A DNA stretch of 64,000 nt from Promethearchaeota archaeon. Its GTDB lineage: Archaea; Asgardarchaeota; Heimdallarchaeia; Hodarchaeales; Hodarchaeaceae. The notes beneath the pieces are model-generated. The model worked only from the letters and a program-made list of their open reading frames with translations. It searched no databases and was not told where the DNA came from. The stretch spans positions 32,001 to 96,000 of the forward strand of contig JBHLMN010000015.1 in NCBI GenBank assembly GCA_048938105.1, written 5' to 3'. This document shows positions 1-64,000 of this stretch, in pieces (the first letter of the stretch is position 1; each line of letters starts with the position of its first letter). A program made the position numbers and the translations under genes.

Positions 1-227
1 AGTATTGGTAGTTCTAACTGTTGATCAATCGTTTGATTATAGTCCGAGGAAAAAAGAAGTGTTTGCATAATTTGAGATTGTATTAAATCTAGAATTTGTG
101 ACATTTCAATTTCTGCCAAATTTTCTCGAAATTGATCACTTAAAGTTGAGAACATGTTATTAGTAAGTAAGACCATACTAAGGCCTAAAATAAAGATGAT
201 CATAAAGGTAATATATTGGGAAGCCAT
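1..227 (-). CDS. Partial (runs off window start) pilin-like membrane protein
   Basis: Not in ORF track. My translation from ATG at 227 is MASQYITFMIIFILGLSMVLLTNNMFSTLSDQFRENLAEIEMSQILDLIQSQI..., open to base 1. N-terminal hydrophobic helix then amphipathic helix; directly downstream of another pilin-like gene. Confidence 0.55.
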   Translation of the reverse strand, partial: MASQYITFMIIFILGLSMVLLTNNMFSTLSDQFRENLAEIEMSQILDLIQSQIMQTLLFSSDYNQTIDQQLELPI

Positions 228-254
228 ATTAAACAACCATTATCATATTTTTCC

Positions 255-1127
255 TTAGGATGTTGAGAGACCAATTTCGTAAACCAATGTTTGTACCACA
301 ATATTGAAGTACTGAACAGTAAAGCCTGGAATAGTGTGAGTACTCCATATGGATGTAGTAGATATCCCTGATGGTTGGATATTATCCCAAACTAACTCTA
401 AACTTGCAATTGAACCATCCTTATTTGTTAAAGTGTGGGGAGTAGAATAATTAGTGGTAGCATGGACAGTAATTTGCTGGAATTGGGTATTGATGGTATC
501 AAAATCCGCAGAGAGTAAAATTAAAAAGACTTCAAAGCGGATTTCTGGTTCTGGTTGTGTCAAAATTGTCAAATATATGGATATTCGATAGTTTAAAGTT
601 ATATGATGCCTTCTATCATCAAGGTGGCTTAATGTCAGGTTAGTTAAATCTTGATAATCCACTGAAGAAAATACTCCAGTCAAAAATATAGGATCACGAG
701 TTTTGTAGGGGTCAGGCCCAGTTAGATATTTTGTAGAACCACGAGGTAGAACTGATCGGGGGCTATTATAAATCCAATCAAGGGCTCCAATCTCTTGTTC
801 TTCAAATATTTCATGCACAATATTATCATCTTGGTCGAGTAATCGTAAAGAAAAGTGATAACGGTCATCAATAAAATGAATTGTTCCTGCAGGTTTAGAG
901 AATAATACAGTACGAAATCCTCCGGGAGTTCCACTTTCACTTAGTAAAGCCTTTATTGTAGAATCTAGCTCTAAAAAGCTATTCCGAGCTGCAGCAATCG
1001 CCTCTTCACTCTGTGCCTGTTCTATGTACGGGATAACTTGAACAAAGGTGATCATAACTCCTGTAATTATCAATCCAAATATTATGACGGTTGCTAAAAC
1101 AGGTGAGACACTCCGACGTTTCATCAT
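255..1127 (-). CDS. Archaeal type IV pilin-like protein (class III signal peptide)
   Basis: MMKRRS/VSPVLATVIIFGLIITGVMITF matches the archaeal prepilin pattern (basic residues, then VSPV.AT and a hydrophobic stretch). Start moved from ORF-track 1211 to ATG 1127 on that basis. Confidence 0.7.
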   Translation of the reverse strand: MMKRRSVSPVLATVIIFGLIITGVMITFVQVIPYIEQAQSEEAIAAARNSFLELDSTIKALLSESGTPGGFRTVLFSKPAGTIHFIDDRYHFSLRLLDQDDNIVHEIFEEQEIGALDWIYNSPRSVLPRGSTKYLTGPDPYKTRDPIFLTGVFSSVDYQDLTNLTLSHLDDRRHHITLNYRISIYLTILTQPEPEIRFEVFLILLSADFDTINTQFQQITVHATTNYSTPHTLTNKDGSIASLELVWDNIQPSGISTTSIWSTHTIPGFTVQYFNIVVQTLVYEIGLSTS

Positions 1128-1676
1128 GAAAAATCTGACATGAATAAGTTTAAAATGGGAAATAGTATGATTAGTCAAGTTAGATCCCTTTCTATCATTT
1201 TCTTCAACCAATAATCTCTATGAACAAGTCATACCTCAGGGATTTATTATTTAAGATTTTACGATTTAAGGATTTTTGTATTCCCAAGTAAAACATTAAA
1301 CTTTCAAATATAACCCTTCATAAGAGCATATATTTTCATATTTGTAACTAGTTCTGGAAAAAAGTTATTATCTGAGTTCATTTATATAGGTAACACTTGG
1401 TTTCTTTTAGTTGAACCAGAACATTTCTCTCGAACACAAAACTTCAGTTGACTTCGGTGGATAAGCCTAGAAAAAAAATATAAACACGGGCTCGTTATTA
1501 TCGCATTAATTCTGGTGAAGGAGCTTTTTGGTGGTAATTATCAAGACGAAATCATGTCAAATGATTTATAAAGGATAGTGAAGATAGATAACCCTGATTC
1601 AGTCATATTATTCTTAATTTCGTTATATTTATCAAAAGCAGAAAAGATTTAAGGGGTTCATGGGTTCAAAAAAATA

Positions 1677-2762
1677 ATGGTTCCCTATAATCCTATAAGA
1701 GAATCTTCCTCTAGGACGGGTAAGATAATGACACCAAAGAAAAAATCTGAAAAGACTGAAGCAGATTCCGCAGTAAAAGCTGAAGATAAGACTAAGCATG
1801 TGATATCAATCACTGATTTGCCTGGAATAGGCCCTTCTACTGCTGCCAAATTGGTGGAGGCAGGTTTTTCAACGTTAGAATCTATCGCAACCGTTTCAAT
1901 TGGAGAATTAACCTCAATTGCAAGTTTGGGTGAGAAAACGGTCAAAAAAATTATTGAATCTGCACGAGAAGCACTTGACATTGATTTTGAGACTGCTAAA
2001 TCAGTATTGGCCCGTCGTAAAGAATTAGCTAAAGTTACCACAGGCAGCCAGAAATTAGATGAACTATTTGGTGGTGGGGTTGAAACTGGTACTGTAACGG
2101 AGCTTTTTGGTGAATTTCGAACTGGAAAGACTCAGATAGCGCATCAGCTCTGTGTAACTGTTCAATTGCCCCGTGAAAAAGGAGGATTACGAGACAGTGA
2201 TAATTACCCTAAAGTTATCTACATTGATAGTGAAGGAACATTTCGTCCAGAACGAATATTGTCAATGGCTTCACGATGGAAGGAAGATTTAGATGAGGAT
2301 TTATTATTAGAAAACATTCTGCATGGACGTGCTCATAATTCCGATCATCAGATGGTATTAGTAGAAAAAATGATTAAAGATTATTTACCTACAGAGAATG
2401 TCAAGCTATTAGTAGTTGATTCAATGATTGCTCATTTCAGAGCAGAATATGTGGGACGGGGAACATTAGCTACTCGTCAGCAAAAACTTAATCAACATAT
2501 TCATACAATTTTAAGAGCTGCAGAGATCGGTAATCTTGTTGTTATTGTCACAAACCAAGTCCATGCCAAACCTGACCAATTCTTCGGTGACCCTACTCAT
2601 CCTGTAGGGGGACACATTGTTGCTCATGCTGCTCAAACACGTGTATACCTTAGAAAATCAAAAGGTGAGCGACGTATTGCTCGAATAGTTGATAGTCCTC
2701 TTCTTCCTGAAAATGAAGCAGTATTTGGATTGACAGAGATTGGGATTGTAGATGTAACCTAA
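1677..2762 (+). CDS. radA: DNA repair and recombination protein RadA
   Basis: N-terminal HhH (DLPGIGPSTAAKL), Walker A GEFRTGKTQ, YIDSEGTFRPER, RAEYVGRGTLATRQQKL. Start may be ATG 1728. Confidence 0.97.
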   Translation: MVPYNPIRESSSRTGKIMTPKKKSEKTEADSAVKAEDKTKHVISITDLPGIGPSTAAKLVEAGFSTLESIATVSIGELTSIASLGEKTVKKIIESAREALDIDFETAKSVLARRKELAKVTTGSQKLDELFGGGVETGTVTELFGEFRTGKTQIAHQLCVTVQLPREKGGLRDSDNYPKVIYIDSEGTFRPERILSMASRWKEDLDEDLLLENILHGRAHNSDHQMVLVEKMIKDYLPTENVKLLVVDSMIAHFRAEYVGRGTLATRQQKLNQHIHTILRAAEIGNLVVIVTNQVHAKPDQFFGDPTHPVGGHIVAHAAQTRVYLRKSKGERRIARIVDSPLLPENEAVFGLTEIGIVDVT

Positions 2763-3164
2763 GCAAATTTCAATTCTCCTGATCTTGAATAGAAAGATTA
2801 TGTCGTCAAACAACAATTTGACGAAGATGAATTTAAATGGTCTCGAATTTTCATTGATTTAATCAATAATAGAAAAAATATGCTACAATTTGTAGGTATT
2901 GATTGGTTTCCTCTAATTACATCAAAAAGTAGAGTCTTATTACCAAATTTTACTCCTTTTACTTTTTATAAAGTTAAAATCAAGTGTTTTGCTGAAAATG
3001 AAGATAATCGGGTCATCTAAAGTCCATCAATCATTGTTTGTTAATATAGCTTGAGACAAATGTGTATAGTAATAGTATAAGACTTTTTATAATTGGATGA
3101 CATTTTTTAGATATGCTAAGGTTCGATTTTAAAATTTTTAAAGTTGAAAGAGGTTTCCTGAATT

Positions 3165-3947
3165 ATGAGCTTCTCAAAGCTATTAGTTGATTCTAAGGAA
3201 GACTCAAGAAGTAATATTTGTGTTGGGTTGGACTTTGCCACATATGGAAGTAGAAAAGAGAAAACTCTTCAGCAAAATGAGGACAAGACCGAAGTAATTC
3301 TCAAGCTCATAGATAAGTTAAGTCCTTTTTGTTGTTCCTTTAAGGTTAATCGTCAATACATTCTCGATCTATCACTATCAGAAATTCAAATGATAACTGC
3401 AAAGGTTCATGAATATAGTCGGCCTATCATTATAGACCACAAAGTCTCCGATATTGGTACATCAAACGACCAAGCACTGTTTCGATTTAAAAATGAAGGA
3501 TTTGATGCATTCACAGCAAGCCCATTTCCAGGAAATGTTAAACAGATCTGTGATCTAGCTCATTCATACAAACTATCTTCAATAATCTTGGTTTTAATGT
3601 CCAATCCTGAAGCAGAATGGATGAAAAAATGTATTATGAATGGAATACCACTCTTCCAACATTTTGCTCGTTTAACAGAGAAATTTGCTGATGGTGCTGT
3701 GGTTGGAGCAACAGGACATGTTGGAGTGGAAGAATTGAGAATTATTGCAGAAGAGATTTCTGGGAAAGTTATCTTGTCCCCCGGTATTGGGGTGCAAAGA
3801 GGAGAGATAGAAAAATTACTCACTATTTTTAGAGATGATGTTATATTCAACATTGGCCGTGCGATTATTTATCATCAGAACCCAGTTGAAACTCTTAAAA
3901 AATTTAATAACTCTGTTAGATTAATATGTAACTCATTGGGGATGTAG
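3165..3947 (+). CDS. pyrF: Orotidine-5'-phosphate decarboxylase
   Basis: ICVGLD, DHKVSDIG (DxKxxDI) motif, VVGATG, SPGIGVQ, NIGRAI; lies in pyr cluster. Confidence 0.92.
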   Translation: MSFSKLLVDSKEDSRSNICVGLDFATYGSRKEKTLQQNEDKTEVILKLIDKLSPFCCSFKVNRQYILDLSLSEIQMITAKVHEYSRPIIIDHKVSDIGTSNDQALFRFKNEGFDAFTASPFPGNVKQICDLAHSYKLSSIILVLMSNPEAEWMKKCIMNGIPLFQHFARLTEKFADGAVVGATGHVGVEELRIIAEEISGKVILSPGIGVQRGEIEKLLTIFRDDVIFNIGRAIIYHQNPVETLKKFNNSVRLICNSLGM

Positions 3948-3948
3948 A

Positions 3949-5193
3949 TTGCTCCTAGAAAATGCTTTAATTTGGTTTCCAGAACAAAATATTCATGGTC
4001 ATATTCTTGTGAATGAAGAAACTGGGCTTATTGAGCGGATCTCTCGAGTAAAAGCATTTGGTAGTAATTCAGAGAATTCACGTATTAATTTGAAAGGAAA
4101 GTTAATCATTCCAAGTATTGTTGATATTCATTGCCATTTACGGGATTTTGAGGAAAATCATAAGGAAACATATGAAACAGGAGCTCTAGCGGCGGCAGCA
4201 GGTGGTTTTTCTACAGTTTTTGACATGCCCAATAAAAAAAATCCAATTAATTCCTCTGAAAGACTCAAGGCGGTTAAAGACAGAACTAAAAAAATCCAGG
4301 AAGTGGAGATTATTCCTTATATTCTCTTAAATAAAGATACAGAGACATCCCTATTATCCAATTATCCTTATTTTAAAGCTTACCTTGGTATTACAACGGG
4401 TAATTTTTTAACCAGTATTTTGGAAGTTATAGAATATTTAGTTCAATCCTCAGGAGTATTATCAGTGCATTGTGAAGATAATGCAAGAATTAAGGAGAAT
4501 CTAGAGCTATATCAAAATAATCTTGAAAATCATTGGAAAATAAGAGATCCTCAATCAGAGTTAGATGCTATTGAAAATCTTCTAAAAAAAACTAAAAATA
4601 TGATATTGAAAGGGAAATTACATATAGCTCACGTCACTCTTGTAGAGGCAATTAATATTCTGCAATTAGCGGATATATCCTTTGAAGTAACTCCACATCA
4701 TCTTTTCTTGAATTGTGATGATTTTACTCAACTTGGTGTGAAAGGTAAAATGAATCCACCATTGAGATCAAAAAAAGAACAGGAGAAACTGCTTGAAGCT
4801 TTTCTTCAGGGTCAAATTCAAATTATTGGTACAGACCACGCTCCACACACTCTCCAAGAAAAGGAAAATCTTGAATTATCTGGAGTTCCTGGCCTGGAAA
4901 CATGTCTTCCTCTTTTATTAAATTTTTGCAAACCAATAGATAAGAGAAAGTTAGATTTAATAGTCAATGCCCTTGCTATAAATCCTCGTCGCTTAATGAA
5001 TCTACCTGAAAAAGGAACTATTGCTGTAGGTGAACCCGCTAATTTAACAGTAGTTGATATGAAAAAGAAAAAGATTGTGCAAGGTGAGTTCCTTAAGACA
5101 AAATGCAAGTGGAGTCCTTGGGAGGGAATTGAATTACTTGGATGGCCAGTTCTCACTATACATGAAGGTAAAATTACTTATAATGATCTCTAA
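3949..5193 (+). CDS. pyrC: Dihydroorotase
   Basis: DIHCHLRD, DMPN, VHCED, EVTPHHL, MNPPLR, GTDHAPH motifs. Confidence 0.93.
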   Translation: MLLENALIWFPEQNIHGHILVNEETGLIERISRVKAFGSNSENSRINLKGKLIIPSIVDIHCHLRDFEENHKETYETGALAAAAGGFSTVFDMPNKKNPINSSERLKAVKDRTKKIQEVEIIPYILLNKDTETSLLSNYPYFKAYLGITTGNFLTSILEVIEYLVQSSGVLSVHCEDNARIKENLELYQNNLENHWKIRDPQSELDAIENLLKKTKNMILKGKLHIAHVTLVEAINILQLADISFEVTPHHLFLNCDDFTQLGVKGKMNPPLRSKKEQEKLLEAFLQGQIQIIGTDHAPHTLQEKENLELSGVPGLETCLPLLLNFCKPIDKRKLDLIVNALAINPRRLMNLPEKGTIAVGEPANLTVVDMKKKKIVQGEFLKTKCKWSPWEGIELLGWPVLTIHEGKITYNDL

Positions 5194-5205
5194 AAATTAA
5201 AACAA

Positions 5206-6063
5206 TTATTGAATAAAAGAATATTTTGAACCATCTGCTTTTCTACCAAATTTTCCAAAATCATTCACTTTTGCTATCACATTTCCACGAAATACGGGGC
5301 CGTCCTGACAAATACTGAGTCCTAAATCATCCATAAAACATGATCCACAGATTCCAAAACCACATCTAATATAGCGATCTGCTAGACAAATCTGAGTGTT
5401 TCTTTCCAAATTATGCTCTTGGGTAATTGTTAGAATTTTTTTAAGCATCAATTCAGGCCCACATGTATAAATCTCCCAATTTTTTTGTTTATCTAAGAGA
5501 TTACTAATAGTCATTTCCATTTTTTCCGAAACCAGACCATGAAATCCATAAGATCCATCCTCCGTGCAAAAAATAGTTTTAATGGATAATTTTTCGAATT
5601 CTTCTCTGAACAGTAATCCAGTCATAGTCTTCGCTCCTTGCATTAGTATAATCTCTCTAGTTTCAGAAGAATTATTTATTAATTGGTAGAGTAGAAAACG
5701 TAAAGGTGCTATTCCTATACCACCTGCTACAATTACCACGTTATTATTATGATCAAGATTAAATCCATTTCCATAAGGTCCTCTCAACCCTATTAGGAAT
5801 TTCTCTTCCTTTTGAATTATATCAGATGATGTAGGCCCAACCCCACAAATAACAAAGGATATCATATTCTCTTGAAAGTGATTAACTGCAATCGGAATCT
5901 CATCATCCCCAGGTAACCAAAGCATGAAATATTGACCTGGAGCTATTTTAACACATTTCTCTTCGGGAATAATAAAAGAAATAGTTGCGGTTCTCTCACT
6001 CTCCATATGTTTTCTGAAGATTGGTAAGCACATTGGTAGATTATAACGCTTAATCTTACTCAT
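5206..6063 (-). CDS. pyrK: Dihydroorotate dehydrogenase electron transfer subunit
   Basis: PGQYFMLW, RGPYGNGF, AGGIGIAP, CGPELM and [2Fe-2S] motif CGFGICGSC...C.DGPVF. Confidence 0.93.
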   Translation of the reverse strand: MSKIKRYNLPMCLPIFRKHMESERTATISFIIPEEKCVKIAPGQYFMLWLPGDDEIPIAVNHFQENMISFVICGVGPTSSDIIQKEEKFLIGLRGPYGNGFNLDHNNNVVIVAGGIGIAPLRFLLYQLINNSSETREIILMQGAKTMTGLLFREEFEKLSIKTIFCTEDGSYGFHGLVSEKMEMTISNLLDKQKNWEIYTCGPELMLKKILTITQEHNLERNTQICLADRYIRCGFGICGSCFMDDLGLSICQDGPVFRGNVIAKVNDFGKFGRKADGSKYSFIQ

Positions 6064-6994
6064 GAGCTCCTCCTCTCAACTCTTCTATAGACAGATCCTC
6101 TTGAATAAGATACGATTCTAGTCCCCCGAGTAATCTCGAAATTAATACTTTAGGTGAGGAATAATTAGTGAAAGCAGAACCTATCTGTACAGCACATGCA
6201 CCTGCTAGGATATATTCTACTATATCTTCCCAATTAGAAATACCCCCTAATCCTATTAGAGGTATTTTCGGCCCAATAGAATCATAAAGATCGTAAATAG
6301 CTCTTAGTCCTACTGGTTTAATAGCTTTACCCGAAAGCCCTCCTCTAATGTTTCCTAGAATGGGTTTCTTTGTTTTTATATCAATAAGCATAGCTTTAAC
6401 AGTATTAATTGCTACAAGGGCATTTGCGCCTGCTGTAACAGCTGCTTCTCCTATTATCGTTATATCAGCAATATTAGGAGTCAATTTAACCCAAACTGGA
6501 ATATTAGAAGTCTGTTTAGCTTGTTTAACTATTTCTTTAACAAGCTCAGGGTCAGTTCCAACTGCCATACCTAGTTCTTTTGCATGAGGGCAGCTTAAAT
6601 TTAGTTCAAATGCAAGAAATTCAACTTGTTTGTTATATTTTTCAAAACAATCAATTACAGAAACAAATTCTTCGGGAGATGAACCATAAATTGAAACAAT
6701 CAGTTCAACATCAGAATCTATATTTTGCAGTTCTTTTCGGAAATTAACGCATCCTGGATTAGCTAACCCTACTGCATTGACAATTGAGTGAATTTCGGAA
6801 AGATAAAGGACAGAAGGATTCGGATATCCTTTTCGAGGCTCTTTACCTATGGATTTTGTCGTAACAGCTCCAAGTCCTTCATGAAATAATCGATTGAGGC
6901 TCGAATAAGTAGATCCCAAGATACCAGAGGCCAGAATTAAAGGATTTCGGATCTTAACATTTCCAATAGAGGTTTTTAGGTTTTTCATAATCAT
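6056..6994 (-). CDS. pyrD: Dihydroorotate dehydrogenase catalytic subunit (class 1B)
   Basis: LASGILG, TTKS, ELNLSCPH, VKLTPN, INTV, GGLSG motifs. Confidence 0.95.
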   Translation of the reverse strand: MIMKNLKTSIGNVKIRNPLILASGILGSTYSSLNRLFHEGLGAVTTKSIGKEPRKGYPNPSVLYLSEIHSIVNAVGLANPGCVNFRKELQNIDSDVELIVSIYGSSPEEFVSVIDCFEKYNKQVEFLAFELNLSCPHAKELGMAVGTDPELVKEIVKQAKQTSNIPVWVKLTPNIADITIIGEAAVTAGANALVAINTVKAMLIDIKTKKPILGNIRGGLSGKAIKPVGLRAIYDLYDSIGPKIPLIGLGGISNWEDIVEYILAGACAVQIGSAFTNYSSPKVLISRLLGGLESYLIQEDLSIEELRGGAHE

Positions 6995-6996
6995 AA

Positions 6997-7497
6997 TTAG
7001 AGCATTAATGAGATATGTTCGTGTACATTGAAGATTACATCACAATATACACATCGTAGACTTATAGGGTGATAGTCCGTTAAAACAATAAATTCAGGTT
7101 TAACGTCCTCACGCTGGCTTGTAATGCAATTCAATCCTGGGCATCTTATTACTCCTGAAATTCTTTTTGGTGTCTTTATTTTTTCCTTTTCTATGATCAT
7201 ATAATCTTTAATATATGCAATATTACTACCAGATATTAATAAACCCAGTTTTTCGATATTTAGATCTTCTCTCTTCATGTTACGAATCTTTAACAAGTCT
7301 TTTCTACCAAATTTTCGCGAGGGAAGATTAATAGCAACAAACACGGAGTGAGGGAAGTTTTCATCAATATTTAAAGCTTTTAAAGCATAAAATGCTCGTC
7401 CTGGAGGTGTAATGTGATCAATAACTATTCCATTATCAATTTTTGCTACAATTAGCTCCTTTTCTGACTTTTCTTCAATGCTATTCAACAGATTCAT
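6997..7497 (-). CDS. pyrI: Aspartate carbamoyltransferase regulatory chain
   Basis: IDNGIVIDHI, KDLLKI, Zn site CPGLNCIT...RCVYC. Confidence 0.95.
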   Translation of the reverse strand: MNLLNSIEEKSEKELIVAKIDNGIVIDHITPPGRAFYALKALNIDENFPHSVFVAINLPSRKFGRKDLLKIRNMKREDLNIEKLGLLISGSNIAYIKDYMIIEKEKIKTPKRISGVIRCPGLNCITSQREDVKPEFIVLTDYHPISLRCVYCDVIFNVHEHISLML

Positions 7498-8434
7498 CTC
7501 CCAATAGATGATCTAGAATTGCCATCCGTATATAAACACCATTCTTAGCTTGTATAAAGTATTTTGCTTGAGGGAGTCGATCTATTTCATAAGGTATTTC
7601 ATCCACTCTTGGTAAAGGATGTAAAATTAATGAATTATCCTTAGCAGATCTGAGAAAGGATGAGTGTAGTTGAAAGGAACCTTTAACTTTCTGATAAAGC
7701 ATTGGATCAGGAAATCTTTCTTTCTGTAATCTTGTCACATAAAGAACGTCAAATTCGCTAATCACACCTGAAAGATCTTCCATTTCAATTAGTTCTAAGT
7801 TAGTTTCTTGAAGATCCAATCGTAACTCTTCTTGCAGACGTAAAGAAGGATGGGAAATGAGATATATAGTATTCCTACCAAATTTGCTCAAGGCTAGTAA
7901 TAATGATGAAATAGTTCTACTGTATCGCAAATCTCCCATGAGAGCAATATTTAATCCCGAGAGGCGGTCAAAAGACTCACGAATTGTAAAGATATCAAGA
8001 AGTGCCTGTGTTGGATGTTCTTGACTACCTGATCCCCCTGAAATCACTGGTACGCCAAATTTTTGGGCAATTTCTGCTGCTAGTTTCGCTGAACCTCGTA
8101 ATGGATGGCGAATTACAATTCCATCAGCATAATTCGCCAACATTGTAATCGTATCTGATAGAGACTCCCCTTTTTCAAGAGAAGTTCCTGCACTGCTTGA
8201 AAAACCAGTCACACTACCTCCAAGTCTTAACATTGCAATTTCAAAAGACAAACGAGTTCGTGTACTGGGTTCCCAAAAAGCTAAAGCTAAAATCTTTCCT
8301 TTCAGGCGATTTTTAAAATCAGATGGGTGTTGTTTAATCAATTTAGCATAATCTAAAATCCTAACGATATCCTGTTCTGATAAATCTCGTATTGCAACTA
8401 GATGCGAAGTACCTAAACCCTGATCGTTAACCAT
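7481..8434 (-). CDS. pyrB: Aspartate carbamoyltransferase catalytic chain
   Basis: FWEPSTRTRLSF, HPTQALLD, TRLQKER, HPLPR. Confidence 0.97.
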   Translation of the reverse strand: MVNDQGLGTSHLVAIRDLSEQDIVRILDYAKLIKQHPSDFKNRLKGKILALAFWEPSTRTRLSFEIAMLRLGGSVTGFSSSAGTSLEKGESLSDTITMLANYADGIVIRHPLRGSAKLAAEIAQKFGVPVISGGSGSQEHPTQALLDIFTIRESFDRLSGLNIALMGDLRYSRTISSLLLALSKFGRNTIYLISHPSLRLQEELRLDLQETNLELIEMEDLSGVISEFDVLYVTRLQKERFPDPMLYQKVKGSFQLHSSFLRSAKDNSLILHPLPRVDEIPYEIDRLPQAKYFIQAKNGVYIRMAILDHLLGDESVE

Positions 8435-8781
8435 TCATTCTTCTCCTTATTACCTAATTTTTAATTATTTTCTTAAGTACTTGAATTAAATTTAGTGGAA
8501 GTAATGAAATAGATTTTTGTCGGAATTATAATTAAGAATTAACTAGATATCCATTGATGTCTCTGTGTTTAGAATAATATACTCTGTAATTTATACATGA
8601 GCTATAGAAATAAATTTTTTCTACCTGCAATAGTGGCATACATTTTTCTTCAATTATTAAACAGAATTTCTCAATTAAATTATATTTTAATAAATTCAGC
8701 TATAAAAACTAGATGTGGCTGCTTCAAACAAGTTTTTAACAAACCTAGCTGGATCGATAGAAACAATGCTTAACAATTAGC

Positions 8782-9462
8782 TTATTGTAAAAAAGAAATT
8801 ATTTCTTCTAAATTTTTAGTTTGACAAACAAGATCTGCTGCCTTAGCTACCTTCTCCGAACTAGGTTCAATCGCAATAGAGAGTTCTGCAATCTTAAACA
8901 TATCAATATCCGCTGTTGAATCTCCTATAGCAATTGAATTTTGAAGAGGTATCTGAAAATGTTGAAGTACTTTTTTTAGGACGTCTCCTTTCTCGTTCCA
9001 TCCAATCTTCACTTTAACTTCTCCTGTGATTCGATTGTTATGTCGAATCAGTTCATTTCCAATCCAATAATCAAAGCCAAATTGAAGAGCTACCTTTTCT
9101 ACAATATCTTCTAAACCCATTGACAGTATAACTAATTTACATTCTTTTCCCTTTAGAAATGAAATCAGTTCCTTTGCGCCTTCACGTATCTTGATACTAG
9201 CAAGTGCTTTTTGATATTCTTCCTCTGTACGATCAATCCAAACTTCAGCATCAGCTTTATCGAATTCATAATAAGAGATCTCTCCTTTAAGAAATCGATG
9301 TAGAATAGCTTTACCATATATCTCCCAAGTTCCAAAAAATTCGTGAACTGCTTGCCATGATGATCTATAGTCAGCAGTTGTTAGAGTTCCATCTAGATCG
9401 AATGCTATTAATGTAGATTCTGATAATTGGATCTTTTTGGCCTTTTTTTGCATGAGAAACAA
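8782..9462 (-). CDS. HAD-IB family phosphatase (phosphoserine-phosphatase-like)
   Basis: Motif I FDLDGTL, motif II ILSMG, motif IV IGDSTADIDM. Confidence 0.85.
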   Translation of the reverse strand: MFLMQKKAKKIQLSESTLIAFDLDGTLTTADYRSSWQAVHEFFGTWEIYGKAILHRFLKGEISYYEFDKADAEVWIDRTEEEYQKALASIKIREGAKELISFLKGKECKLVILSMGLEDIVEKVALQFGFDYWIGNELIRHNNRITGEVKVKIGWNEKGDVLKKVLQHFQIPLQNSIAIGDSTADIDMFKIAELSIAIEPSSEKVAKAADLVCQTKNLEEIISFLQ

Positions 9463-9610
9463 GTAAATTCGATTATCAAAAATGATTTTCGTTCTGACAG
9501 GGAAAATTTATTTAATAAAAGCCAAAAGTTTTCGCAAAAATTCAATACATTCATGAATCAACTATTTAGAGAATCAATTGTAGTTCTCTTGTGCAAAGGA
9601 TGAAATAGGA

Positions 9611-10651
9611 ATGCGTGTAATCGTTAGTGGTATCAGTGGTTCAGGTAGATCTGATGCAGTAGAAGACCTGAAGAATTATCTTCAAAAGAACTATCCCAAG
9701 AAAAAATTAGTTGTAATGAACACCAATCGTATGATGTGGAAAACTGCACAGGAATTAAGAATGGATGTGAAACGTGAAAAAATGCTAGATCTCTCCCCTC
9801 CTACTTTTCAAGCATTGAGATCTACTGTTTTTGAACGTATTATCCGTGAAGTAGAAGAGTACGAAGAAAAGTACAGAAACGTTGCTATAATCATCAATAC
9901 GCATGCTACTTTCAGATGGAGAGAACATCTCTTGGCTGGATGGGATTTTTTCTATCTCACTAAATTAAAACCTGATCTATTTCTCACTATTATTAATGTA
10001 ATTAACGAGATTTATGAAGGCCTTGAAGCAAATCCACTCTGGAAGGGGATGAATAATCGACTCCAGTTGGGAATATGGCAAGAGGAAGAAGCTTTCACAA
10101 CGAAACTAATGGCTGAAATTCTAAAAAAACCTTTTTATATTATTGCACGCCGACAACCTCCCGAAACTCTCTATAAACTCATTTTTAAACATGAGGTGAG
10201 TGAAAAAGTATATCTATCTTACCCCATGACCCATATTCGAGATAAAGGTAAAAAAAAAGAGATTGAAAACCTCGCTCAAGAGCTCAGAAACTTAGGTTTG
10301 GTTGTATTTGATCCAGGAACAATGGAGCTCGAAAAAGTCCATAACGACATTCCCGAAGAAATTCGTTTATATGATTTCTATCAAACGGTCTATCGTGACT
10401 TCCAACTCATTGATCAAGGAACAATGGTTATTGTTTTCTATCCTGAGATTGTTCATTCGTCAGGAGTTGTAAACGAACAAGCTTACGGTTTTCGAAACAA
10501 TAAGTATGTCTTTGCAGTTTTTCCCGCGGAAAATCACAGCCCATTCACAAGCTTCTTTGCTGATAAAACATTCTTATCTGTTGATGAACTTATTTTATTC
10601 CTCAAGGAAGAGTTCATTCCTTCTCGTAAATTACAGATCGATGATTATTAA
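9611..10651 (+). CDS. Archaeal adenylate-kinase-like domain fused to a nucleoside 2-deoxyribosyltransferase-like domain
   Basis: N-terminal P-loop SGISGSGRS and IINTHATF (AdkA-like). C-terminal KVYLSYPM...VFDP...RDFQLID...SSGVVNEQAYG resembles the NDT/RCL fold pattern. Confidence 0.7.
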   Translation: MRVIVSGISGSGRSDAVEDLKNYLQKNYPKKKLVVMNTNRMMWKTAQELRMDVKREKMLDLSPPTFQALRSTVFERIIREVEEYEEKYRNVAIIINTHATFRWREHLLAGWDFFYLTKLKPDLFLTIINVINEIYEGLEANPLWKGMNNRLQLGIWQEEEAFTTKLMAEILKKPFYIIARRQPPETLYKLIFKHEVSEKVYLSYPMTHIRDKGKKKEIENLAQELRNLGLVVFDPGTMELEKVHNDIPEEIRLYDFYQTVYRDFQLIDQGTMVIVFYPEIVHSSGVVNEQAYGFRNNKYVFAVFPAENHSPFTSFFADKTFLSVDELILFLKEEFIPSRKLQIDDY

Positions 10652-10859
10652 CGATAAGGAAATGTCTTTGAAGCTACTTTTGGAGTAAAATCAACCACAC
10701 TTGGAATAACTTGGATATTAACAAGAATATGATAAAGCCTTTATGGCTATGCCGATAACCAAGAAGAAATAAAGAGCCAAAGAGAAAAGGTTTTTTTCTT
10801 GCGGAAGATATTGAATATTATTTCAAGAAAAGAAAAATAATTTTGATGAATGGAACAAC

Positions 10860-11363
10860 TTATTGGTTCTGATTAAAAAAATCCAGTGTTCTTTCAATGA
10901 GTTCTTCTAGAGGAGAAGATAATGGAAAAATGGCTGAAATAGATATGGAATTTGATGAAAAAGTTGGATTATTCTTTAAGAATTTAAACTTTATGTTTGG
11001 AAGGAAAAAAGGATCAGCCTGAGCTGATAAATATCGAGCATCAGAATAGGAGTCATCTGGTAAGAATTCTCCTTTAGGAAGCTTCAACGGGAATATCAAT
11101 TGAAAGATCATATTAGATGTTTTAATTAATGCTATTTTATCATATTTATTTCGTGGAAGGAAGCCAGGAGAAACTTTCAGACAATATCTGGCCATTTTTA
11201 AACAAGCGCACAATCCAGTTGGCTCTAAATTAGGCATTACCTTAATAGAATTCTGCAAACCTTGTTGAAATAAGACCAAGGGATCCCATGAAACAGACAA
11301 GTTACTCAAGCCATTATTAAGGATATTATTGAGAATTCTTATTTTTTTTCCTCCAAAGTACAT
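10860..11363 (-). CDS. Doubtful hypothetical protein
   Basis: 167-codon ORF overlapping the end of the upstream gene, with no recognisable motif. May be spurious or a remnant. Confidence 0.2.
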   Translation of the reverse strand: MYFGGKKIRILNNILNNGLSNLSVSWDPLVLFQQGLQNSIKVMPNLEPTGLCACLKMARYCLKVSPGFLPRNKYDKIALIKTSNMIFQLIFPLKLPKGEFLPDDSYSDARYLSAQADPFFLPNIKFKFLKNNPTFSSNSISISAIFPLSSPLEELIERTLDFFNQNQ

Positions 11364-13239
11364 AAGAGCTTATCAAAGCAGCGATATTTGGAAGAAGACT
11401 CCAAGGGGAAGTTCTAGAGGATGAAGTAGATTTTTCAGTTGTTGTTTCGGTTGTAGTTTTAGTAGTTTCTGAAAGTTTCACCGTAATCATCAATGAATCA
11501 CATGAGGACTGACCAGCGGAATTAAGTGCTTTTATAGTGATATTGTAAGATCCTTCTGCCAAATCAATATTAAAGGAGTTAAAGGGTTTTATCGAATCGT
11601 TCTCTTCAATAGATCCATTTACAAGAAGAGATACCTGTACTGCGTTGGAACTCACTTTGAAATCAATTGTAACGGGGCTAAGAAAGTCAGTAGTAGTTGT
11701 AGAAATTTCGATACGTGGAACATAAGTAAGTCCTGTATCAACATTGTCAAAAAGAACCCACTCGATCAGAACAGGGATAAAATGCTCGTTATCATGAACA
11801 AAATGTGGAGCAAATGAAAAATCTGAAAAAGATGTATCCCCAAAGACGATTATTCGATCATCATCATCAGAAAGACGTTCTAAAGCAACAAGGGGGATTC
11901 GTTCACCTCCAGAACCATCATCTGTGTCATCCCATACAACAGTTATACCAGGAGCAGATTCATCGTATTGATAATGATATTGAGAACCATTTACTAAGAT
12001 TTGGAGGTCATTAGATTGAGCAGCGAAATAGAGAGAATTAGGAGAGAAAAGTTGGAATACTTGCGCCACATCGAGGAATGACTTTCCTTGAGGTGCTTGA
12101 ACATTTTCAGTGTCAATATACCAATCTTTTTCGTCATAATAATATGGATCATCAGGAACAGTGTAAATATTGTCGTCATTCATCCGGATGACAGTTCCAA
12201 TAGCGGAAAGTAATTCATTGATTGCAGAATGGTTAATTGACAAGGTAAAATCTCCTCTTCCAGTGATAAATACTGATTTTCTTCCTGAGTCAAGCCAGTT
12301 TGTTATCGCATTTAGCTCTTCTATTGCAAAATTTGTTCCAAATGCGGTCACAATAAGAAAATTAACATCTTCTAAATCGGCCGCGCTAATGATATCCTCA
12401 TTAACAACTACTTCAAAACCAAGTGAGGAAAGATAGGACATGAGATTCTTTAATTGATCTTGGATTTCATAGTCATTGCCATGGCTACCATCAATCAATG
12501 CTTTTTGGGTGATTTTTGTCTCTATAATCGGTGCAAGGCTGTCTCCAATACCTTTTCGCCAGAGAGATGCTAATCCTGCTATGGCTCGGGTTAGTTGTTC
12601 TTCAGTAATTGCCTTGATGGTTACATTGTTGACAACTGCATCGGTTTGGTTTCCATCTGGATAAACATTTCTAATGTCATCATAGTATTGATGAGCATGA
12701 ATTGCTGCATCAATAGCATACTGTTGAATGTCAGAAATATTACTATCTAAGGTAATTGATCCGATTGTGAATTCTGAAAGGTAATAATTAATATCTGACT
12801 CATAAGCAGAATGACCAGGCCAATATTCATCAGTATGAACAGGAATATTGAGATCAGCCCAGTAGTGACCCATTATTGCACCTGCTAGAATTGCTTCTGG
12901 ATAATTCCCCGAAGAAAGATTCGCGACATAATAATTGTACCATCTCTCAATTGCTTGAGGTCCAGTTGTCTCTGAAGGATCTTCTGGATAATAGAGATGA
13001 TTAGGGGTATCCCCAATATCGTGCCATGTGTCAGGAAGTATTGATCCTCCTTTTACTAAAGATATCAACGAATTGAAAAGAACTTGCCAATCAGTATCAA
13101 GATATTCAATCGCTTCTTCAGCAATTAAATGATGAGTGGGCCAACCCCACTGGGGAGCCGCCTGACTAGATTTGAGTTGAATAAAAGGCATCATAAATAG
13201 AAGAATTATTATAATTAAAGGATATTTGAATTTGGTCAT
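11326..13239 (-). CDS. Surface-anchored S1/P1 nuclease or Zn-dependent phospholipase C, with GIFT/DUF4350-like and Ig-like domains
   Basis: Signal peptide. Zn ligands WGWPTH, ILPD..H, NH, GHYWADLNIPVH, HSAYE. Second domain starts ALIDGSHGND. Thr-rich linker, then SPWS, hydrophobic helix and RKKNK. Confidence 0.8.
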   Translation of the reverse strand: MTKFKYPLIIIILLFMMPFIQLKSSQAAPQWGWPTHHLIAEEAIEYLDTDWQVLFNSLISLVKGGSILPDTWHDIGDTPNHLYYPEDPSETTGPQAIERWYNYYVANLSSGNYPEAILAGAIMGHYWADLNIPVHTDEYWPGHSAYESDINYYLSEFTIGSITLDSNISDIQQYAIDAAIHAHQYYDDIRNVYPDGNQTDAVVNNVTIKAITEEQLTRAIAGLASLWRKGIGDSLAPIIETKITQKALIDGSHGNDYEIQDQLKNLMSYLSSLGFEVVVNEDIISAADLEDVNFLIVTAFGTNFAIEELNAITNWLDSGRKSVFITGRGDFTLSINHSAINELLSAIGTVIRMNDDNIYTVPDDPYYYDEKDWYIDTENVQAPQGKSFLDVAQVFQLFSPNSLYFAAQSNDLQILVNGSQYHYQYDESAPGITVVWDDTDDGSGGERIPLVALERLSDDDDRIIVFGDTSFSDFSFAPHFVHDNEHFIPVLIEWVLFDNVDTGLTYVPRIEISTTTTDFLSPVTIDFKVSSNAVQVSLLVNGSIEENDSIKPFNSFNIDLAEGSYNITIKALNSAGQSSCDSLMITVKLSETTKTTTETTTEKSTSSSRTSPWSLLPNIAALISSYVLWRKKNKNSQ

Positions 13240-13496
13240 AGTTAAACCTCAGAATAAAATTATCTTTCATGAGAAAGTTTAGTGAAGCTTTATATTCTTT
13301 TTCAATGTTTTTTTTAAAACTAGTAAATTAGTTGAGTTATTATCAAAATTATATAGAAATTTTCATCTAAAGATATTATCTTATTGGATCTGAATTGATT
13401 TTTGTTTAATTCAAGGATTCTAGTGCTGATTCAGTTAATAATTCAAAAATTTTTTCAAGAGATTGAAAAATTTTTAAAATATATTTACAGAATATA

Positions 13497-15239
13497 ATGA
13501 TGGTTATGAAAATGAGTAAGAATTTCTCAAGAACTTTAAGTAAACATATTCTAATCTTTCTGTGTATTGGATCAATGATTGGTGTTTGCTTTGAAGTAAT
13601 AACATCAAATACTATTCATAATGAGATTATTATAAATTCAAAGAATCCTATAAAAACAACAGGCACTATAGAAGAAGATATTCCTCTTGTAATTAAAATT
13701 TTATGCTACAACATTCAAGATAGTGGTCGTGATCCAAGATTTCTAGATGTACTAAAAGAAGAAAACGCAGACATAATCATGTTGGACGAAACATCTGAGT
13801 TTGGGGAATCAAATTATGCTTTACTCAAGCAAGTGGTAAAAAGTTTAAATAATTACTTTGTTGATGAAGACCCTTATACTGGTAAAACATTTTTGTGGTG
13901 TGATGAAACAATCATTAGTCGTTTTCCAATTGTTGATGTTAAATTAGTAAAACCTCTTATTTTAGATAATGGCGAAGAATATGATTTTTATAGAGATCCC
14001 CTTGATGCAGTGGTTAAAGTCAGGGATACAGACATTCACTTGATCGGAGTACACTTCAAATGTTGTGGGGATATAAGGAAACCAGGAGAGTGTAGAGAAG
14101 CAACAACGAGAGAAAATACAATGGAATCGGTCATTAATTACATGGATGATCTAGGGGATGTTCCAATAATTTATCTTGGGGATTTCAATTGCTATAATCC
14201 TATTGACATAGGAATCCTAGCTCCCAAAGTGATGAATCTTGGAGATGAACCTATTGATATGCTACTTAATGAAACAAATCCTCATGCTTCAGAGGTGCAT
14301 TCGTGGATCGATACTTTTAGGGAATTGAACCCATATGATCCAGGATACACTTATGACATAGATCCATATGGAAGTAGGATAGACTATATTTTTGTTAACC
14401 AATTCTTTGACACAAATTTAATCAATGCAACAGTAGGAGACACAGCGTCAGCCAAAGTAGGTTCTGATCATTATTCTCTTGATCTCTGGTTAAACATGGA
14501 TCCTACAGTTATTAATCTTCGATTTCCTAGGCAGGTGACTGGACTAAATGGGTCTATTATAAGCCCAACAGGGGTAAACATAACATGGGCTCCTAATGAG
14601 GAGGAAAATATTTCACACTATTTCGTATATCGTGATAAACTTAGAATAGCTAATATTACTGAGAATTTCTATGTTGATAATACATTGATTGCAGGTCAGA
14701 ATTATAGGTATACTGTAGGTGCAATAGATACGAGTAGGTATAAAGGCTTAAATTCAAGACATATTTTCGTTAATACAAGTTATGGGGTTGTAACTACCAC
14801 TGTTTCACCCGAATTGAAAGGAAATGCTAGAGATCAAGAAGTAACTTTAACATGGGAAATGCCAAAACAATATATTTTACCACAAATCCAGGGATTTTCC
14901 ATATATGAAGAAATTCAAAACAATTCTGGCACATTTTTTTCATTAATCGCTGATATACCAAGTGATAACAGAAGCTATACTCTGATAAACCTTGTTAACG
15001 GTCAGGAATATTCTTTTAGAGTTACAGCGATAAGTGAGTTAGGAGAAAGTTCAATGTCCAATAGAGTTACACTAAAACCTTCTGCTCCTGAACCATCTAC
15101 AAGCACTACTAGCTCTATAACAACAACACAGACCACGACAACGTCTACAAATGAGAGAACGCCAGGATTCGATTTTATTATTGGAATTGCCGCGGTACTA
15201 GCTCTAGTGATAGGTCTTACTCTCAGGAAAAAGCATTAG
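13497..15239 (+). CDS. Surface-anchored endonuclease/exonuclease/phosphatase (EEP) protein with two FN3 domains, PGF-CTERM-like
   Basis: YNIQ, LDE, GDFN, RIDYIF, SDH motifs. FN3 signatures (YRYTVGAID, YSFRVTAIS). Ends TTTSTNERT-PGF, TM, RKKH. Confidence 0.85.
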   Translation: MMVMKMSKNFSRTLSKHILIFLCIGSMIGVCFEVITSNTIHNEIIINSKNPIKTTGTIEEDIPLVIKILCYNIQDSGRDPRFLDVLKEENADIIMLDETSEFGESNYALLKQVVKSLNNYFVDEDPYTGKTFLWCDETIISRFPIVDVKLVKPLILDNGEEYDFYRDPLDAVVKVRDTDIHLIGVHFKCCGDIRKPGECREATTRENTMESVINYMDDLGDVPIIYLGDFNCYNPIDIGILAPKVMNLGDEPIDMLLNETNPHASEVHSWIDTFRELNPYDPGYTYDIDPYGSRIDYIFVNQFFDTNLINATVGDTASAKVGSDHYSLDLWLNMDPTVINLRFPRQVTGLNGSIISPTGVNITWAPNEEENISHYFVYRDKLRIANITENFYVDNTLIAGQNYRYTVGAIDTSRYKGLNSRHIFVNTSYGVVTTTVSPELKGNARDQEVTLTWEMPKQYILPQIQGFSIYEEIQNNSGTFFSLIADIPSDNRSYTLINLVNGQEYSFRVTAISELGESSMSNRVTLKPSAPEPSTSTTSSITTTQTTTTSTNERTPGFDFIIGIAAVLALVIGLTLRKKH

Positions 15240-15589
15240 TTATCATTCTATTCTCTTTTTTTTTATTTTATTCACATCTGATCTAATTATTTTTGATGTA
15301 GAGAGGTAAATCACGGATTTTTTAACTCAAATCATCTTATAAGATACATTATACACTCTCTCTTTTACTTTCTTTGACTTCACTGAATCCATAAAAGCAA
15401 ATCAAAAGTCTGTAGTCTCAAAAGTATTAATAGTATAGTTTCAATACACAACATTTATTCTTTGCCAAAATTATTTGTATAGACCAATGTGAGAAAAACT
15501 GGGGTTTCTACAGTGTTGTGAGGGAGTGAAGAGGACATTACTGAATTAAATTAAATCGTATTATTAGTAGAATTTTTATTTTCTCTGCT

Positions 15590-16669
15590 TTAGTATGCAG
15601 TTGGTCCAAATGCAAGGACATTATCTGGATTAACTCTTAGATAAACATTCTGTCCTATTTTTATGGGTACTTCAGTTTCTGTACGATAAACTATAACATC
15701 GGAACCATCTGTTAATCTTACAGTCATCCGTTCATACGTTCCATGATACATAATCGTTCGGACACGGCCAGGGAGTTGATTTGTGTTTAGATCTTCTGTA
15801 ATATCAACCTTAAATTTATTTGGTCTTAAGACAACACGAGCTTTCTTTCCTATTTCAAGTTCTTTTGTGAAAGTTGTCTTCAGAGTTCTATTTGTTTTTG
15901 CGATTTCTAATAATCCAGTCCCATCCTGAGTTGATTTAACAGGAAATTCAAGTAAATTTGCCTCACCGATAAAAGTTCCTACAAAAGAATTTTCTGGCTG
16001 TTCCCAAATCTCTCTTGGTCTTCCCGTTTGACGGATACGCCCTTTATCCATGACAACTATGTAATCTGAAATACTTAAAGCCTCTTCTTGATCGTGAGTT
16101 ACATAAATGGCCGTTAGCTCTAGTTCTTTCACTAAATCTCGGATATCACGACGAGTTTCAATCCGTAATTTAGCATCAAGATTAGATAGTGGTTCGTCCA
16201 TCAAGAGTACGTCAGGGTTTACTACAAGACAACGTGCCACGGCTACTCTTTGTTGTTGGCCACCAGAAAGCTTGAGAGGCATTCTATCCATGAAATCTTC
16301 CATCTGTACCATTTTCAATGAATCTAAAGCACGTCGATATTGTTCTTCTCTTCCAACCTTTCGTAATTTTAAGCCATATGTTACATTGTCTTTTACTGAC
16401 ATATGGGGCCATAATGCATAATTTTGAAAGACCATTGCTGTGTTTCTTTTTTGCGGTGGCATATCTGTTATGTCTTTATCCCCAAAATAGATTTTTCCAT
16501 TATCAGGAAAATAAAAACCAGCTATTGTACGTAAAGTGGTCGATTTCCCACAGCCAGAAGGGCCCAAGAGTGTTAAAATTTCTCCTTCACGTACTTCAAA
16601 TGAAACATTATCAACAGCTACTACTTCTTCAAATTTCTTTGTGATATTCTTTAAAATAACTTCAACCAT
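15590..16669 (-). CDS. ABC transporter ATP-binding subunit (FbpC/AfuC/PotA-like, TOBE tail)
   Basis: GPSGCGKST, VFQNYALWPHM, LSGGQQQR, LLMDEP, YVTHDQEEA. Confidence 0.95.
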   Translation of the reverse strand: MVEVILKNITKKFEEVVAVDNVSFEVREGEILTLLGPSGCGKSTTLRTIAGFYFPDNGKIYFGDKDITDMPPQKRNTAMVFQNYALWPHMSVKDNVTYGLKLRKVGREEQYRRALDSLKMVQMEDFMDRMPLKLSGGQQQRVAVARCLVVNPDVLLMDEPLSNLDAKLRIETRRDIRDLVKELELTAIYVTHDQEEALSISDYIVVMDKGRIRQTGRPREIWEQPENSFVGTFIGEANLLEFPVKSTQDGTGLLEIAKTNRTLKTTFTKELEIGKKARVVLRPNKFKVDITEDLNTNQLPGRVRTIMYHGTYERMTVRLTDGSDVIVYRTETEVPIKIGQNVYLRVNPDNVLAFGPTAY

Positions 16670-16799
16670 TTGTCAATTCCTCTATTGTTAATATATTGTT
16701 TTTTATTCGATTTTAGGAATTTAAGTAATGTCAATTATTTTTTGTTAATTTGACTAATCATTTATAAATTATTTTCCATCAAATGGGCATTCTGTGAAT

Positions 16800-19604
16800 T
16801 TAAATGCCTGTTAATGCGCTTCCACGGCGCTTTAATATTGAATTAGCAATACTTATGATGATAACTTGTAAAAGAATTAATAAGACGCCTAGAGCAGCCG
16901 CTTCGTTTACACCTAAGATTCCTTCGTGAGGTAGTGGATCGCTATTTTTCTCATTGATCATCCAAGGGATAGTTGCTTGGGCTTCGCTATTTAATAATAT
17001 CAATGAAGTACTGACTTCACCTAAAGCATATACAAATGAAATCATAGCACCAGCAATTACACTGACAGCAATTAATGGGATCGTGATTCTTAAAATTGTG
17101 TGAAGATTTGAGGCCCCTAGATTTGTTGATGCTTCTTCAAAAGTAACATGTGTCTGTTGAAGACCAGCGTAAGCTGCTCTAACAGTAAACGGAAATCTAC
17201 GCACTGTAAAACTAGCTATCAATAGAAAGTGAACAAGGTAAAATCCAGGCATTATTTCCTCTACTTGATACTCTCTACCTAATAATCCCACTAATGTAGG
17301 GATATAATAAATAAAAAGTCCAAATCCAACAATTATTCCCGGAATTGCAATAGGAGAAGTTACAAGAGTGTCAAAAGCGAATTTTCCTGGGAATTCTTTT
17401 CTAGCTAAGATGTAAGCTGCAGCAACACCTAGAAGGATGATGAGAATCATTGCAATAAAAGCATACATCGTGGTTCTAGAGATGATGTTGCTAAATCCTC
17501 CAACCTCTTTGATATAGGTTAGAAATTCGAGATTAGTAATTTCTCCAATTTGCCCAACGATTTCTGTTATCAAAGTTCCAATACCAAGGTTTAATTCATC
17601 TATAATTGGCTCTAATGATGGAATAAAAATTCGAGAAATTTCCGACAAAATGATAGAAATAACTATTGGAAGTAAAAAGGCAATGATTAGAAAACTATAT
17701 GCAGTTTTAGGATTAACATTAGGATCTGGTAGCTTAACATAATTTTTTGATAATCTGTACAAAAAGTAAAGAATTAACCATCCTAATATCCAAAGTGTTG
17801 GGATACTGATAACACGGATTAAATCACCAATATCTGGACTCAAAAGTTTGAATGAAATTGATGTTGGAAAAAGGTGTTTAGGATTTGTAACATCCCATGT
17901 GAAATTATCCGAAACTGAAAGAAAAAATGATCCTATATGAGGTAACAAAGCAAATGACATTAGTAGAACAACGGAAATTATTATTAATAGAGTGGGGATA
18001 ATAGAAATTTTCCGACTTCTTGGATTGAAAACGCCTCCTTTGCTAACCATTGCATATTCACGTATCCCGACATATTTGCGAATGAAAGCAAACCCTGTCA
18101 TGGCAATTACAAAGAGGATCACAGCCAGAGCTAATCCATCACCTTGTAATGTTCCCAATTGATCTTGCCATAAGGTAAATACCTTGGTTGTTAATAAATT
18201 TTGGATTTCCACATCACCAGAGAAAATTAATGGTGTACCTAGATCTTCTACACTTAAAATAAAAGTCAAAATCGATCCAGCTGCAATACCAGGAAGAGCA
18301 AGTGGAAAAGTTATCGACCTGAAGAGTTTTGAGCCAGAAGCACCGAGATTTTCACCACTTTCCTCTAAAGTGGGGTCAATGTTTTGGAATGCAGAAAGAC
18401 TGTTTAGGTAAATTAAGGTATAAAAATGGACTGATTGGACAAGAATTACTGCAGTAAGACCTTTCAAGATGATAGGAAACTGTAGTATGGGAATAGCATC
18501 ATAAAATAATCTATTAAAGAAGGAATACCCCTGTGGATGAGCTAACATACGTTTAATTCCAATTGCTCCAACAAATGGAGGTACAACGAGAGGGAAAAGG
18601 AGTACTGCTCTAATTACTGACTTCCCGAAGAATTCATAACGTGCAATGACAAAAGCAAAAAATACTCCTAATATGGCTGAGATAAATGTAGTTGCAATAG
18701 CTACAAATATCGTATTAACCAATACAGAAGCTTCTATACCAGCGAAAATTAAGATGTAACCATATTGGGGGTCTGGAACTTTATTGAAGAAGTTGATCCT
18801 CCATCCTTCAACAATGAAATCATAATTTGAAAATAAAAATGGAGTCATCAGGATAATACAAGTAAAGGATAGCCAAAAAAAAGGCTTAAGGAAAGATGAA
18901 CTTAATAGGTACCTAGAAAATTGTCGTGAATATAGAAATGAGCTAATTATTCCAACAATTATAGCGCCAATCATAGAAATGAAAGTTATAAGTTCCAAAT
19001 CAAATGAGTCATAAATCTGGAGTAACTGGCTTGATGCGGCTAAAAGGATCACAAAGAGAAACGTCACAACAGGGATTCCAACTATAAGGGCCAATGTTGG
19101 TTTTAAAGCAGTATTCAGGAAGAAATGATCAAGGTCATGCTTAATACTTTTATTTACAATTATTCCTATTCCAAGAAATAATAATGCAAGAATAATTCCA
19201 AATACACACTGGGGAACAGAAGTTAGGGCGTCAGAGAATAACAAAATAATAATAATTGTTACAATTGTGTAGCAGGACGGTATTAACAAGCTTACGAAAT
19301 CAAATCCTTTATTCTTAATTGTTCCCGCAAGTCTCGAAGCAAAAAAAATTACTAAACCAAAACTACTGATAAAAATAAAACTTCCAATGTCAAGTTCAAA
19401 ATATACAGGATTTTTAAAAACATCAACAAAGAATTTGAAAGAAAACTGACCATCAATGATAAAAGCTGTTAAAAGAATTGTAACCACTGGAATTACTAGA
19501 AAAAGAATAAAGAACACCAGAACAGAAAAAAGGAGAAAAAGGGAAAGCGGATCAAATTCCGCTTTAACCATTTTTAGATATTTCCTTGCCGTGAAAGTTG
19601 CCAT
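16800..19604 (-). CDS. ABC transporter permease (fused double TMD, FbpB/AfuB-like) with extra TM inserts
   Basis: Two EAA loops (DPTLEESGENLGAS, HVTFEEASTNLGAS); PLVVPPFVGA and PIAIPGI motifs; 934 aa. Confidence 0.9.
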   Translation of the reverse strand: MATFTARKYLKMVKAEFDPLSLFLLFSVLVFFILFLVIPVVTILLTAFIIDGQFSFKFFVDVFKNPVYFELDIGSFIFISSFGLVIFFASRLAGTIKNKGFDFVSLLIPSCYTIVTIIIILLFSDALTSVPQCVFGIILALLFLGIGIIVNKSIKHDLDHFFLNTALKPTLALIVGIPVVTFLFVILLAASSQLLQIYDSFDLELITFISMIGAIIVGIISSFLYSRQFSRYLLSSSFLKPFFWLSFTCIILMTPFLFSNYDFIVEGWRINFFNKVPDPQYGYILIFAGIEASVLVNTIFVAIATTFISAILGVFFAFVIARYEFFGKSVIRAVLLFPLVVPPFVGAIGIKRMLAHPQGYSFFNRLFYDAIPILQFPIILKGLTAVILVQSVHFYTLIYLNSLSAFQNIDPTLEESGENLGASGSKLFRSITFPLALPGIAAGSILTFILSVEDLGTPLIFSGDVEIQNLLTTKVFTLWQDQLGTLQGDGLALAVILFVIAMTGFAFIRKYVGIREYAMVSKGGVFNPRSRKISIIPTLLIIISVVLLMSFALLPHIGSFFLSVSDNFTWDVTNPKHLFPTSISFKLLSPDIGDLIRVISIPTLWILGWLILYFLYRLSKNYVKLPDPNVNPKTAYSFLIIAFLLPIVISIILSEISRIFIPSLEPIIDELNLGIGTLITEIVGQIGEITNLEFLTYIKEVGGFSNIISRTTMYAFIAMILIILLGVAAAYILARKEFPGKFAFDTLVTSPIAIPGIIVGFGLFIYYIPTLVGLLGREYQVEEIMPGFYLVHFLLIASFTVRRFPFTVRAAYAGLQQTHVTFEEASTNLGASNLHTILRITIPLIAVSVIAGAMISFVYALGEVSTSLILLNSEAQATIPWMINEKNSDPLPHEGILGVNEAAALGVLLILLQVIIISIANSILKRRGSALTGI

Positions 19605-19643
19605 AGAGTCCGATACTCCATAAAGCTCAGTTATAATAGCGTA

Positions 19644-22079
19644 TTACCGTGACTTTCTTCGTCTCCGTGTCCAAGATAGGAAGATCGGTAAAGCTACTAG
19701 GGCATATAAAAATTCAAACCCAGGAATGCCTCCTCTACGCGAGGTCTCGCTAGTTTCCGTTTTCAGTGTAGTAAAAGTAGAGTAATCACTACCCTCTGGA
19801 TATCTGGCCCAATTGTCAAAAGCATCAGTTGCATTCAAGTAGAAAACATATTCTGTACCTGAAGTCAAGTCAGTTAGCTGAAAAGTGTGGGTTAAAGCTA
19901 GTGCGGTGCTAGTCATTGTGGAGGTTGGTGTATCTACACCATAATAAAGGGTTACACGAGTGGGTTTATCAGTAGTGATTTTTATGCTAACTTCTGTTTC
20001 ATCAATGACAGTCACATTCACATCAGAAATTCCTGGGGGAGTAACAGCAGCGGAAGACAATGTAGTAAATGAATATAAATTCGTTTGATTGTCATCCACA
20101 GTGAAAAAGACCCCATCAGAGGAATTAATTTCAAAATAATATTGTGATTCAGGAGTTAACCCTGTTAATTTTATTTCGTGAATGAGGGTTTCTGTGGCTT
20201 CATATTGAGTTGAACCAAGGGATGTTGTTGCTCCATAATTGACTCGGGAGTCAGAAAATTCATCTGTGACCCAAGAAACAACAGCTTCATCATCACTGAC
20301 CGAAGAAAGAACGTTTGTGATTTTTGGGGGAGCTGTATCAATTAATGTAAAAGTATAGAGATCACCGCTATTATCATCTGTTGCTGAATTACCACTAAGA
20401 TCCTTTGATGTAACTTTGAAATAATATTTCCCACCAGGAACAAGATTTTTTAGTATTACTTTATGCTTCGTTACAGGTAGCTCTTTGTGATCAATTACTT
20501 TCTTTTCATTCGATTCAATCTGTCCAAGTGACGTTGTTAAACCATAATCGACTCTAGTTGTTGTTACCTCATCTGTTTCCCACTCTATGGTTGCAGAGAC
20601 GTTTCCAGATTCAGTAACTAATACATTCGATATTATTGGGTTTGTTACATCCTCAGGTTCCGCTGCGCTTTCTGCAGCAGTTTTAACCTTTGCATATTTA
20701 CTTTTGGCAGCAGCAGTCCATTCTGCCTTTTTGGTTGCCCGGAACGATGAATCAGTTCTTACATTGTCAGAAATACTTTTGGCATCCTCGTAAGAGATTA
20801 GGGGTGCTCCTAAAGCTTGAATCCAACTAGAAATATTATAGTCTTGGATTCGTGGCGTATTTGAGGTGCCACTATTTTTCCACGCATTCACTATAGTACT
20901 CCATGCAGACACTAATTCAGCATGGGCATCAGTAAATGCTGCTTCAAAGTAGTATAAAAGAACACCGTGATAAGAATCTGCTTCAGTATCATTAAAATCG
21001 ATTCCTTTGTTATGGATAGTAATATTATAAGCATCAAGTAAATCTGGGCGTGATTGTCCTATTGTGGTATCGAATGCGTCTCCACGTGTAGGCATACGGT
21101 TAATAGCGCTGTCTAACCAATGTGATTGTCCCTCTTTGGATAATATAAATTGAACAAAAGCATTAGCTGCGTCTCGTTTTGCTGCATCTCCCTTAAGCAA
21201 ACATATTGGATCAGCGTTAACTATTGATTGTTCCTCTGGGATAATGTATTCACAATTTTCATTAGAAAGTTGAGCACCATAGCCATAAAAGTCTATTGTC
21301 ATCGCAATACCAACCTCTCCTTGTGTAACAGCATCGAGAGTAGCTACAGATCCTGGTTTTATAACTGAATTCGCTGCCATTGAAGTGAGGACAGACCATC
21401 CAAGATCCCATCCAAATTTTTGGATAATAATCTCGTAAATACGTGTGTTAGACGTCGTTCCTGGAGCATTTCCCATTGCTACTAATGGTGCAGCTTGTAA
21501 GAAATATTCGGGTCTTCCTATTTCTGTCCAAGTCGAAGGAGCATCAGCCTTTTTGTCGCTAAGAACCTTAGTATTAACAGTAAATCCAAATGTAGAGAGG
21601 GCTGCGCCAACCCACATCAAGTTACCTGAGCCATCGTATCGTCTCATTGGAGCCCCAGCAACTGACTCTGGTATCTGATTTACTTCAGCGAGTAGATCAG
21701 TGTCATTGATTTTATCAGCTACTCCAGCTTCAATTAAACCATCAAAAAGAATTGGACCGCCACCCCATCCTATGTCATAAGTCCCAGTTTTTGCTTGTGT
21801 TATCCAATTAGCCTCCTGAATACCCCATAATTCAACATTTGTTACACCAGCGTCTTTTGCAAGATCAGAAGCAAGAAATTCGGTTTTGAACTTGTTCCGA
21901 ATTGTTATCTCGTGGCGTGTAAGAATATTGAGAGTTATGCCAGCTTTTGGTGTTGAGATGGAAGCCATGCTTTCAATAGCCCCCGAAGAGGCAATCACAA
22001 TTGTAATAAAGACTATTAGAGAAACTGCTGGTAATATCTTATTTTTAGTGCGGTTTCTGAACCTTAATTTAATCATCAT
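19644..22079 (-). CDS. ABC substrate-binding protein (AfuA/FbpA-like) fused to three FN3-like domains, PGF-CTERM-like
   Basis: DIGWGGGP, GAALSTFGFTVN, IAMTIDFYG, NADPICLLKG, AFVQFILSKEGQ. Three W/T.TD...S/T.V.YG...H...L..L..G..Y.F repeats. Ends GIPGF, TM, RRRRKSR. Confidence 0.9.
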   Translation of the reverse strand: MMIKLRFRNRTKNKILPAVSLIVFITIVIASSGAIESMASISTPKAGITLNILTRHEITIRNKFKTEFLASDLAKDAGVTNVELWGIQEANWITQAKTGTYDIGWGGGPILFDGLIEAGVADKINDTDLLAEVNQIPESVAGAPMRRYDGSGNLMWVGAALSTFGFTVNTKVLSDKKADAPSTWTEIGRPEYFLQAAPLVAMGNAPGTTSNTRIYEIIIQKFGWDLGWSVLTSMAANSVIKPGSVATLDAVTQGEVGIAMTIDFYGYGAQLSNENCEYIIPEEQSIVNADPICLLKGDAAKRDAANAFVQFILSKEGQSHWLDSAINRMPTRGDAFDTTIGQSRPDLLDAYNITIHNKGIDFNDTEADSYHGVLLYYFEAAFTDAHAELVSAWSTIVNAWKNSGTSNTPRIQDYNISSWIQALGAPLISYEDAKSISDNVRTDSSFRATKKAEWTAAAKSKYAKVKTAAESAAEPEDVTNPIISNVLVTESGNVSATIEWETDEVTTTRVDYGLTTSLGQIESNEKKVIDHKELPVTKHKVILKNLVPGGKYYFKVTSKDLSGNSATDDNSGDLYTFTLIDTAPPKITNVLSSVSDDEAVVSWVTDEFSDSRVNYGATTSLGSTQYEATETLIHEIKLTGLTPESQYYFEINSSDGVFFTVDDNQTNLYSFTTLSSAAVTPPGISDVNVTVIDETEVSIKITTDKPTRVTLYYGVDTPTSTMTSTALALTHTFQLTDLTSGTEYVFYLNATDAFDNWARYPEGSDYSTFTTLKTETSETSRRGGIPGFEFLYALVALPIFLSWTRRRRKSR

Positions 22080-22516
22080 TTTTTCATCAGCCTTCTTTAG
22101 CTAGATCGATGTCTTTACTTCGATAGTTTTTAAAAATTATTAATGTTTTTGGTGTTATTAAATGCCATAAGGGAATATTTAGAACAAACATGATAGAATA
22201 AGAACAGAAGATAATGTGTTGGCAAAGCTTATAGACAGAAATCTAGCCACAATGTTTGAAAATGGCTGATTCATGGGTGAGAGTCTGACCAAAATTGAAA
22301 ATTTAATAATATTGGAAATCTTATTTAGATTTTAATTGTAAATGAACCCATGTCGTTACATACAAAGATCAGATATGTACTCATATAACAATTATCTTCA
22401 ACAGTAAAATCACTTTTGAAGGATTTTAAAAGCTACAAAATCTGATATGGATTGGTTATTCATCATTCTTATTCCCCAGAAAAAAAAAGAGGAAGAAAAA
22501 GGTAGCAGTTATACAC

Positions 22517-25024
22517 TTACCTTCTTCGACGTCGAATTATTATTGAAGATACTCCAAGGGTGATTAACAGCGTGAGAGCTAAGAATCCAGGTCCTCCTTT
22601 TGAAGTTGTAGTTGAAGTTTTAGTCTTTGTTTTAGTTTTTGTCGCGGTTGCAGTGGTTTTCGTTGTAGTTGTAGGTGTAGTCGGGGTGGCCTCTACTGTG
22701 AAGGTGAATACTAATTCTGCTGTATTTCCTGCAGTATCGGTCGCAACAATTTTCACTGTATGCGATCCTACACTAGGGGTAGATATCGCATAAATAGTCG
22801 TAGTTTGGTTTGCTTTGCTCACACCATCGATAAAGACCTCAATATTCGCGATTGCTGTTGAAGCATCAATTGCAGTCCAATTCACAGTTATAGAGTCGCC
22901 TTCTGTAATAGTTGATTTATTCGCAGGTGAAACAATTGCAAGAACGGGTGCTGTGGTGTCTACAGTGATGTTTACCTCATCTGAGTAAGCCTTAAATCCA
23001 TATATGGTTTGTGCTCTCACTTGAAGTGTGTGTTTTCCGTCTGAAAGATCAATCAGAGTAAAGTCCATTCTACCAGTAATATTTCTGACTGAACCATCAA
23101 CAAGGATTTCATATCGAAGGATTTCAGCATTGAAAACACCAGCTGTCCAATTCAAGAAGACATCATTTTCTGAAAATAGTTTTTCAGCTACAGGTGTATC
23201 AATTTTCACACCATTAGGAATAAATGATCTCATTCTTATTGGTGCCATCCAGTTAAAGACATTCCAGATAAAGTACCGATTGTTCTGGAGTTGTTGTTTC
23301 TCGCTAGGATCCTTGAACATGTCTTTCCAAGTGCTCCAGAGAGCCTCGGCAGTTAGTACGAGCTTGTTGTCCTCACCAGGGAAAGTCTGCAAAGCTGCTA
23401 GGGTGAAGTTATTGACCTCGCCATTGGCGTGGACTTGATAGGTACCAATCTGGTTACGGACATCGACTCCATGGGGAGAGGTTCGGATGAGCCATTCAAC
23501 ATTGGCTATGTCAAAGTCCTGGTTGAACCCTTTCCCTGTACTATCCTCCAAGGGTACGAAATCGTCACTGGAATTCCGACCAATGATCGCGGTGGGCCCA
23601 TGAAACACGGATTGTGCATGGGGTAAGTTTTCGGTTAGCATTCGGGCGTTGGGGGTTCTCGTGTTGTAATTGATGGCTTTAACCCGATAGGTTCCTCCTG
23701 CAACATTCGACTCTGTATCATCGATAGAGGTCCGCTCGAAGTAAATATTGCTACCTAGCGTCAATAACACGTCATTGAAATATGTGGCATTCATATTGCT
23801 TTCATAGTCCCCGTCACCAGCAATGAGGATGGACTTGCCTCCTGTTGCCCACCAGTTGGAGAGCGCGGTTTTGCTTGCAGCAGTTAACTTCATCATCATT
23901 TTACTGAGAACTAGAATATCCACATCAGTGAACGTGCCTGCAGTATAAGCGGCTCTAGCATAGCGAACGTCATAACCCCACTTTCGCAGGGTCTCGTTGA
24001 ACAGGGTGTAATCGGTAGGCCAGTTTGCCACATCAGTGTGATATACGTCAAAGAGAACAACTGGTTGATCAGTTTCCATAAGGAATCCATCAAACCAATT
24101 AAGGATATTATAGACAAAGTACCGATTATCTTGATTCTGATCTTTTTCACTGGGATCTTTGAACATGTCCTTCCAAGTACTCCAGAGAGCCTCGGCAGTT
24201 AGTACGAGCTTGTTGTCCTCACCAGGGAAAGTCTGCAAAGCTGCTAGGGTGAAGTTATTGACCTCGCCATTGGCGTGGACTTGATAGGTACCAATCTGGT
24301 TACGGACATCGACTCCATGGGGAGAGGTTCGGATGAGCCATTCAACATTGGCTATGTCAAAGTCCTGGTTGAACCCTTTCCCTGTACTATCCTCCAAGGG
24401 TACGAAATCGTCACTGGAATTCCGACCAATGATCGCGGTGGGCCCATGAAACACGGATTGTGCATGGGGTAAGTTTTCGGTTAGCATTCGGGCGTTGGGG
24501 GTTCTCGTGTTGTAATTGATGGCTTTAACCCGATAGGTTCCTCCTGCAACATTCGACTCTGTATCATCGATAGAGGTCCGCTCGAAGTAAATATTGCTAC
24601 CTAGCGTCAATAACACGTCATTGAAATATGTGGCATTCATATTGCTTTCATAGTCCCCGTCACCAGCAATGAGGATGGACTTGCCTCCTGTTGCCCACCA
24701 GTTGGAGAGCGCGGTTTTGCTTGCAGCAGTTAACTTCATCATCATTTTACTGAGAACTAGAATATCCACATCAGTGAACGTGCCTGCAGTATAAGCGGCT
24801 CTAGCATAGCGAACGTCATAACCCCATGTTCGCAGGGTTTCGTTGAACAGGGTGTAATCGGTAGGCCAGTTTGCCACATCAGTGTGATATACGTCAAAGA
24901 GAACAACTGGTTTATCTTGAACCACTGCTCTAGTTGGAGTCAAAGGATTGGGAATGAAAAAGATACTTAGGAAAATAACAGTACCAATGACTATTCCAAC
25001 CTTGCTATTTTTCATTTTACTCAT
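22517..25024 (-). CDS. Surface protein with two near-identical GIFT/DUF4350-like domains, Ig-like domains, PGF-CTERM-like
   Basis: Signal peptide. Two copies of an about 280-aa unit starting PVVLFDVYH. DTTAP-type Ig repeats, Thr/Lys linker, GPGF, TM, RRRRR. Confidence 0.85.
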   Translation of the reverse strand: MSKMKNSKVGIVIGTVIFLSIFFIPNPLTPTRAVVQDKPVVLFDVYHTDVANWPTDYTLFNETLRTWGYDVRYARAAYTAGTFTDVDILVLSKMMMKLTAASKTALSNWWATGGKSILIAGDGDYESNMNATYFNDVLLTLGSNIYFERTSIDDTESNVAGGTYRVKAINYNTRTPNARMLTENLPHAQSVFHGPTAIIGRNSSDDFVPLEDSTGKGFNQDFDIANVEWLIRTSPHGVDVRNQIGTYQVHANGEVNNFTLAALQTFPGEDNKLVLTAEALWSTWKDMFKDPSEKDQNQDNRYFVYNILNWFDGFLMETDQPVVLFDVYHTDVANWPTDYTLFNETLRKWGYDVRYARAAYTAGTFTDVDILVLSKMMMKLTAASKTALSNWWATGGKSILIAGDGDYESNMNATYFNDVLLTLGSNIYFERTSIDDTESNVAGGTYRVKAINYNTRTPNARMLTENLPHAQSVFHGPTAIIGRNSSDDFVPLEDSTGKGFNQDFDIANVEWLIRTSPHGVDVRNQIGTYQVHANGEVNNFTLAALQTFPGEDNKLVLTAEALWSTWKDMFKDPSEKQQLQNNRYFIWNVFNWMAPIRMRSFIPNGVKIDTPVAEKLFSENDVFLNWTAGVFNAEILRYEILVDGSVRNITGRMDFTLIDLSDGKHTLQVRAQTIYGFKAYSDEVNITVDTTAPVLAIVSPANKSTITEGDSITVNWTAIDASTAIANIEVFIDGVSKANQTTTIYAISTPSVGSHTVKIVATDTAGNTAELVFTFTVEATPTTPTTTTKTTATATKTKTKTKTSTTTSKGGPGFLALTLLITLGVSSIIIRRRRR
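23270..24912. repeat. Intragenic tandem duplication, period 846 bp
   Basis: About 23334-23980 appears identical to about 24180-24826 by eye. Edges carry a few mostly synonymous differences. Identical shadow ORFs at 23429 and 24275 confirm the 846 offset. Confidence 0.95.
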
Positions 25025-25470
25025 TTCTAAATGCTCCTGTGCATATCAAAAAAGAGCTCATTTTCTCTAAAAAGGGAGAAGAGAATAATACGAGCATAAG
25101 ACTAGTTCTTCATTGTTATTTATATAACTTATTGCAGAAGACGGTTAGGGGTATACATTATGAAAAATTGCACTAAATTTCAGAAATAATCCAATAAAGA
25201 TAATATTATAGAATTTTCCTTCATTAATGCCATTTATTAAACCTCATTTTCAGAGATCTAGCAGGGGATAATGAAAAGCCATTCTAAACAGTTACAAAAA
25301 TCGCCCATTATATAAATAATGGATTGAGTAAGACTTAAATTTTGCTTAATTGGAGATTTTTGAGGTTTTGATACTCATTGTTTGCATCTTTCTCCCCATT
25401 TTAAAAAGAATTGATTTTTCTTAAGTTCATTGTGAATTAATTGCTAATAAAAAAGGAGAATAGGGGAAAT

Positions 25471-28020
25471 TTACTTATTCTTTCTTTCCCTCGTAATAGC
25501 TATAACCAAAGTAACTGTAATAATAACCCAAGAAAAAGCTGGTGTTGAAACAGCAGTAGAAGAAGTCGTAGTTGTAGTTGCTACAGATGTCTTAACAGTA
25601 ATTTGTACTTCATCTTCGCCAATATTCCCAGCTAAGTCTATGGCTTGAACTTTGATTGTATGAGTCCCTTCAGTCAGAGTTAAAGTATAACTTCTAGCAG
25701 TTGTTTCTGTTAATTCCGCGATTTGAGAACCATCTACACTAATTATCTGGGAATATAATCCTGATCCTGTTTCCAATACAGTCCATTTCACATCAACAGA
25801 TGTTTGATTAATAGTTTCCTGATGCGGAGGTGAGGTGATAGCAACCGTAGGTGGAGTTGTATCTGCTAAAATGCCTAATTCAAATCTTTTCTTAACCAAT
25901 GTTCCATTAATAGACAGTAAGATATTAACAGGATAGGTTCCACTTGTAGAATTCACAGGAATATCGAGAATTAATGTAGCCTCCTCTGCGTTTTCATTAA
26001 TAATACTGGTGGTAGATAGAATTCTGGTTCTATTCCTATTCAGAAGTTCAGCAGTAGCTGATACGGGTACTGCTGCTGATGTTTGGTCATAAACTGAGAC
26101 AGAAACGGTTATTTGATCTCCTACATTGTACTCTGTTGAATCTGTTGTTACTTCAATTGTGTATAGCGAATCTAATATTTCACCAAATATCCTTTGTGCT
26201 TTATCATGGTTAAAATTTCGTATAGCTCGTTTTGCACTAGCTAGCTTAGTATTAACACTTGAAACATCCCATCCTGCAAGGGAGGCATTAGCGATCAAAG
26301 AGGAAACTATTTCATATTGCATATAAGCAGTGTGATTACGATAAATAAATTCGTCCAGCCATTGTTGATCTCCAATTACGAGATTATTATACAAGTCATC
26401 ATAGTTGAAGTAATTGATTACCAGTGCTCGACGGTCCAAAATGGCTTCTATTATAGCTTCATCCGTATTTTCTTCAACAAAAACATACATCAAGGTACGA
26501 TTCATAGAAAACGGTGAATGAGCATCTGACCCTCCTGTAAATGGCATTAAATAGGCCCATTCACCTAAGCCTCCGTCTCGATCACCTCCTGCAAAATAAC
26601 CTGCATTAGCGATTTCAAAACCATCAAGATTTGAGTTTACTAGATTGTTGATGTAATTGACACGTGCAGGAAGAGGAATCCCACAACATCCTAGTGGATG
26701 CGCGATAAAAACAACACCACCTTGGGTATGATAAGTATCAACAATACCAGGCCATTCATCTAAAGTAGGAACCCTTACCGGATTTATTATCTCAGTTATT
26801 CCAAAAACTGTTTGATGTCCTACCTGTTGCACATCACCTTCAACACCATACAAGATATTAAGATCTTTAATATTGTTATCTTCCAAATAGGTTCTTGCAG
26901 GTTCCCATGAGGCTTGAGGTGTTCCTCCTTGATGATCTGTAAGTGCAAAAAATTCTAAATCGCATGCTCTAGCCCGTTCAATTTGTTCACTAACAGGTGT
27001 GTCTGAATCCCCACTTCCTTCAGTACAATGAACATGGGTAACTCCTAGAAGCATTTTGTAGTTTCTCCGTCGAGTCTCAGTAGTCGTATAGTTTTTTAGT
27101 ATTGGAACTGTCATCCACCCTGGGTCTTCAACATCTGTTATGGTTTCCTTTGCTAACCAATTAAAGACATTTGCAACAAATTGAAAATGATCCTCAGTAT
27201 AGGAACCTTTAAGATTACCAAAAGGAGATTCAGAACACGAGAAAAAAACACGACCTTCTCCAAATTCACGAAAAGCGAAGGCGGGGTCTCCAGTAGATTG
27301 ATTTGCTAAAATTGTTATATTTACTCCTGAATCTATCGTAAACTTGCCTATATTCGTTTGAAGATAAACTTTAGAAACATTAGTCACTAAAGGATGATTC
27401 AAGAAATTTTGAAGATGTTCGTCAGTTGATGAGAAATAATCAAAATAGGTAACATTCATTTCTCGAGTTATATCATTTAAATTGGACGAGTTAATCTTCA
27501 CAAAAGGATCGTATATCCAACCGCCTTTCCCCGATACAAGTAAAGAACCACCAGATTGTACAAATTCAATTATCGCTGTGATCTCACTGGCACTGAATTT
27601 GCCTTGAGGGAAAAAAATTGCCAATATTTGATAAGAAGCTAAATACTCAGGTGTAAGCTCTTTGTCCATATTAGCTTCAGGTTCAAATCCAATCTCTCTT
27701 AGAAAAGCCCCCATCATTGATACAGGTCCTGGAGCAAAGCCTCCAGCAATAAGCGATGTATGTGCTTCATCAAAAAGAATTTTTATTGGTGTTGTTAATA
27801 TTTCTGATTTCTGATTTGCTTCATTTCTAGAAATATCTTCAAATATCTGCAGATTTGAAGAAGAATATGGAAAATCATTTCTTAAACCGTCCTCGGGATC
27901 TAATGGGAGAGAATCTTCTAATAAAGGAGCCAAAGGAGCGAGAATAAGACCAGCTGCTAAAATTAAGATCCAAATATCAATCCTAAATTTCAAAATTTTC
28001 ACCAAAAAATAAGTATTCAT
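25471..28020 (-). CDS. Surface-anchored PHP-family metallo-phosphoesterase with GIFT/DUF4350-like and Ig-like domains
   Basis: ILFDEAH domain, then PHP motifs THVHC...DS, LTDH, GVE...GH, IAHP, GGSDAH. DTTPP Ig domain, Thr linker, TPAF, TM, RERKNK. Confidence 0.82.
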   Translation of the reverse strand: MNTYFLVKILKFRIDIWILILAAGLILAPLAPLLEDSLPLDPEDGLRNDFPYSSSNLQIFEDISRNEANQKSEILTTPIKILFDEAHTSLIAGGFAPGPVSMMGAFLREIGFEPEANMDKELTPEYLASYQILAIFFPQGKFSASEITAIIEFVQSGGSLLVSGKGGWIYDPFVKINSSNLNDITREMNVTYFDYFSSTDEHLQNFLNHPLVTNVSKVYLQTNIGKFTIDSGVNITILANQSTGDPAFAFREFGEGRVFFSCSESPFGNLKGSYTEDHFQFVANVFNWLAKETITDVEDPGWMTVPILKNYTTTETRRRNYKMLLGVTHVHCTEGSGDSDTPVSEQIERARACDLEFFALTDHQGGTPQASWEPARTYLEDNNIKDLNILYGVEGDVQQVGHQTVFGITEIINPVRVPTLDEWPGIVDTYHTQGGVVFIAHPLGCCGIPLPARVNYINNLVNSNLDGFEIANAGYFAGGDRDGGLGEWAYLMPFTGGSDAHSPFSMNRTLMYVFVEENTDEAIIEAILDRRALVINYFNYDDLYNNLVIGDQQWLDEFIYRNHTAYMQYEIVSSLIANASLAGWDVSSVNTKLASAKRAIRNFNHDKAQRIFGEILDSLYTIEVTTDSTEYNVGDQITVSVSVYDQTSAAVPVSATAELLNRNRTRILSTTSIINENAEEATLILDIPVNSTSGTYPVNILLSINGTLVKKRFELGILADTTPPTVAITSPPHQETINQTSVDVKWTVLETGSGLYSQIISVDGSQIAELTETTARSYTLTLTEGTHTIKVQAIDLAGNIGEDEVQITVKTSVATTTTTSSTAVSTPAFSWVIITVTLVIAITRERKNK

Positions 28021-28473
28021 AATAATAAATATCCTGAGAAGATCATTTAATTACTTTTGTTTGAAAATAAAAATGAAAAAATCAGTTCTATAGCTGATAT
28101 TAAGGAGGGAATGATGCAAGATTTTATAATAAATACTTTGTTGTCGCGGTACTATCCTTAATTTTATTTGTTAGTCCTAGATTTATTGATTTAATGATTA
28201 TGTAGATCACCACTTGATTTTTGAGAAGTTAGGATTAACTTTCGTTAACGCCACTTATTGAACCTTTCTTTCATCTTAAATAGACTTCTAGAAATCTTAG
28301 TAGCCACAGTCCTGAAAGTTTTTAAAGAGCGAAAAAACGATTCAGAGTCTAAGTAATAGTCCGATCCAGTCTATGTTACTTCAGCTATTGTTGTATTTTT
28401 CATACCTGTAAAGAAGGAACCTGTTAAGAACTCTTTCTTTATTTTTTAATCTAGATGAAATAGTGTTAATTTG

Positions 28474-30132
28474 TTATTCAAAATTTCTTTTGCGTCTTTT
28501 TCGGCTATAAAACAGGGAGATACTAAAGAATGCAGTGAAAAGAGTTGGCAAAAGATAACCTGGCGTTGAGACTTTTGTAGTTGTTGAACTAGTAGAATGA
28601 GTCGTCTCAGTACTCGTTTGGCTAGTAGATGTTGGTTTAGTAGTTGGTTTGCTATGGACAACATAATTATACAAATCAGAAACCGTGAAATTTCCTGTCT
28701 TATCGACAATACGAATATAGAAGGTTCCTTGGTTCGTAACTGGGAGGTTAGGGATAGAACCAGTAAAATGGGTACTATTGTCACTCATCGACATAGTAAT
28801 GAAGTTCCAATCTATTCCATGGTTAGAATACCAAAGTTGAACCTCTGGTGATAATGCAGTAGCAATAACTTCTACATCTAAAGCTTGCTCCTCCTCAAAG
28901 ACAGAATTAGCAGTTACGGAAGTAATATTAGGGCGATTGGGATAAATAATGTTGTAAGGAGTATCAATTTGGTACTCATCGTAAAGGGTTCCATTGGCTA
29001 AAATAACTTTAATCCAAACCTCTTTCCAATCAATTGATATCTCAACATGGTGAAACACTCCTCCATCTTTCTCTCCCACATATAAAGGTGCTCCCCCTCC
29101 TGCAGAAACAATCTGAGTAATATTACGCCAACCTAATGTCTTTTTATTATACATGTGATCATGGCCAGCTAAAAATGCTGTGATTGAGTGATTTAATGCC
29201 AGATCCAATAATTTTTGTCCTTCAGGGTATTGAATTAAACCTCGTTCTCTTATCAATACAGGATAAATGTAAGGAGTAGACAAAGGTCGGTGAAATGTTA
29301 TGAAAGTATGAATAGTAGTTGTACTTGTTAGATCCTGTACGAACCACTCCCATTGGGCTCCAGAAATCTTTGAAACATCTCTTTCAGTGTCAAGTATAAT
29401 AAAATGAGAATTACCATAATCAAAAGAGAAAAATCGCTCAAAAGGATCTGCATCGGTCGGTTGAGTGAAGATTTCTGTGAAAGAGGCGGTTCCGTAATTA
29501 TCAGGATCATCATGATTGCCTATTGCAAATATCCAAGAAGTATTGTGGTGAGACTGGTCTGTGATATCACGAAACGCCTTCCATTGAGCATATCTTATGT
29601 CACTTGATTGTCCAGTTTTAGCATCAATTGCGTCTCCACCATGTATCACGAGGTCAGGAGAAGCCGCAATGATGTTATTAGTAATAGATGAAAAAACTTC
29701 AGGTTGTTCAATAATTTCCGTTTGAGGCCGATTATCTCCGAAAAAAGCAAACATAAAAGGGTCTGTAAATCCTTTGGCTGTATGAAACTGGTATATGTCA
29801 CTCAATATTTCTGCTGTTTCGACTTGATAATAATAAGTAGTATTAAATTCCAACCCTTCCAATTTCACCTCATGATTTTTAACTGATGTTAAGTTTTCTA
29901 CGACATTTTCAACAGATGAATCTAAGCCAAATCGCACTCGACTAAAACCAGGGCTGGTTGTCCACCATGCAATAACCACAGAATTTTGGGTGACCATATT
30001 CACAGTTGGACCGTATTGAATATCGGTTAATTCATAGGTGTCAGCGTTGGGAAATATTGATGTAATGTTTGAAATGGAAATAATCAATAGTATTATTACT
30101 TTAAACCTTTGTGCCATTTCTCTTTCCACCAA
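28474..30132 (-). CDS. Surface-anchored purple-acid-phosphatase-like metallophosphoesterase
   Basis: N-terminal FN3 (HEVKLEGLEFNTTYYY). Calcineurin-like motifs FGD, GGD, GNHD, FHRP, GHDH. Thr linker, TPGY, TM, RKRRKR. Confidence 0.88.
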   Translation of the reverse strand: MVEREMAQRFKVIILLIISISNITSIFPNADTYELTDIQYGPTVNMVTQNSVVIAWWTTSPGFSRVRFGLDSSVENVVENLTSVKNHEVKLEGLEFNTTYYYQVETAEILSDIYQFHTAKGFTDPFMFAFFGDNRPQTEIIEQPEVFSSITNNIIAASPDLVIHGGDAIDAKTGQSSDIRYAQWKAFRDITDQSHHNTSWIFAIGNHDDPDNYGTASFTEIFTQPTDADPFERFFSFDYGNSHFIILDTERDVSKISGAQWEWFVQDLTSTTTIHTFITFHRPLSTPYIYPVLIRERGLIQYPEGQKLLDLALNHSITAFLAGHDHMYNKKTLGWRNITQIVSAGGGAPLYVGEKDGGVFHHVEISIDWKEVWIKVILANGTLYDEYQIDTPYNIIYPNRPNITSVTANSVFEEEQALDVEVIATALSPEVQLWYSNHGIDWNFITMSMSDNSTHFTGSIPNLPVTNQGTFYIRIVDKTGNFTVSDLYNYVVHSKPTTKPTSTSQTSTETTHSTSSTTTKVSTPGYLLPTLFTAFFSISLFYSRKRRKRNFE

Positions 30133-30650
30133 ATTAAAATAATATTATGAGCGTATAAATCCTCATAATAATGCACTTTGCTCAATTTTTAAGTATTTTG
30201 GGGGTGTATTTTTCAGCCTTTTAATTGAAGCATTTTTAAAATCTAAATTTCAAGTTATTTTCGGTATTCTTATATTGTACTCTAGGAAACGACATAAAGT
30301 ATGATCTAAAAGAGAGGAAATTTAACTTGAAACTTTTACAAGTAGCTTAAGAATGATCTGCTACTTTTTCGATAATTTAATTGATAAAACTTATATTCTT
30401 GGCTTGTTTACGAGTAGTAAATCAGTTAATTCTTTTTTATTCTAAACTTATGTGATTTAATGAATATGCAACTCTTAACCTGATTTCATGCCTTCTATAA
30501 CAATACAAACAAAAAGTCCACAATTACATCCTATTTGTAAAGAAGTTAAAGAAAAATTCTATATATAAGGAAAAGATAGAATTGTCTAGAATGATTGACA
30601 ACACAAAAAGAAGAGATGATAGAAGGAATATTTTCCTTTTATTGTCCCCT

Positions 30651-30733
30651 ATGATGAATAAGACGGTCTCCCGAGGTTTAGGGATCAGTTTTCTCTATCC
30701 CTTTGAACTAATGACGAAAGTTGCACTTACTGA
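30651..30733 (+). ncRNA. Box C/D guide sRNA with internal hairpin
   Basis: C ATGATGA 30651-57; 13-nt guide; D' CCGA 30671-74; hairpin GGTTTAGGGAT...ATCCCTTTGAACT; C' ATGACGA 30711-17; 12-nt guide; D CTGA 30730-33. Confidence 0.75.
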
Positions 30734-30736
30734 TTT

Positions 30737-31681
30737 ATGATTCTTGCTTTGGGGTTAATTATGCCCTTATCAATCCTAGATTTTTTTCTTAAGCTTACAC
30801 CATTTGATTTCAGACTTTTATCAGTCATTGAAATTTTGATGGCAAAATACGAAATTGTACCGATTGAAGAGATTGCAGCGTATATGAATTATACAGAAAA
30901 AAAAGTTAAATCAACGCTGACTACACTTCAAAGATATAAATCAATAATAATGGTTCAACGACATTATTTAGGTGCTGCATTAACCTTTATAGGCTATGAT
31001 GCGTTGGCATTAAAAGCTTTAGTTGAGAAAGGTACAATCGCACAAATTGGCCCAGAAATTGGAGCAGGCAAGGAAAGCAACATACATTTAGCCGTTAATG
31101 ACGAGGGTAGTGAATTTATTATAAAATTGCACAGGTTAGGGAAATTAGATTTTCGATCTACCCGTCGTACTCGTGCTTTTATTGCTGAAAAACGGCATAT
31201 TTCTCCTCTTTACGAAAGTCGACTCTCTGCAGAACGAGAATTTAAAGCGTTGAGTGATCTTTTCCATGAGGGGATTAGTGTCCCACAACCAATTGATCAT
31301 AACCGTCATATTGTGGCAATGCACATCGTCACTGGACAAGATTTGTATCGAATTAAAAAAAATGAATTTCAAACAGAAAAAGAGGTTATAACATTATTTG
31401 AAAACATCCTTTATGAAATGAAACGAGCAGTTAAACTCGGTTATATTCATGGGGACTTAAGCGAGTATAACATTCGCTTAAACGAAGATAATTATCCAGT
31501 CTTTTTTGACTGGCCACAATATATCGAAACAGAGTCAGAACAGTCTGAAAAGATATTAATTAGAGATTTGAATAATATTCTTAATTATTTTAAGAAAAAA
31601 TTTCAAATAACTATCAAGACGAATGTTTCAGAATTGGTACTAAAATACTTCGATAATTTGGAGTTACCATCGGTTTTGTGA
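30737..31681 (+). CDS. rio2: RIO2-type serine/threonine kinase
   Basis: N-terminal wHTH (GYDALAL), IGAGKES, KLHRLG, IHGDLSEYNI, FDWPQ. Confidence 0.92.
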   Translation: MILALGLIMPLSILDFFLKLTPFDFRLLSVIEILMAKYEIVPIEEIAAYMNYTEKKVKSTLTTLQRYKSIIMVQRHYLGAALTFIGYDALALKALVEKGTIAQIGPEIGAGKESNIHLAVNDEGSEFIIKLHRLGKLDFRSTRRTRAFIAEKRHISPLYESRLSAEREFKALSDLFHEGISVPQPIDHNRHIVAMHIVTGQDLYRIKKNEFQTEKEVITLFENILYEMKRAVKLGYIHGDLSEYNIRLNEDNYPVFFDWPQYIETESEQSEKILIRDLNNILNYFKKKFQITIKTNVSELVLKYFDNLELPSVL

Positions 31682-33882
31682 TTATGTTAGAATCGACTAT
31701 CATTTTTGGATTGGATATCCTAGCTCGGTCAACAAAAGCAAGTAAGGGCTCAATATTCTCACTTATTGTTCTCACAAAAGATCGTATCAATAAGTATCCT
31801 AAACTTAATCGGAAAAGTCTATTTAAAAAGATTGAAGATTTAAAGCCTAATTTTATTGCCATGGATAATATTTTTGAGCTATCACCCAGTGTAAAAGGTA
31901 TAATACGTTTTCTTCAGAAAATTCCTGTAAATACAATGTTAGTTCAGGTTACTGGATCGCCCCGAGTAGGAATGGAAAAGATTACTATCCTTATCCAAAA
32001 ACATAAGTTAAAAAAAGAACTTAGTTTTTCCTTAAGTTCAAAAAAACTAAACTCACTTGAAACAGCAGAAGTGTGTGCTCGTTTATGCCAAAAACATGTT
32101 GGATATGAAATACTAGCCTTTGAAGAAGAGATTCGTATCCGAATATCAAAGAAAAAAAGTCATGGCAGAGGAGGATGGTCAGCTCCACGATATGAGCGGA
32201 TTAGTCGTGCTGCAGTCACCCATGCAGCAGATGAAGTTGAATTGATCTTACGTGAGAAAGAAATTACTTGGGAAGTGTTTGAATATCCTCAACGTCGAGT
32301 TTACATTGCCCATCTCGAAAAAGAAATCATTCCTGATATTCTAGCCCTGATTAAACCTCTAACAACAGAACTTGTTCGAGTTACTTTAGAACGTATAACG
32401 AAAGCTAATCTTGATTTCCAACCACTTGATGTAAGTATAGCTCCAACAAGCCGTTCCCTTAAAAATATCATTTTAGGAGTCGACCCTGGCACAACAACAG
32501 GAATTGCTATTGTGGATTTAATGAAAGGTCATGTACTATATCTAAAGTCGAAACGGGAATGTGGAGTTTCAGAGATTATAAGGACTGCATCCAAATTTGG
32601 GAAGATCTGTTGTGTCGCCGCTGATGTGACTCCAATTCCCGCGACCGTCGAAAAAATTGCTAGAATTACAGGTGCAAAATTAATTTCCCCCACTGTATTG
32701 GTATCTGCAGCTGCTAAGCGGGAATATTTGCATAATTACAGAGATATTACAGTTAACTATAGTCATTTGGATTCTCATGAGCGGGATGCACTTTTTGGAG
32801 CAATTAAAGCGTTTAATTCTTTAAAAGAACAGTTATCTAAGATTAATCATATAGTTCAAGATTCATACCCAGAATTGATTTCTCAATTATCAGAAATTCA
32901 AAGACTTGTGTTGGCAGGGAATAGCGTTTCTAATGCAATTGAGATGATACGAGGAAAGCTGAGTACTCAAAAGGTCATCGTGACTGAAGAAGAGCCAGAT
33001 CCATTGACTATATCACTAAAACACGAGAATGAGATTTTGCAAGCTAAAATTGAGGCGATACATGAAGAAATGGACAAATTAGATACAGAAATATTATTCT
33101 GGCGAAAACAAGCACGGGAAAGTACAAAACAAATAAAAAAATGGAAAGATAAGTTTGAACGTGAACAACTGAAACACTCAAAATTGATGCAAAAAAGAAT
33201 TTCTGCTGCTGTGGATCGAGAAGTAGGGAGAATAAGAGAGGAAAATCAAGAGATTAGGCGAATTCTTCGTCAAAATCAACGAGAAATGGAAAAGTTAAAA
33301 CAAATCAAAAATTTCTGGGTACAGGGACGAGAAATACCTTTGAAGGTTGTTAAATCCTTTTCTGATTCTGCAATTCGGGAAACAGAAAGAAATTATGGTT
33401 TAAATAACGGAGATATAGTGTTTGTTCTCGACCCGAGCGGCGGTGGGGCTCAAACGGCTCAAAAAATGATTGATATTGGAATAAGAGGAGTAATAATTTC
33501 AGAGGGATCAGCTAATTTCTCTGATCAAGCTTTAAGCCAGTTTGAAGATAATTGTATTCCGTGTCTTCAGTTACCCATCAAGGATTTTTCAGGTCGTATT
33601 GAAGGCTTGAATCAACCAAAGCTTGAAATCTGGGTTTATGATGGACTTTATCTTACAGACATAGGGGTTAAGGAAGAAATTAGGAAAAAAGAACTAAAAC
33701 TTCGTGAAAAACTTCGTCAAAAAAGAATGGCTTTGATTTCACAGACTAAGAAGGCATCTAAGAAGCATATGAACACTGAATTAGATATTAAGAAAATGCT
33801 AGATGATTTCAAGGAAGATTATATAGCTCAATATCATTCTGATTATGAAGAAAAACTTGATCATTCATCAGAAGAGGAATGA
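31678..33882 (+). CDS. DUF460-family protein (RNase H-like fold plus coiled coil)
   Basis: HGRGGWS..RY.R, ILGVDPGTTTGIA, HERDAL, coiled coil, DPSGGG. Confidence 0.85.
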   Translation: MIMLESTIIFGLDILARSTKASKGSIFSLIVLTKDRINKYPKLNRKSLFKKIEDLKPNFIAMDNIFELSPSVKGIIRFLQKIPVNTMLVQVTGSPRVGMEKITILIQKHKLKKELSFSLSSKKLNSLETAEVCARLCQKHVGYEILAFEEEIRIRISKKKSHGRGGWSAPRYERISRAAVTHAADEVELILREKEITWEVFEYPQRRVYIAHLEKEIIPDILALIKPLTTELVRVTLERITKANLDFQPLDVSIAPTSRSLKNIILGVDPGTTTGIAIVDLMKGHVLYLKSKRECGVSEIIRTASKFGKICCVAADVTPIPATVEKIARITGAKLISPTVLVSAAAKREYLHNYRDITVNYSHLDSHERDALFGAIKAFNSLKEQLSKINHIVQDSYPELISQLSEIQRLVLAGNSVSNAIEMIRGKLSTQKVIVTEEEPDPLTISLKHENEILQAKIEAIHEEMDKLDTEILFWRKQARESTKQIKKWKDKFEREQLKHSKLMQKRISAAVDREVGRIREENQEIRRILRQNQREMEKLKQIKNFWVQGREIPLKVVKSFSDSAIRETERNYGLNNGDIVFVLDPSGGGAQTAQKMIDIGIRGVIISEGSANFSDQALSQFEDNCIPCLQLPIKDFSGRIEGLNQPKLEIWVYDGLYLTDIGVKEEIRKKELKLREKLRQKRMALISQTKKASKKHMNTELDIKKMLDDFKEDYIAQYHSDYEEKLDHSSEEE

Positions 33883-33989
33883 CTCCCATAAATCTTTTCA
33901 AAAATGAAGAAAAATTTTTAGAATTAAATTTTATGAGGACTGAATTAAATAGATTTCCACAATTAGATCTTCAATGAGGAATTATTACA

Positions 33990-34208
33990 ATGTCACAACC
34001 ATTGCAAACGTTAGAAAAATCCGTAGGAAAAATAATAACTGTTCAACTGAAAAGTAATCAGCTTTATACTGGACGTCTCCGAATCACAGACCAATACATG
34101 AATCTGATCTTAGAGGACTGTTCCGAAGTTGAAGAGGGTAAAATTAGCAAGCGTTATGGTCAGGCATTCCTCCGAGGAAACAACATTCTGTTTATTAAAA
34201 TAGAATAG
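33990..34208 (+). CDS. Sm-like (LSm/SmAP) protein
   Basis: Sm1 G.L...DQYMNLIL and Sm2 LRGNNI motifs. Confidence 0.93.
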   Translation: MSQPLQTLEKSVGKIITVQLKSNQLYTGRLRITDQYMNLILEDCSEVEEGKISKRYGQAFLRGNNILFIKIE

Positions 34209-34243
34209 ATTATGATTTCATACCTTTTTTAAAGTATTATTAC

Positions 34244-35005
34244 TTGTATTTATTTCCTCTAATAAATGAATATGGGGAATTTTTCATGAGTAGGGAATTA
34301 ATTCCGATCGGTGTACCAGTGATAGATGAATTCATAACGGGTATTCCTCGTGATGCCCTTATTTTGATAATTGGCGACCCAGGATCAGGATTTATTACAT
34401 TTATGCATCAATTATTGGTCAATCGTGCTAAAAATGGTATTCCTGCTATTTATACCTCGCTAGACAGACCTGAAAGTGAAATACGTCATGATTTAGCTAC
34501 ATTTGGATGGAAATTAGATAGTCTCACTTGGCAATTCAATGATCTCAGTCAATCTTCAAGACAAAAACAATCTAAAACACTTCAATGGGAAGGAGACGCC
34601 GTGAATATAGTTTCTCATAATCTTTTTCGAAAAATAATAGAATTTAAAGGGGATAGAGCTATTCCTGCACTCGATTCTGCAGTCAACACAGTCACCTACA
34701 TGTTGATTCAGTCTAGCTTAAAATCAGTCTTACGATTTCTAAATGAATACTCCACAGTGATCAAAGGTACAAATGGATGGCATTTTTTGACCATGGTACG
34801 AGGAGTTCATGGTCATGATGTCGAAAACCTTTTTTCTCATTATAGTGATGTGGTATTAGAGTTTGCTATGTCTCTCAATACAGAAACGAGGCTATATGAA
34901 CGGGTGCTAGGGATTAAGAAATTATTGGGTGTTGATTCTAGAGTTTTTCCTATAGAGTTTGGAAAATCCGGAATAAGACCAATTACCACGTCAAAAATTC
35001 AATGA
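34244..35005 (+). CDS. KaiC/RAD55-like RecA-superfamily protein with degenerate Walker A
   Basis: IPIGVPVIDE...GIP..ALILIIGDPGSGFIT; C-terminal RVLGIKK. Start probably ATG 34286. Confidence 0.75.
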   Translation: MYLFPLINEYGEFFMSRELIPIGVPVIDEFITGIPRDALILIIGDPGSGFITFMHQLLVNRAKNGIPAIYTSLDRPESEIRHDLATFGWKLDSLTWQFNDLSQSSRQKQSKTLQWEGDAVNIVSHNLFRKIIEFKGDRAIPALDSAVNTVTYMLIQSSLKSVLRFLNEYSTVIKGTNGWHFLTMVRGVHGHDVENLFSHYSDVVLEFAMSLNTETRLYERVLGIKKLLGVDSRVFPIEFGKSGIRPITTSKIQ

Positions 35006-35957
35006 TCTTGCTTCGAATCTTTCCTTGTCTTAAAGCGATTGATTCTTTGGTGAATTTCCCCTTAAATCTCTTTTGCTCAAGGAAGAGTGAAGTAACACTT
35101 GTAGCAAAAGCGATTGCGTCTAATTCATTCTTAAAGGTCAGAAAATGAGTAACAAAGGCGAAGAGGAAAATATCACCTGCTCCTGTTTCATCAAGAATTG
35201 TACCTTCTGTAAATGCAGGAACATCATAAATATGGATATCAGGATTTTTTACACCTAATATAGAGCCATTCACTCCTCGAGTAATAAGAACAGTCGTTAT
35301 TGATGTTTCTAAAACCTTAATCACGATTTCCTCAAGGTTAGTTCCCACCTCTAACAATTCTGCTTCCGCTTCTGATACTTTGAGACAATTGACATTCTTA
35401 ATGATGTTAGAATCCCACCAATTGTAGAATTTTATCTCACCTTTTTCTGTAATTTGACGGAAACATCCTTGCGGATCAAATGCTATATAAGAACAGATCT
35501 TCCGTAATGAAGAAAAGATCGTATGATCTGAAAATTCATGATAAACAGAGCCTACTAAAGCAACTGGGGGATTTCCAAACTTCCAATTGAAATCAGCCAG
35601 ATCAAACCGCTTAGGAGGATTTTTTAGTACCAAAGTTCTTTCATTCTTATCACTGGAGTACACTAAACGAAATTGAGGGCATTTGTCTTGAATCATCAGG
35701 TTTTTCGAAATTAAATTGTAATCTGGAAATTCTCTCAACAGTGAAATTATCTTAGGGCATGTATAAGCGTAAATTAATGGTGGGGCCATCCATGGGAACA
35801 TTTTTGAGAGCATCAAACCTGAAATTCCTGCAAAAGAAGGTGGCCCTCCTATTAACAGGCTGTTTTGATCCTTGATGAAAGGAGTACCCTGATGGTCATG
35901 AATCACGTTATCTAGGACCATTTGACCAAGAGCTAACGTAATTATCTTCTTTCTCAC
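34983..35957 (-). CDS. PfkB/ribokinase-family kinase
   Basis: IGGPPSFAG, FDPQG, KVSEAEA, ITRGVNG, DETGAGD. Confidence 0.88.
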   Translation of the reverse strand: MRKKIITLALGQMVLDNVIHDHQGTPFIKDQNSLLIGGPPSFAGISGLMLSKMFPWMAPPLIYAYTCPKIISLLREFPDYNLISKNLMIQDKCPQFRLVYSSDKNERTLVLKNPPKRFDLADFNWKFGNPPVALVGSVYHEFSDHTIFSSLRKICSYIAFDPQGCFRQITEKGEIKFYNWWDSNIIKNVNCLKVSEAEAELLEVGTNLEEIVIKVLETSITTVLITRGVNGSILGVKNPDIHIYDVPAFTEGTILDETGAGDIFLFAFVTHFLTFKNELDAIAFATSVTSLFLEQKRFKGKFTKESIALRQGKIRSKIIEFLTW

Positions 35958-36100
35958 AGAGATCAGCTCTATTGAATTAAGTAGGAAATACAGTAAGGTT
36001 TAAATTTTTGCTTAAGGTTAGTCTTCATATTAATAGATTGTAGTTGTATTAGTCAGAAAATTAATAGGTTTTTAACACAGGTTTCTCCGAAGGTGGAAAA

Positions 36101-36535
36101 ATGGCTTTCGCGCTTACAGTAGAACAGAAGAAGAAATTAATAAAATTATTACAAGAAATCGTTCGATATGCAGACCTAGAAGCATTAGCATTAGTAACAC
36201 GCACAGGAATGAGTGTTGCGTTTTTCTCAGAGAAAGATGCCGATCCAGATTTATTTTCCGCGTTATCCGCAGCTGTTCTATCAACTGGTGGGATGGTTGT
36301 TGACAGAATGGATCATGGGCACTTATGGGAGGTCTTAGTTCGCGGTGAAAAAGGGTATACCGTGTTAAGTTCAGCGGAAGACTTTATCTTAATAGGAGCG
36401 TCTAATGAAGCCCATTCTTTAGGATTAGCTATTCGAGTACTACGTCGTTACAGCCGGAAAATACCAGAAATATTCCGAGAAGAGGAAAAAGATATTTCTA
36501 GTCTTGTCTCTGAGCTTAAAGATCTTTTAAGTTAA
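36101..36535 (+). CDS. Roadblock/LC7 domain protein
   Basis: ALVTRTGMSVA...SALSAAVLSTG...EVLVRGEKGY...SLGL pattern of MglB/roadblock proteins. Confidence 0.85.
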   Translation: MAFALTVEQKKKLIKLLQEIVRYADLEALALVTRTGMSVAFFSEKDADPDLFSALSAAVLSTGGMVVDRMDHGHLWEVLVRGEKGYTVLSSAEDFILIGASNEAHSLGLAIRVLRRYSRKIPEIFREEEKDISSLVSELKDLLS

Positions 36536-36566
36536 CCAACGATTTACTAATTGAGGGAAAAATCTC

Positions 36567-37223
36567 TTGCCTTCCCTTTTCCTTTTCCTTTTTTGCGTAA
36601 ATTTTGCTTTCATTTGGGTTGTAAGCTCATTAGATGGGTATATATTACTTTTTCTAATCATTCCTTGGACTTTATTCATTTATACAACATTATGTTTTAG
36701 AGGAATACGATTTTCAGCGAATGATCTCCTTGAACAGCTGGCAGGAAAGCTGTATTGGCTCAGTCAAGGTGTTTTTCAAGCTACTGTGATAGCTGTCCTA
36801 AATATTATTCTAGGGTTATTAATTATTCCTGATTCAGCTTTAACTCAATTTAATCAAAATTTTGGATTATTTAGCTCAGTTATAATATTCATGTTGTTAC
36901 CATTTCCCAGTTTTTTCATCCTTAGTTTAAAAAAAGAGGATCAAGAACGATTATATAGCCTAATCTATCAAGAAATGGTTCAAAGAGGTGAGGCTCCCGA
37001 ATTTATCGAGTTAACTTCAGAGCTCCTCGCCACAACAGAACGTTACACAAAGGAGTACGCTCAAAAGCTAGAAAAGGTTCGAGAATATGCCTATCAATAT
37101 ATAGAGCAAAACTTCATGCAGATATCGCCGTTTTTTCAACAAAATCAATCAGTCCGTCTGAATTTGGAGAGTTTAGCAATTTTCCTTACAAAGAAAGCAA
37201 CTTTAACGGAAAATAATTTGTAG
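36567..37223 (+). CDS. Hypothetical membrane protein (about 4 TM)
   Basis: Four hydrophobic segments followed by a soluble helical tail. Confidence 0.6.
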   Translation: MPSLFLFLFCVNFAFIWVVSSLDGYILLFLIIPWTLFIYTTLCFRGIRFSANDLLEQLAGKLYWLSQGVFQATVIAVLNIILGLLIIPDSALTQFNQNFGLFSSVIIFMLLPFPSFFILSLKKEDQERLYSLIYQEMVQRGEAPEFIELTSELLATTERYTKEYAQKLEKVREYAYQYIEQNFMQISPFFQQNQSVRLNLESLAIFLTKKATLTENNL

Positions 37224-37428
37224 AAAAATCATTAATATAAAATAACATAATTTCATTGTGAATGAGTATCTAAAGGCTTCTGAGCTGTTTGTCCTCTTTT
37301 TTACTTTTTAAAGTGGAAAATCTTGTCGAGTAATAAGTTTTGACTTCTATAATATTCATAAAAAATTAATTAATGTTTATTGAAAATGTCAATATAAGAT
37401 TTTTTCGACGATAAATGGGGTTTCCTCT

Positions 37429-37704
37429 TTGGGTAAGAAACGTAAGTCTGGTGGCCGCAGTAAAGGGAAAAAAGGTACTCTCTCCAAGGTTCAATGTTCA
37501 GCATGTAAACGAATGATACCACGTGATAAAGCTAAACGTAAAACTAGTTATAAAACTCTGGTTGATTATGCAGTTGGAAAGGAATTGCGACAACAAGGAG
37601 CCCATATCGCTCGTGTACCATATGTAAGGTATTATTGTGTATCATGCGCAATTCACAGGCATCATGTAAAAATTCGTGCTGAAGATGAGCGAAGAGACCG
37701 GTAG
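37429..37704 (+). CDS. rps26e: Ribosomal protein eS26
   Basis: KKRKSGGRSK, VQCSAC..MIPRDKAK, YYCVSCAIH. TTG start. Confidence 0.95.
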   Translation: MGKKRKSGGRSKGKKGTLSKVQCSACKRMIPRDKAKRKTSYKTLVDYAVGKELRQQGAHIARVPYVRYYCVSCAIHRHHVKIRAEDERRDR

Positions 37705-37808
37705 AATGATCAGTTACTACTACCCATATTTCCGATAAGAATTTAAAACTGCTTACTATACCCCCTTTGAATCAAGTCAACTCTAGTAAATACAGTCTGG
37801 AACTCCCT

Positions 37809-37927
37809 GGATCCGTGGCTCAGCCTGGATAGAGCGTCTGGCTTCGGAAGGTAAAACCTGATGAATGAAAATCAGGGGGATACCTGAAGTAACCAGAATG
37901 TCGTGGGTTCAAATCCCTCCGGATCCG
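37809..37927 (+). tRNA. tRNA-Arg(TCG) with 44-nt intron at 37/38 (37848-37891)
   Basis: Acceptor GGATCCG/CGGATCC, anticodon stem TCTGG/CCAGA, T-loop TTCAAAT. BHB: CTTC/GAAG helix with GGA and TAA bulges. Confidence 0.93.
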
Positions 37928-38050
37928 TTACCTCCGTTTTCCACTTGGATTTAGTACGTTATTCTTGTCACTACTAGTTAGAAATCAGAAGAAAAAGGAT
38001 AGAGGAAGGACTATAACAACTATCCTTGATTAGAAAAATATTGTTGAAAT

Positions 38051-40495
38051 CTACAGTTTATCATAGTAATCTTCTGGTTTAGGTGGAAGTGGGTTATGAA
38101 ATCCTTTACGTTTTCTTGTTGCTAATACATATTGTCGTGCCAAACTTCCTCCTTCTTCTTCAGGTTTTGTTGGATCTCCTGGCACTTTTTGCCAGTGGTC
38201 AAAAACCATTTGACTGAACGCAAAACCTGATGTTTCGGAGCGGAGTTCCGTAGTAATGCCAAATGACTCAGTGACTGGTATCTCAGCAATGATGATGTTC
38301 AAAGGTGTTCCTTCTCGCTTCTGGGTGTCAATTACTCGTCCCCGTCGTTTAGTGAGGACTTTGTAAACATTACCAAGGTATTGCTCGGGAACTTGGACTT
38401 GGACTTTATAGATGGGTTCCAAGAGTATGGGTTCGGCCATTAGTGCTGCCCCAAAGCATGCCCTACGGGAAACTGGCATAATTTGACCTGCCCCTCGATG
38501 AACTGGATCTTCATGAAGCTTAACATCCTCCAACATAAACCTTATTCCATAAAATGGTTCGCCGCAAAGCGGTCCTTCTTTAGCTGCCCAGCGGAATCCT
38601 TGAACTATATAGTCTTTTACTTCACGCAAGTACTGAACCCCCTTTGTTGCATCGATATAAAAATTTGGATCATCTTCTTCAGGCCCCATTCCCCATACTT
38701 TTCTTCCAGCTTTAGCTTCCCACCCAGCTTCATCTCTAAGTATTTGAGCCATCTCTTTTCTATCCGTATATTGATGGATTTTACCTTCTTCAATTAACTT
38801 TATACTTGCGGCATCAAGTGGTCCAGCTCGAACCCAGAGACGATTATGCTTATTTGGAGATTTTGCTAGAGATTGTTGATATGATTCACTTTGGACTGAT
38901 TCTCGAAAAACAACGATAGGTTCACTCTGTGTTACCTCAATATGTTGAAGATCCTGTAGATCTTTAACTGCTATTTCTAAATGAAGTTCCCCTGTTCCTG
39001 AAAGGAGATATTCACCTGTTTCTTCATTGATTTTGGTTTTCAATGAAGGGTCAACTAGCTCCATTAGTTGCATCCCTTCTGCTAATTTTGGTAGTTCACT
39101 AGGGGATTTTGCTTCAATAGCAATAGTGACAACTGGTTCAACCGCATAGGAAAGTGCATGAAAAGGCATCGTCGTTTCAAGGCTAGTTATGGTACTACTT
39201 GCTGTAGCGCCACGTAATCCCTGTAATGCAACGATATTTCCAGCAGGAATAGTGTCAACTTTCTCTGTTTTCCCTCCCATAAGCATAGAAACCTGTTGGA
39301 TATTGGTGGTAAATCGCCTCTCTTTTCCACCTGGCTTATATCCTGGAAGTAAAGCTGTGATTTTTTGACCAGTGGTTACCGTCCCTGAAAAGATTCTTCC
39401 CATGGCAATAATTCGTTTAGCTTTTCCCGGAATCATTTTAGAAATAGCGATCATCACAGGTCCTTTTTCATCACATTCTAACATCCCCTTCCCTTCCTTT
39501 TTCTCATAATTTCCAGTCCAGAAACTCTTAAACCGATATTTTTGAGCCTCGATGGGTGATGGGCAAAATTGAACAACCATATCTAAAACAGCTTTTTCTA
39601 CTGGAAGCCATTTTTCTAATAGTGCTTTTGCTATTCTTTTCGGCGGTTCAAGCCATACATCTTCATCTAAACGTAATCCTAGTTGTTGGGCTACTTTTTT
39701 AAGGGAATCTAGATCATTATCTTCAGCTTTTTGATATATCTCATAAGTTGGCTTTAGAACCCCATTAACAAAGTTATTTTTCATCCAGAGGTTTTTAATT
39801 AGTTTATCAATTGGTTGTCCTGTTTTTTCATGCCAAATCTCCGCTAAAGCTGGAATTGTTAATCCAAATCTATGGATTGCCGAACCAAAAGCCACAGTGC
39901 CTTGTCGTGGATCTACACGCCAAATTTTCTTGTATTCTGGATGTGCATAGGTTTCGATAAGTATATTAAAGTCATTAATAATAGTCTTGAATTTTTCATA
40001 TGCATCATCAGGAGTCATCCGCATCTCAGTAATTAAGCGGTCTACTTTATTGATTATCAAAACAGGGCGAACTCGCTCAGCTAGAGCTTGTTGAGTAACA
40101 ACTTCAGTTTGAACCATAACTCCCTCAACAGCATCAACAAGAACGAGGGCTCCATCCACTACCCGTAATGCTGAAGTAACTTCTCCTGAAAAATCAACGT
40201 GTCCAGGGGTATCCTGAAGATTAATAAGATATGTTTTTTGGTTGAATTCATGAACTAGTGAAATTCCTGTGGTTTTAATCGTGATTCCGCGTTCTTGTTC
40301 GTCTTCCCGCGTGTCTGTAGCTCGGGCTTCACCTGCGACTTTTTCAGCTAGAAGCCCACAAGCTGCAAGGAGAGAATCAGTTAACGTGGACTTGCCATGA
40401 TCTATATGGGCGATCACACCTAAATTTCGAACTAGATCTCGATTATAAAGTAATTTCTGTGCTTCTTCAACAGTGAATTTTGGCATGTATTTCAC
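38051..40495 (-). CDS. fusA: Translation elongation factor 2
   Basis: AHIDHGKST, RGITI, DTPGH, NKVD, GTGELHLE, diphthamide loop HEDPVHRGAGQ. Confidence 0.97.
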   Translation of the reverse strand: MKYMPKFTVEEAQKLLYNRDLVRNLGVIAHIDHGKSTLTDSLLAACGLLAEKVAGEARATDTREDEQERGITIKTTGISLVHEFNQKTYLINLQDTPGHVDFSGEVTSALRVVDGALVLVDAVEGVMVQTEVVTQQALAERVRPVLIINKVDRLITEMRMTPDDAYEKFKTIINDFNILIETYAHPEYKKIWRVDPRQGTVAFGSAIHRFGLTIPALAEIWHEKTGQPIDKLIKNLWMKNNFVNGVLKPTYEIYQKAEDNDLDSLKKVAQQLGLRLDEDVWLEPPKRIAKALLEKWLPVEKAVLDMVVQFCPSPIEAQKYRFKSFWTGNYEKKEGKGMLECDEKGPVMIAISKMIPGKAKRIIAMGRIFSGTVTTGQKITALLPGYKPGGKERRFTTNIQQVSMLMGGKTEKVDTIPAGNIVALQGLRGATASSTITSLETTMPFHALSYAVEPVVTIAIEAKSPSELPKLAEGMQLMELVDPSLKTKINEETGEYLLSGTGELHLEIAVKDLQDLQHIEVTQSEPIVVFRESVQSESYQQSLAKSPNKHNRLWVRAGPLDAASIKLIEEGKIHQYTDRKEMAQILRDEAGWEAKAGRKVWGMGPEEDDPNFYIDATKGVQYLREVKDYIVQGFRWAAKEGPLCGEPFYGIRFMLEDVKLHEDPVHRGAGQIMPVSRRACFGAALMAEPILLEPIYKVQVQVPEQYLGNVYKVLTKRRGRVIDTQKREGTPLNIIIAEIPVTESFGITTELRSETSGFAFSQMVFDHWQKVPGDPTKPEEEGGSLARQYVLATRKRKGFHNPLPPKPEDYYDKL

Positions 40496-40671
40496 CTTTA
40501 TAAAAAAATCTCTGTTATTTGGATGTATCAGACAAATCTCAAGATAAATTTGGGAAGCTTTATCTAACGTCCATCATAGCGAAATGATTTTTACAGAGAT
40601 GACTTATTTTCTTTCAAGTGGCTATGATTGGGCGTTCTAGGAAGAAATTATCAACCTTTCCAAATTGACTT

Positions 40672-40989
40672 TTGCCTGTGTCAGTAAAAATAGGAATCAT
40701 TAAGAAAAACAAAAGAGATATCAAAAACCTTTTTTATTACGTTAATCGTGGGATATATGTCATGTCGATCGAAAAGGACAAGGTAAATATAATTCTTCGA
40801 GAATTTCAAGAGATTTTAAAGAAGTACCGTCCAAATACATCTGAATTACAATTAATCACTTCAAAAATTTCTCAAATGACAGCCAGAAACATTGAAAAAC
40901 AATTCAGATCTTCCAGTTCCCAGCGTTCCAAGAAAGCTCCCACTCCTAAGCCTCAGAAAAAAGTTTGGCATAAGATTAAAATAGATTAG
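40672..40989 (+). CDS. Small basic hypothetical protein
   Basis: ORF only. More likely start is MSIEK at 40762. Confidence 0.5.
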   Translation: MPVSVKIGIIKKNKRDIKNLFYYVNRGIYVMSIEKDKVNIILREFQEILKKYRPNTSELQLITSKISQMTARNIEKQFRSSSSQRSKKAPTPKPQKKVWHKIKID

Positions 40990-41094
40990 ACGGTAAAAAC
41001 ATTGATTTGATAAGATTTTTTTCAGAACATATAATTTTATTTTATGTATAAGATTGGGAGTTAATAGATTTTGTAGGCTGGTAGGCTGTGTATT

Positions 41095-41772
41095 ATGGCC
41101 AAAATTCGAATAAAATATATGTTACATTTATATGCTATCCCAATTTTGCTTACATTTTTTCATCTCTGTTATCGAATAAAAGTGTGGGGAAAAGAAAACG
41201 TTCCTGCTAAAGGATGGGACAATAAAGGAATTATTATAATGGCCAACCACAGGTCTCATTTAGATCCATTTTTAATCGGTTTGACTGCATTCCCACGTTA
41301 TTACAAGCCTTTTTTTTATCCTGCTGATGCCAAATTATGGAAACTCCCATTTTTCCGTCCAATCTTGCACGGTATGAATTGTTTTCCTGTTTTCAAAGGA
41401 TCTAAAAAATTGGATATCATAAAATATCACATTGCTGTAATTAAAAGCGGAGGATCAGTTTGTTATTTTCCTGAAGGAGCTCGGACCAAAGATGGAAGAT
41501 TACAGCCTGGTAAGTTAGGTGCAGGACTGATAGCTCATTCAACCCGAGCTTTGGTTATCCCCTGTGCTGTTCAGAATACAGACATTGCTATGCCTGTGGG
41601 AAAACCGTTCACATTGGGAGGTGGGCCTCGAAAAATCACATTAAAGGTAAAATTTGGTCCTCCCCTTGATTTGAAGAAATTCTATAAACTTCCTAGTTGT
41701 AAAGAGACATCTCAACAGATTAGCGACTATATCATGATGAAGATTGCAGAGTTATTGAAAACGAACCATTAA
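41095..41772 (+). CDS. PlsC-like lysophospholipid acyltransferase
   Basis: NHRSHLD (NHxxxxD), FPEGARTKDG, K.GAG.IA, VIPCAV. Confidence 0.9.
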   Translation: MAKIRIKYMLHLYAIPILLTFFHLCYRIKVWGKENVPAKGWDNKGIIIMANHRSHLDPFLIGLTAFPRYYKPFFYPADAKLWKLPFFRPILHGMNCFPVFKGSKKLDIIKYHIAVIKSGGSVCYFPEGARTKDGRLQPGKLGAGLIAHSTRALVIPCAVQNTDIAMPVGKPFTLGGGPRKITLKVKFGPPLDLKKFYKLPSCKETSQQISDYIMMKIAELLKTNH

Positions 41773-42320
41773 TTTATAACAAAAAAATCTTCAGAAAGGA
41801 TTTTTTGTTGTCTATCACAAAAAACAACAGAAAGGTTCCAATCCGAAGTAAATGTAACACCGCATAATATTATGTCAAAATTAAGCTTCTGACATTCGAC
41901 TAACATTTCTTCTTGGTTTGGAGAGAATGAGAACCGAAATGGTGCCCAAGAATTTGTAGATGTGCGAGATTTTACCTCAATAACAAATCCTTTAAGTTGA
42001 TTAAAATGGGTTTCATTTCTCAAATATCGATTTAATCCTTCTTCCTCATTGAAGAACTTGTATATTGTTTCTTTAGGTGTCAGTTGAAATTCTTCACGTT
42101 GAAAATATGGAGTAATTCCTAGAAAATCCATTGTTTTTTGGTTTTTTTGCAAAAAATCAATATTTCTTCCTTGAATTGATGTTGTTTCCAAATATCTTAG
42201 TGCTGCGGCCGGTCGTATGACTAGAATTGGAAATCGTTGAGAAAGAATATAACGAGCAAATTCTTCTGCAATCAAGCCTCTAAGAACTGTATTCTCTCCC
42301 TTTATTAGGTTATAAAACAT
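41769..42320 (-). CDS. Putative PD-(D/E)xK nuclease-fold protein
   Basis: GLIAEEFA helix, MDFLG, VIEVKSRT motif. Confidence 0.6.
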   Translation of the reverse strand: MFYNLIKGENTVLRGLIAEEFARYILSQRFPILVIRPAAALRYLETTSIQGRNIDFLQKNQKTMDFLGITPYFQREEFQLTPKETIYKFFNEEEGLNRYLRNETHFNQLKGFVIEVKSRTSTNSWAPFRFSFSPNQEEMLVECQKLNFDIILCGVTFTSDWNLSVVFCDRQQKILSEDFFVIN

Positions 42321-42551
42321 GAAATTACCTCAGTTTTCGATCCTTGGAATAGTAACCGTCCCTATAAGAATATTAACTTTGATGGCTCTGAAATTTCCAA
42401 AGCATATTGGACAGCATGAAATCTTAAAAACATTCACTCCCCCTTTTTGCAAATATTTCTTTTTTCTTTTATTCTTAATTAGCGGGCCATTCTTTTATTC
42501 TTTATATTCATTATTCCCTTGATTTGAGATGATTTAGCAGCTTCAAACTGA

Positions 42552-43343
42552 TTATTCCGTCTTATTCCTAAGAAGATATACAGTGCCATTAGAAATTTTT
42601 ACTTTATCAGAGTCTGGAATTTCCAATATCAATTGGCCATATGGAGAAATGTCAACTGCTCTCCCCTGATACTTACACTCTGGTCCCTGAACAATAATAT
42701 CCATTCCAAGGATATTATCCTTTTGTTTCCATTCATTACAGATGGGTTGGGCACCGTAAATATTTAAGGTTTCAAAAGAATTCTCAATTTGAAAAATGAT
42801 TCTCTGTAATAATAATTCTAGGTCAAGTTCGTATTTAATCTCTTCGTAGATGGTTGTAATATGATCTTGAAGTGCTGAAGAGTATTGACCTAATGTATTA
42901 TTAATATTTAGACCGATCCCAATGATTAAATAGTCTAAAAAATATTGTGAAACCTTACTTTCTGCTAGAATTCCTCCAATTTTCCTTAGATTGTGCCTAA
43001 TCAAAATATCATTAGGCCATTTTAACATAGTTTTGATGTTAAAGGTCTCTAAAGCATTCGAGATAGCTACAGCTGAGAGAATTGGAACTAGTCTTAATAG
43101 TGTTAAATCAATTTTAGGTTGAATGGCTATCGAACACCACAATCCTCCCTTTGGTGACTCCCAAACTCTCTCATTTTGTCCTTTACCAGCTGTCTGTGTT
43201 ACTGCGACAATCACAAATCCAATATCATTTTTGTTTTCAATAAGTTTCCTTGCTAGATAGTTGGTTGAACCTACTTCGTCATAACTGTAGATTTTTGGGC
43301 ATAATTTAGATTTTAGCATTATTTTTTTTGTAAAATCAGGCAT
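42552..43343 (-). CDS. birA: Biotin-protein ligase
   Basis: GSTN, QTAGKGQNERVWESP, LKWPNDIL, KIGGILAE, GIGLNIN. No N-terminal HTH. Confidence 0.93.
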   Translation of the reverse strand: MPDFTKKIMLKSKLCPKIYSYDEVGSTNYLARKLIENKNDIGFVIVAVTQTAGKGQNERVWESPKGGLWCSIAIQPKIDLTLLRLVPILSAVAISNALETFNIKTMLKWPNDILIRHNLRKIGGILAESKVSQYFLDYLIIGIGLNINNTLGQYSSALQDHITTIYEEIKYELDLELLLQRIIFQIENSFETLNIYGAQPICNEWKQKDNILGMDIIVQGPECKYQGRAVDISPYGQLILEIPDSDKVKISNGTVYLLRNKTE

Positions 43344-43651
43344 TATACATACCTATTCCAGGCCAAGATGTTCAAGATTAAATATATTGACTATGGATCT
43401 AAATTATTTACTTTTCGACACTTTCTTTATTCTGAAGGCTAATGATGATTCATCATAAAATACTATAGATTGGTAAGAATGGACATCTATGAATTTTTTA
43501 ATAATGAATCTATTCCTAAAAGAGCTAGTAAGAGTTTCCGTGATCAATCTGTAATAATTGGCTGAGATTAAATAAACAATAAACTGAAATTTCGGTATGA
43601 ATAATGGATGATTTCCTAGACCAAGTTTCGTGTTAATTATTTAAAAAAGAT

Positions 43652-44107
43652 TCATTTTATGAAAATAGTTTTGGCTTTATATACCATAACAGTAAATAAT
43701 CCGTCTAATGTCAATGCTAGCGCCATTGCAGAAAAATATCTCTGAGTTGGATCCAAATCAGCGAATTCTGGAGGGAAAAACGGTTCGAGGAGGAAAAAAA
43801 GGAAAAATCCAAAAATAAAAATAAAAATTAGAGAAAGAGAGGACGTAGTTACACTTTTTAGGTTGGGGACAGTTGTATCATCCCAATCCTCTGCTAGTGA
43901 ACAAGAAATTGTAGCTAGAATGATAGTTGTTCCTAGAGTGGTTCCAATCATGGCAATAGAATATTTTTCAATATCTAAATAGAGTAAAGCAAAAGTGAAA
44001 AATACAGGGGGTAATTGAGCTAAAAATCCCAAACCTAGGGCAACAGCAATCAAACCCAATCCCTCTAATCGTGACCAAGAGAATTGAACAACCGTTACCA
44101 TGGGCAA
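43652..44107 (-). CDS. Hypothetical membrane protein
   Basis: Four hydrophobic segments; overlaps or abuts the upstream gene in an operon-like way. Confidence 0.6.
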   Translation of the reverse strand: MPMVTVVQFSWSRLEGLGLIAVALGLGFLAQLPPVFFTFALLYLDIEKYSIAMIGTTLGTTIILATISCSLAEDWDDTTVPNLKSVTTSSLSLIFIFIFGFFLFFLLEPFFPPEFADLDPTQRYFSAMALALTLDGLFTVMVYKAKTIFIK

Positions 44108-44118
44108 TAACCTTGAAA

Positions 44119-44460
44119 TTATCTGCGTTTGAAAGTGATTTTGCTTTCTCGTTTTGTTTTGGTTAATTGTTGTAAGAGTTGTTTTAATTGAGTATCAGTA
44201 ATTTTGTCAGAGACCCTTCTTGTTTGAGCAAGTTGAATTAATTGGTTTTCTAATGTTATTGCGTAATCTGGTTTCGCTAACTTGATATTAGCAAGTCTTT
44301 CTCGGGCTTCATTGGTTAATATTCCTTTTAAAATTGCTTGACGCTGATTTTCAATTTGTCGTTGTTGCTCCTCCGCCTGTTGTTGTACCAGTTGTTCATT
44401 CTTTAGTTGCGCAAGGCGTCTTTTCCGAAGTGCTTCCAATTCAGGATCTTCTTCAGCCAT
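44119..44460 (-). CDS. PDCD5/TFAR19-family DNA-binding protein
   Basis: ELEALRKRRLAQL...ILTNEARERLANIKLAKP...IQLAQ...ITD..LK.LL; conserved position after rps19e. Confidence 0.93.
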   Translation of the reverse strand: MAEEDPELEALRKRRLAQLKNEQLVQQQAEEQQRQIENQRQAILKGILTNEARERLANIKLAKPDYAITLENQLIQLAQTRRVSDKITDTQLKQLLQQLTKTKRESKITFKRR

Positions 44461-44627
44461 TGATTTTTAGCCTCTTCTAGGGACTATTAAATTCTCCCAT
44501 TATCCACTTACTTCAGATTACAGCATTTCTTTTGGACATTTATTATTTTCTCTGATTGTGAATTATTAAGATTTTCTAACATCTTTATATTTTAAAGGAA
44601 ATCGAATTGATTAGCTTTATTCTCAAA

Positions 44628-45074
44628 CTAATATTTTGAAAGTTCAGGAAGTTGTTGTTTAACCTTATGAGCCATACTATCGACAAAACTTCGGCCAGCT
44701 GGAGTAACAATCCTTCCCTCTCCCGTAACTAATTTAACATACCCTCCTTTTTCTAACTGATGAATCGCATGTCGAATAATGGCACCAGATCCTCTAGCTG
44801 TCCTTTCTGGCTTACCTCCTCTATTCCGTCTTCCCCCATACATTTTTCTTATGTGCATCACTCCCACAGGCCCATTTAGGTAGATTTTTCTCAAAACTGA
44901 AGCAACACGGACAAACCACCAATCTTTTCTTTGTTCTGGTGCATTTTCTCGTGTAACACTGAGTTTAACGAAATCAGCCCATTTAGGTGGTTGAAAGATC
45001 TTATTATTCGACTTTAGTTCCTCGGAGATTGCTTCTATCAGCAATTCACTGGGAACCATTTGTGCAGTAACCAT
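44628..45074 (-). CDS. rps19e: Ribosomal protein eS19
   Basis: PKWADFVK, DWWFVRVASVLRKIY, YGGRRNRG, GSGAIIR. Confidence 0.96.
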   Translation of the reverse strand: MVTAQMVPSELLIEAISEELKSNNKIFQPPKWADFVKLSVTRENAPEQRKDWWFVRVASVLRKIYLNGPVGVMHIRKMYGGRRNRGGKPERTARGSGAIIRHAIHQLEKGGYVKLVTGEGRIVTPAGRSFVDSMAHKVKQQLPELSKY

Positions 45075-45323
45075 ATTTTTTTCTCCAACTGGTTTTCTTT
45101 GGATAGTTTTGATCTAATAAGTATATATTTGCCTTAATTCCTTTTTTAAATCAACTAGAGATGAATTCGTTGTTATTTTTAGTTGTTGTTATTTAGAGTT
45201 GTCTACAATTCTTACAAAGAAAAGACACAAAAGATAATATCTTTTTACCTCTTTTTTGAAAATTCAACCTCCAACTGGAGTATCTCGATCAATAAGATTT
45301 ATTAAAACGTCGAGGAAGATACT

Positions 45324-46511
45324 GTGTACGTAAGATCCAAAGATATTCTCCTTTACGCAATAATATGTATCATACTTAGTTTTAATAATGTACTTATAGT
45401 GGGAGCTAATGATTCAGCCATAGAAGATCCAATTATCGTCTTATTTGATGAAGGGCATGGGCAATTCTTCAATCACTCAATATATAATCAAGCAATTTCA
45501 GATTTAATTGTCAACAAATCAATGAGGGTGGTTTTTATTAGAGGAGAAATCAACAATACTAGTCTTGAAGGGGTTGATATATTCGTTTCTACAAATCCAC
45601 AAGAACATTATTTAGAAGCAGAACAACATTATATTAACAGGTTCATTACTCAAGGAAAGGCAATGATGCTGTTGACAAACCCATTGGATGAAGATAATAA
45701 AACTTTAAATGGTCGAGGAGACATCTTTAATGATCTTTTAGAATCTCTTGAGTTTGGATGGCAAATGGGAAAATTTTGGGCTCGTACTGCCTATGTTGAA
45801 GATTACATACCGACTGATGTCGTTTATAATGAATTTTCTAATGTGGGGATTTCTAAGTACTTACTCATCAAACTGAATAGTTCCGATCATAGAATTTTGT
45901 CAATTGGCAAAAATGTTACTTCTATTGTTACTTATTCAAGTTCTATAGAAGAAGCCGATACGGAAGTCGTTGTAGCTCCTCCCGAGGCCATTGCTAAGAC
46001 CACCTCAGGTGAAATTAGTTCTGGTTCTTCAGATATAGTGTTATTCGGAGCCTCTGGGGAAGAAATAGAAATTGATGCTCGAATTTTGCTGGGAGGGTCT
46101 AGTATCATGTTCAGTGATTTAACTCCGGAAGGAAAGCCTTTCGGAAATTCATCTTGGTATAACAGCGAAAACAATTCACTCCTTTGGTTAAATATTTTTG
46201 ATTGGTTAGCTGAAGCGGGTCCAGAGACTCCTTCTCCCTCAGTTATATCAGATCAAGACTTATTCCTTATAATAATGCTGTTAGTTACTGTAGCAATTAT
46301 CTTCTTACTAGGTGGAAGCTTATCTTTTTTAATTGGATCTGGACAAAAAATATTGATTGTGAAATCAGGAGAAGAAGTGGTAGCTGCACCAGAGCTCGGT
46401 GATAAAGCTATAGAACCAACATCTGTTCCAACTATGTCTTCTTCTAAGGAATCACGACGTGATAGAAGATTAAAACAAATCAAGAAACATCATCGTCGAA
46501 GGAAAAAATAG
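45324..46511 (+). CDS. Type I membrane protein with GIFT/DUF4350-like extracellular domain
   Basis: Signal peptide, IIVLFDEGHGQ, GSSIMFSD...N..LWLNIFDWL, single TM, basic cytoplasmic tail. Confidence 0.7.
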   Translation: MYVRSKDILLYAIICIILSFNNVLIVGANDSAIEDPIIVLFDEGHGQFFNHSIYNQAISDLIVNKSMRVVFIRGEINNTSLEGVDIFVSTNPQEHYLEAEQHYINRFITQGKAMMLLTNPLDEDNKTLNGRGDIFNDLLESLEFGWQMGKFWARTAYVEDYIPTDVVYNEFSNVGISKYLLIKLNSSDHRILSIGKNVTSIVTYSSSIEEADTEVVVAPPEAIAKTTSGEISSGSSDIVLFGASGEEIEIDARILLGGSSIMFSDLTPEGKPFGNSSWYNSENNSLLWLNIFDWLAEAGPETPSPSVISDQDLFLIIMLLVTVAIIFLLGGSLSFLIGSGQKILIVKSGEEVVAAPELGDKAIEPTSVPTMSSSKESRRDRRLKQIKKHHRRRKK

Positions 46512-46523
46512 GAGTAACACCTG

Positions 46524-46805
46524 TTGGGTCGAAAAAGAAAAAGAATAGTTCGAACCAAACCAATTCCAACACTACCAACTGTATTTGATTGCCCTATATG
46601 CGGAACTGGAAAGTCAGTTCACATTGAGGTTGATAGAAAAATTAGAACAGCGGTAATTCGATGTGGAAAGTGTAAAGTTCAAGCAGCTCGACCGATACGT
46701 CCTATTGAAGAACGTGTTGACGTATTTGGTGATTGGCTAGATGAGTTATTAATGGAACAGGATGACTCTAATGATTTTACTGACTCCGAAAATGCTGAAA
46801 AATAA
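46524..46805 (+). CDS. elf1: Transcription elongation factor Elf1
   Basis: MGRKRK...LPTVFDCPIC...CGKC...VDVFGDWLD plus acidic tail. Confidence 0.9.
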   Translation: MGRKRKRIVRTKPIPTLPTVFDCPICGTGKSVHIEVDRKIRTAVIRCGKCKVQAARPIRPIEERVDVFGDWLDELLMEQDDSNDFTDSENAEK

Positions 46806-46823
46806 GCAAGTACATAAGTTTTA

Positions 46824-47414
46824 ATGATGCCTTTAATCCATCTAATACCTATTTCGGGCAGACCAAATGCAGGTAAAACCTCCTTAGTAAATTATCTAAG
46901 TCAGGCAAGAAGGCCGGTTGGAAAACACGCTGGGACAACTCTACGAATAGCATCAGTTCCGCTAGTTAAGAATTTATTTCTAATAGATCTTCCAGGATTT
47001 GGAAGGATAGTAAAACGGTCTAAGGATTTTGAAGACCAAATTAAAGATGAAATAATCCTTTTTTTGGAGGATCCCTCAAATCAGCTACTGTTTGCTATCC
47101 ATATTATTGATATATCTACTTTCCATCACATGGTAGCAAGCTTAGAGAAAAAAAGTATCATCCCTTTAGATATTGAAATGATTCGATTTATGAGAGAAAG
47201 AACAAATCTCCCTCCAATAATAGTTCTAAACAAAATTGATAAAATAAGGAATACAATGGTAGATCAAAATTTAAGATTACTAAAGTCATACGATCTTCCT
47301 GAGTTTGAAATTTTCCTTTTATCACTAAAAACTAAGAAAGGATGCCGTACATTGCGAAATAGAGTTAAAAAATTGGTAGTTCAGGAACTGGGGTCAAGTT
47401 ACCAGCATTGGTAA
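46824..47414 (+). CDS. engB: EngB/YihA-family GTPase
   Basis: GRPNAGKTS, DLPGFG, IIPLDIEM, NKID. Confidence 0.85.
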   Translation: MMPLIHLIPISGRPNAGKTSLVNYLSQARRPVGKHAGTTLRIASVPLVKNLFLIDLPGFGRIVKRSKDFEDQIKDEIILFLEDPSNQLLFAIHIIDISTFHHMVASLEKKSIIPLDIEMIRFMRERTNLPPIIVLNKIDKIRNTMVDQNLRLLKSYDLPEFEIFLLSLKTKKGCRTLRNRVKKLVVQELGSSYQHW

Positions 47415-47537
47415 TAATTTTTATGAATATAAAAGAGAATTATATCAATCATTGGATGAAAATAATTGAAAATAATTTTTCAACATTAGGAAAGCTGATT
47501 TAAATTTATGTTGAGGTGAAATTCAATAATAAAATGA

Positions 47538-49706
47538 ATGTCTTTTCATTATAACAAAAATGAGGAGCTTAATTTGAGCAATATAGAAGAATTAATACAA
47601 AAAATTTCTCAAAAAACGGGACTTTCCAGAGCCGAAATAAAGAAGCAAATTGAAGAAAAACAAAAAGAATTAGGATTCTTTGTAAATGACATTGCTGCTG
47701 CTCACATTATTGCTAAAGATCTAAATGTCTCGCTTGGGCGTCCTGAGTTAAAAAAAAGGCCTAAACTTACAATTAAAAGCCTTAAAAAGATGGAACCAGG
47801 TTTATCAGGGGTAAGCCTTACCGCAATAATATTACGAATTTATCATCCTATTGAATTCGTTAGAGAGGGTACTAAAGGAATTTTGGCTCCTATTCTGTTA
47901 CATGATGGAACCGATAGTATTCGTACTGTTCTCTGGGGAGCAATGGCTCGTCGTATTACAGGAAAACAAATTGAAAGAGGCTCCATCATTAATATTAAAC
48001 AAGGATACACGAAGTTAGGGAGGAACCAAGAATTAGAGCTTCACATAGGAGACCGGAGCTTGCTAGAATTGGAAACTGAGACAAAAATTGAAAATCTTCC
48101 CAATCCTGACGATGAAATCTTAAGCTTAGACTCTCTAGATGAGGAAATACTGGAGATTGATGTCAAAGCTACAATCAATAAGGTAGGAAAACTTGTTACT
48201 TTTAATCGCTCAGATGGAACCGAGGGTCGTGTATCAAACTTGTTTCTCAAAGGTGAAAGGGTAACACGCCGTATGGTACTTTGGAATGATCGTGCAGAAG
48301 AAGCATTTAATTTTACACGGGGAGATGTAATCTTAGTCCAAGCTGCAAATGTTAAATTAGATCGAGATGGGAGACCTGAAATTCATACAACACGAGCGAC
48401 TTATATCACCAAAATAGACCATGTAACATTACCAGACATTGACGAAGTAGTTGTTCCAGAAAGAGTTGAAACTGAAGCAATAGAAAAAAAACTGGCTGAA
48501 ATAGAACCAGTTGATGGATTTGTTACAGTTGAAGCTCGAAAGGGTCCTGTATCTAAAACAAGTAACTTTACCAGAAATGATGGTTCAACTGGTTCTGTGA
48601 AAAGAGCAGCAATATTTGATGAAACAGGTGTGTCAACATTGGTACTTTGGAATGATGCACTTCCAAGGTTCGATGATTTAGGGGATGAAGCTTTCCAGAT
48701 AAAGAAATTACGGGTCAATATATCAAGATATAAGACAATAGAACTTCACACAATAACTGAAACCGAATTTATTCCATTTGATGCTTCACAAATTCCTGAA
48801 GATCCCCCACTTCAAAATATTGTAGAGATAAAACCCCAACAAGGTTTAGCGTGTGTTCAAGGAATCATTCAAAACGTTTCAGAAGAGAGGGAGTTCGGTC
48901 GTTCGGATGGGAGCACTGGACGAGTTGCTTCAATGTCAATACAAGATAATACTGGATCAATTCGAGTGGTTGCATGGGATGATAATATTGAACACTTAAC
49001 TTCGATTCAAGAAAACGAGATGAAATTTGTTAAGATATTTTTTGGCAGGATTCGGCAAAAAGACGCTGATACAATAGAAATTCATCTTTCACCTCAAAGT
49101 CATGTTCGTCCATCTTCACGAATACCTGTTGCTTTAAGGAATATAGAAATCGTTGAAGAAGTACAAACGACCACTCAATCACTACCTGAATATCAAAAGA
49201 TTCAACTATCGGAATTATTAGAGAATGAAGACGGAGTTATGATAGAAGTCCTAGGAAAAGTAGTCAGGCTTTATCAGCAGAGTCCTTATTATCGTTCCTG
49301 CCCTGAATGTCGTAAAAAAGTAACAGAAACAGACGAGGGATGGTTCTGTCAGGAACATCAAATCGTGGAGTCGCAAATACGATTTAGACTTTCTGGAACA
49401 CTAGATGATGGGACTAGCACAATAAGAACAGTATTTTTCGGGTTATCGGGAGAAATTCTTACAGGAATGGGAAGCAATGATATTCAGAAGCTCTTAGATA
49501 GTGGTTTGTCTGATGATGAAATATTTACGATTGTACAACAAGAAGTTGAAGGCAAAACTGTTCTTATTCAAGGACGAGTTCAATTGCAAACTCAAGAGGT
49601 GCAAGGAGAAACAATTCAGCGCCAAGAACTGTTCGCTAATCGGGTTAGATTTCCTTCACCCAAAACAATTGCAGAAGAATTAGTAAACGAACTTCAAGAA
49701 GTTTAA
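47538..49706 (+). CDS. rpa: Replication protein A (multi-OB-fold ssDNA-binding protein with Zn finger)
   Basis: Repeated F.R.DG..G.V...D.TG..R...W OB units; C-terminal OB with CPEC...C..H and DDGT. Confidence 0.9.
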   Translation: MSFHYNKNEELNLSNIEELIQKISQKTGLSRAEIKKQIEEKQKELGFFVNDIAAAHIIAKDLNVSLGRPELKKRPKLTIKSLKKMEPGLSGVSLTAIILRIYHPIEFVREGTKGILAPILLHDGTDSIRTVLWGAMARRITGKQIERGSIINIKQGYTKLGRNQELELHIGDRSLLELETETKIENLPNPDDEILSLDSLDEEILEIDVKATINKVGKLVTFNRSDGTEGRVSNLFLKGERVTRRMVLWNDRAEEAFNFTRGDVILVQAANVKLDRDGRPEIHTTRATYITKIDHVTLPDIDEVVVPERVETEAIEKKLAEIEPVDGFVTVEARKGPVSKTSNFTRNDGSTGSVKRAAIFDETGVSTLVLWNDALPRFDDLGDEAFQIKKLRVNISRYKTIELHTITETEFIPFDASQIPEDPPLQNIVEIKPQQGLACVQGIIQNVSEEREFGRSDGSTGRVASMSIQDNTGSIRVVAWDDNIEHLTSIQENEMKFVKIFFGRIRQKDADTIEIHLSPQSHVRPSSRIPVALRNIEIVEEVQTTTQSLPEYQKIQLSELLENEDGVMIEVLGKVVRLYQQSPYYRSCPECRKKVTETDEGWFCQEHQIVESQIRFRLSGTLDDGTSTIRTVFFGLSGEILTGMGSNDIQKLLDSGLSDDEIFTIVQQEVEGKTVLIQGRVQLQTQEVQGETIQRQELFANRVRFPSPKTIAEELVNELQEV

Positions 49707-49857
49707 CTAGATTAATTCAATGTTGAACAAGGTATAATTCAAGAAATTTTCTTAGAGAGAATGGAACCTATCTAGTACTTACTTAATTTTTCATCGTGCT
49801 ATTCATATTGACTTCGAGGTAACAATACCAGTTATTAGAGAAAAGAATTACTTAAAA

Positions 49858-49964
49858 TAGGGATGGTGGGATTTGAACCCACGACCACCTGATCCCAAAT
49901 CAGGAATCATCTAGTCACCGTATTTGCCAGAAATATGGCGATAACCATGCTAGACCACATCCCT
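49858..49964 (-). tRNA. tRNA-Pro(TGG) with 32-nt non-canonical D-arm intron (21/22; 49910-49941)
   Basis: Reverse strand: AGGGATG/CATCCCT acceptor, CCTGA-TTTGGGA-TCAGG anticodon arm, GTGGG-TTCAAAT-CCCAC. Removing the intron restores GTCTAGCATGGTTATGAT. Confidence 0.9.
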
Positions 49965-50100
49965 GGGCCGATCTCTATCTATTATTTTCACTATAAAGGT
50001 ATATTTCTCTTAGAAATATAACCTTTTTTTCACTCTGGTCTGTCCAACTCTCTCAAGATTTCTTGTTATTTTAGATTTTTCTTTGAAATCTAATTCAGGA

Positions 50101-51279
50101 TTAAGGTTTTAATGATTTAATGACTGAACATAATTCAGCTTCGTTGGCATCAGTTTTAAGACTGGATCCCGAAAAATGGGTTTTATAACATTTATAACCT
50201 CTTTCTTTCAAGATTTTCATAATCTGTGTTATCGAGGGAACCGTAACCCTAACTTCTTTAGCTAATTTTGGTATATCAAATGACCAAGGAATATCTAATG
50301 ATGACTCATCTATCATCAAGGGTAATATTTTGACTAATCTTTTTCTAGTCCCCATTTTTTGCAGGTGTTCATCAAGAAGTATTGAAGATAAGTATTCTGA
50401 ATTGTGTATTCTGCCTAGATATATAGGTCCTATTTTCATTTCATCAGGTTCACCACAAGCAGGACAACTGGTTCTTTTCTCCCCTAAAAGGCTGGTGTAT
50501 CTAGCCTGACATCTTTTACAGAGATGAATGAATCCTGTTTGATTAATGACAGTGTCAACACCTCTATTACGAACTAGAAAACATCTCATAAAATGTCTAT
50601 GGTAAAGAGTTGCAATAGGTATAAGGGATTGACTTAGGGTTAATCCTATATGCTGAATGCCCGTTATTAAGGCCCGAGCAGCTATCTCATGAACATTCCC
50701 AATACGAATATCAAAATGGCTAAGACCATATTTTGCATAAAGAGCTTTAGGGTATAATCCAACGAGGCTAGCGAGATCTGTTGCTGTAAAAGCAAGAAGA
50801 CCTTCAAGAGTAACCAACCTAATGCTGTATTGAACGAAAGGAATAGGTGTCCCGAAAGGATCAATATCTATAAAATCAAAAACAAAATTTTCTACATTGA
50901 GTTTCTGAAGGAAGGAGTTACAATCCATGTTGAAGAGCTGAACTCTTTTTGCAGTTGGACTTGGAAGGCGATTAATATTTTTTTGGGCAATATGAACAGC
51001 TTTGGAGTTTATATCATTACAATAAAGACTAGAAGTTGGTGTTTCCAGCGCATAACGAGCACTACGTATCCCTGAACCGCATAAAGGTTCACAGACTCTC
51101 AGATCATTCTTTGAATTGATATCTCCATAAGCACGTAATAGTAAAACGGAAAAATCACGATTTATTTCCTGATGAAAATTGAAGAACACTTCATTAGATC
51201 GCCTAGGGATTTGATCATTTATGAGTGATTCTGGAACAAGAAAAGTTCCTACGCCTTCTTGGATTTCAACAAGTTTCAT
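50101..51279 (-). CDS. trm1: tRNA (guanine-26-N2)-dimethyltransferase
   Basis: VFFN...NRD, EPLCGSGIRSARY, IDIDPFGTP, TATD, Zn finger, GPIYLG. Confidence 0.93.
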   Translation of the reverse strand: MKLVEIQEGVGTFLVPESLINDQIPRRSNEVFFNFHQEINRDFSVLLLRAYGDINSKNDLRVCEPLCGSGIRSARYALETPTSSLYCNDINSKAVHIAQKNINRLPSPTAKRVQLFNMDCNSFLQKLNVENFVFDFIDIDPFGTPIPFVQYSIRLVTLEGLLAFTATDLASLVGLYPKALYAKYGLSHFDIRIGNVHEIAARALITGIQHIGLTLSQSLIPIATLYHRHFMRCFLVRNRGVDTVINQTGFIHLCKRCQARYTSLLGEKRTSCPACGEPDEMKIGPIYLGRIHNSEYLSSILLDEHLQKMGTRKRLVKILPLMIDESSLDIPWSFDIPKLAKEVRVTVPSITQIMKILKERGYKCYKTHFSGSSLKTDANEAELCSVIKSLKP

Positions 51280-51301
51280 AAACTAGCCTACCAACGACTT
51301 A

Positions 51302-51952
51302 CTAGTCTTCAACGAGATGATTACGATTATATCGTTCTGCCCCCTTATTCTTATTGTTTATTGCAATGATATATATTTCTGCACTCTGTTTACGAGATGT
51401 TGGGGGTTTGTAAGTCTTAACATTCTGATAGGATGCTTTGATTTTCTCTAAAAGCTCCTCTAAATATTCTCCTTGGAAAACCTTGGTTAAGAATTTTTCA
51501 GCCAGAAAATAGTTTGATATTCCTAAAGCTACTTCTGCCAACCATATTTGCCGTGCATGATCGGTTACCCAGTGTCCTGAGACATTCGGAGAACAATCAG
51601 CTAATACAATAATTTCATTGGTATCTGCTTCATGTTTTTCAAGATTTTTTTGTAATTGAAGAATTGTATTTAATTCTGTGATATCTCCCTTAATGATTTC
51701 AGTAATATTCGGAATTGATTTGATACGAGCAATGTCCACCAAAAAGATTTGCGATTTTCCTCTTGATCTGTCTCGTGCTATTTGGGAGAATCCTCCAGGA
51801 GCCCCACACAAATCAATAACAGTCTGGTTACTGTGAAATAATTTGAATTTCTTATCAATCTGAAGGAGTTTATAGGCAGCCCGGCTTCTGTAACCTTCAG
51901 ATTTAGCTTTTTTAGTGTATTTGTCACGTTTTTTTGGCAGTATAAACACCAT
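51302..51952 (-). CDS. rlmE: 23S rRNA Um2552 2'-O-methyltransferase RlmE/FtsJ
   Basis: GYRSRAAYKL, DLCGAPGGFSQ, D.SPNVSG, KVFQG, KP..SR..SAEIY. Confidence 0.93.
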   Translation of the reverse strand: MVFILPKKRDKYTKKAKSEGYRSRAAYKLLQIDKKFKLFHSNQTVIDLCGAPGGFSQIARDRSRGKSQIFLVDIARIKSIPNITEIIKGDITELNTILQLQKNLEKHEADTNEIIVLADCSPNVSGHWVTDHARQIWLAEVALGISNYFLAEKFLTKVFQGEYLEELLEKIKASYQNVKTYKPPTSRKQSAEIYIIAINNKNKGAERYNRNHLVED

Positions 51953-51988
51953 TTTTTCATTAATGGTGATTCTAACTAAGAAATCATG

Positions 51989-52405
51989 TTATTTTCTTCG
52001 TTTTGGACGAAATTTCTTAGGTTTTCCTTTATCTTCCACTTTCTTTCGAGGAGTATATTTGACACTCTTCCGTTTTTTTGCCTCTTTTGCTAATTCTTTC
52101 TTTTGTTTTTCTAAAGCTGGACGGATGTAGGTCTTTATTTCTTTACTAAGTTCTTTCAGCGTGTGTAATTTTGAGTTTTTTTTCTCAATTAGAATGAGGC
52201 CCTTTCTTTCCCACCATTGACGGGGATAAGCAGCATATTTCTGGACTTCGTAATTATATTCTAATTTTTCTGCTGCTAATCGTATTTCTGTGATCGTAGG
52301 ATTCTCAACCGCAAGGTCTAGAGATAATCGGCGCCCTTCCTTCCGTGTGAGTGATTTGTCAAGATATTCTGGAAATATAAAATAATGTGTATTGTCTCGT
52401 CTCAA
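51989..52405 (-). CDS. srp19: Signal recognition particle 19 kDa protein
   Basis: IFPEYLD..LTRKEGRR....AVENP, AYPRQWW..G.I; long basic C-terminal tail. Confidence 0.92.
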   Translation of the reverse strand: MRRDNTHYFIFPEYLDKSLTRKEGRRLSLDLAVENPTITEIRLAAEKLEYNYEVQKYAAYPRQWWERKGLILIEKKNSKLHTLKELSKEIKTYIRPALEKQKKELAKEAKKRKSVKYTPRKKVEDKGKPKKFRPKRRK

Positions 52406-52648
52406 TGATGATTCAATCTCCGTTTTATCAAAGGAACTTCTGATTTTATCAAGTTAGCTTAACTGAGTAAGAAATTATATTTTTTACGATTGCTAGTTGG
52501 AAAAGAAAAAAATATAGATCGCATTGTAATTTAACAGATATAGTAATATCGCAGTCCTTCATTAATTTACAATAGACTAGCTGCTCTATAACACCTTTGT
52601 CAACATCTTCTGTATTGATCTTCAAAACAAAGATGAAATAAATGTAAT

Positions 52649-53935
52649 ATGACGCGAGGGATAGCTCAGACATTGAAGAAACATCTTGACAAACGTACAA
52701 TTATTGCGGTCGCTCTTGCTTTAGTTGCGTGGGGAACAATCTCTTTTGGGGTAGTCTATCTAAAAATACCCATTATATTATACCTCGAACTCTCAGATAA
52801 TCCATGGCAACCAGTCAACTCAGAAACATATCCTGAAACAGGAGTGGCCGCTATTGACTTTGTAGACTCTTATCATGGCTGGATAGCGGGGGAAGACGGA
52901 ATGATAATGGCCACTACAGACGGGGGTATATCATGGGAAGAACAACAATCTGGAATCAATATTAATATCAGAGCTATTGACTTCTTTAATGCTGATATTG
53001 GGGTTGCTATTAGTGAAAAGGATGACATTCTCATCACGCAAAATGGAGGCGTTTCATGGATATCGCTAGAAAAAGCTAAGTACCAAACATCTTCTGGGTG
53101 GAAAAGCACAATATTATGGGATGTGGTGACGTGTGATGAATATACAGCTTGGGTACTAGGAAATATGGGGAAATTTTTTAGGATCAATATAAAGAATCAA
53201 AGTTGGTCTTTTATCTCAGATATTTCTCATTATATTGGCCATCTAGCCATGTTAAACAACTCACATGGTTGGGCAACAGGGGGTTTTGGTACAATCGTTA
53301 AAACTACGGATGGTTGGCAATCTTATGACGTTCAGGATGCTGGAGTTTCAACAAACTTTCGTGGAATCTTTTTCTGGGACTTTTATAAAGGTTGGATTGT
53401 GGGTTTTGATAATACAATTATAGCTACAACTGATGGAGGGAAAGATTGGCATGTTCAATACACTTACCATCCATTCCTGGCAGACTTTGGTTCTGTTGCG
53501 TTACTTGACATTTATTTCATTACAGAGTCGAAGGGTTGGGCTGTTGGGAGCTATGGTATCCATTATACTAAGGACGGAGAAAAATCGTGGTATAATCTGG
53601 GAGAAGAGACATGGGGGCCTTCCAGAATTGCTTTTGCAAACGAAACACATGGATGGGCTGTAGGATATCGAAAAGACCGCAGTTATATCACCTCAGTGGG
53701 AGGTGTACCCGCAATTGATGAAAACCTGTTGAATCTTTTTGTTAGTATCTGCATCTTCATTGGAATCTTTACTCCAATTCTCATTGTGGTCGCTTTGGTT
53801 CAATTTCAAAAACACCAAGCCCAAAAGAAGGGTTCAACCAATTTCTCGGAAAGATTATGTCCCATGTGTGGTTGTCAGACCCCCTCTGAGGCTAAATTTT
53901 GCGTTAATTGTGGCGAGCCATTTCCTAATGAATAA
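52649..53935 (+). CDS. Membrane protein with YCF48/BNR beta-propeller and C-terminal double zinc ribbon
   Basis: Repeated GW..G..G.I..T.DGG..W motifs, N- and C-terminal TM helices, CPMCG...FCVNCG. Confidence 0.85.
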   Translation: MTRGIAQTLKKHLDKRTIIAVALALVAWGTISFGVVYLKIPIILYLELSDNPWQPVNSETYPETGVAAIDFVDSYHGWIAGEDGMIMATTDGGISWEEQQSGININIRAIDFFNADIGVAISEKDDILITQNGGVSWISLEKAKYQTSSGWKSTILWDVVTCDEYTAWVLGNMGKFFRINIKNQSWSFISDISHYIGHLAMLNNSHGWATGGFGTIVKTTDGWQSYDVQDAGVSTNFRGIFFWDFYKGWIVGFDNTIIATTDGGKDWHVQYTYHPFLADFGSVALLDIYFITESKGWAVGSYGIHYTKDGEKSWYNLGEETWGPSRIAFANETHGWAVGYRKDRSYITSVGGVPAIDENLLNLFVSICIFIGIFTPILIVVALVQFQKHQAQKKGSTNFSERLCPMCGCQTPSEAKFCVNCGEPFPNE

Positions 53936-54436
53936 TCACTAGCGAGAGAAATTAGTGGTGGGCATGCAGGAAACATTGCAGCAAGAGAATATCTTCTTGA
54001 TTTTTTCAAGTCAATTGGTAATGTTAATGATGAAACTGGAGTAATTAAGTTCCAATTAGAACTTATTCCTAAAGGAGAAACTTTAGGAGGATTATTTAGT
54101 GATAAACTACATGAAAATCTTTATATCATTAGCTATTGGAGTAAGAGTACAAAAGAAATTCAGAGAATTGGTGAAATAACAAACGCTTTTGTACTTGGAA
54201 GATTTGGGGGAAATCTTACTTCTAAAGACGAATTAGTTAATTTCATTATTTCTAAACTTAACCAGGGAGAAACTACTTTAAATGGAATAAAATTAGAATC
54301 AGTTGATAAGGAAGTTATTGATAGATATGTATCATCTTTAGAACCGCTAAAAAAACTTACTCCAACAACATTTTACAAAGATTGGTTTATCGAAATTATT
54401 AGAAGATATGAGACTGATCTCAAATCTAAAATTTAG
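53936..54436 (+). pseudogene. Start-less 166-codon reading frame (5'-truncated gene remnant or readthrough extension)
   Basis: Open from directly after the TAA at 53933-35, in the same frame, to TAG 54434-36: SLAREISGGHAGNIAAREYLLDFFKSIG...YETDLKSKI. I saw no in-frame ATG/GTG/TTG. Confidence 0.55.
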
Positions 54437-54620
54437 TATCAATTAACAAATATTTATAGATTGTAGACAAAAACACTGTAAATTTATCTATAGTTTAAAT
54501 AAGTGAAAACTTTTTTCATTATTAATTCACTAGAAGTTTACGAAAAGAAAAAAATTTCAAAAGACTCTAATTAGGTTTAGTATAAAGGTAAATCTAATTT
54601 TTAACGGAGACATTTCAATA

Positions 54621-56414
54621 ATGGCTAAGGAGCAGCAGGAAGAAAAGCCTATTCGGAGTCCAATTGCAGTCATTTTAGGACATGTTGATTCTGGTAAAAC
54701 TAGCTTATTAGATAAAGTTCGCGGAACAGCTGTCCAAGCACGTGAATCTGGAGGAATCACTCAACACATTGGTGCGAGTTTCTTTCCTATTGAAACTATT
54801 AATGCTCTCTGTGGCCCATTGTTGAAACAATCGAAGAAAAAAATGAAAATACCTGGAGTTCTGATTATTGACACACCTGGACATTCATCTTTTTACAATC
54901 TCAGGAGACGCGGCAGCCAAAGTGCGAACTTCGCTATTTTAGTAGTTGATGTCCGCAGAGGGATTCAACCACAAACAGTTGAATCATTACGGATTCTAGT
55001 AAAACAAAAAGTACCTTTTCTGATAGCTGCCAATAAAATCGATCGTCTCCCTGGGTGGAAAAGTTTTCCTGACCTTACCTTGATGAAATCACTTTCAAAA
55101 CAATCAAGTGGGTCATTAGAAGCTCTTCAATCAATTATTTATGAAATTATGACTGAATTGAGTCATTTCAATCTTGAACCAGATAGGTTCGATCGAATCG
55201 AAAATTTTGCGAAGAAAATTGCTATTATTCCTACTTCTGCGATAACAGGTGAGGGAATCCCTGAAATGTTCCTAGTTTTAGCCAGTCTTACAGAACAGTA
55301 CTTGAGAAAACAATTGGAATTGCATTTGGATAAAGGAAAAGGGGTAGTTCTAGAGGTAAAGAAGGAAGTAGGAATGGGTACAACACTAGATGTGATTCTT
55401 TTTGATGGGATCATTAAACAAGATTCTCAGATCGTCTTAGCTGGAACGGATGGTCCAATCTTAACATCAGTTCGCGCAATATTAGTACCCAAGGAATTGG
55501 ACGAAATTCGTGATCCGCGCAATAAATTTGATAGTGTTGATCACGCGATAGCAGCAGTTGGTGTAAAATTAGCTGCCCCCAATATAGATGAGGCTATTGC
55601 AGGATCTTCGCTTTATGTAGTAACTGAAAACGAGGTTAAAGAAGCAATAACGAAAATTAAAGAGGAATTAGCTAGCATTCTAGTTGAAACTGATAAAGCT
55701 GGAGTTGTTGTAAAAGCCGACACCCTAGGATCCCTAGAAGCATTGGTAAATTTCCTTCGGGATTCCAATATTCAAATCCGTTTTGCTGCTGTAGGTAATG
55801 TATCTAAGAAAGATGTCTATCAAGCATCATTATCCAAAGAGAAGAATGAATATTATGGTGTTATCCTAGGATTTCGAACAGCTATCCTATTGGATGCTCA
55901 AGAGGAGGCCAATAAGTTACAGATCCCCATAATCCAGAATGATATTATATATCGTTTATCAGAAGAGTACGAGTCCTATCAATATGAAGTTCAGCAACGT
56001 CTTGAAGCAGCAGCACTTAAGGATATAGTACGACCTAGCAAAATAAAAATTCTCCCTTATGTGTTTAGACAAAGTAAACCTTGTATTTTGGGAGTTGAGG
56101 TACTAGCTGGGGTTTTAACTCCTCAAAATGACTTAATCAATCGGGAGAATAAAAAAATCGGGCATCTATTACAAATTCAGGACCGTGGAAATACTATTCC
56201 GCAAGCTAAAGTAAGTGATCAAGTAGCAGTAGCCATTCGAGGACCAACTGCAGGACGTCAGATTAGGGAGGGGGATGAATTATGGGTAGATGTTCCTGAA
56301 TCTGATGCTCGGAAAATTACTGAACAAAAGATACTTTCTGGAACAGAGATGGATGCACTTACAGAAATAATTGAAATAAAAAGACGAACTGTAAACAAGT
56401 ACTGGGCTTTATAA
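54621..56414 (+). CDS. infB: Translation initiation factor aIF5B/IF-2
   Basis: RSPIAVILGHVDSGKT, GGITQHIGA, DTPGH, NKID, KADTLGSLEAL. Confidence 0.97.
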   Translation: MAKEQQEEKPIRSPIAVILGHVDSGKTSLLDKVRGTAVQARESGGITQHIGASFFPIETINALCGPLLKQSKKKMKIPGVLIIDTPGHSSFYNLRRRGSQSANFAILVVDVRRGIQPQTVESLRILVKQKVPFLIAANKIDRLPGWKSFPDLTLMKSLSKQSSGSLEALQSIIYEIMTELSHFNLEPDRFDRIENFAKKIAIIPTSAITGEGIPEMFLVLASLTEQYLRKQLELHLDKGKGVVLEVKKEVGMGTTLDVILFDGIIKQDSQIVLAGTDGPILTSVRAILVPKELDEIRDPRNKFDSVDHAIAAVGVKLAAPNIDEAIAGSSLYVVTENEVKEAITKIKEELASILVETDKAGVVVKADTLGSLEALVNFLRDSNIQIRFAAVGNVSKKDVYQASLSKEKNEYYGVILGFRTAILLDAQEEANKLQIPIIQNDIIYRLSEEYESYQYEVQQRLEAAALKDIVRPSKIKILPYVFRQSKPCILGVEVLAGVLTPQNDLINRENKKIGHLLQIQDRGNTIPQAKVSDQVAVAIRGPTAGRQIREGDELWVDVPESDARKITEQKILSGTEMDALTEIIEIKRRTVNKYWAL

Positions 56415-56724
56415 TCCAATGTGGATTGATATGATTTTTTAGCTTTGAAATCTATTTAGTAAGAGGAAAATAGAAAGTACGAGATTCACTTTCAGGAGTT
56501 CGATAAGTTTCTTGTAGTTTTTCCTTTTTTAACAATAACAAGAGTCTTAACTAACATATCTCAAGATTGAAAATCACGAGACAAAATCCTCGAGAATTAT
56601 CATAACTATTAAGAATAGAAAGAGATTTGACCCGATATGACTCGTATAACCCCATGAATATCTGGATACAGATCACCACGGTTATTCTAATAGGTTATTT
56701 GATATAAAGACATGAGACGATAAA

Positions 56725-57105
56725 ATGGTTAGATTTCAACTTAATTTAGCTGATGACAAGCAGAGTTACAAAAAAGAAATCGATGATGATAGTATGACAC
56801 GTCATCTAATCGGTAAAGAGGTTGGAGATGAGCTAGATGGAAAATTCATCGGTTTTGAAGGTTACTTATTCAAAATTACAGGGGGTTCTGATCATGCTGG
56901 GTTTCCTATGGTTCCTGGTGTTGAAGGAGCGATGCCCAAGCGAATTCTTATAGGCCATAGAGGAGTAGGATATAAACCTGACAGAAAAGGAAAAAGACGG
57001 AGAAAACGTGTTCGAGGTAGATTGATTAGTGAGGATATCTACCAGATAAACATTAAAATTCTTGAACGAGATAAAAGTAGTAAAGCTATAGAAGAGTTAT
57101 TATGA
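56725..57105 (+). CDS. rps6e: Ribosomal protein eS6
   Basis: ITGGSD.AGFPM..GV.G, GKRRRKRVRG. Confidence 0.96.
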   Translation: MVRFQLNLADDKQSYKKEIDDDSMTRHLIGKEVGDELDGKFIGFEGYLFKITGGSDHAGFPMVPGVEGAMPKRILIGHRGVGYKPDRKGKRRRKRVRGRLISEDIYQINIKILERDKSSKAIEELL

Positions 57106-57124
57106 ATCATATCCGAGGATTTCA

Positions 57125-58435
57125 ATGCCAGCAAAGAAGAAGAGGCGCCCAGCAAAAAAGAAGGCTCCACCCAAGAAGAAGAAAACCCCCTTAAAGTATC
57201 CCAATCAAGCGGAAATTTCAATAGGGATGATTGGGCACGTTGATCATGGAAAATCAACCCTGACAGAAGCACTAACTGGAAAATTCCCTGATACCCATAG
57301 TGAAGAAATTCGTCGAGGAATATCAATCCGGCTGGGATATGCTGAAACCGAGTTTCGTGAGTGTCCAGAATGTGAAAGTCCAGCTAAGTATACTACTTTA
57401 AAGAAATGTCCTGTTTGTGGTAATGAAACCATTCTCCTCCGACGAGTTGCTTTTGTTGACGCTCCTGGACATGAAGTATTAATGGCAACCATGTTATCTG
57501 GAGCAAGTATAATGGATGGAGCACTACTTGTCGTAGCAGCCAATGAAAGAGTCCCTATGCCTCAAACTCGCGAACACCTTGCTGCCATGGAGATTATAGG
57601 TATGGAAAAGGTGATTTTTTGCCAAAATAAAATTGAATTGGTTTCCGAGAAGGCCGCTCTTCAGAATTATAGAGATCTAAAGAAATTCATTTCAACAACT
57701 AGTACAAAGGACTCTCCTATTATTCCAATTAGTGCTATCCACCATACAAACATTGATATGTTGATACAGAACATCGAGGAGCATTTACCGACACCAAAAC
57801 GTGATGAAAGTCTCACTCCCAGAATGCTCGTAGCTCGATCTTTCGATGTAAATAAACCAGGACATTCTCCAACTAAACTACAAGGAGGAGTTGTAGGAGG
57901 AAGTATTGTTCAAGGAGAATTTTCTGTCAAAGATGAGATTGAAATTCGGCCAGGGAACCGAAAAGGTAGTAAATGGCAAGTTATTAACACGAAAATAGTA
58001 AGTTTACGATCTGGATTCGGTAAGCTAGAAACTGCACTATCAGGGGGACTTATTGGTATAGGAACAAATATAGATCCCTCGTTAACGAAAAGCGATTCAC
58101 TTGTAGGACAAATTGTCGGATACCCTGATGAGCTCCCACCAGTTTGGGATATGTTGGAATTTGATGGTCATCTACTTGAGCGTGTTGTGGGTAGCGAAGT
58201 TCAAACATTAGTTCACGCAATTGAATTAAATGAAAACCTTATGTTAAGTGTGGGTACTGCTAAAACCGTAGGAAAAGTAGTAAAAGCTAGTAAAAAGGGC
58301 ATTCAAGTGAATCTTCGTCTTCCTGTATGTACAGATTTAGGCACTCGTATCGCTATAAGTCGTCAGATTGATCGAAGATGGAGATTAATTGGGTGGGGTG
58401 TAATCAAAGGTGGGGAAGAACAACGGCAAAAGTAA
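57125..58435 (+). CDS. eif2g: Translation initiation factor 2 gamma subunit
   Basis: GHVDHGKST, RGISIRLGYA, Zn knuckle, DAPGHE, NKIE, RSFDVNKPG, RWRLIGWG. Confidence 0.97.
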   Translation: MPAKKKRRPAKKKAPPKKKKTPLKYPNQAEISIGMIGHVDHGKSTLTEALTGKFPDTHSEEIRRGISIRLGYAETEFRECPECESPAKYTTLKKCPVCGNETILLRRVAFVDAPGHEVLMATMLSGASIMDGALLVVAANERVPMPQTREHLAAMEIIGMEKVIFCQNKIELVSEKAALQNYRDLKKFISTTSTKDSPIIPISAIHHTNIDMLIQNIEEHLPTPKRDESLTPRMLVARSFDVNKPGHSPTKLQGGVVGGSIVQGEFSVKDEIEIRPGNRKGSKWQVINTKIVSLRSGFGKLETALSGGLIGIGTNIDPSLTKSDSLVGQIVGYPDELPPVWDMLEFDGHLLERVVGSEVQTLVHAIELNENLMLSVGTAKTVGKVVKASKKGIQVNLRLPVCTDLGTRIAISRQIDRRWRLIGWGVIKGGEEQRQK

Positions 58436-58848
58436 CACCCCCATTTTCAAGCAAACAGCAGTCATTGATATTTTTAGATACTAATTTTCTTATGGCACTA
58501 GGTCAGATTCCGAATTTCAACATATCATATGAACTAGATAGAGTTATTCCTGGAAATCGATTATTAATCGTTATAGACCCGATTTTTTCAGAACTAAAAA
58601 AGATACAATTGAAAGGAAATCCTAAAGAAAAAATGGAATCTCGCATTGCTATTGAATTTATAAATAAATATTGTCAAAAATGGCCTTCCGAATACAAACA
58701 TCGGAATATTGACTTTATCTTGTTACATTATGGGAAAGAAAGAAATGGAATAATAGCTACGAATGATCGTAAATTAAAAAGGACGGCCCGTAAAAAAGGA
58801 ATCCAAATCCTTTATATTCGAAACCAGCAATTTCTTGAATTAGAATGA
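58378..58848 (+). CDS. PIN-domain protein (Fcf1/Utp24-like)
   Basis: FLDTNFL, EL, D, IATNDRKLK; conserved position after eIF2-gamma. True start uncertain because of the overlap. Confidence 0.85.
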   Translation: MEINWVGCNQRWGRTTAKVTPPFSSKQQSLIFLDTNFLMALGQIPNFNISYELDRVIPGNRLLIVIDPIFSELKKIQLKGNPKEKMESRIAIEFINKYCQKWPSEYKHRNIDFILLHYGKERNGIIATNDRKLKRTARKKGIQILYIRNQQFLELE

Positions 58849-58949
58849 AACAAATTTAAATTTATCCAAAAAGGGAGGAATTTGAAATAAGGTGTGTAAA
58901 TATCACTCTAGAATTTCTTATATGACAAATGAATATTAAAAAAACCAAC

Positions 58950-59053
58950 GCCGCTGTGGCTTAGTTGGTAGAGCGACAGACTTGTAATCTGTTGGCCGTG
59001 GGTTCAAGATATAGGATCCTGATGGATTGTATATGGAATTCCCACCAGCGGCT
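58950..59053 (+). tRNA. tRNA-Thr(TGT) with 31-nt non-canonical T-loop intron (59/60; 59009-59039)
   Basis: GCCGCTG/CAGCGGC acceptor, ACAGA-CTTGTAA-TCTGT anticodon arm. BHB TTCA/TGGA with AGA and ATT bulges; splicing restores GTGGG-TTCAAGT-CCCAC. Confidence 0.92.
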
Positions 59054-59111
59054 ATTGGAGCTACTTCGGAAAGCATACTTAAACTAAACAATAAATGTTA
59101 TGTGACAAGAA

Positions 59112-59534
59112 ATGGAATCATCACAGTTAAGTACTACTTGGAAATACCTTGCTGACGGACAATGCGCTTTTAAATCAGCTGCAACGTCTCCAAAAATGCG
59201 CTGCAATCATCTTTTTACCATTACAGGAACTTGTAGATATATAGATTGCCCTCTTGTTCAACCTGAATTCTACGCATTCCAACAACAAGAAAGCTCAGTT
59301 TATTTGATTAAAAAGGATCCTAAAGCACCCCCTGTTTCGACATGGGGTTTCACCGAGTTACCTGAAGACCGTGAGAAAGCAAGAAAAGTAGTAGAAAAAG
59401 CCATCAAAAAGCTCAATGAAAACTTAAAAGTAGCTATTTGGCGGAAGTTTGAACAACAATTCGATGCTGCAGCCATAATTAAAGCCTCTCAAGAGCTCGC
59501 AGAAGAAGAAGAGGAAGAACTAGATAAAGATTGA
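59112..59534 (+). CDS. mak16: Mak16 (eL28/Mak16 family) ribosome biogenesis factor homologue
   Basis: W..L...QCAFK...C....TITG.C....CPL...YL.KK...W matches the eukaryotic Mak16 N-terminal Cys pattern; acidic tail. Confidence 0.8.
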   Translation: MESSQLSTTWKYLADGQCAFKSAATSPKMRCNHLFTITGTCRYIDCPLVQPEFYAFQQQESSVYLIKKDPKAPPVSTWGFTELPEDREKARKVVEKAIKKLNENLKVAIWRKFEQQFDAAAIIKASQELAEEEEEELDKD

Positions 59535-59561
59535 GAAATTCCATATCATGGTTATTCAGCG

Positions 59562-59625
59562 GCGAAATGATGAAACCTGACAAGGATGAGCTGAGCAATG
59601 AAATCTTATAGTTACTCTGATTCGC
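59562..59625 (+). ncRNA. Box C/D dual-guide sRNA (predicted 23S rRNA H69/H71 targets)
   Basis: Terminal stem GCGAA/TTCGC; C ATGATGA 59567-73; guide AACCTGACAAGG; D' ATGA 59586-89; C'-like ATGAAAT; guide CTTATAGTTACT; D CTGA 59617-20. Confidence 0.85.
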
Positions 59626-59714
59626 ACGTTGTTTTGAGGATTAATGACCTCCCAAATATGGAGTTCACATAAAATTTCACCTACTTCCTTTAATTTCCCA
59701 AGAAAGTCTTTAAT

Positions 59715-60836
59715 ATGGTTTCTTTTACCAATAACTCTTTTTTAATAGATAAAAATGTTCTTTTAGTACGGTTTGGCGGCGAAATAGGGATTAAAAGTCG
59801 ACAAACTCGTCGCCGTATGGTAGAGCAGCTACGTAGGAATATTGAGAGCTTTTTAGATCAATATCCTACTTTTAAAGTCCTTGAATTTAGAGACCGTTTA
59901 CTCATTTATTTTGAATCGGATTTAAATCTCAATAAGGTATCACATCTCATTGTTACTTCAATTAGTGGTATTTCTTCAGTCAGTCCAGCATTTGTTATTG
60001 AAGCCACAGAAAAAGCTATCGTCTCTAAAGGATTAGATAGCGTAATTAATGTCATTCAACCTTGCAGTAGTTTTGCTGTTCGTGTTCGCAGAGAAGGGAA
60101 TCATCCTTTCTCTTCGATAGATATTGCGCGCATTTTAGGTGCAAAAATTTTATCAACAGAAATTGAAGGCATTAAAGTCGATCTTGAAACCCCTGATTAT
60201 CAAATTTTTCTTGATATTCGAGGTTCCTTAGCTTTTATTTTTACCGAAGTTATCAAAGGGATTGATGGAATTCCCTCTCAAACTCAAGGAACTGCAATTG
60301 CTCTGATTCGACCTAATTTCAACTCTATTTTGGCAGCTTGGTTAATGAAGAAGAGGGGAGTGAGAGTAATACCTGTATTTTTCAGAACAGGAAAATCATC
60401 AGAAGAGAAATTTCTAAATCATGTTCGATCTCAATTCAATGAAGATCCTATTATCGTGTCAATAAAAGGCCTATTAGTTTCCTTCAAAAATCATTCTTCT
60501 CTATGTTTCCTCTGTCAAGTATTTTGTGAGACCATGTGTCAGAAAGTAGCAAACGAACAGAAAATCTCTGTTATTATATCTCCAACATGTTTTAATTTTA
60601 ATAATGAAACAATGTCACTCGAAGCATTAGAATTCATTGAAGAACGTGTTCTTCCCTCAGTAATCAGGCCAATTCAGTTTGGATTCTTCGCCCGCCAGGG
60701 GATAAGAATGGATCAGTTAGACCAGATCCCTTGTTGTCCCTTCCGAGAAAAGGTTTCTATTGAAATCTTTAATGACTTTAATGATCTTGGTCTGGAGAAG
60801 GTTTTATCCAAACTCGAAGAATATTCAGTTAGTTGA
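59715..60836 (+). CDS. THUMP-domain ThiI-like protein with degenerate PP-loop
   Basis: LVRFGGEIGIKS..TR, SFAVRVRR.G.H.F.S, KVDL..PD, G.DG.P..TQG, AAWLMKKRG. SGGxDS replaced by RPNFNS. Confidence 0.8.
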   Translation: MVSFTNNSFLIDKNVLLVRFGGEIGIKSRQTRRRMVEQLRRNIESFLDQYPTFKVLEFRDRLLIYFESDLNLNKVSHLIVTSISGISSVSPAFVIEATEKAIVSKGLDSVINVIQPCSSFAVRVRREGNHPFSSIDIARILGAKILSTEIEGIKVDLETPDYQIFLDIRGSLAFIFTEVIKGIDGIPSQTQGTAIALIRPNFNSILAAWLMKKRGVRVIPVFFRTGKSSEEKFLNHVRSQFNEDPIIVSIKGLLVSFKNHSSLCFLCQVFCETMCQKVANEQKISVIISPTCFNFNNETMSLEALEFIEERVLPSVIRPIQFGFFARQGIRMDQLDQIPCCPFREKVSIEIFNDFNDLGLEKVLSKLEEYSVS

Positions 60837-61443
60837 TCTTTTTCTGTTCGATAATACCATTTGGAGATTCTTCTGAGAAAATTAAGCCTTCAAATCGTGA
60901 AATTTTTGTATTTAAATCTGTCCATGCATTATTGGGAAGACCAGCCTTCAAACAGACATAATTGAGGTATTCTTGGAGATCCCAATTTTGGTCAACGGGC
61001 ACTTGTGGCAAGAGAAGCCCTCTTTGATATGATCCTCGTTCTGCTATTAAGCCATGTTTTCCGATTTCAATTAAGTTAAAATATTCTTGAGAATTTTTAA
61101 CATTGAGTGGCTCTGGAACGGTTAAAATAGTGACTTCAATAGTGATTGATTTCATTTCATCATAAACAACTGGAGGAAAGCGTGGATCACGGACAGCGGC
61201 ATCTATTGCTGAATCAATAGTTGATTGAATTAATGTGCTATGAGGGCTTTCAATTCGTCCAATACAACCTCTCAAAGTTGGTTCCTTTCCTCTTATAACA
61301 CGATGAAGTGTTACAAAGACACCAGAGTGATCAAAAAGATTTCTTGGTGCATCATCAGGGATTTTAATTTTTCTTTTTTCTTTGAGATAAGTTTCAATAG
61401 TTCTACGGGCTAACTTGACAAGATATTCCCCAGAGTAACTCAT
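60829..61443 (-). CDS. AMMECR1-family protein
   Basis: GVFVTL, LRGCIG, DPRF, GLLLPQV, C.KAGL. Confidence 0.93.
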   Translation of the reverse strand: MSYSGEYLVKLARRTIETYLKEKRKIKIPDDAPRNLFDHSGVFVTLHRVIRGKEPTLRGCIGRIESPHSTLIQSTIDSAIDAAVRDPRFPPVVYDEMKSITIEVTILTVPEPLNVKNSQEYFNLIEIGKHGLIAERGSYQRGLLLPQVPVDQNWDLQEYLNYVCLKAGLPNNAWTDLNTKISRFEGLIFSEESPNGIIEQKKIN

Positions 61444-61843
61444 AATAATCCTCTCTATTGAATTAATTAATAAAATGTAATTCTATATTGAAATTTTAAC
61501 GATAAGAAGCTTCCAAAAACAAACAGACCTTACTTATTCAGAAGTATATTAATATCGTTGTGACTAGAATTAAACCACTTTTAATCTTATATCTAAGATG
61601 TGGGGGGGATGTATTCTTGATTACTCTTAAAAGAAGCATAGATCTCTTAAAAAAAACATAGATCTTAATAGTTTACATAGACTAACTTAATAAAGGTATT
61701 AAATGTCTCTTTCTTTCTTGAAAACATGAATAGTAGAAATAAAGCTTACTTTTGCTTTTTAAGTCAGTAAAAAGGATTATTATTAAATTGTAAGAGGAGT
61801 GGTACTAAGCTACTTTTCGGAAAGCTCGAATCATTGTAAATAA

Positions 61844-62245
61844 GTGTTGAAATTGAGTAAAGAGCGGCGGTATATCAGTCAGCGTAAGATTCGTAGAATC
61901 AAACGTACCACTGATGATTCTTCTTTTGAGCTAGAGTCTGAACCAAGCCTATCAAAACCCCAAGGTCTTACGCCCAATACAAAAATGTATTATACGAAGG
62001 TTTGTTTTGGCGTAGGTAGCGGAACAGCCACAGGGTTACTTTTTCTACTGTTAAATATATCTCCAGAATTTTGGATCTTGATTCTTATTGGGAGTTTGAT
62101 TATTTGTGTTACTTTTGTGCGGTATGTCCTTAAGATCCCATATGATCAGATTGATCAGAAAAGATTATGGTTATCTGGGACATTTACATTTGTCATTCTA
62201 TTCATCGTTTTTACTTCTTTAGTCTGGATGTTACAAGTACTTTAG
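61844..62245 (+). CDS. EMC6-like 3-TM membrane protein
   Basis: YYTKVCFGVGSGTATGLL...RLWLSGTFTFVILFIVFTSLVWML parallels the EMC6/Rab5ip helix pattern. Confidence 0.55.
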   Translation: MLKLSKERRYISQRKIRRIKRTTDDSSFELESEPSLSKPQGLTPNTKMYYTKVCFGVGSGTATGLLFLLLNISPEFWILILIGSLIICVTFVRYVLKIPYDQIDQKRLWLSGTFTFVILFIVFTSLVWMLQVL

Positions 62246-62997
62246 ATTGACCAATCTTCACCAGCAACAAAAACACGACTAATTTGAGCACTGAGTAATT
62301 CTAATCCCTCACCTGAGAGAGCACTTACAGGAATTAAGGGAATATGACTCATTCCTTCAATTATCTGGCCTGCTTGTACCGAGAATTCACGAGTTAACCC
62401 ATGAAGTTCCTCGATAGCTTCATATGGATCCTCTCGCCATGCTAATATTTCATCAATCTGATAAGGTTTCAGCAAATCAATCTTTGTAACAATGTGAGAG
62501 ATAGGAAGATTGAGACGTATTTGAACTGATGTTGCAAGCAAACTGATTGAAACAAAACCTGATATTTGAGAGACAAGGCTGGAATCAAATAAGAACGCTA
62601 GAAAGGATGTGTCTTTGGGAAAACTCTCTGCAATTTTTAAACCAGAGTTACGATAAGCAAAAAGCTCCATTTGCCCAGGAGTATCAACTAACACTACGGC
62701 AGAGCTCTCACCTAATTCCTCGATATCCTCGCGAATTTCAGTTATATAATCTGCTATTAAATCAGCTGCCGCAATCATAGCACCATTTGGGCCTAGTTTA
62801 TATTCATCTACTAATCGATCATAATCAATATAATCTCGAATGTCGATATCAGCTTTATAAGGGATATATTGGACAGCTGGGTCAAGATTTACTGTGGTAA
62901 GAGATGCTCCTTTAGTAGTTAAATATTGTTGAAGGGATGAAGTAAGCATTGTCTTACCTGATCCAGCGGTACCAACCAAATAACATATGTTAGTCAT
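62242..62997 (-). CDS. GPN-loop GTPase
   Basis: GTAGSGKT, VNLDPA, LGPNGA, DTPGQME.F, TKID. Confidence 0.93.
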   Translation of the reverse strand: MTNICYLVGTAGSGKTMLTSSLQQYLTTKGASLTTVNLDPAVQYIPYKADIDIRDYIDYDRLVDEYKLGPNGAMIAAADLIADYITEIREDIEELGESSAVVLVDTPGQMELFAYRNSGLKIAESFPKDTSFLAFLFDSSLVSQISGFVSISLLATSVQIRLNLPISHIVTKIDLLKPYQIDEILAWREDPYEAIEELHGLTREFSVQAGQIIEGMSHIPLIPVSALSGEGLELLSAQISRVFVAGEDWSI

Positions 62998-64000
62998 GAT
63001 TTACATCCTAAACTTCGTAAGGTGATTGAGAACGAATGAGCTTGGGGAGATGAAGCGAGTAATCCTCGTGAAAATAAGGTTACAGAAACCGAAGCATTAG
63101 TTATTGTATTACTTTCCATAGCTGCTATAATCGCTCCTTTAAAAATACGAGTTCCAATGAAGTTATATACAGTAGTCCAACGATAAAGTCCTTTGGTCTC
63201 ATTAACACGAATTTCAATTCGATCAATATTGTTGAAAATACCACCAGATTGAATCTCGATTTGTATAGTGAAGAAAAAAATAGTCTGATTAGTAAGATCT
63301 TGCCAACAATAGCTAGTGGAGAGAGGTGAAGACGCTAATATAAGATTAGTAACTCGTGATTCATCTTCAATACGATAAAGTTTGATTGAAGGGGAATAAA
63401 CAAAAGAGCTTAGCAGATTACTACCTAGAAATAATGTAATAATCATTAGAGTGATGATAGCATATGAGTAACTCCTTTTTTGTATCACTTTGGTAAATAT
63501 AGCTTTAATTTTTAAAATCACTCTAAAATCTTCTTCATGTTGGTCAACACTCTGTTCCTTCACATTAGGTGAAGTTTCCTCTTCTGACTCGTCTCCAACA
63601 AATAAAATGAGTATTGCAAGTATAAGAATGATTATTTTTCCTAAAGTGGTTTGGACGACTAACAAGAACCAACCAATATGAGGAATCCGAAAAACAACGA
63701 CTCCAATAACATCGTTTCCTGTTGTTTTAAAATTTCTATCAGGATACCCATTATTATCTCCCCATGTTTCAAAGAAATATTCACTGCCATTATACCGAGT
63801 TGCTACGACCCGATGAACTATAGGAGGTTCATTATCATCATTGCTAATGTTAAAGACAATAACATCTCCAACTTTTATCGATTCAATAGGAACATTTTTA
63901 ACTAGAAGGATGTCTCCACGAAAGGGGTAGATATCTGTGTTTACATTATCTTGAAAACCATTGTAAATGGGGAGCATGCTGCCTGTGGTTACTGCAACAG
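62994..64000 (-). CDS. Signal peptidase I (Sec11/SPC21 type), 5' end beyond window, with C-terminal extension
   Basis: Frame is open to the window end: VAVTTGSMLP (catalytic Ser), RGD, PIVHRV, T.GDNN..PD, IPHIG. Confidence 0.9.
   Translation of the reverse strand, partial: VAVTTGSMLPIYNGFQDNVNTDIYPFRGDILLVKNVPIESIKVGDVIVFNISNDDNEPPIVHRVVATRYNGSEYFFETWGDNNGYPDRNFKTTGNDVIGVVVFRIPHIGWFLLVVQTTLGKIIILILAILILFVGDESEEETSPNVKEQSVDQHEEDFRVILKIKAIFTKVIQKRSYSYAIITLMIITLFLGSNLLSSFVYSPSIKLYRIEDESRVTNLILASSPLSTSYCWQDLTNQTIFFFTIQIEIQSGGIFNNIDRIEIRVNETKGLYRWTTVYNFIGTRIFKGAIIAAMESNTITNASVSVTLFSRGLLASSPQAHSFSITLRSLGCKS

Follow-up and report, generated by a model that had tools for sequence, protein, structure and literature searches.

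In archaea, helices 68, 69 and 71 of the 23S rRNA are hotspots of 2'-O-methylation (Dennis et al. 2015, BMC Genomics 16:632, PMC4644070). The same study lists IHOsR91, an RNA of Ignicoccus hospitalis that was detected by RNA-seq and whose predicted targets are A2179 of the 23S rRNA for the D guide and G2211 for the D' guide (PMC4644070, Additional file 1). Because A2178 corresponds to E. coli A1912 in the alignment of that study, A2179 is the equivalent of A1913, and G2211 is that of G1945. Thermoproteus tenax sR30 and Pyrobaculum calidifontis sR54 have the same predicted D' target (G2211 = G1945) as the RNA described here, whereas their D guide is directed to U2233 and not to the adenosine of H69 (PMC4644070). 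For Asgard archaea, no catalogue of C/D sRNAs was found in the literature that we searched.

Yeast uses snR63 to guide Am2256, a nucleotide of the H69 loop that precedes Psi2258 (E. coli Psi1915) by two positions (PMC2794176). For Gm2288, at the base of H71, the guide is snR75; together with m5C2278, this yeast equivalent of G1945 is needed for the stability of the 60S subunit (PMC4174444). A reading of the present locus made from its letters without database searches (the sequence-only reading) had named these two marks and their guides as the yeast counterparts, and both papers agree with it.

The locus analyzed here lies in a 64,000-nucleotide stretch of a Hodarchaeales contig (the window). 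Positions 59562-59625 of the plus strand show the full archaeal box C/D layout in the order C, guide, D', linker, C', guide, D and terminal stem, with the letters GCGAA/AUGAUGA/AACCUGACAAGG/AUGA/GCUGAGCA/AUGAAAU/CUUAUAGUUACU/CUGA/UUCGC (Table 1). The sequence-only reading had described a C/D architecture with 5 bp in its terminal stem. The letters bear this out, with a stem that is longer than described: it grows outward from 5 to 10 bp through the pairing of CAGCG (59557-61) with CGUUG (59627-31), leaving one bulge, A59626. Both guide spacers are 12 nt long and do not change in length across the 21 homologs described below. The internal D' and C' boxes, which would form the k-loop, are degenerate, with the GA dinucleotides retained in nearly all homologs. 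CUGA at 59591-94 was considered as an alternative D' box, which would leave an atypical guide of 17 nt, and was dropped. As it is not conserved in relatives, while AUGA or UUGA at 59586-89 is, the latter stands as the D' box. The oligo-T run at 59632-59635 is likely to be an archaeal termination signal.

Table 1. Coordinates of the predicted sRNA, its parts and the gene directly upstream (window positions).
Feature	Position	Strand	Remarks
Mak16-like gene, 140 aa, possible host transcript	59112..59534	+	directly upstream of the sRNA in 21/21 genus genomes
Terminal stem, 5' arm	59557..59566	+	outer CAGCG 59557-61, inner GCGAA 59562-66; pairs with 59621-31
Box C, AUGAUGA	59567..59573	+	UGAUGA invariant in 21/21 homologs
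D' guide, AACCUGACAAGG, 12 nt	59574..59585	+	N+5 nucleotide C59581; core ACCUGACAAG invariant in the genus
Box D', AUGA, degenerate	59586..59589	+	AUGA, UUGA or GAAA in relatives
D'-C' linker, GCUGAGCA, 8 nt	59590..59597	+	2-bp mini-stem G59590-C59596, C59591-G59595; loop letters variable
Box C', AUGAAAU	59598..59604	+	AUGA invariant in 21/21; final three positions degenerate; leaves a 12-nt guide before D
D guide, CUUAUAGUUACU, 12 nt	59605..59616	+	N+5 nucleotide U59612; core UUAUAGUUACU invariant in the genus
Box D, CUGA	59617..59620	+	invariant in 21/21 homologs
Terminal stem, 3' arm	59621..59631	+	UUCGC, bulged A59626, CGUUG
Oligo-T run after the stem	59632..59635	+	T-rich run 5-12 nt past the stem of box D in most of the 21 homologs

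An Rfam search with the sRNA returned no family at threshold. The best match was snoR442 (18 bits versus a cut-off of 50), which was also the only weak match sharing the 3' end of a guide; SNORD41 and sR12 were the other matches below threshold. The folding energy of the sRNA was not better than that of shuffled sequences (z -0.7). Non-significant folding z-scores are usual for C/D sRNAs and are uninformative for this class. The genes of the protein partners are present in the genome: fibrillarin (262.7 bits) and Nop5 (221 bits) are adjacent on one contig (C38), and there are two genes of the L7Ae family.

The stretch of 23S rRNA that the guides would address is missing from the organism's own assembly (G000, 65 contigs), which has a gap over H69-H71 and holds no H69 or H71 sequence anywhere, and the target pairing was therefore read on the 23S rRNA of congeners as a proxy. 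Among the congeners, the H69 region was found only in three genomes (G005, G016 and G001), and it is absent from the assemblies of the closest ones (G007, G009, G015, G003 and G011). In the 5' domain of the 23S rRNA, G005 is 92% identical to the window's genome, and G016 and G001 are 80% identical. The 23S rRNA of all three carries GGGAGUAACUAUAACUCUC and GCCUUGUCAGGUAAG and reads GGGAGUAACUAUAACUCUC...GCCUUGUCAGGUAAGUUCUGAC.

In these congeners, the D guide pairs at 11 of 11 positions with AGUAACUAUAA in the H69 loop, and the D' guide pairs at 10 of 10 positions with CUUGUCAGGU at the base of H71; the window's G59585 lengthens the latter pairing to 11 bp. The two target sites lie 32 nt apart in domain IV. 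In about 4.5 kb of rRNA, the chance expectation is ~0.001 for an exact 11-mer and ~0.004 for a 10-mer. The N+5 rule places the D guide on the equivalent of E. coli A1913 and the D' guide on that of G1945. For the numbering, the congener 23S rRNA was aligned without gaps to rrlH of E. coli MG1655, with U1911, U1915, U1917, U1939 and C1962 as landmarks, and this alignment confirmed both positions. The sequence-only reading, which had called for such an alignment, had placed the D guide antisense to the H69 loop with A1913 at +5 and the D' guide on H70/71 with G1945 at +5. Both assignments held in the congeners, the second at the base of H71, and the 11 and 10 bp found there, as a proxy for the organism's own 23S rRNA, exceed the 9 bp that this reading had taken as the least acceptable complementarity. 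Given that the guide cores are invariant in 21 genomes and that the target is identical in three divergent congeners, there is a strong case that the same pairing would form in the window's own organism.

Several observations on rRNA genes were made along with this comparison. In the window's genome, the 23S rRNA gene is split between the start of one contig, C9:1-1450 (model positions 1-1452), and the end of another, C8:53898-54728 (the 3' part), with ~1.2 kb missing, and the C8 part has an insertion of ~320 nt relative to a congener. At a distance of 18.6 kb from one another, the same contig holds two more pieces resembling the 23S 3' end, C8:27759-28068 and C8:46367-46669 (model positions 2721-2973). 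A 16S match on C9 (L001 1695-2555) takes only 861 bases to span model positions 1-1478, which points to a large deletion within the gene, to masking or to an artefact of assembly. In E. coli, NZ_LR778141.1 holds at 3914870-3917763 a divergent 23S copy of 2894 nt with a changed H69 (CAGUAACUAUAACAGUC) and shifted numbering; this copy is unsuitable as a numbering reference.

When 60 related genomes were searched with blastn, each of the 20 other members of the genus was found to hold a single-copy homolog of the sRNA, with 79-100% identity. The resulting 21 homologs align without gaps, and 38 columns are invariant. These coincide exactly with the boxes and the cores of the guides, namely box C, ACCUGACAAG in the D' guide, AUGA of box C', UUAUAGUUACU in the D guide, and box D. 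The letters of the D'-C' linker and of the stem vary. The 2-bp mini-stem of the linker is kept; at one of its pairs (35-39 in alignment A2), 18 homologs have C-G, one has A-U and one is unpaired, a single compensatory change from C-G to A-U. For the terminal stem, the duplexes formed by the 5' and 3' flanks of the same genome had a mean of -11.1 kcal/mol versus -7.2 kcal/mol when flanks were combined with those of other genomes. The own-flank duplexes being much more stable than the swapped ones, the stem is kept by compensatory change. Stem pairs counted in a fixed register were only weakly above controls; the register of the stem shifts between lineages, which accounts for the weak count in fixed columns. 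As far as comparison of sequences goes, these data confirm the element as a genuine archaeal box C/D guide RNA that is strongly conserved in the genus.

We built a covariance model (R1) from the 21 genus sequences and sampled 150 genomes of the phylum. The same double guide was recovered in 45 of the 150 Asgard genomes, belonging to 15 of 52 genera. An exact-pattern scan of GTDB species genomes gave ~40 archaeal matches beside ~38 matches expected by chance; the record titles of its matches name Hodarchaeota, Heimdallarchaeota, Promethearchaeia (Loki) and Njord-, Baldr-, Thor- and Hermod-labelled MAGs. Apart from a few single matches, the RNA was not found in the sister families of the window's class that were searched, either with the model or with an exact pattern of the D guide.

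For a covariation analysis, ten lineages were available in which the sRNA as well as the H69-H71 stretch is present. In these, the guides form 8-10 of 10 in-register Watson-Crick pairs with the 23S rRNA of their own lineage, and on average fewer pairs with the variant targets of other lineages. For example, CUUGUCAGGU pairs with ACCUGACAAG in the window's genus, CUUGCCGGGU pairs with ACCCGGCAAG in family f21, and CCUUGCCGGAUAA pairs with UUAUCCGGCAAGG in a Baldr-labelled genome; in family f24, CUGUGA of H69 pairs with UCACAG. No other indirect evidence speaks as strongly for a use of the pairing in vivo as this covariation between guide and 23S rRNA.

Some sRNA-like archaeal loci carry the A1913-type D guide in another combination. 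In two genomes of Methanoperedens (L096 and L098), it is joined to a different D' guide. At the archaeal locus L088, the D' guide that accompanies it is antisense to a GGUAGCG stretch of H70. In Lokiarchaeum ossiferum (CP104013.1, L144), the A1913-type D guide is retained next to a D' side that is long and A-rich.

The reading that we favor, and regard as quite probable, is that of a dual-guide box C/D sRNA for the A1913 and G1945 equivalents. In the mechanism that we propose, an RNA of ~64-75 nt would form a k-turn from boxes C and D with the terminal stem, and a k-loop from the degenerate C'/D' pair. Both would bind the L7Ae, Nop5 and fibrillarin proteins encoded in the genome. The D guide, paired to the H69 loop, would set the A1913 equivalent at N+5, the D' guide, paired to the base of H71, would set the G1945 equivalent at N+5, and fibrillarin would 2'-O-methylate both riboses during maturation of the large subunit. 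The sRNA, situated in the 3' region of the Mak16-like gene, would probably be released either from the transcript of this gene or from a short read-through, with its own 3' end at the oligo-T past the stem. We infer expression of the sRNA, assembly of the RNP, methylation at both sites and co-transcription with mak16.

The alternative that survives best accepts a real C/D sRNA and restricts methylation to the D guide, that is, to A1913 in H69, with the D' guide acting as an rRNA-folding chaperone or as accessory pairing. The degenerate D'/C' boxes could weaken or abolish D'-guided methylation: the window has AUGA as its D' box, congeners have UUGA or GAAA there, and of C' no more than AUGA is kept. 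Dual guides on nearby sites have also been proposed as an aid to rRNA folding (PMC4644070), and extra pairing is reported to help methylation (PMC3116282). Against this, the D'-guide core is as invariant as that of the D guide and shows covariation with H71 among the Asgard lineages, with G1945 always in register at N+5. Moreover, the D' spacer is exactly 12 nt, the GA dinucleotides of a potential k-loop are retained in nearly all homologs, and the G1945 site is also the predicted target of three crenarchaeal sRNAs. We hold this restricted role of the RNA to be distinctly unlikely.

Compared with IHOsR91, which comes from a hyperthermophilic crenarchaeon, the Hodarchaeales sRNA has the same box order and both predicted targets, D for A1913 and D' for G1945. 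The guide cores of IHOsR91 are closely similar, with ...CGGCAAG before D' and ...AGAGUUAC before D, and the guide letters differ where the 23S rRNA differs. Its internal boxes read CCGA for D' and GUGAGGA for C'. Beyond boxes and guides, the linker and the stems vary even among Asgard archaea and offer nothing by which descent could be judged. Common descent with IHOsR91, as opposed to convergence on the same pair of targets, cannot be proven from such sequences, which are short and constrained by their target. The sequence-only reading had proposed that one Asgard sRNA may guide two marks. The pair of targets stands as proposed, and the arrangement is not specific to Asgard, as IHOsR91 is predicted for the same two nucleotides. 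With IHOsR91 listed for this pair, the double guide is already a known kind of RNA. With the present locus, an Asgard genome gains a well-supported methylation guide RNA that is probably unannotated. The comparison also shows, through the covariation of guide and target, that a single RNA with guides for both the H69 loop and the base of H71 is kept in many Asgard lineages as well as in a crenarchaeon. Knowledge of how C/D RNPs work is unchanged by the finding.

With snR63 and snR75, the archaeal sRNA shares the two rRNA nucleotides and the mechanism, namely a box C/D RNP acting by the N+5 rule. It differs in that eukaryotes use two separate, longer snoRNAs, whereas in Hodarchaeales one RNA of ~64 nt carries both guides. 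The Rfam search gave no match to the eukaryotic snR63/SNORD46-type and snR75-type families at E up to 10. In the lack of a match to a snoRNA family, only the target sites, and not the RNA genes, are demonstrably common with eukaryotes. A double guide ancestral to TACK and Asgard archaea could be imagined as the direct ancestor of the snR63 and snR75 types, with the marks passed on vertically, the guide split and the residence behind mak16 prefiguring host genes. We consider this an unlikely scenario. If it were true, both eukaryotic marks and their guides would have been inherited vertically from the archaeal host, the dual guide would have been split later, and an sRNA within the transcript of a ribosome-assembly gene in Hodarchaeales would prefigure the host genes of snoRNAs. 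A1913 and G1945 lie at the subunit interface, and A1913 touches the A-site tRNA and the decoding centre. Since, to our knowledge, few rRNA ribose methylations are common to archaea and eukaryotes site for site, this pair is a useful marker in the question of which eukaryotic rRNA marks are older than eukaryogenesis.

The position of the element between two protein genes raises another explanation, in which it would be a cis element of the mak16 3' UTR or of the 5' leader of the THUMP gene (a terminator, or an element of stability or regulation) that resembles a C/D RNA. In keeping with this, the C/D-like element stands 27 nt behind the mak16 stop codon in all genomes of the genus and is bracketed by an inverted repeat (59537-46/59656-65), followed by oligo-T. 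It is opposed by the other Asgard families, in which the same RNA adjoins unrelated genes. The conserved letters, too, are the boxes and the guides antisense to rRNA and not the stems, and the guides track the 23S rRNA of each lineage. Taken as a whole, we find a cis element highly improbable. Chance C/D-like motifs with fortuitous complementarity to rRNA, for which it could be said that short box motifs are common and that no Rfam model scores significantly, are effectively refuted by the comparative data, given conservation in 21/21 genus genomes and 45/150 Asgard genomes, the covariation, and two guide matches that lie 32 nt apart in the 23S rRNA, far beyond chance (~0.001 and ~0.004).

The open reading frame upstream of the sRNA matches PF01778 with an E value of 1.2e-5, below the curated cut-off. 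Its best relatives among solved structures are human and yeast MAK16 (E 3e-5 to 1.5e-4). The alignment to the MAK16 structures spans the N-terminal domain across the Cys-rich segment of Mak16, and no L28e chain was listed. The 140-aa protein consists of the N-terminal Mak16/L28e domain only, Cys-rich and with a short acidic tail; the long C-terminal part of eukaryotic Mak16 is missing from the archaeal protein.

In all 21 genus genomes, the gene order is eIF2-gamma, PIN, (tRNA-Thr), mak16, sRNA, THUMP/ThiI-like and AMMECR1. The whole block being syntenic in the genus, this order says little on a specific link between mak16 and the sRNA. The sequence-only reading had looked to synteny with mak16 in other Hodarchaeales as a check, and the outcome is divided: the order is kept in 21/21 genus genomes, and outside the genus no linkage of the sRNA to mak16 was found. 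There, the neighbours of the sRNA are genes for Roadblock, Arf-like GTPases, DUF123, L35Ae, CYTH and fumarase. The L35Ae case, in a Heimdall-labelled family (f22; G082, L066 1201-1584), has the sRNA 30 nt behind the L35Ae gene on the same strand and is another guide RNA behind a ribosome-related gene.

Within the genus, co-transcription of the sRNA with the Mak16-like gene is plausible in view of the 27-nt gap between the stop (59534) and the stem, the oligo-T behind the sRNA and the same order in 21/21 genomes. A further point is that a search for a promoter of its own turned up no clear TATA element where one would be expected. Among public sequencing runs, no RNA run containing the stretch was found.

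A 10-bp outer inverted repeat, 59537-59546 with 59656-59665 (AAUUCCAUAU / AUAUGGAGUU), brackets the sRNA together with a small downstream hairpin. In the closest congeners this repeat varies in a compensating way, as judged by eye (e.g. CCUAUA with UAUAGG), and in more distant congeners a hairpin over the mak16 stop codon is found in its place. The repeat may be a processing or termination structure.

Upstream of the Mak16-like gene, the window holds a gene for tRNA-Thr(UGU) at 58950-59054 (+), which is interrupted by an intron of 31 nt in the T-loop. ARAGORN made no call in the window, and the Rfam match reached only 29 bits and did not include the T arm. Once the 31 nt of the intron were removed, ARAGORN called a normal tRNA-Thr of 75 nt.
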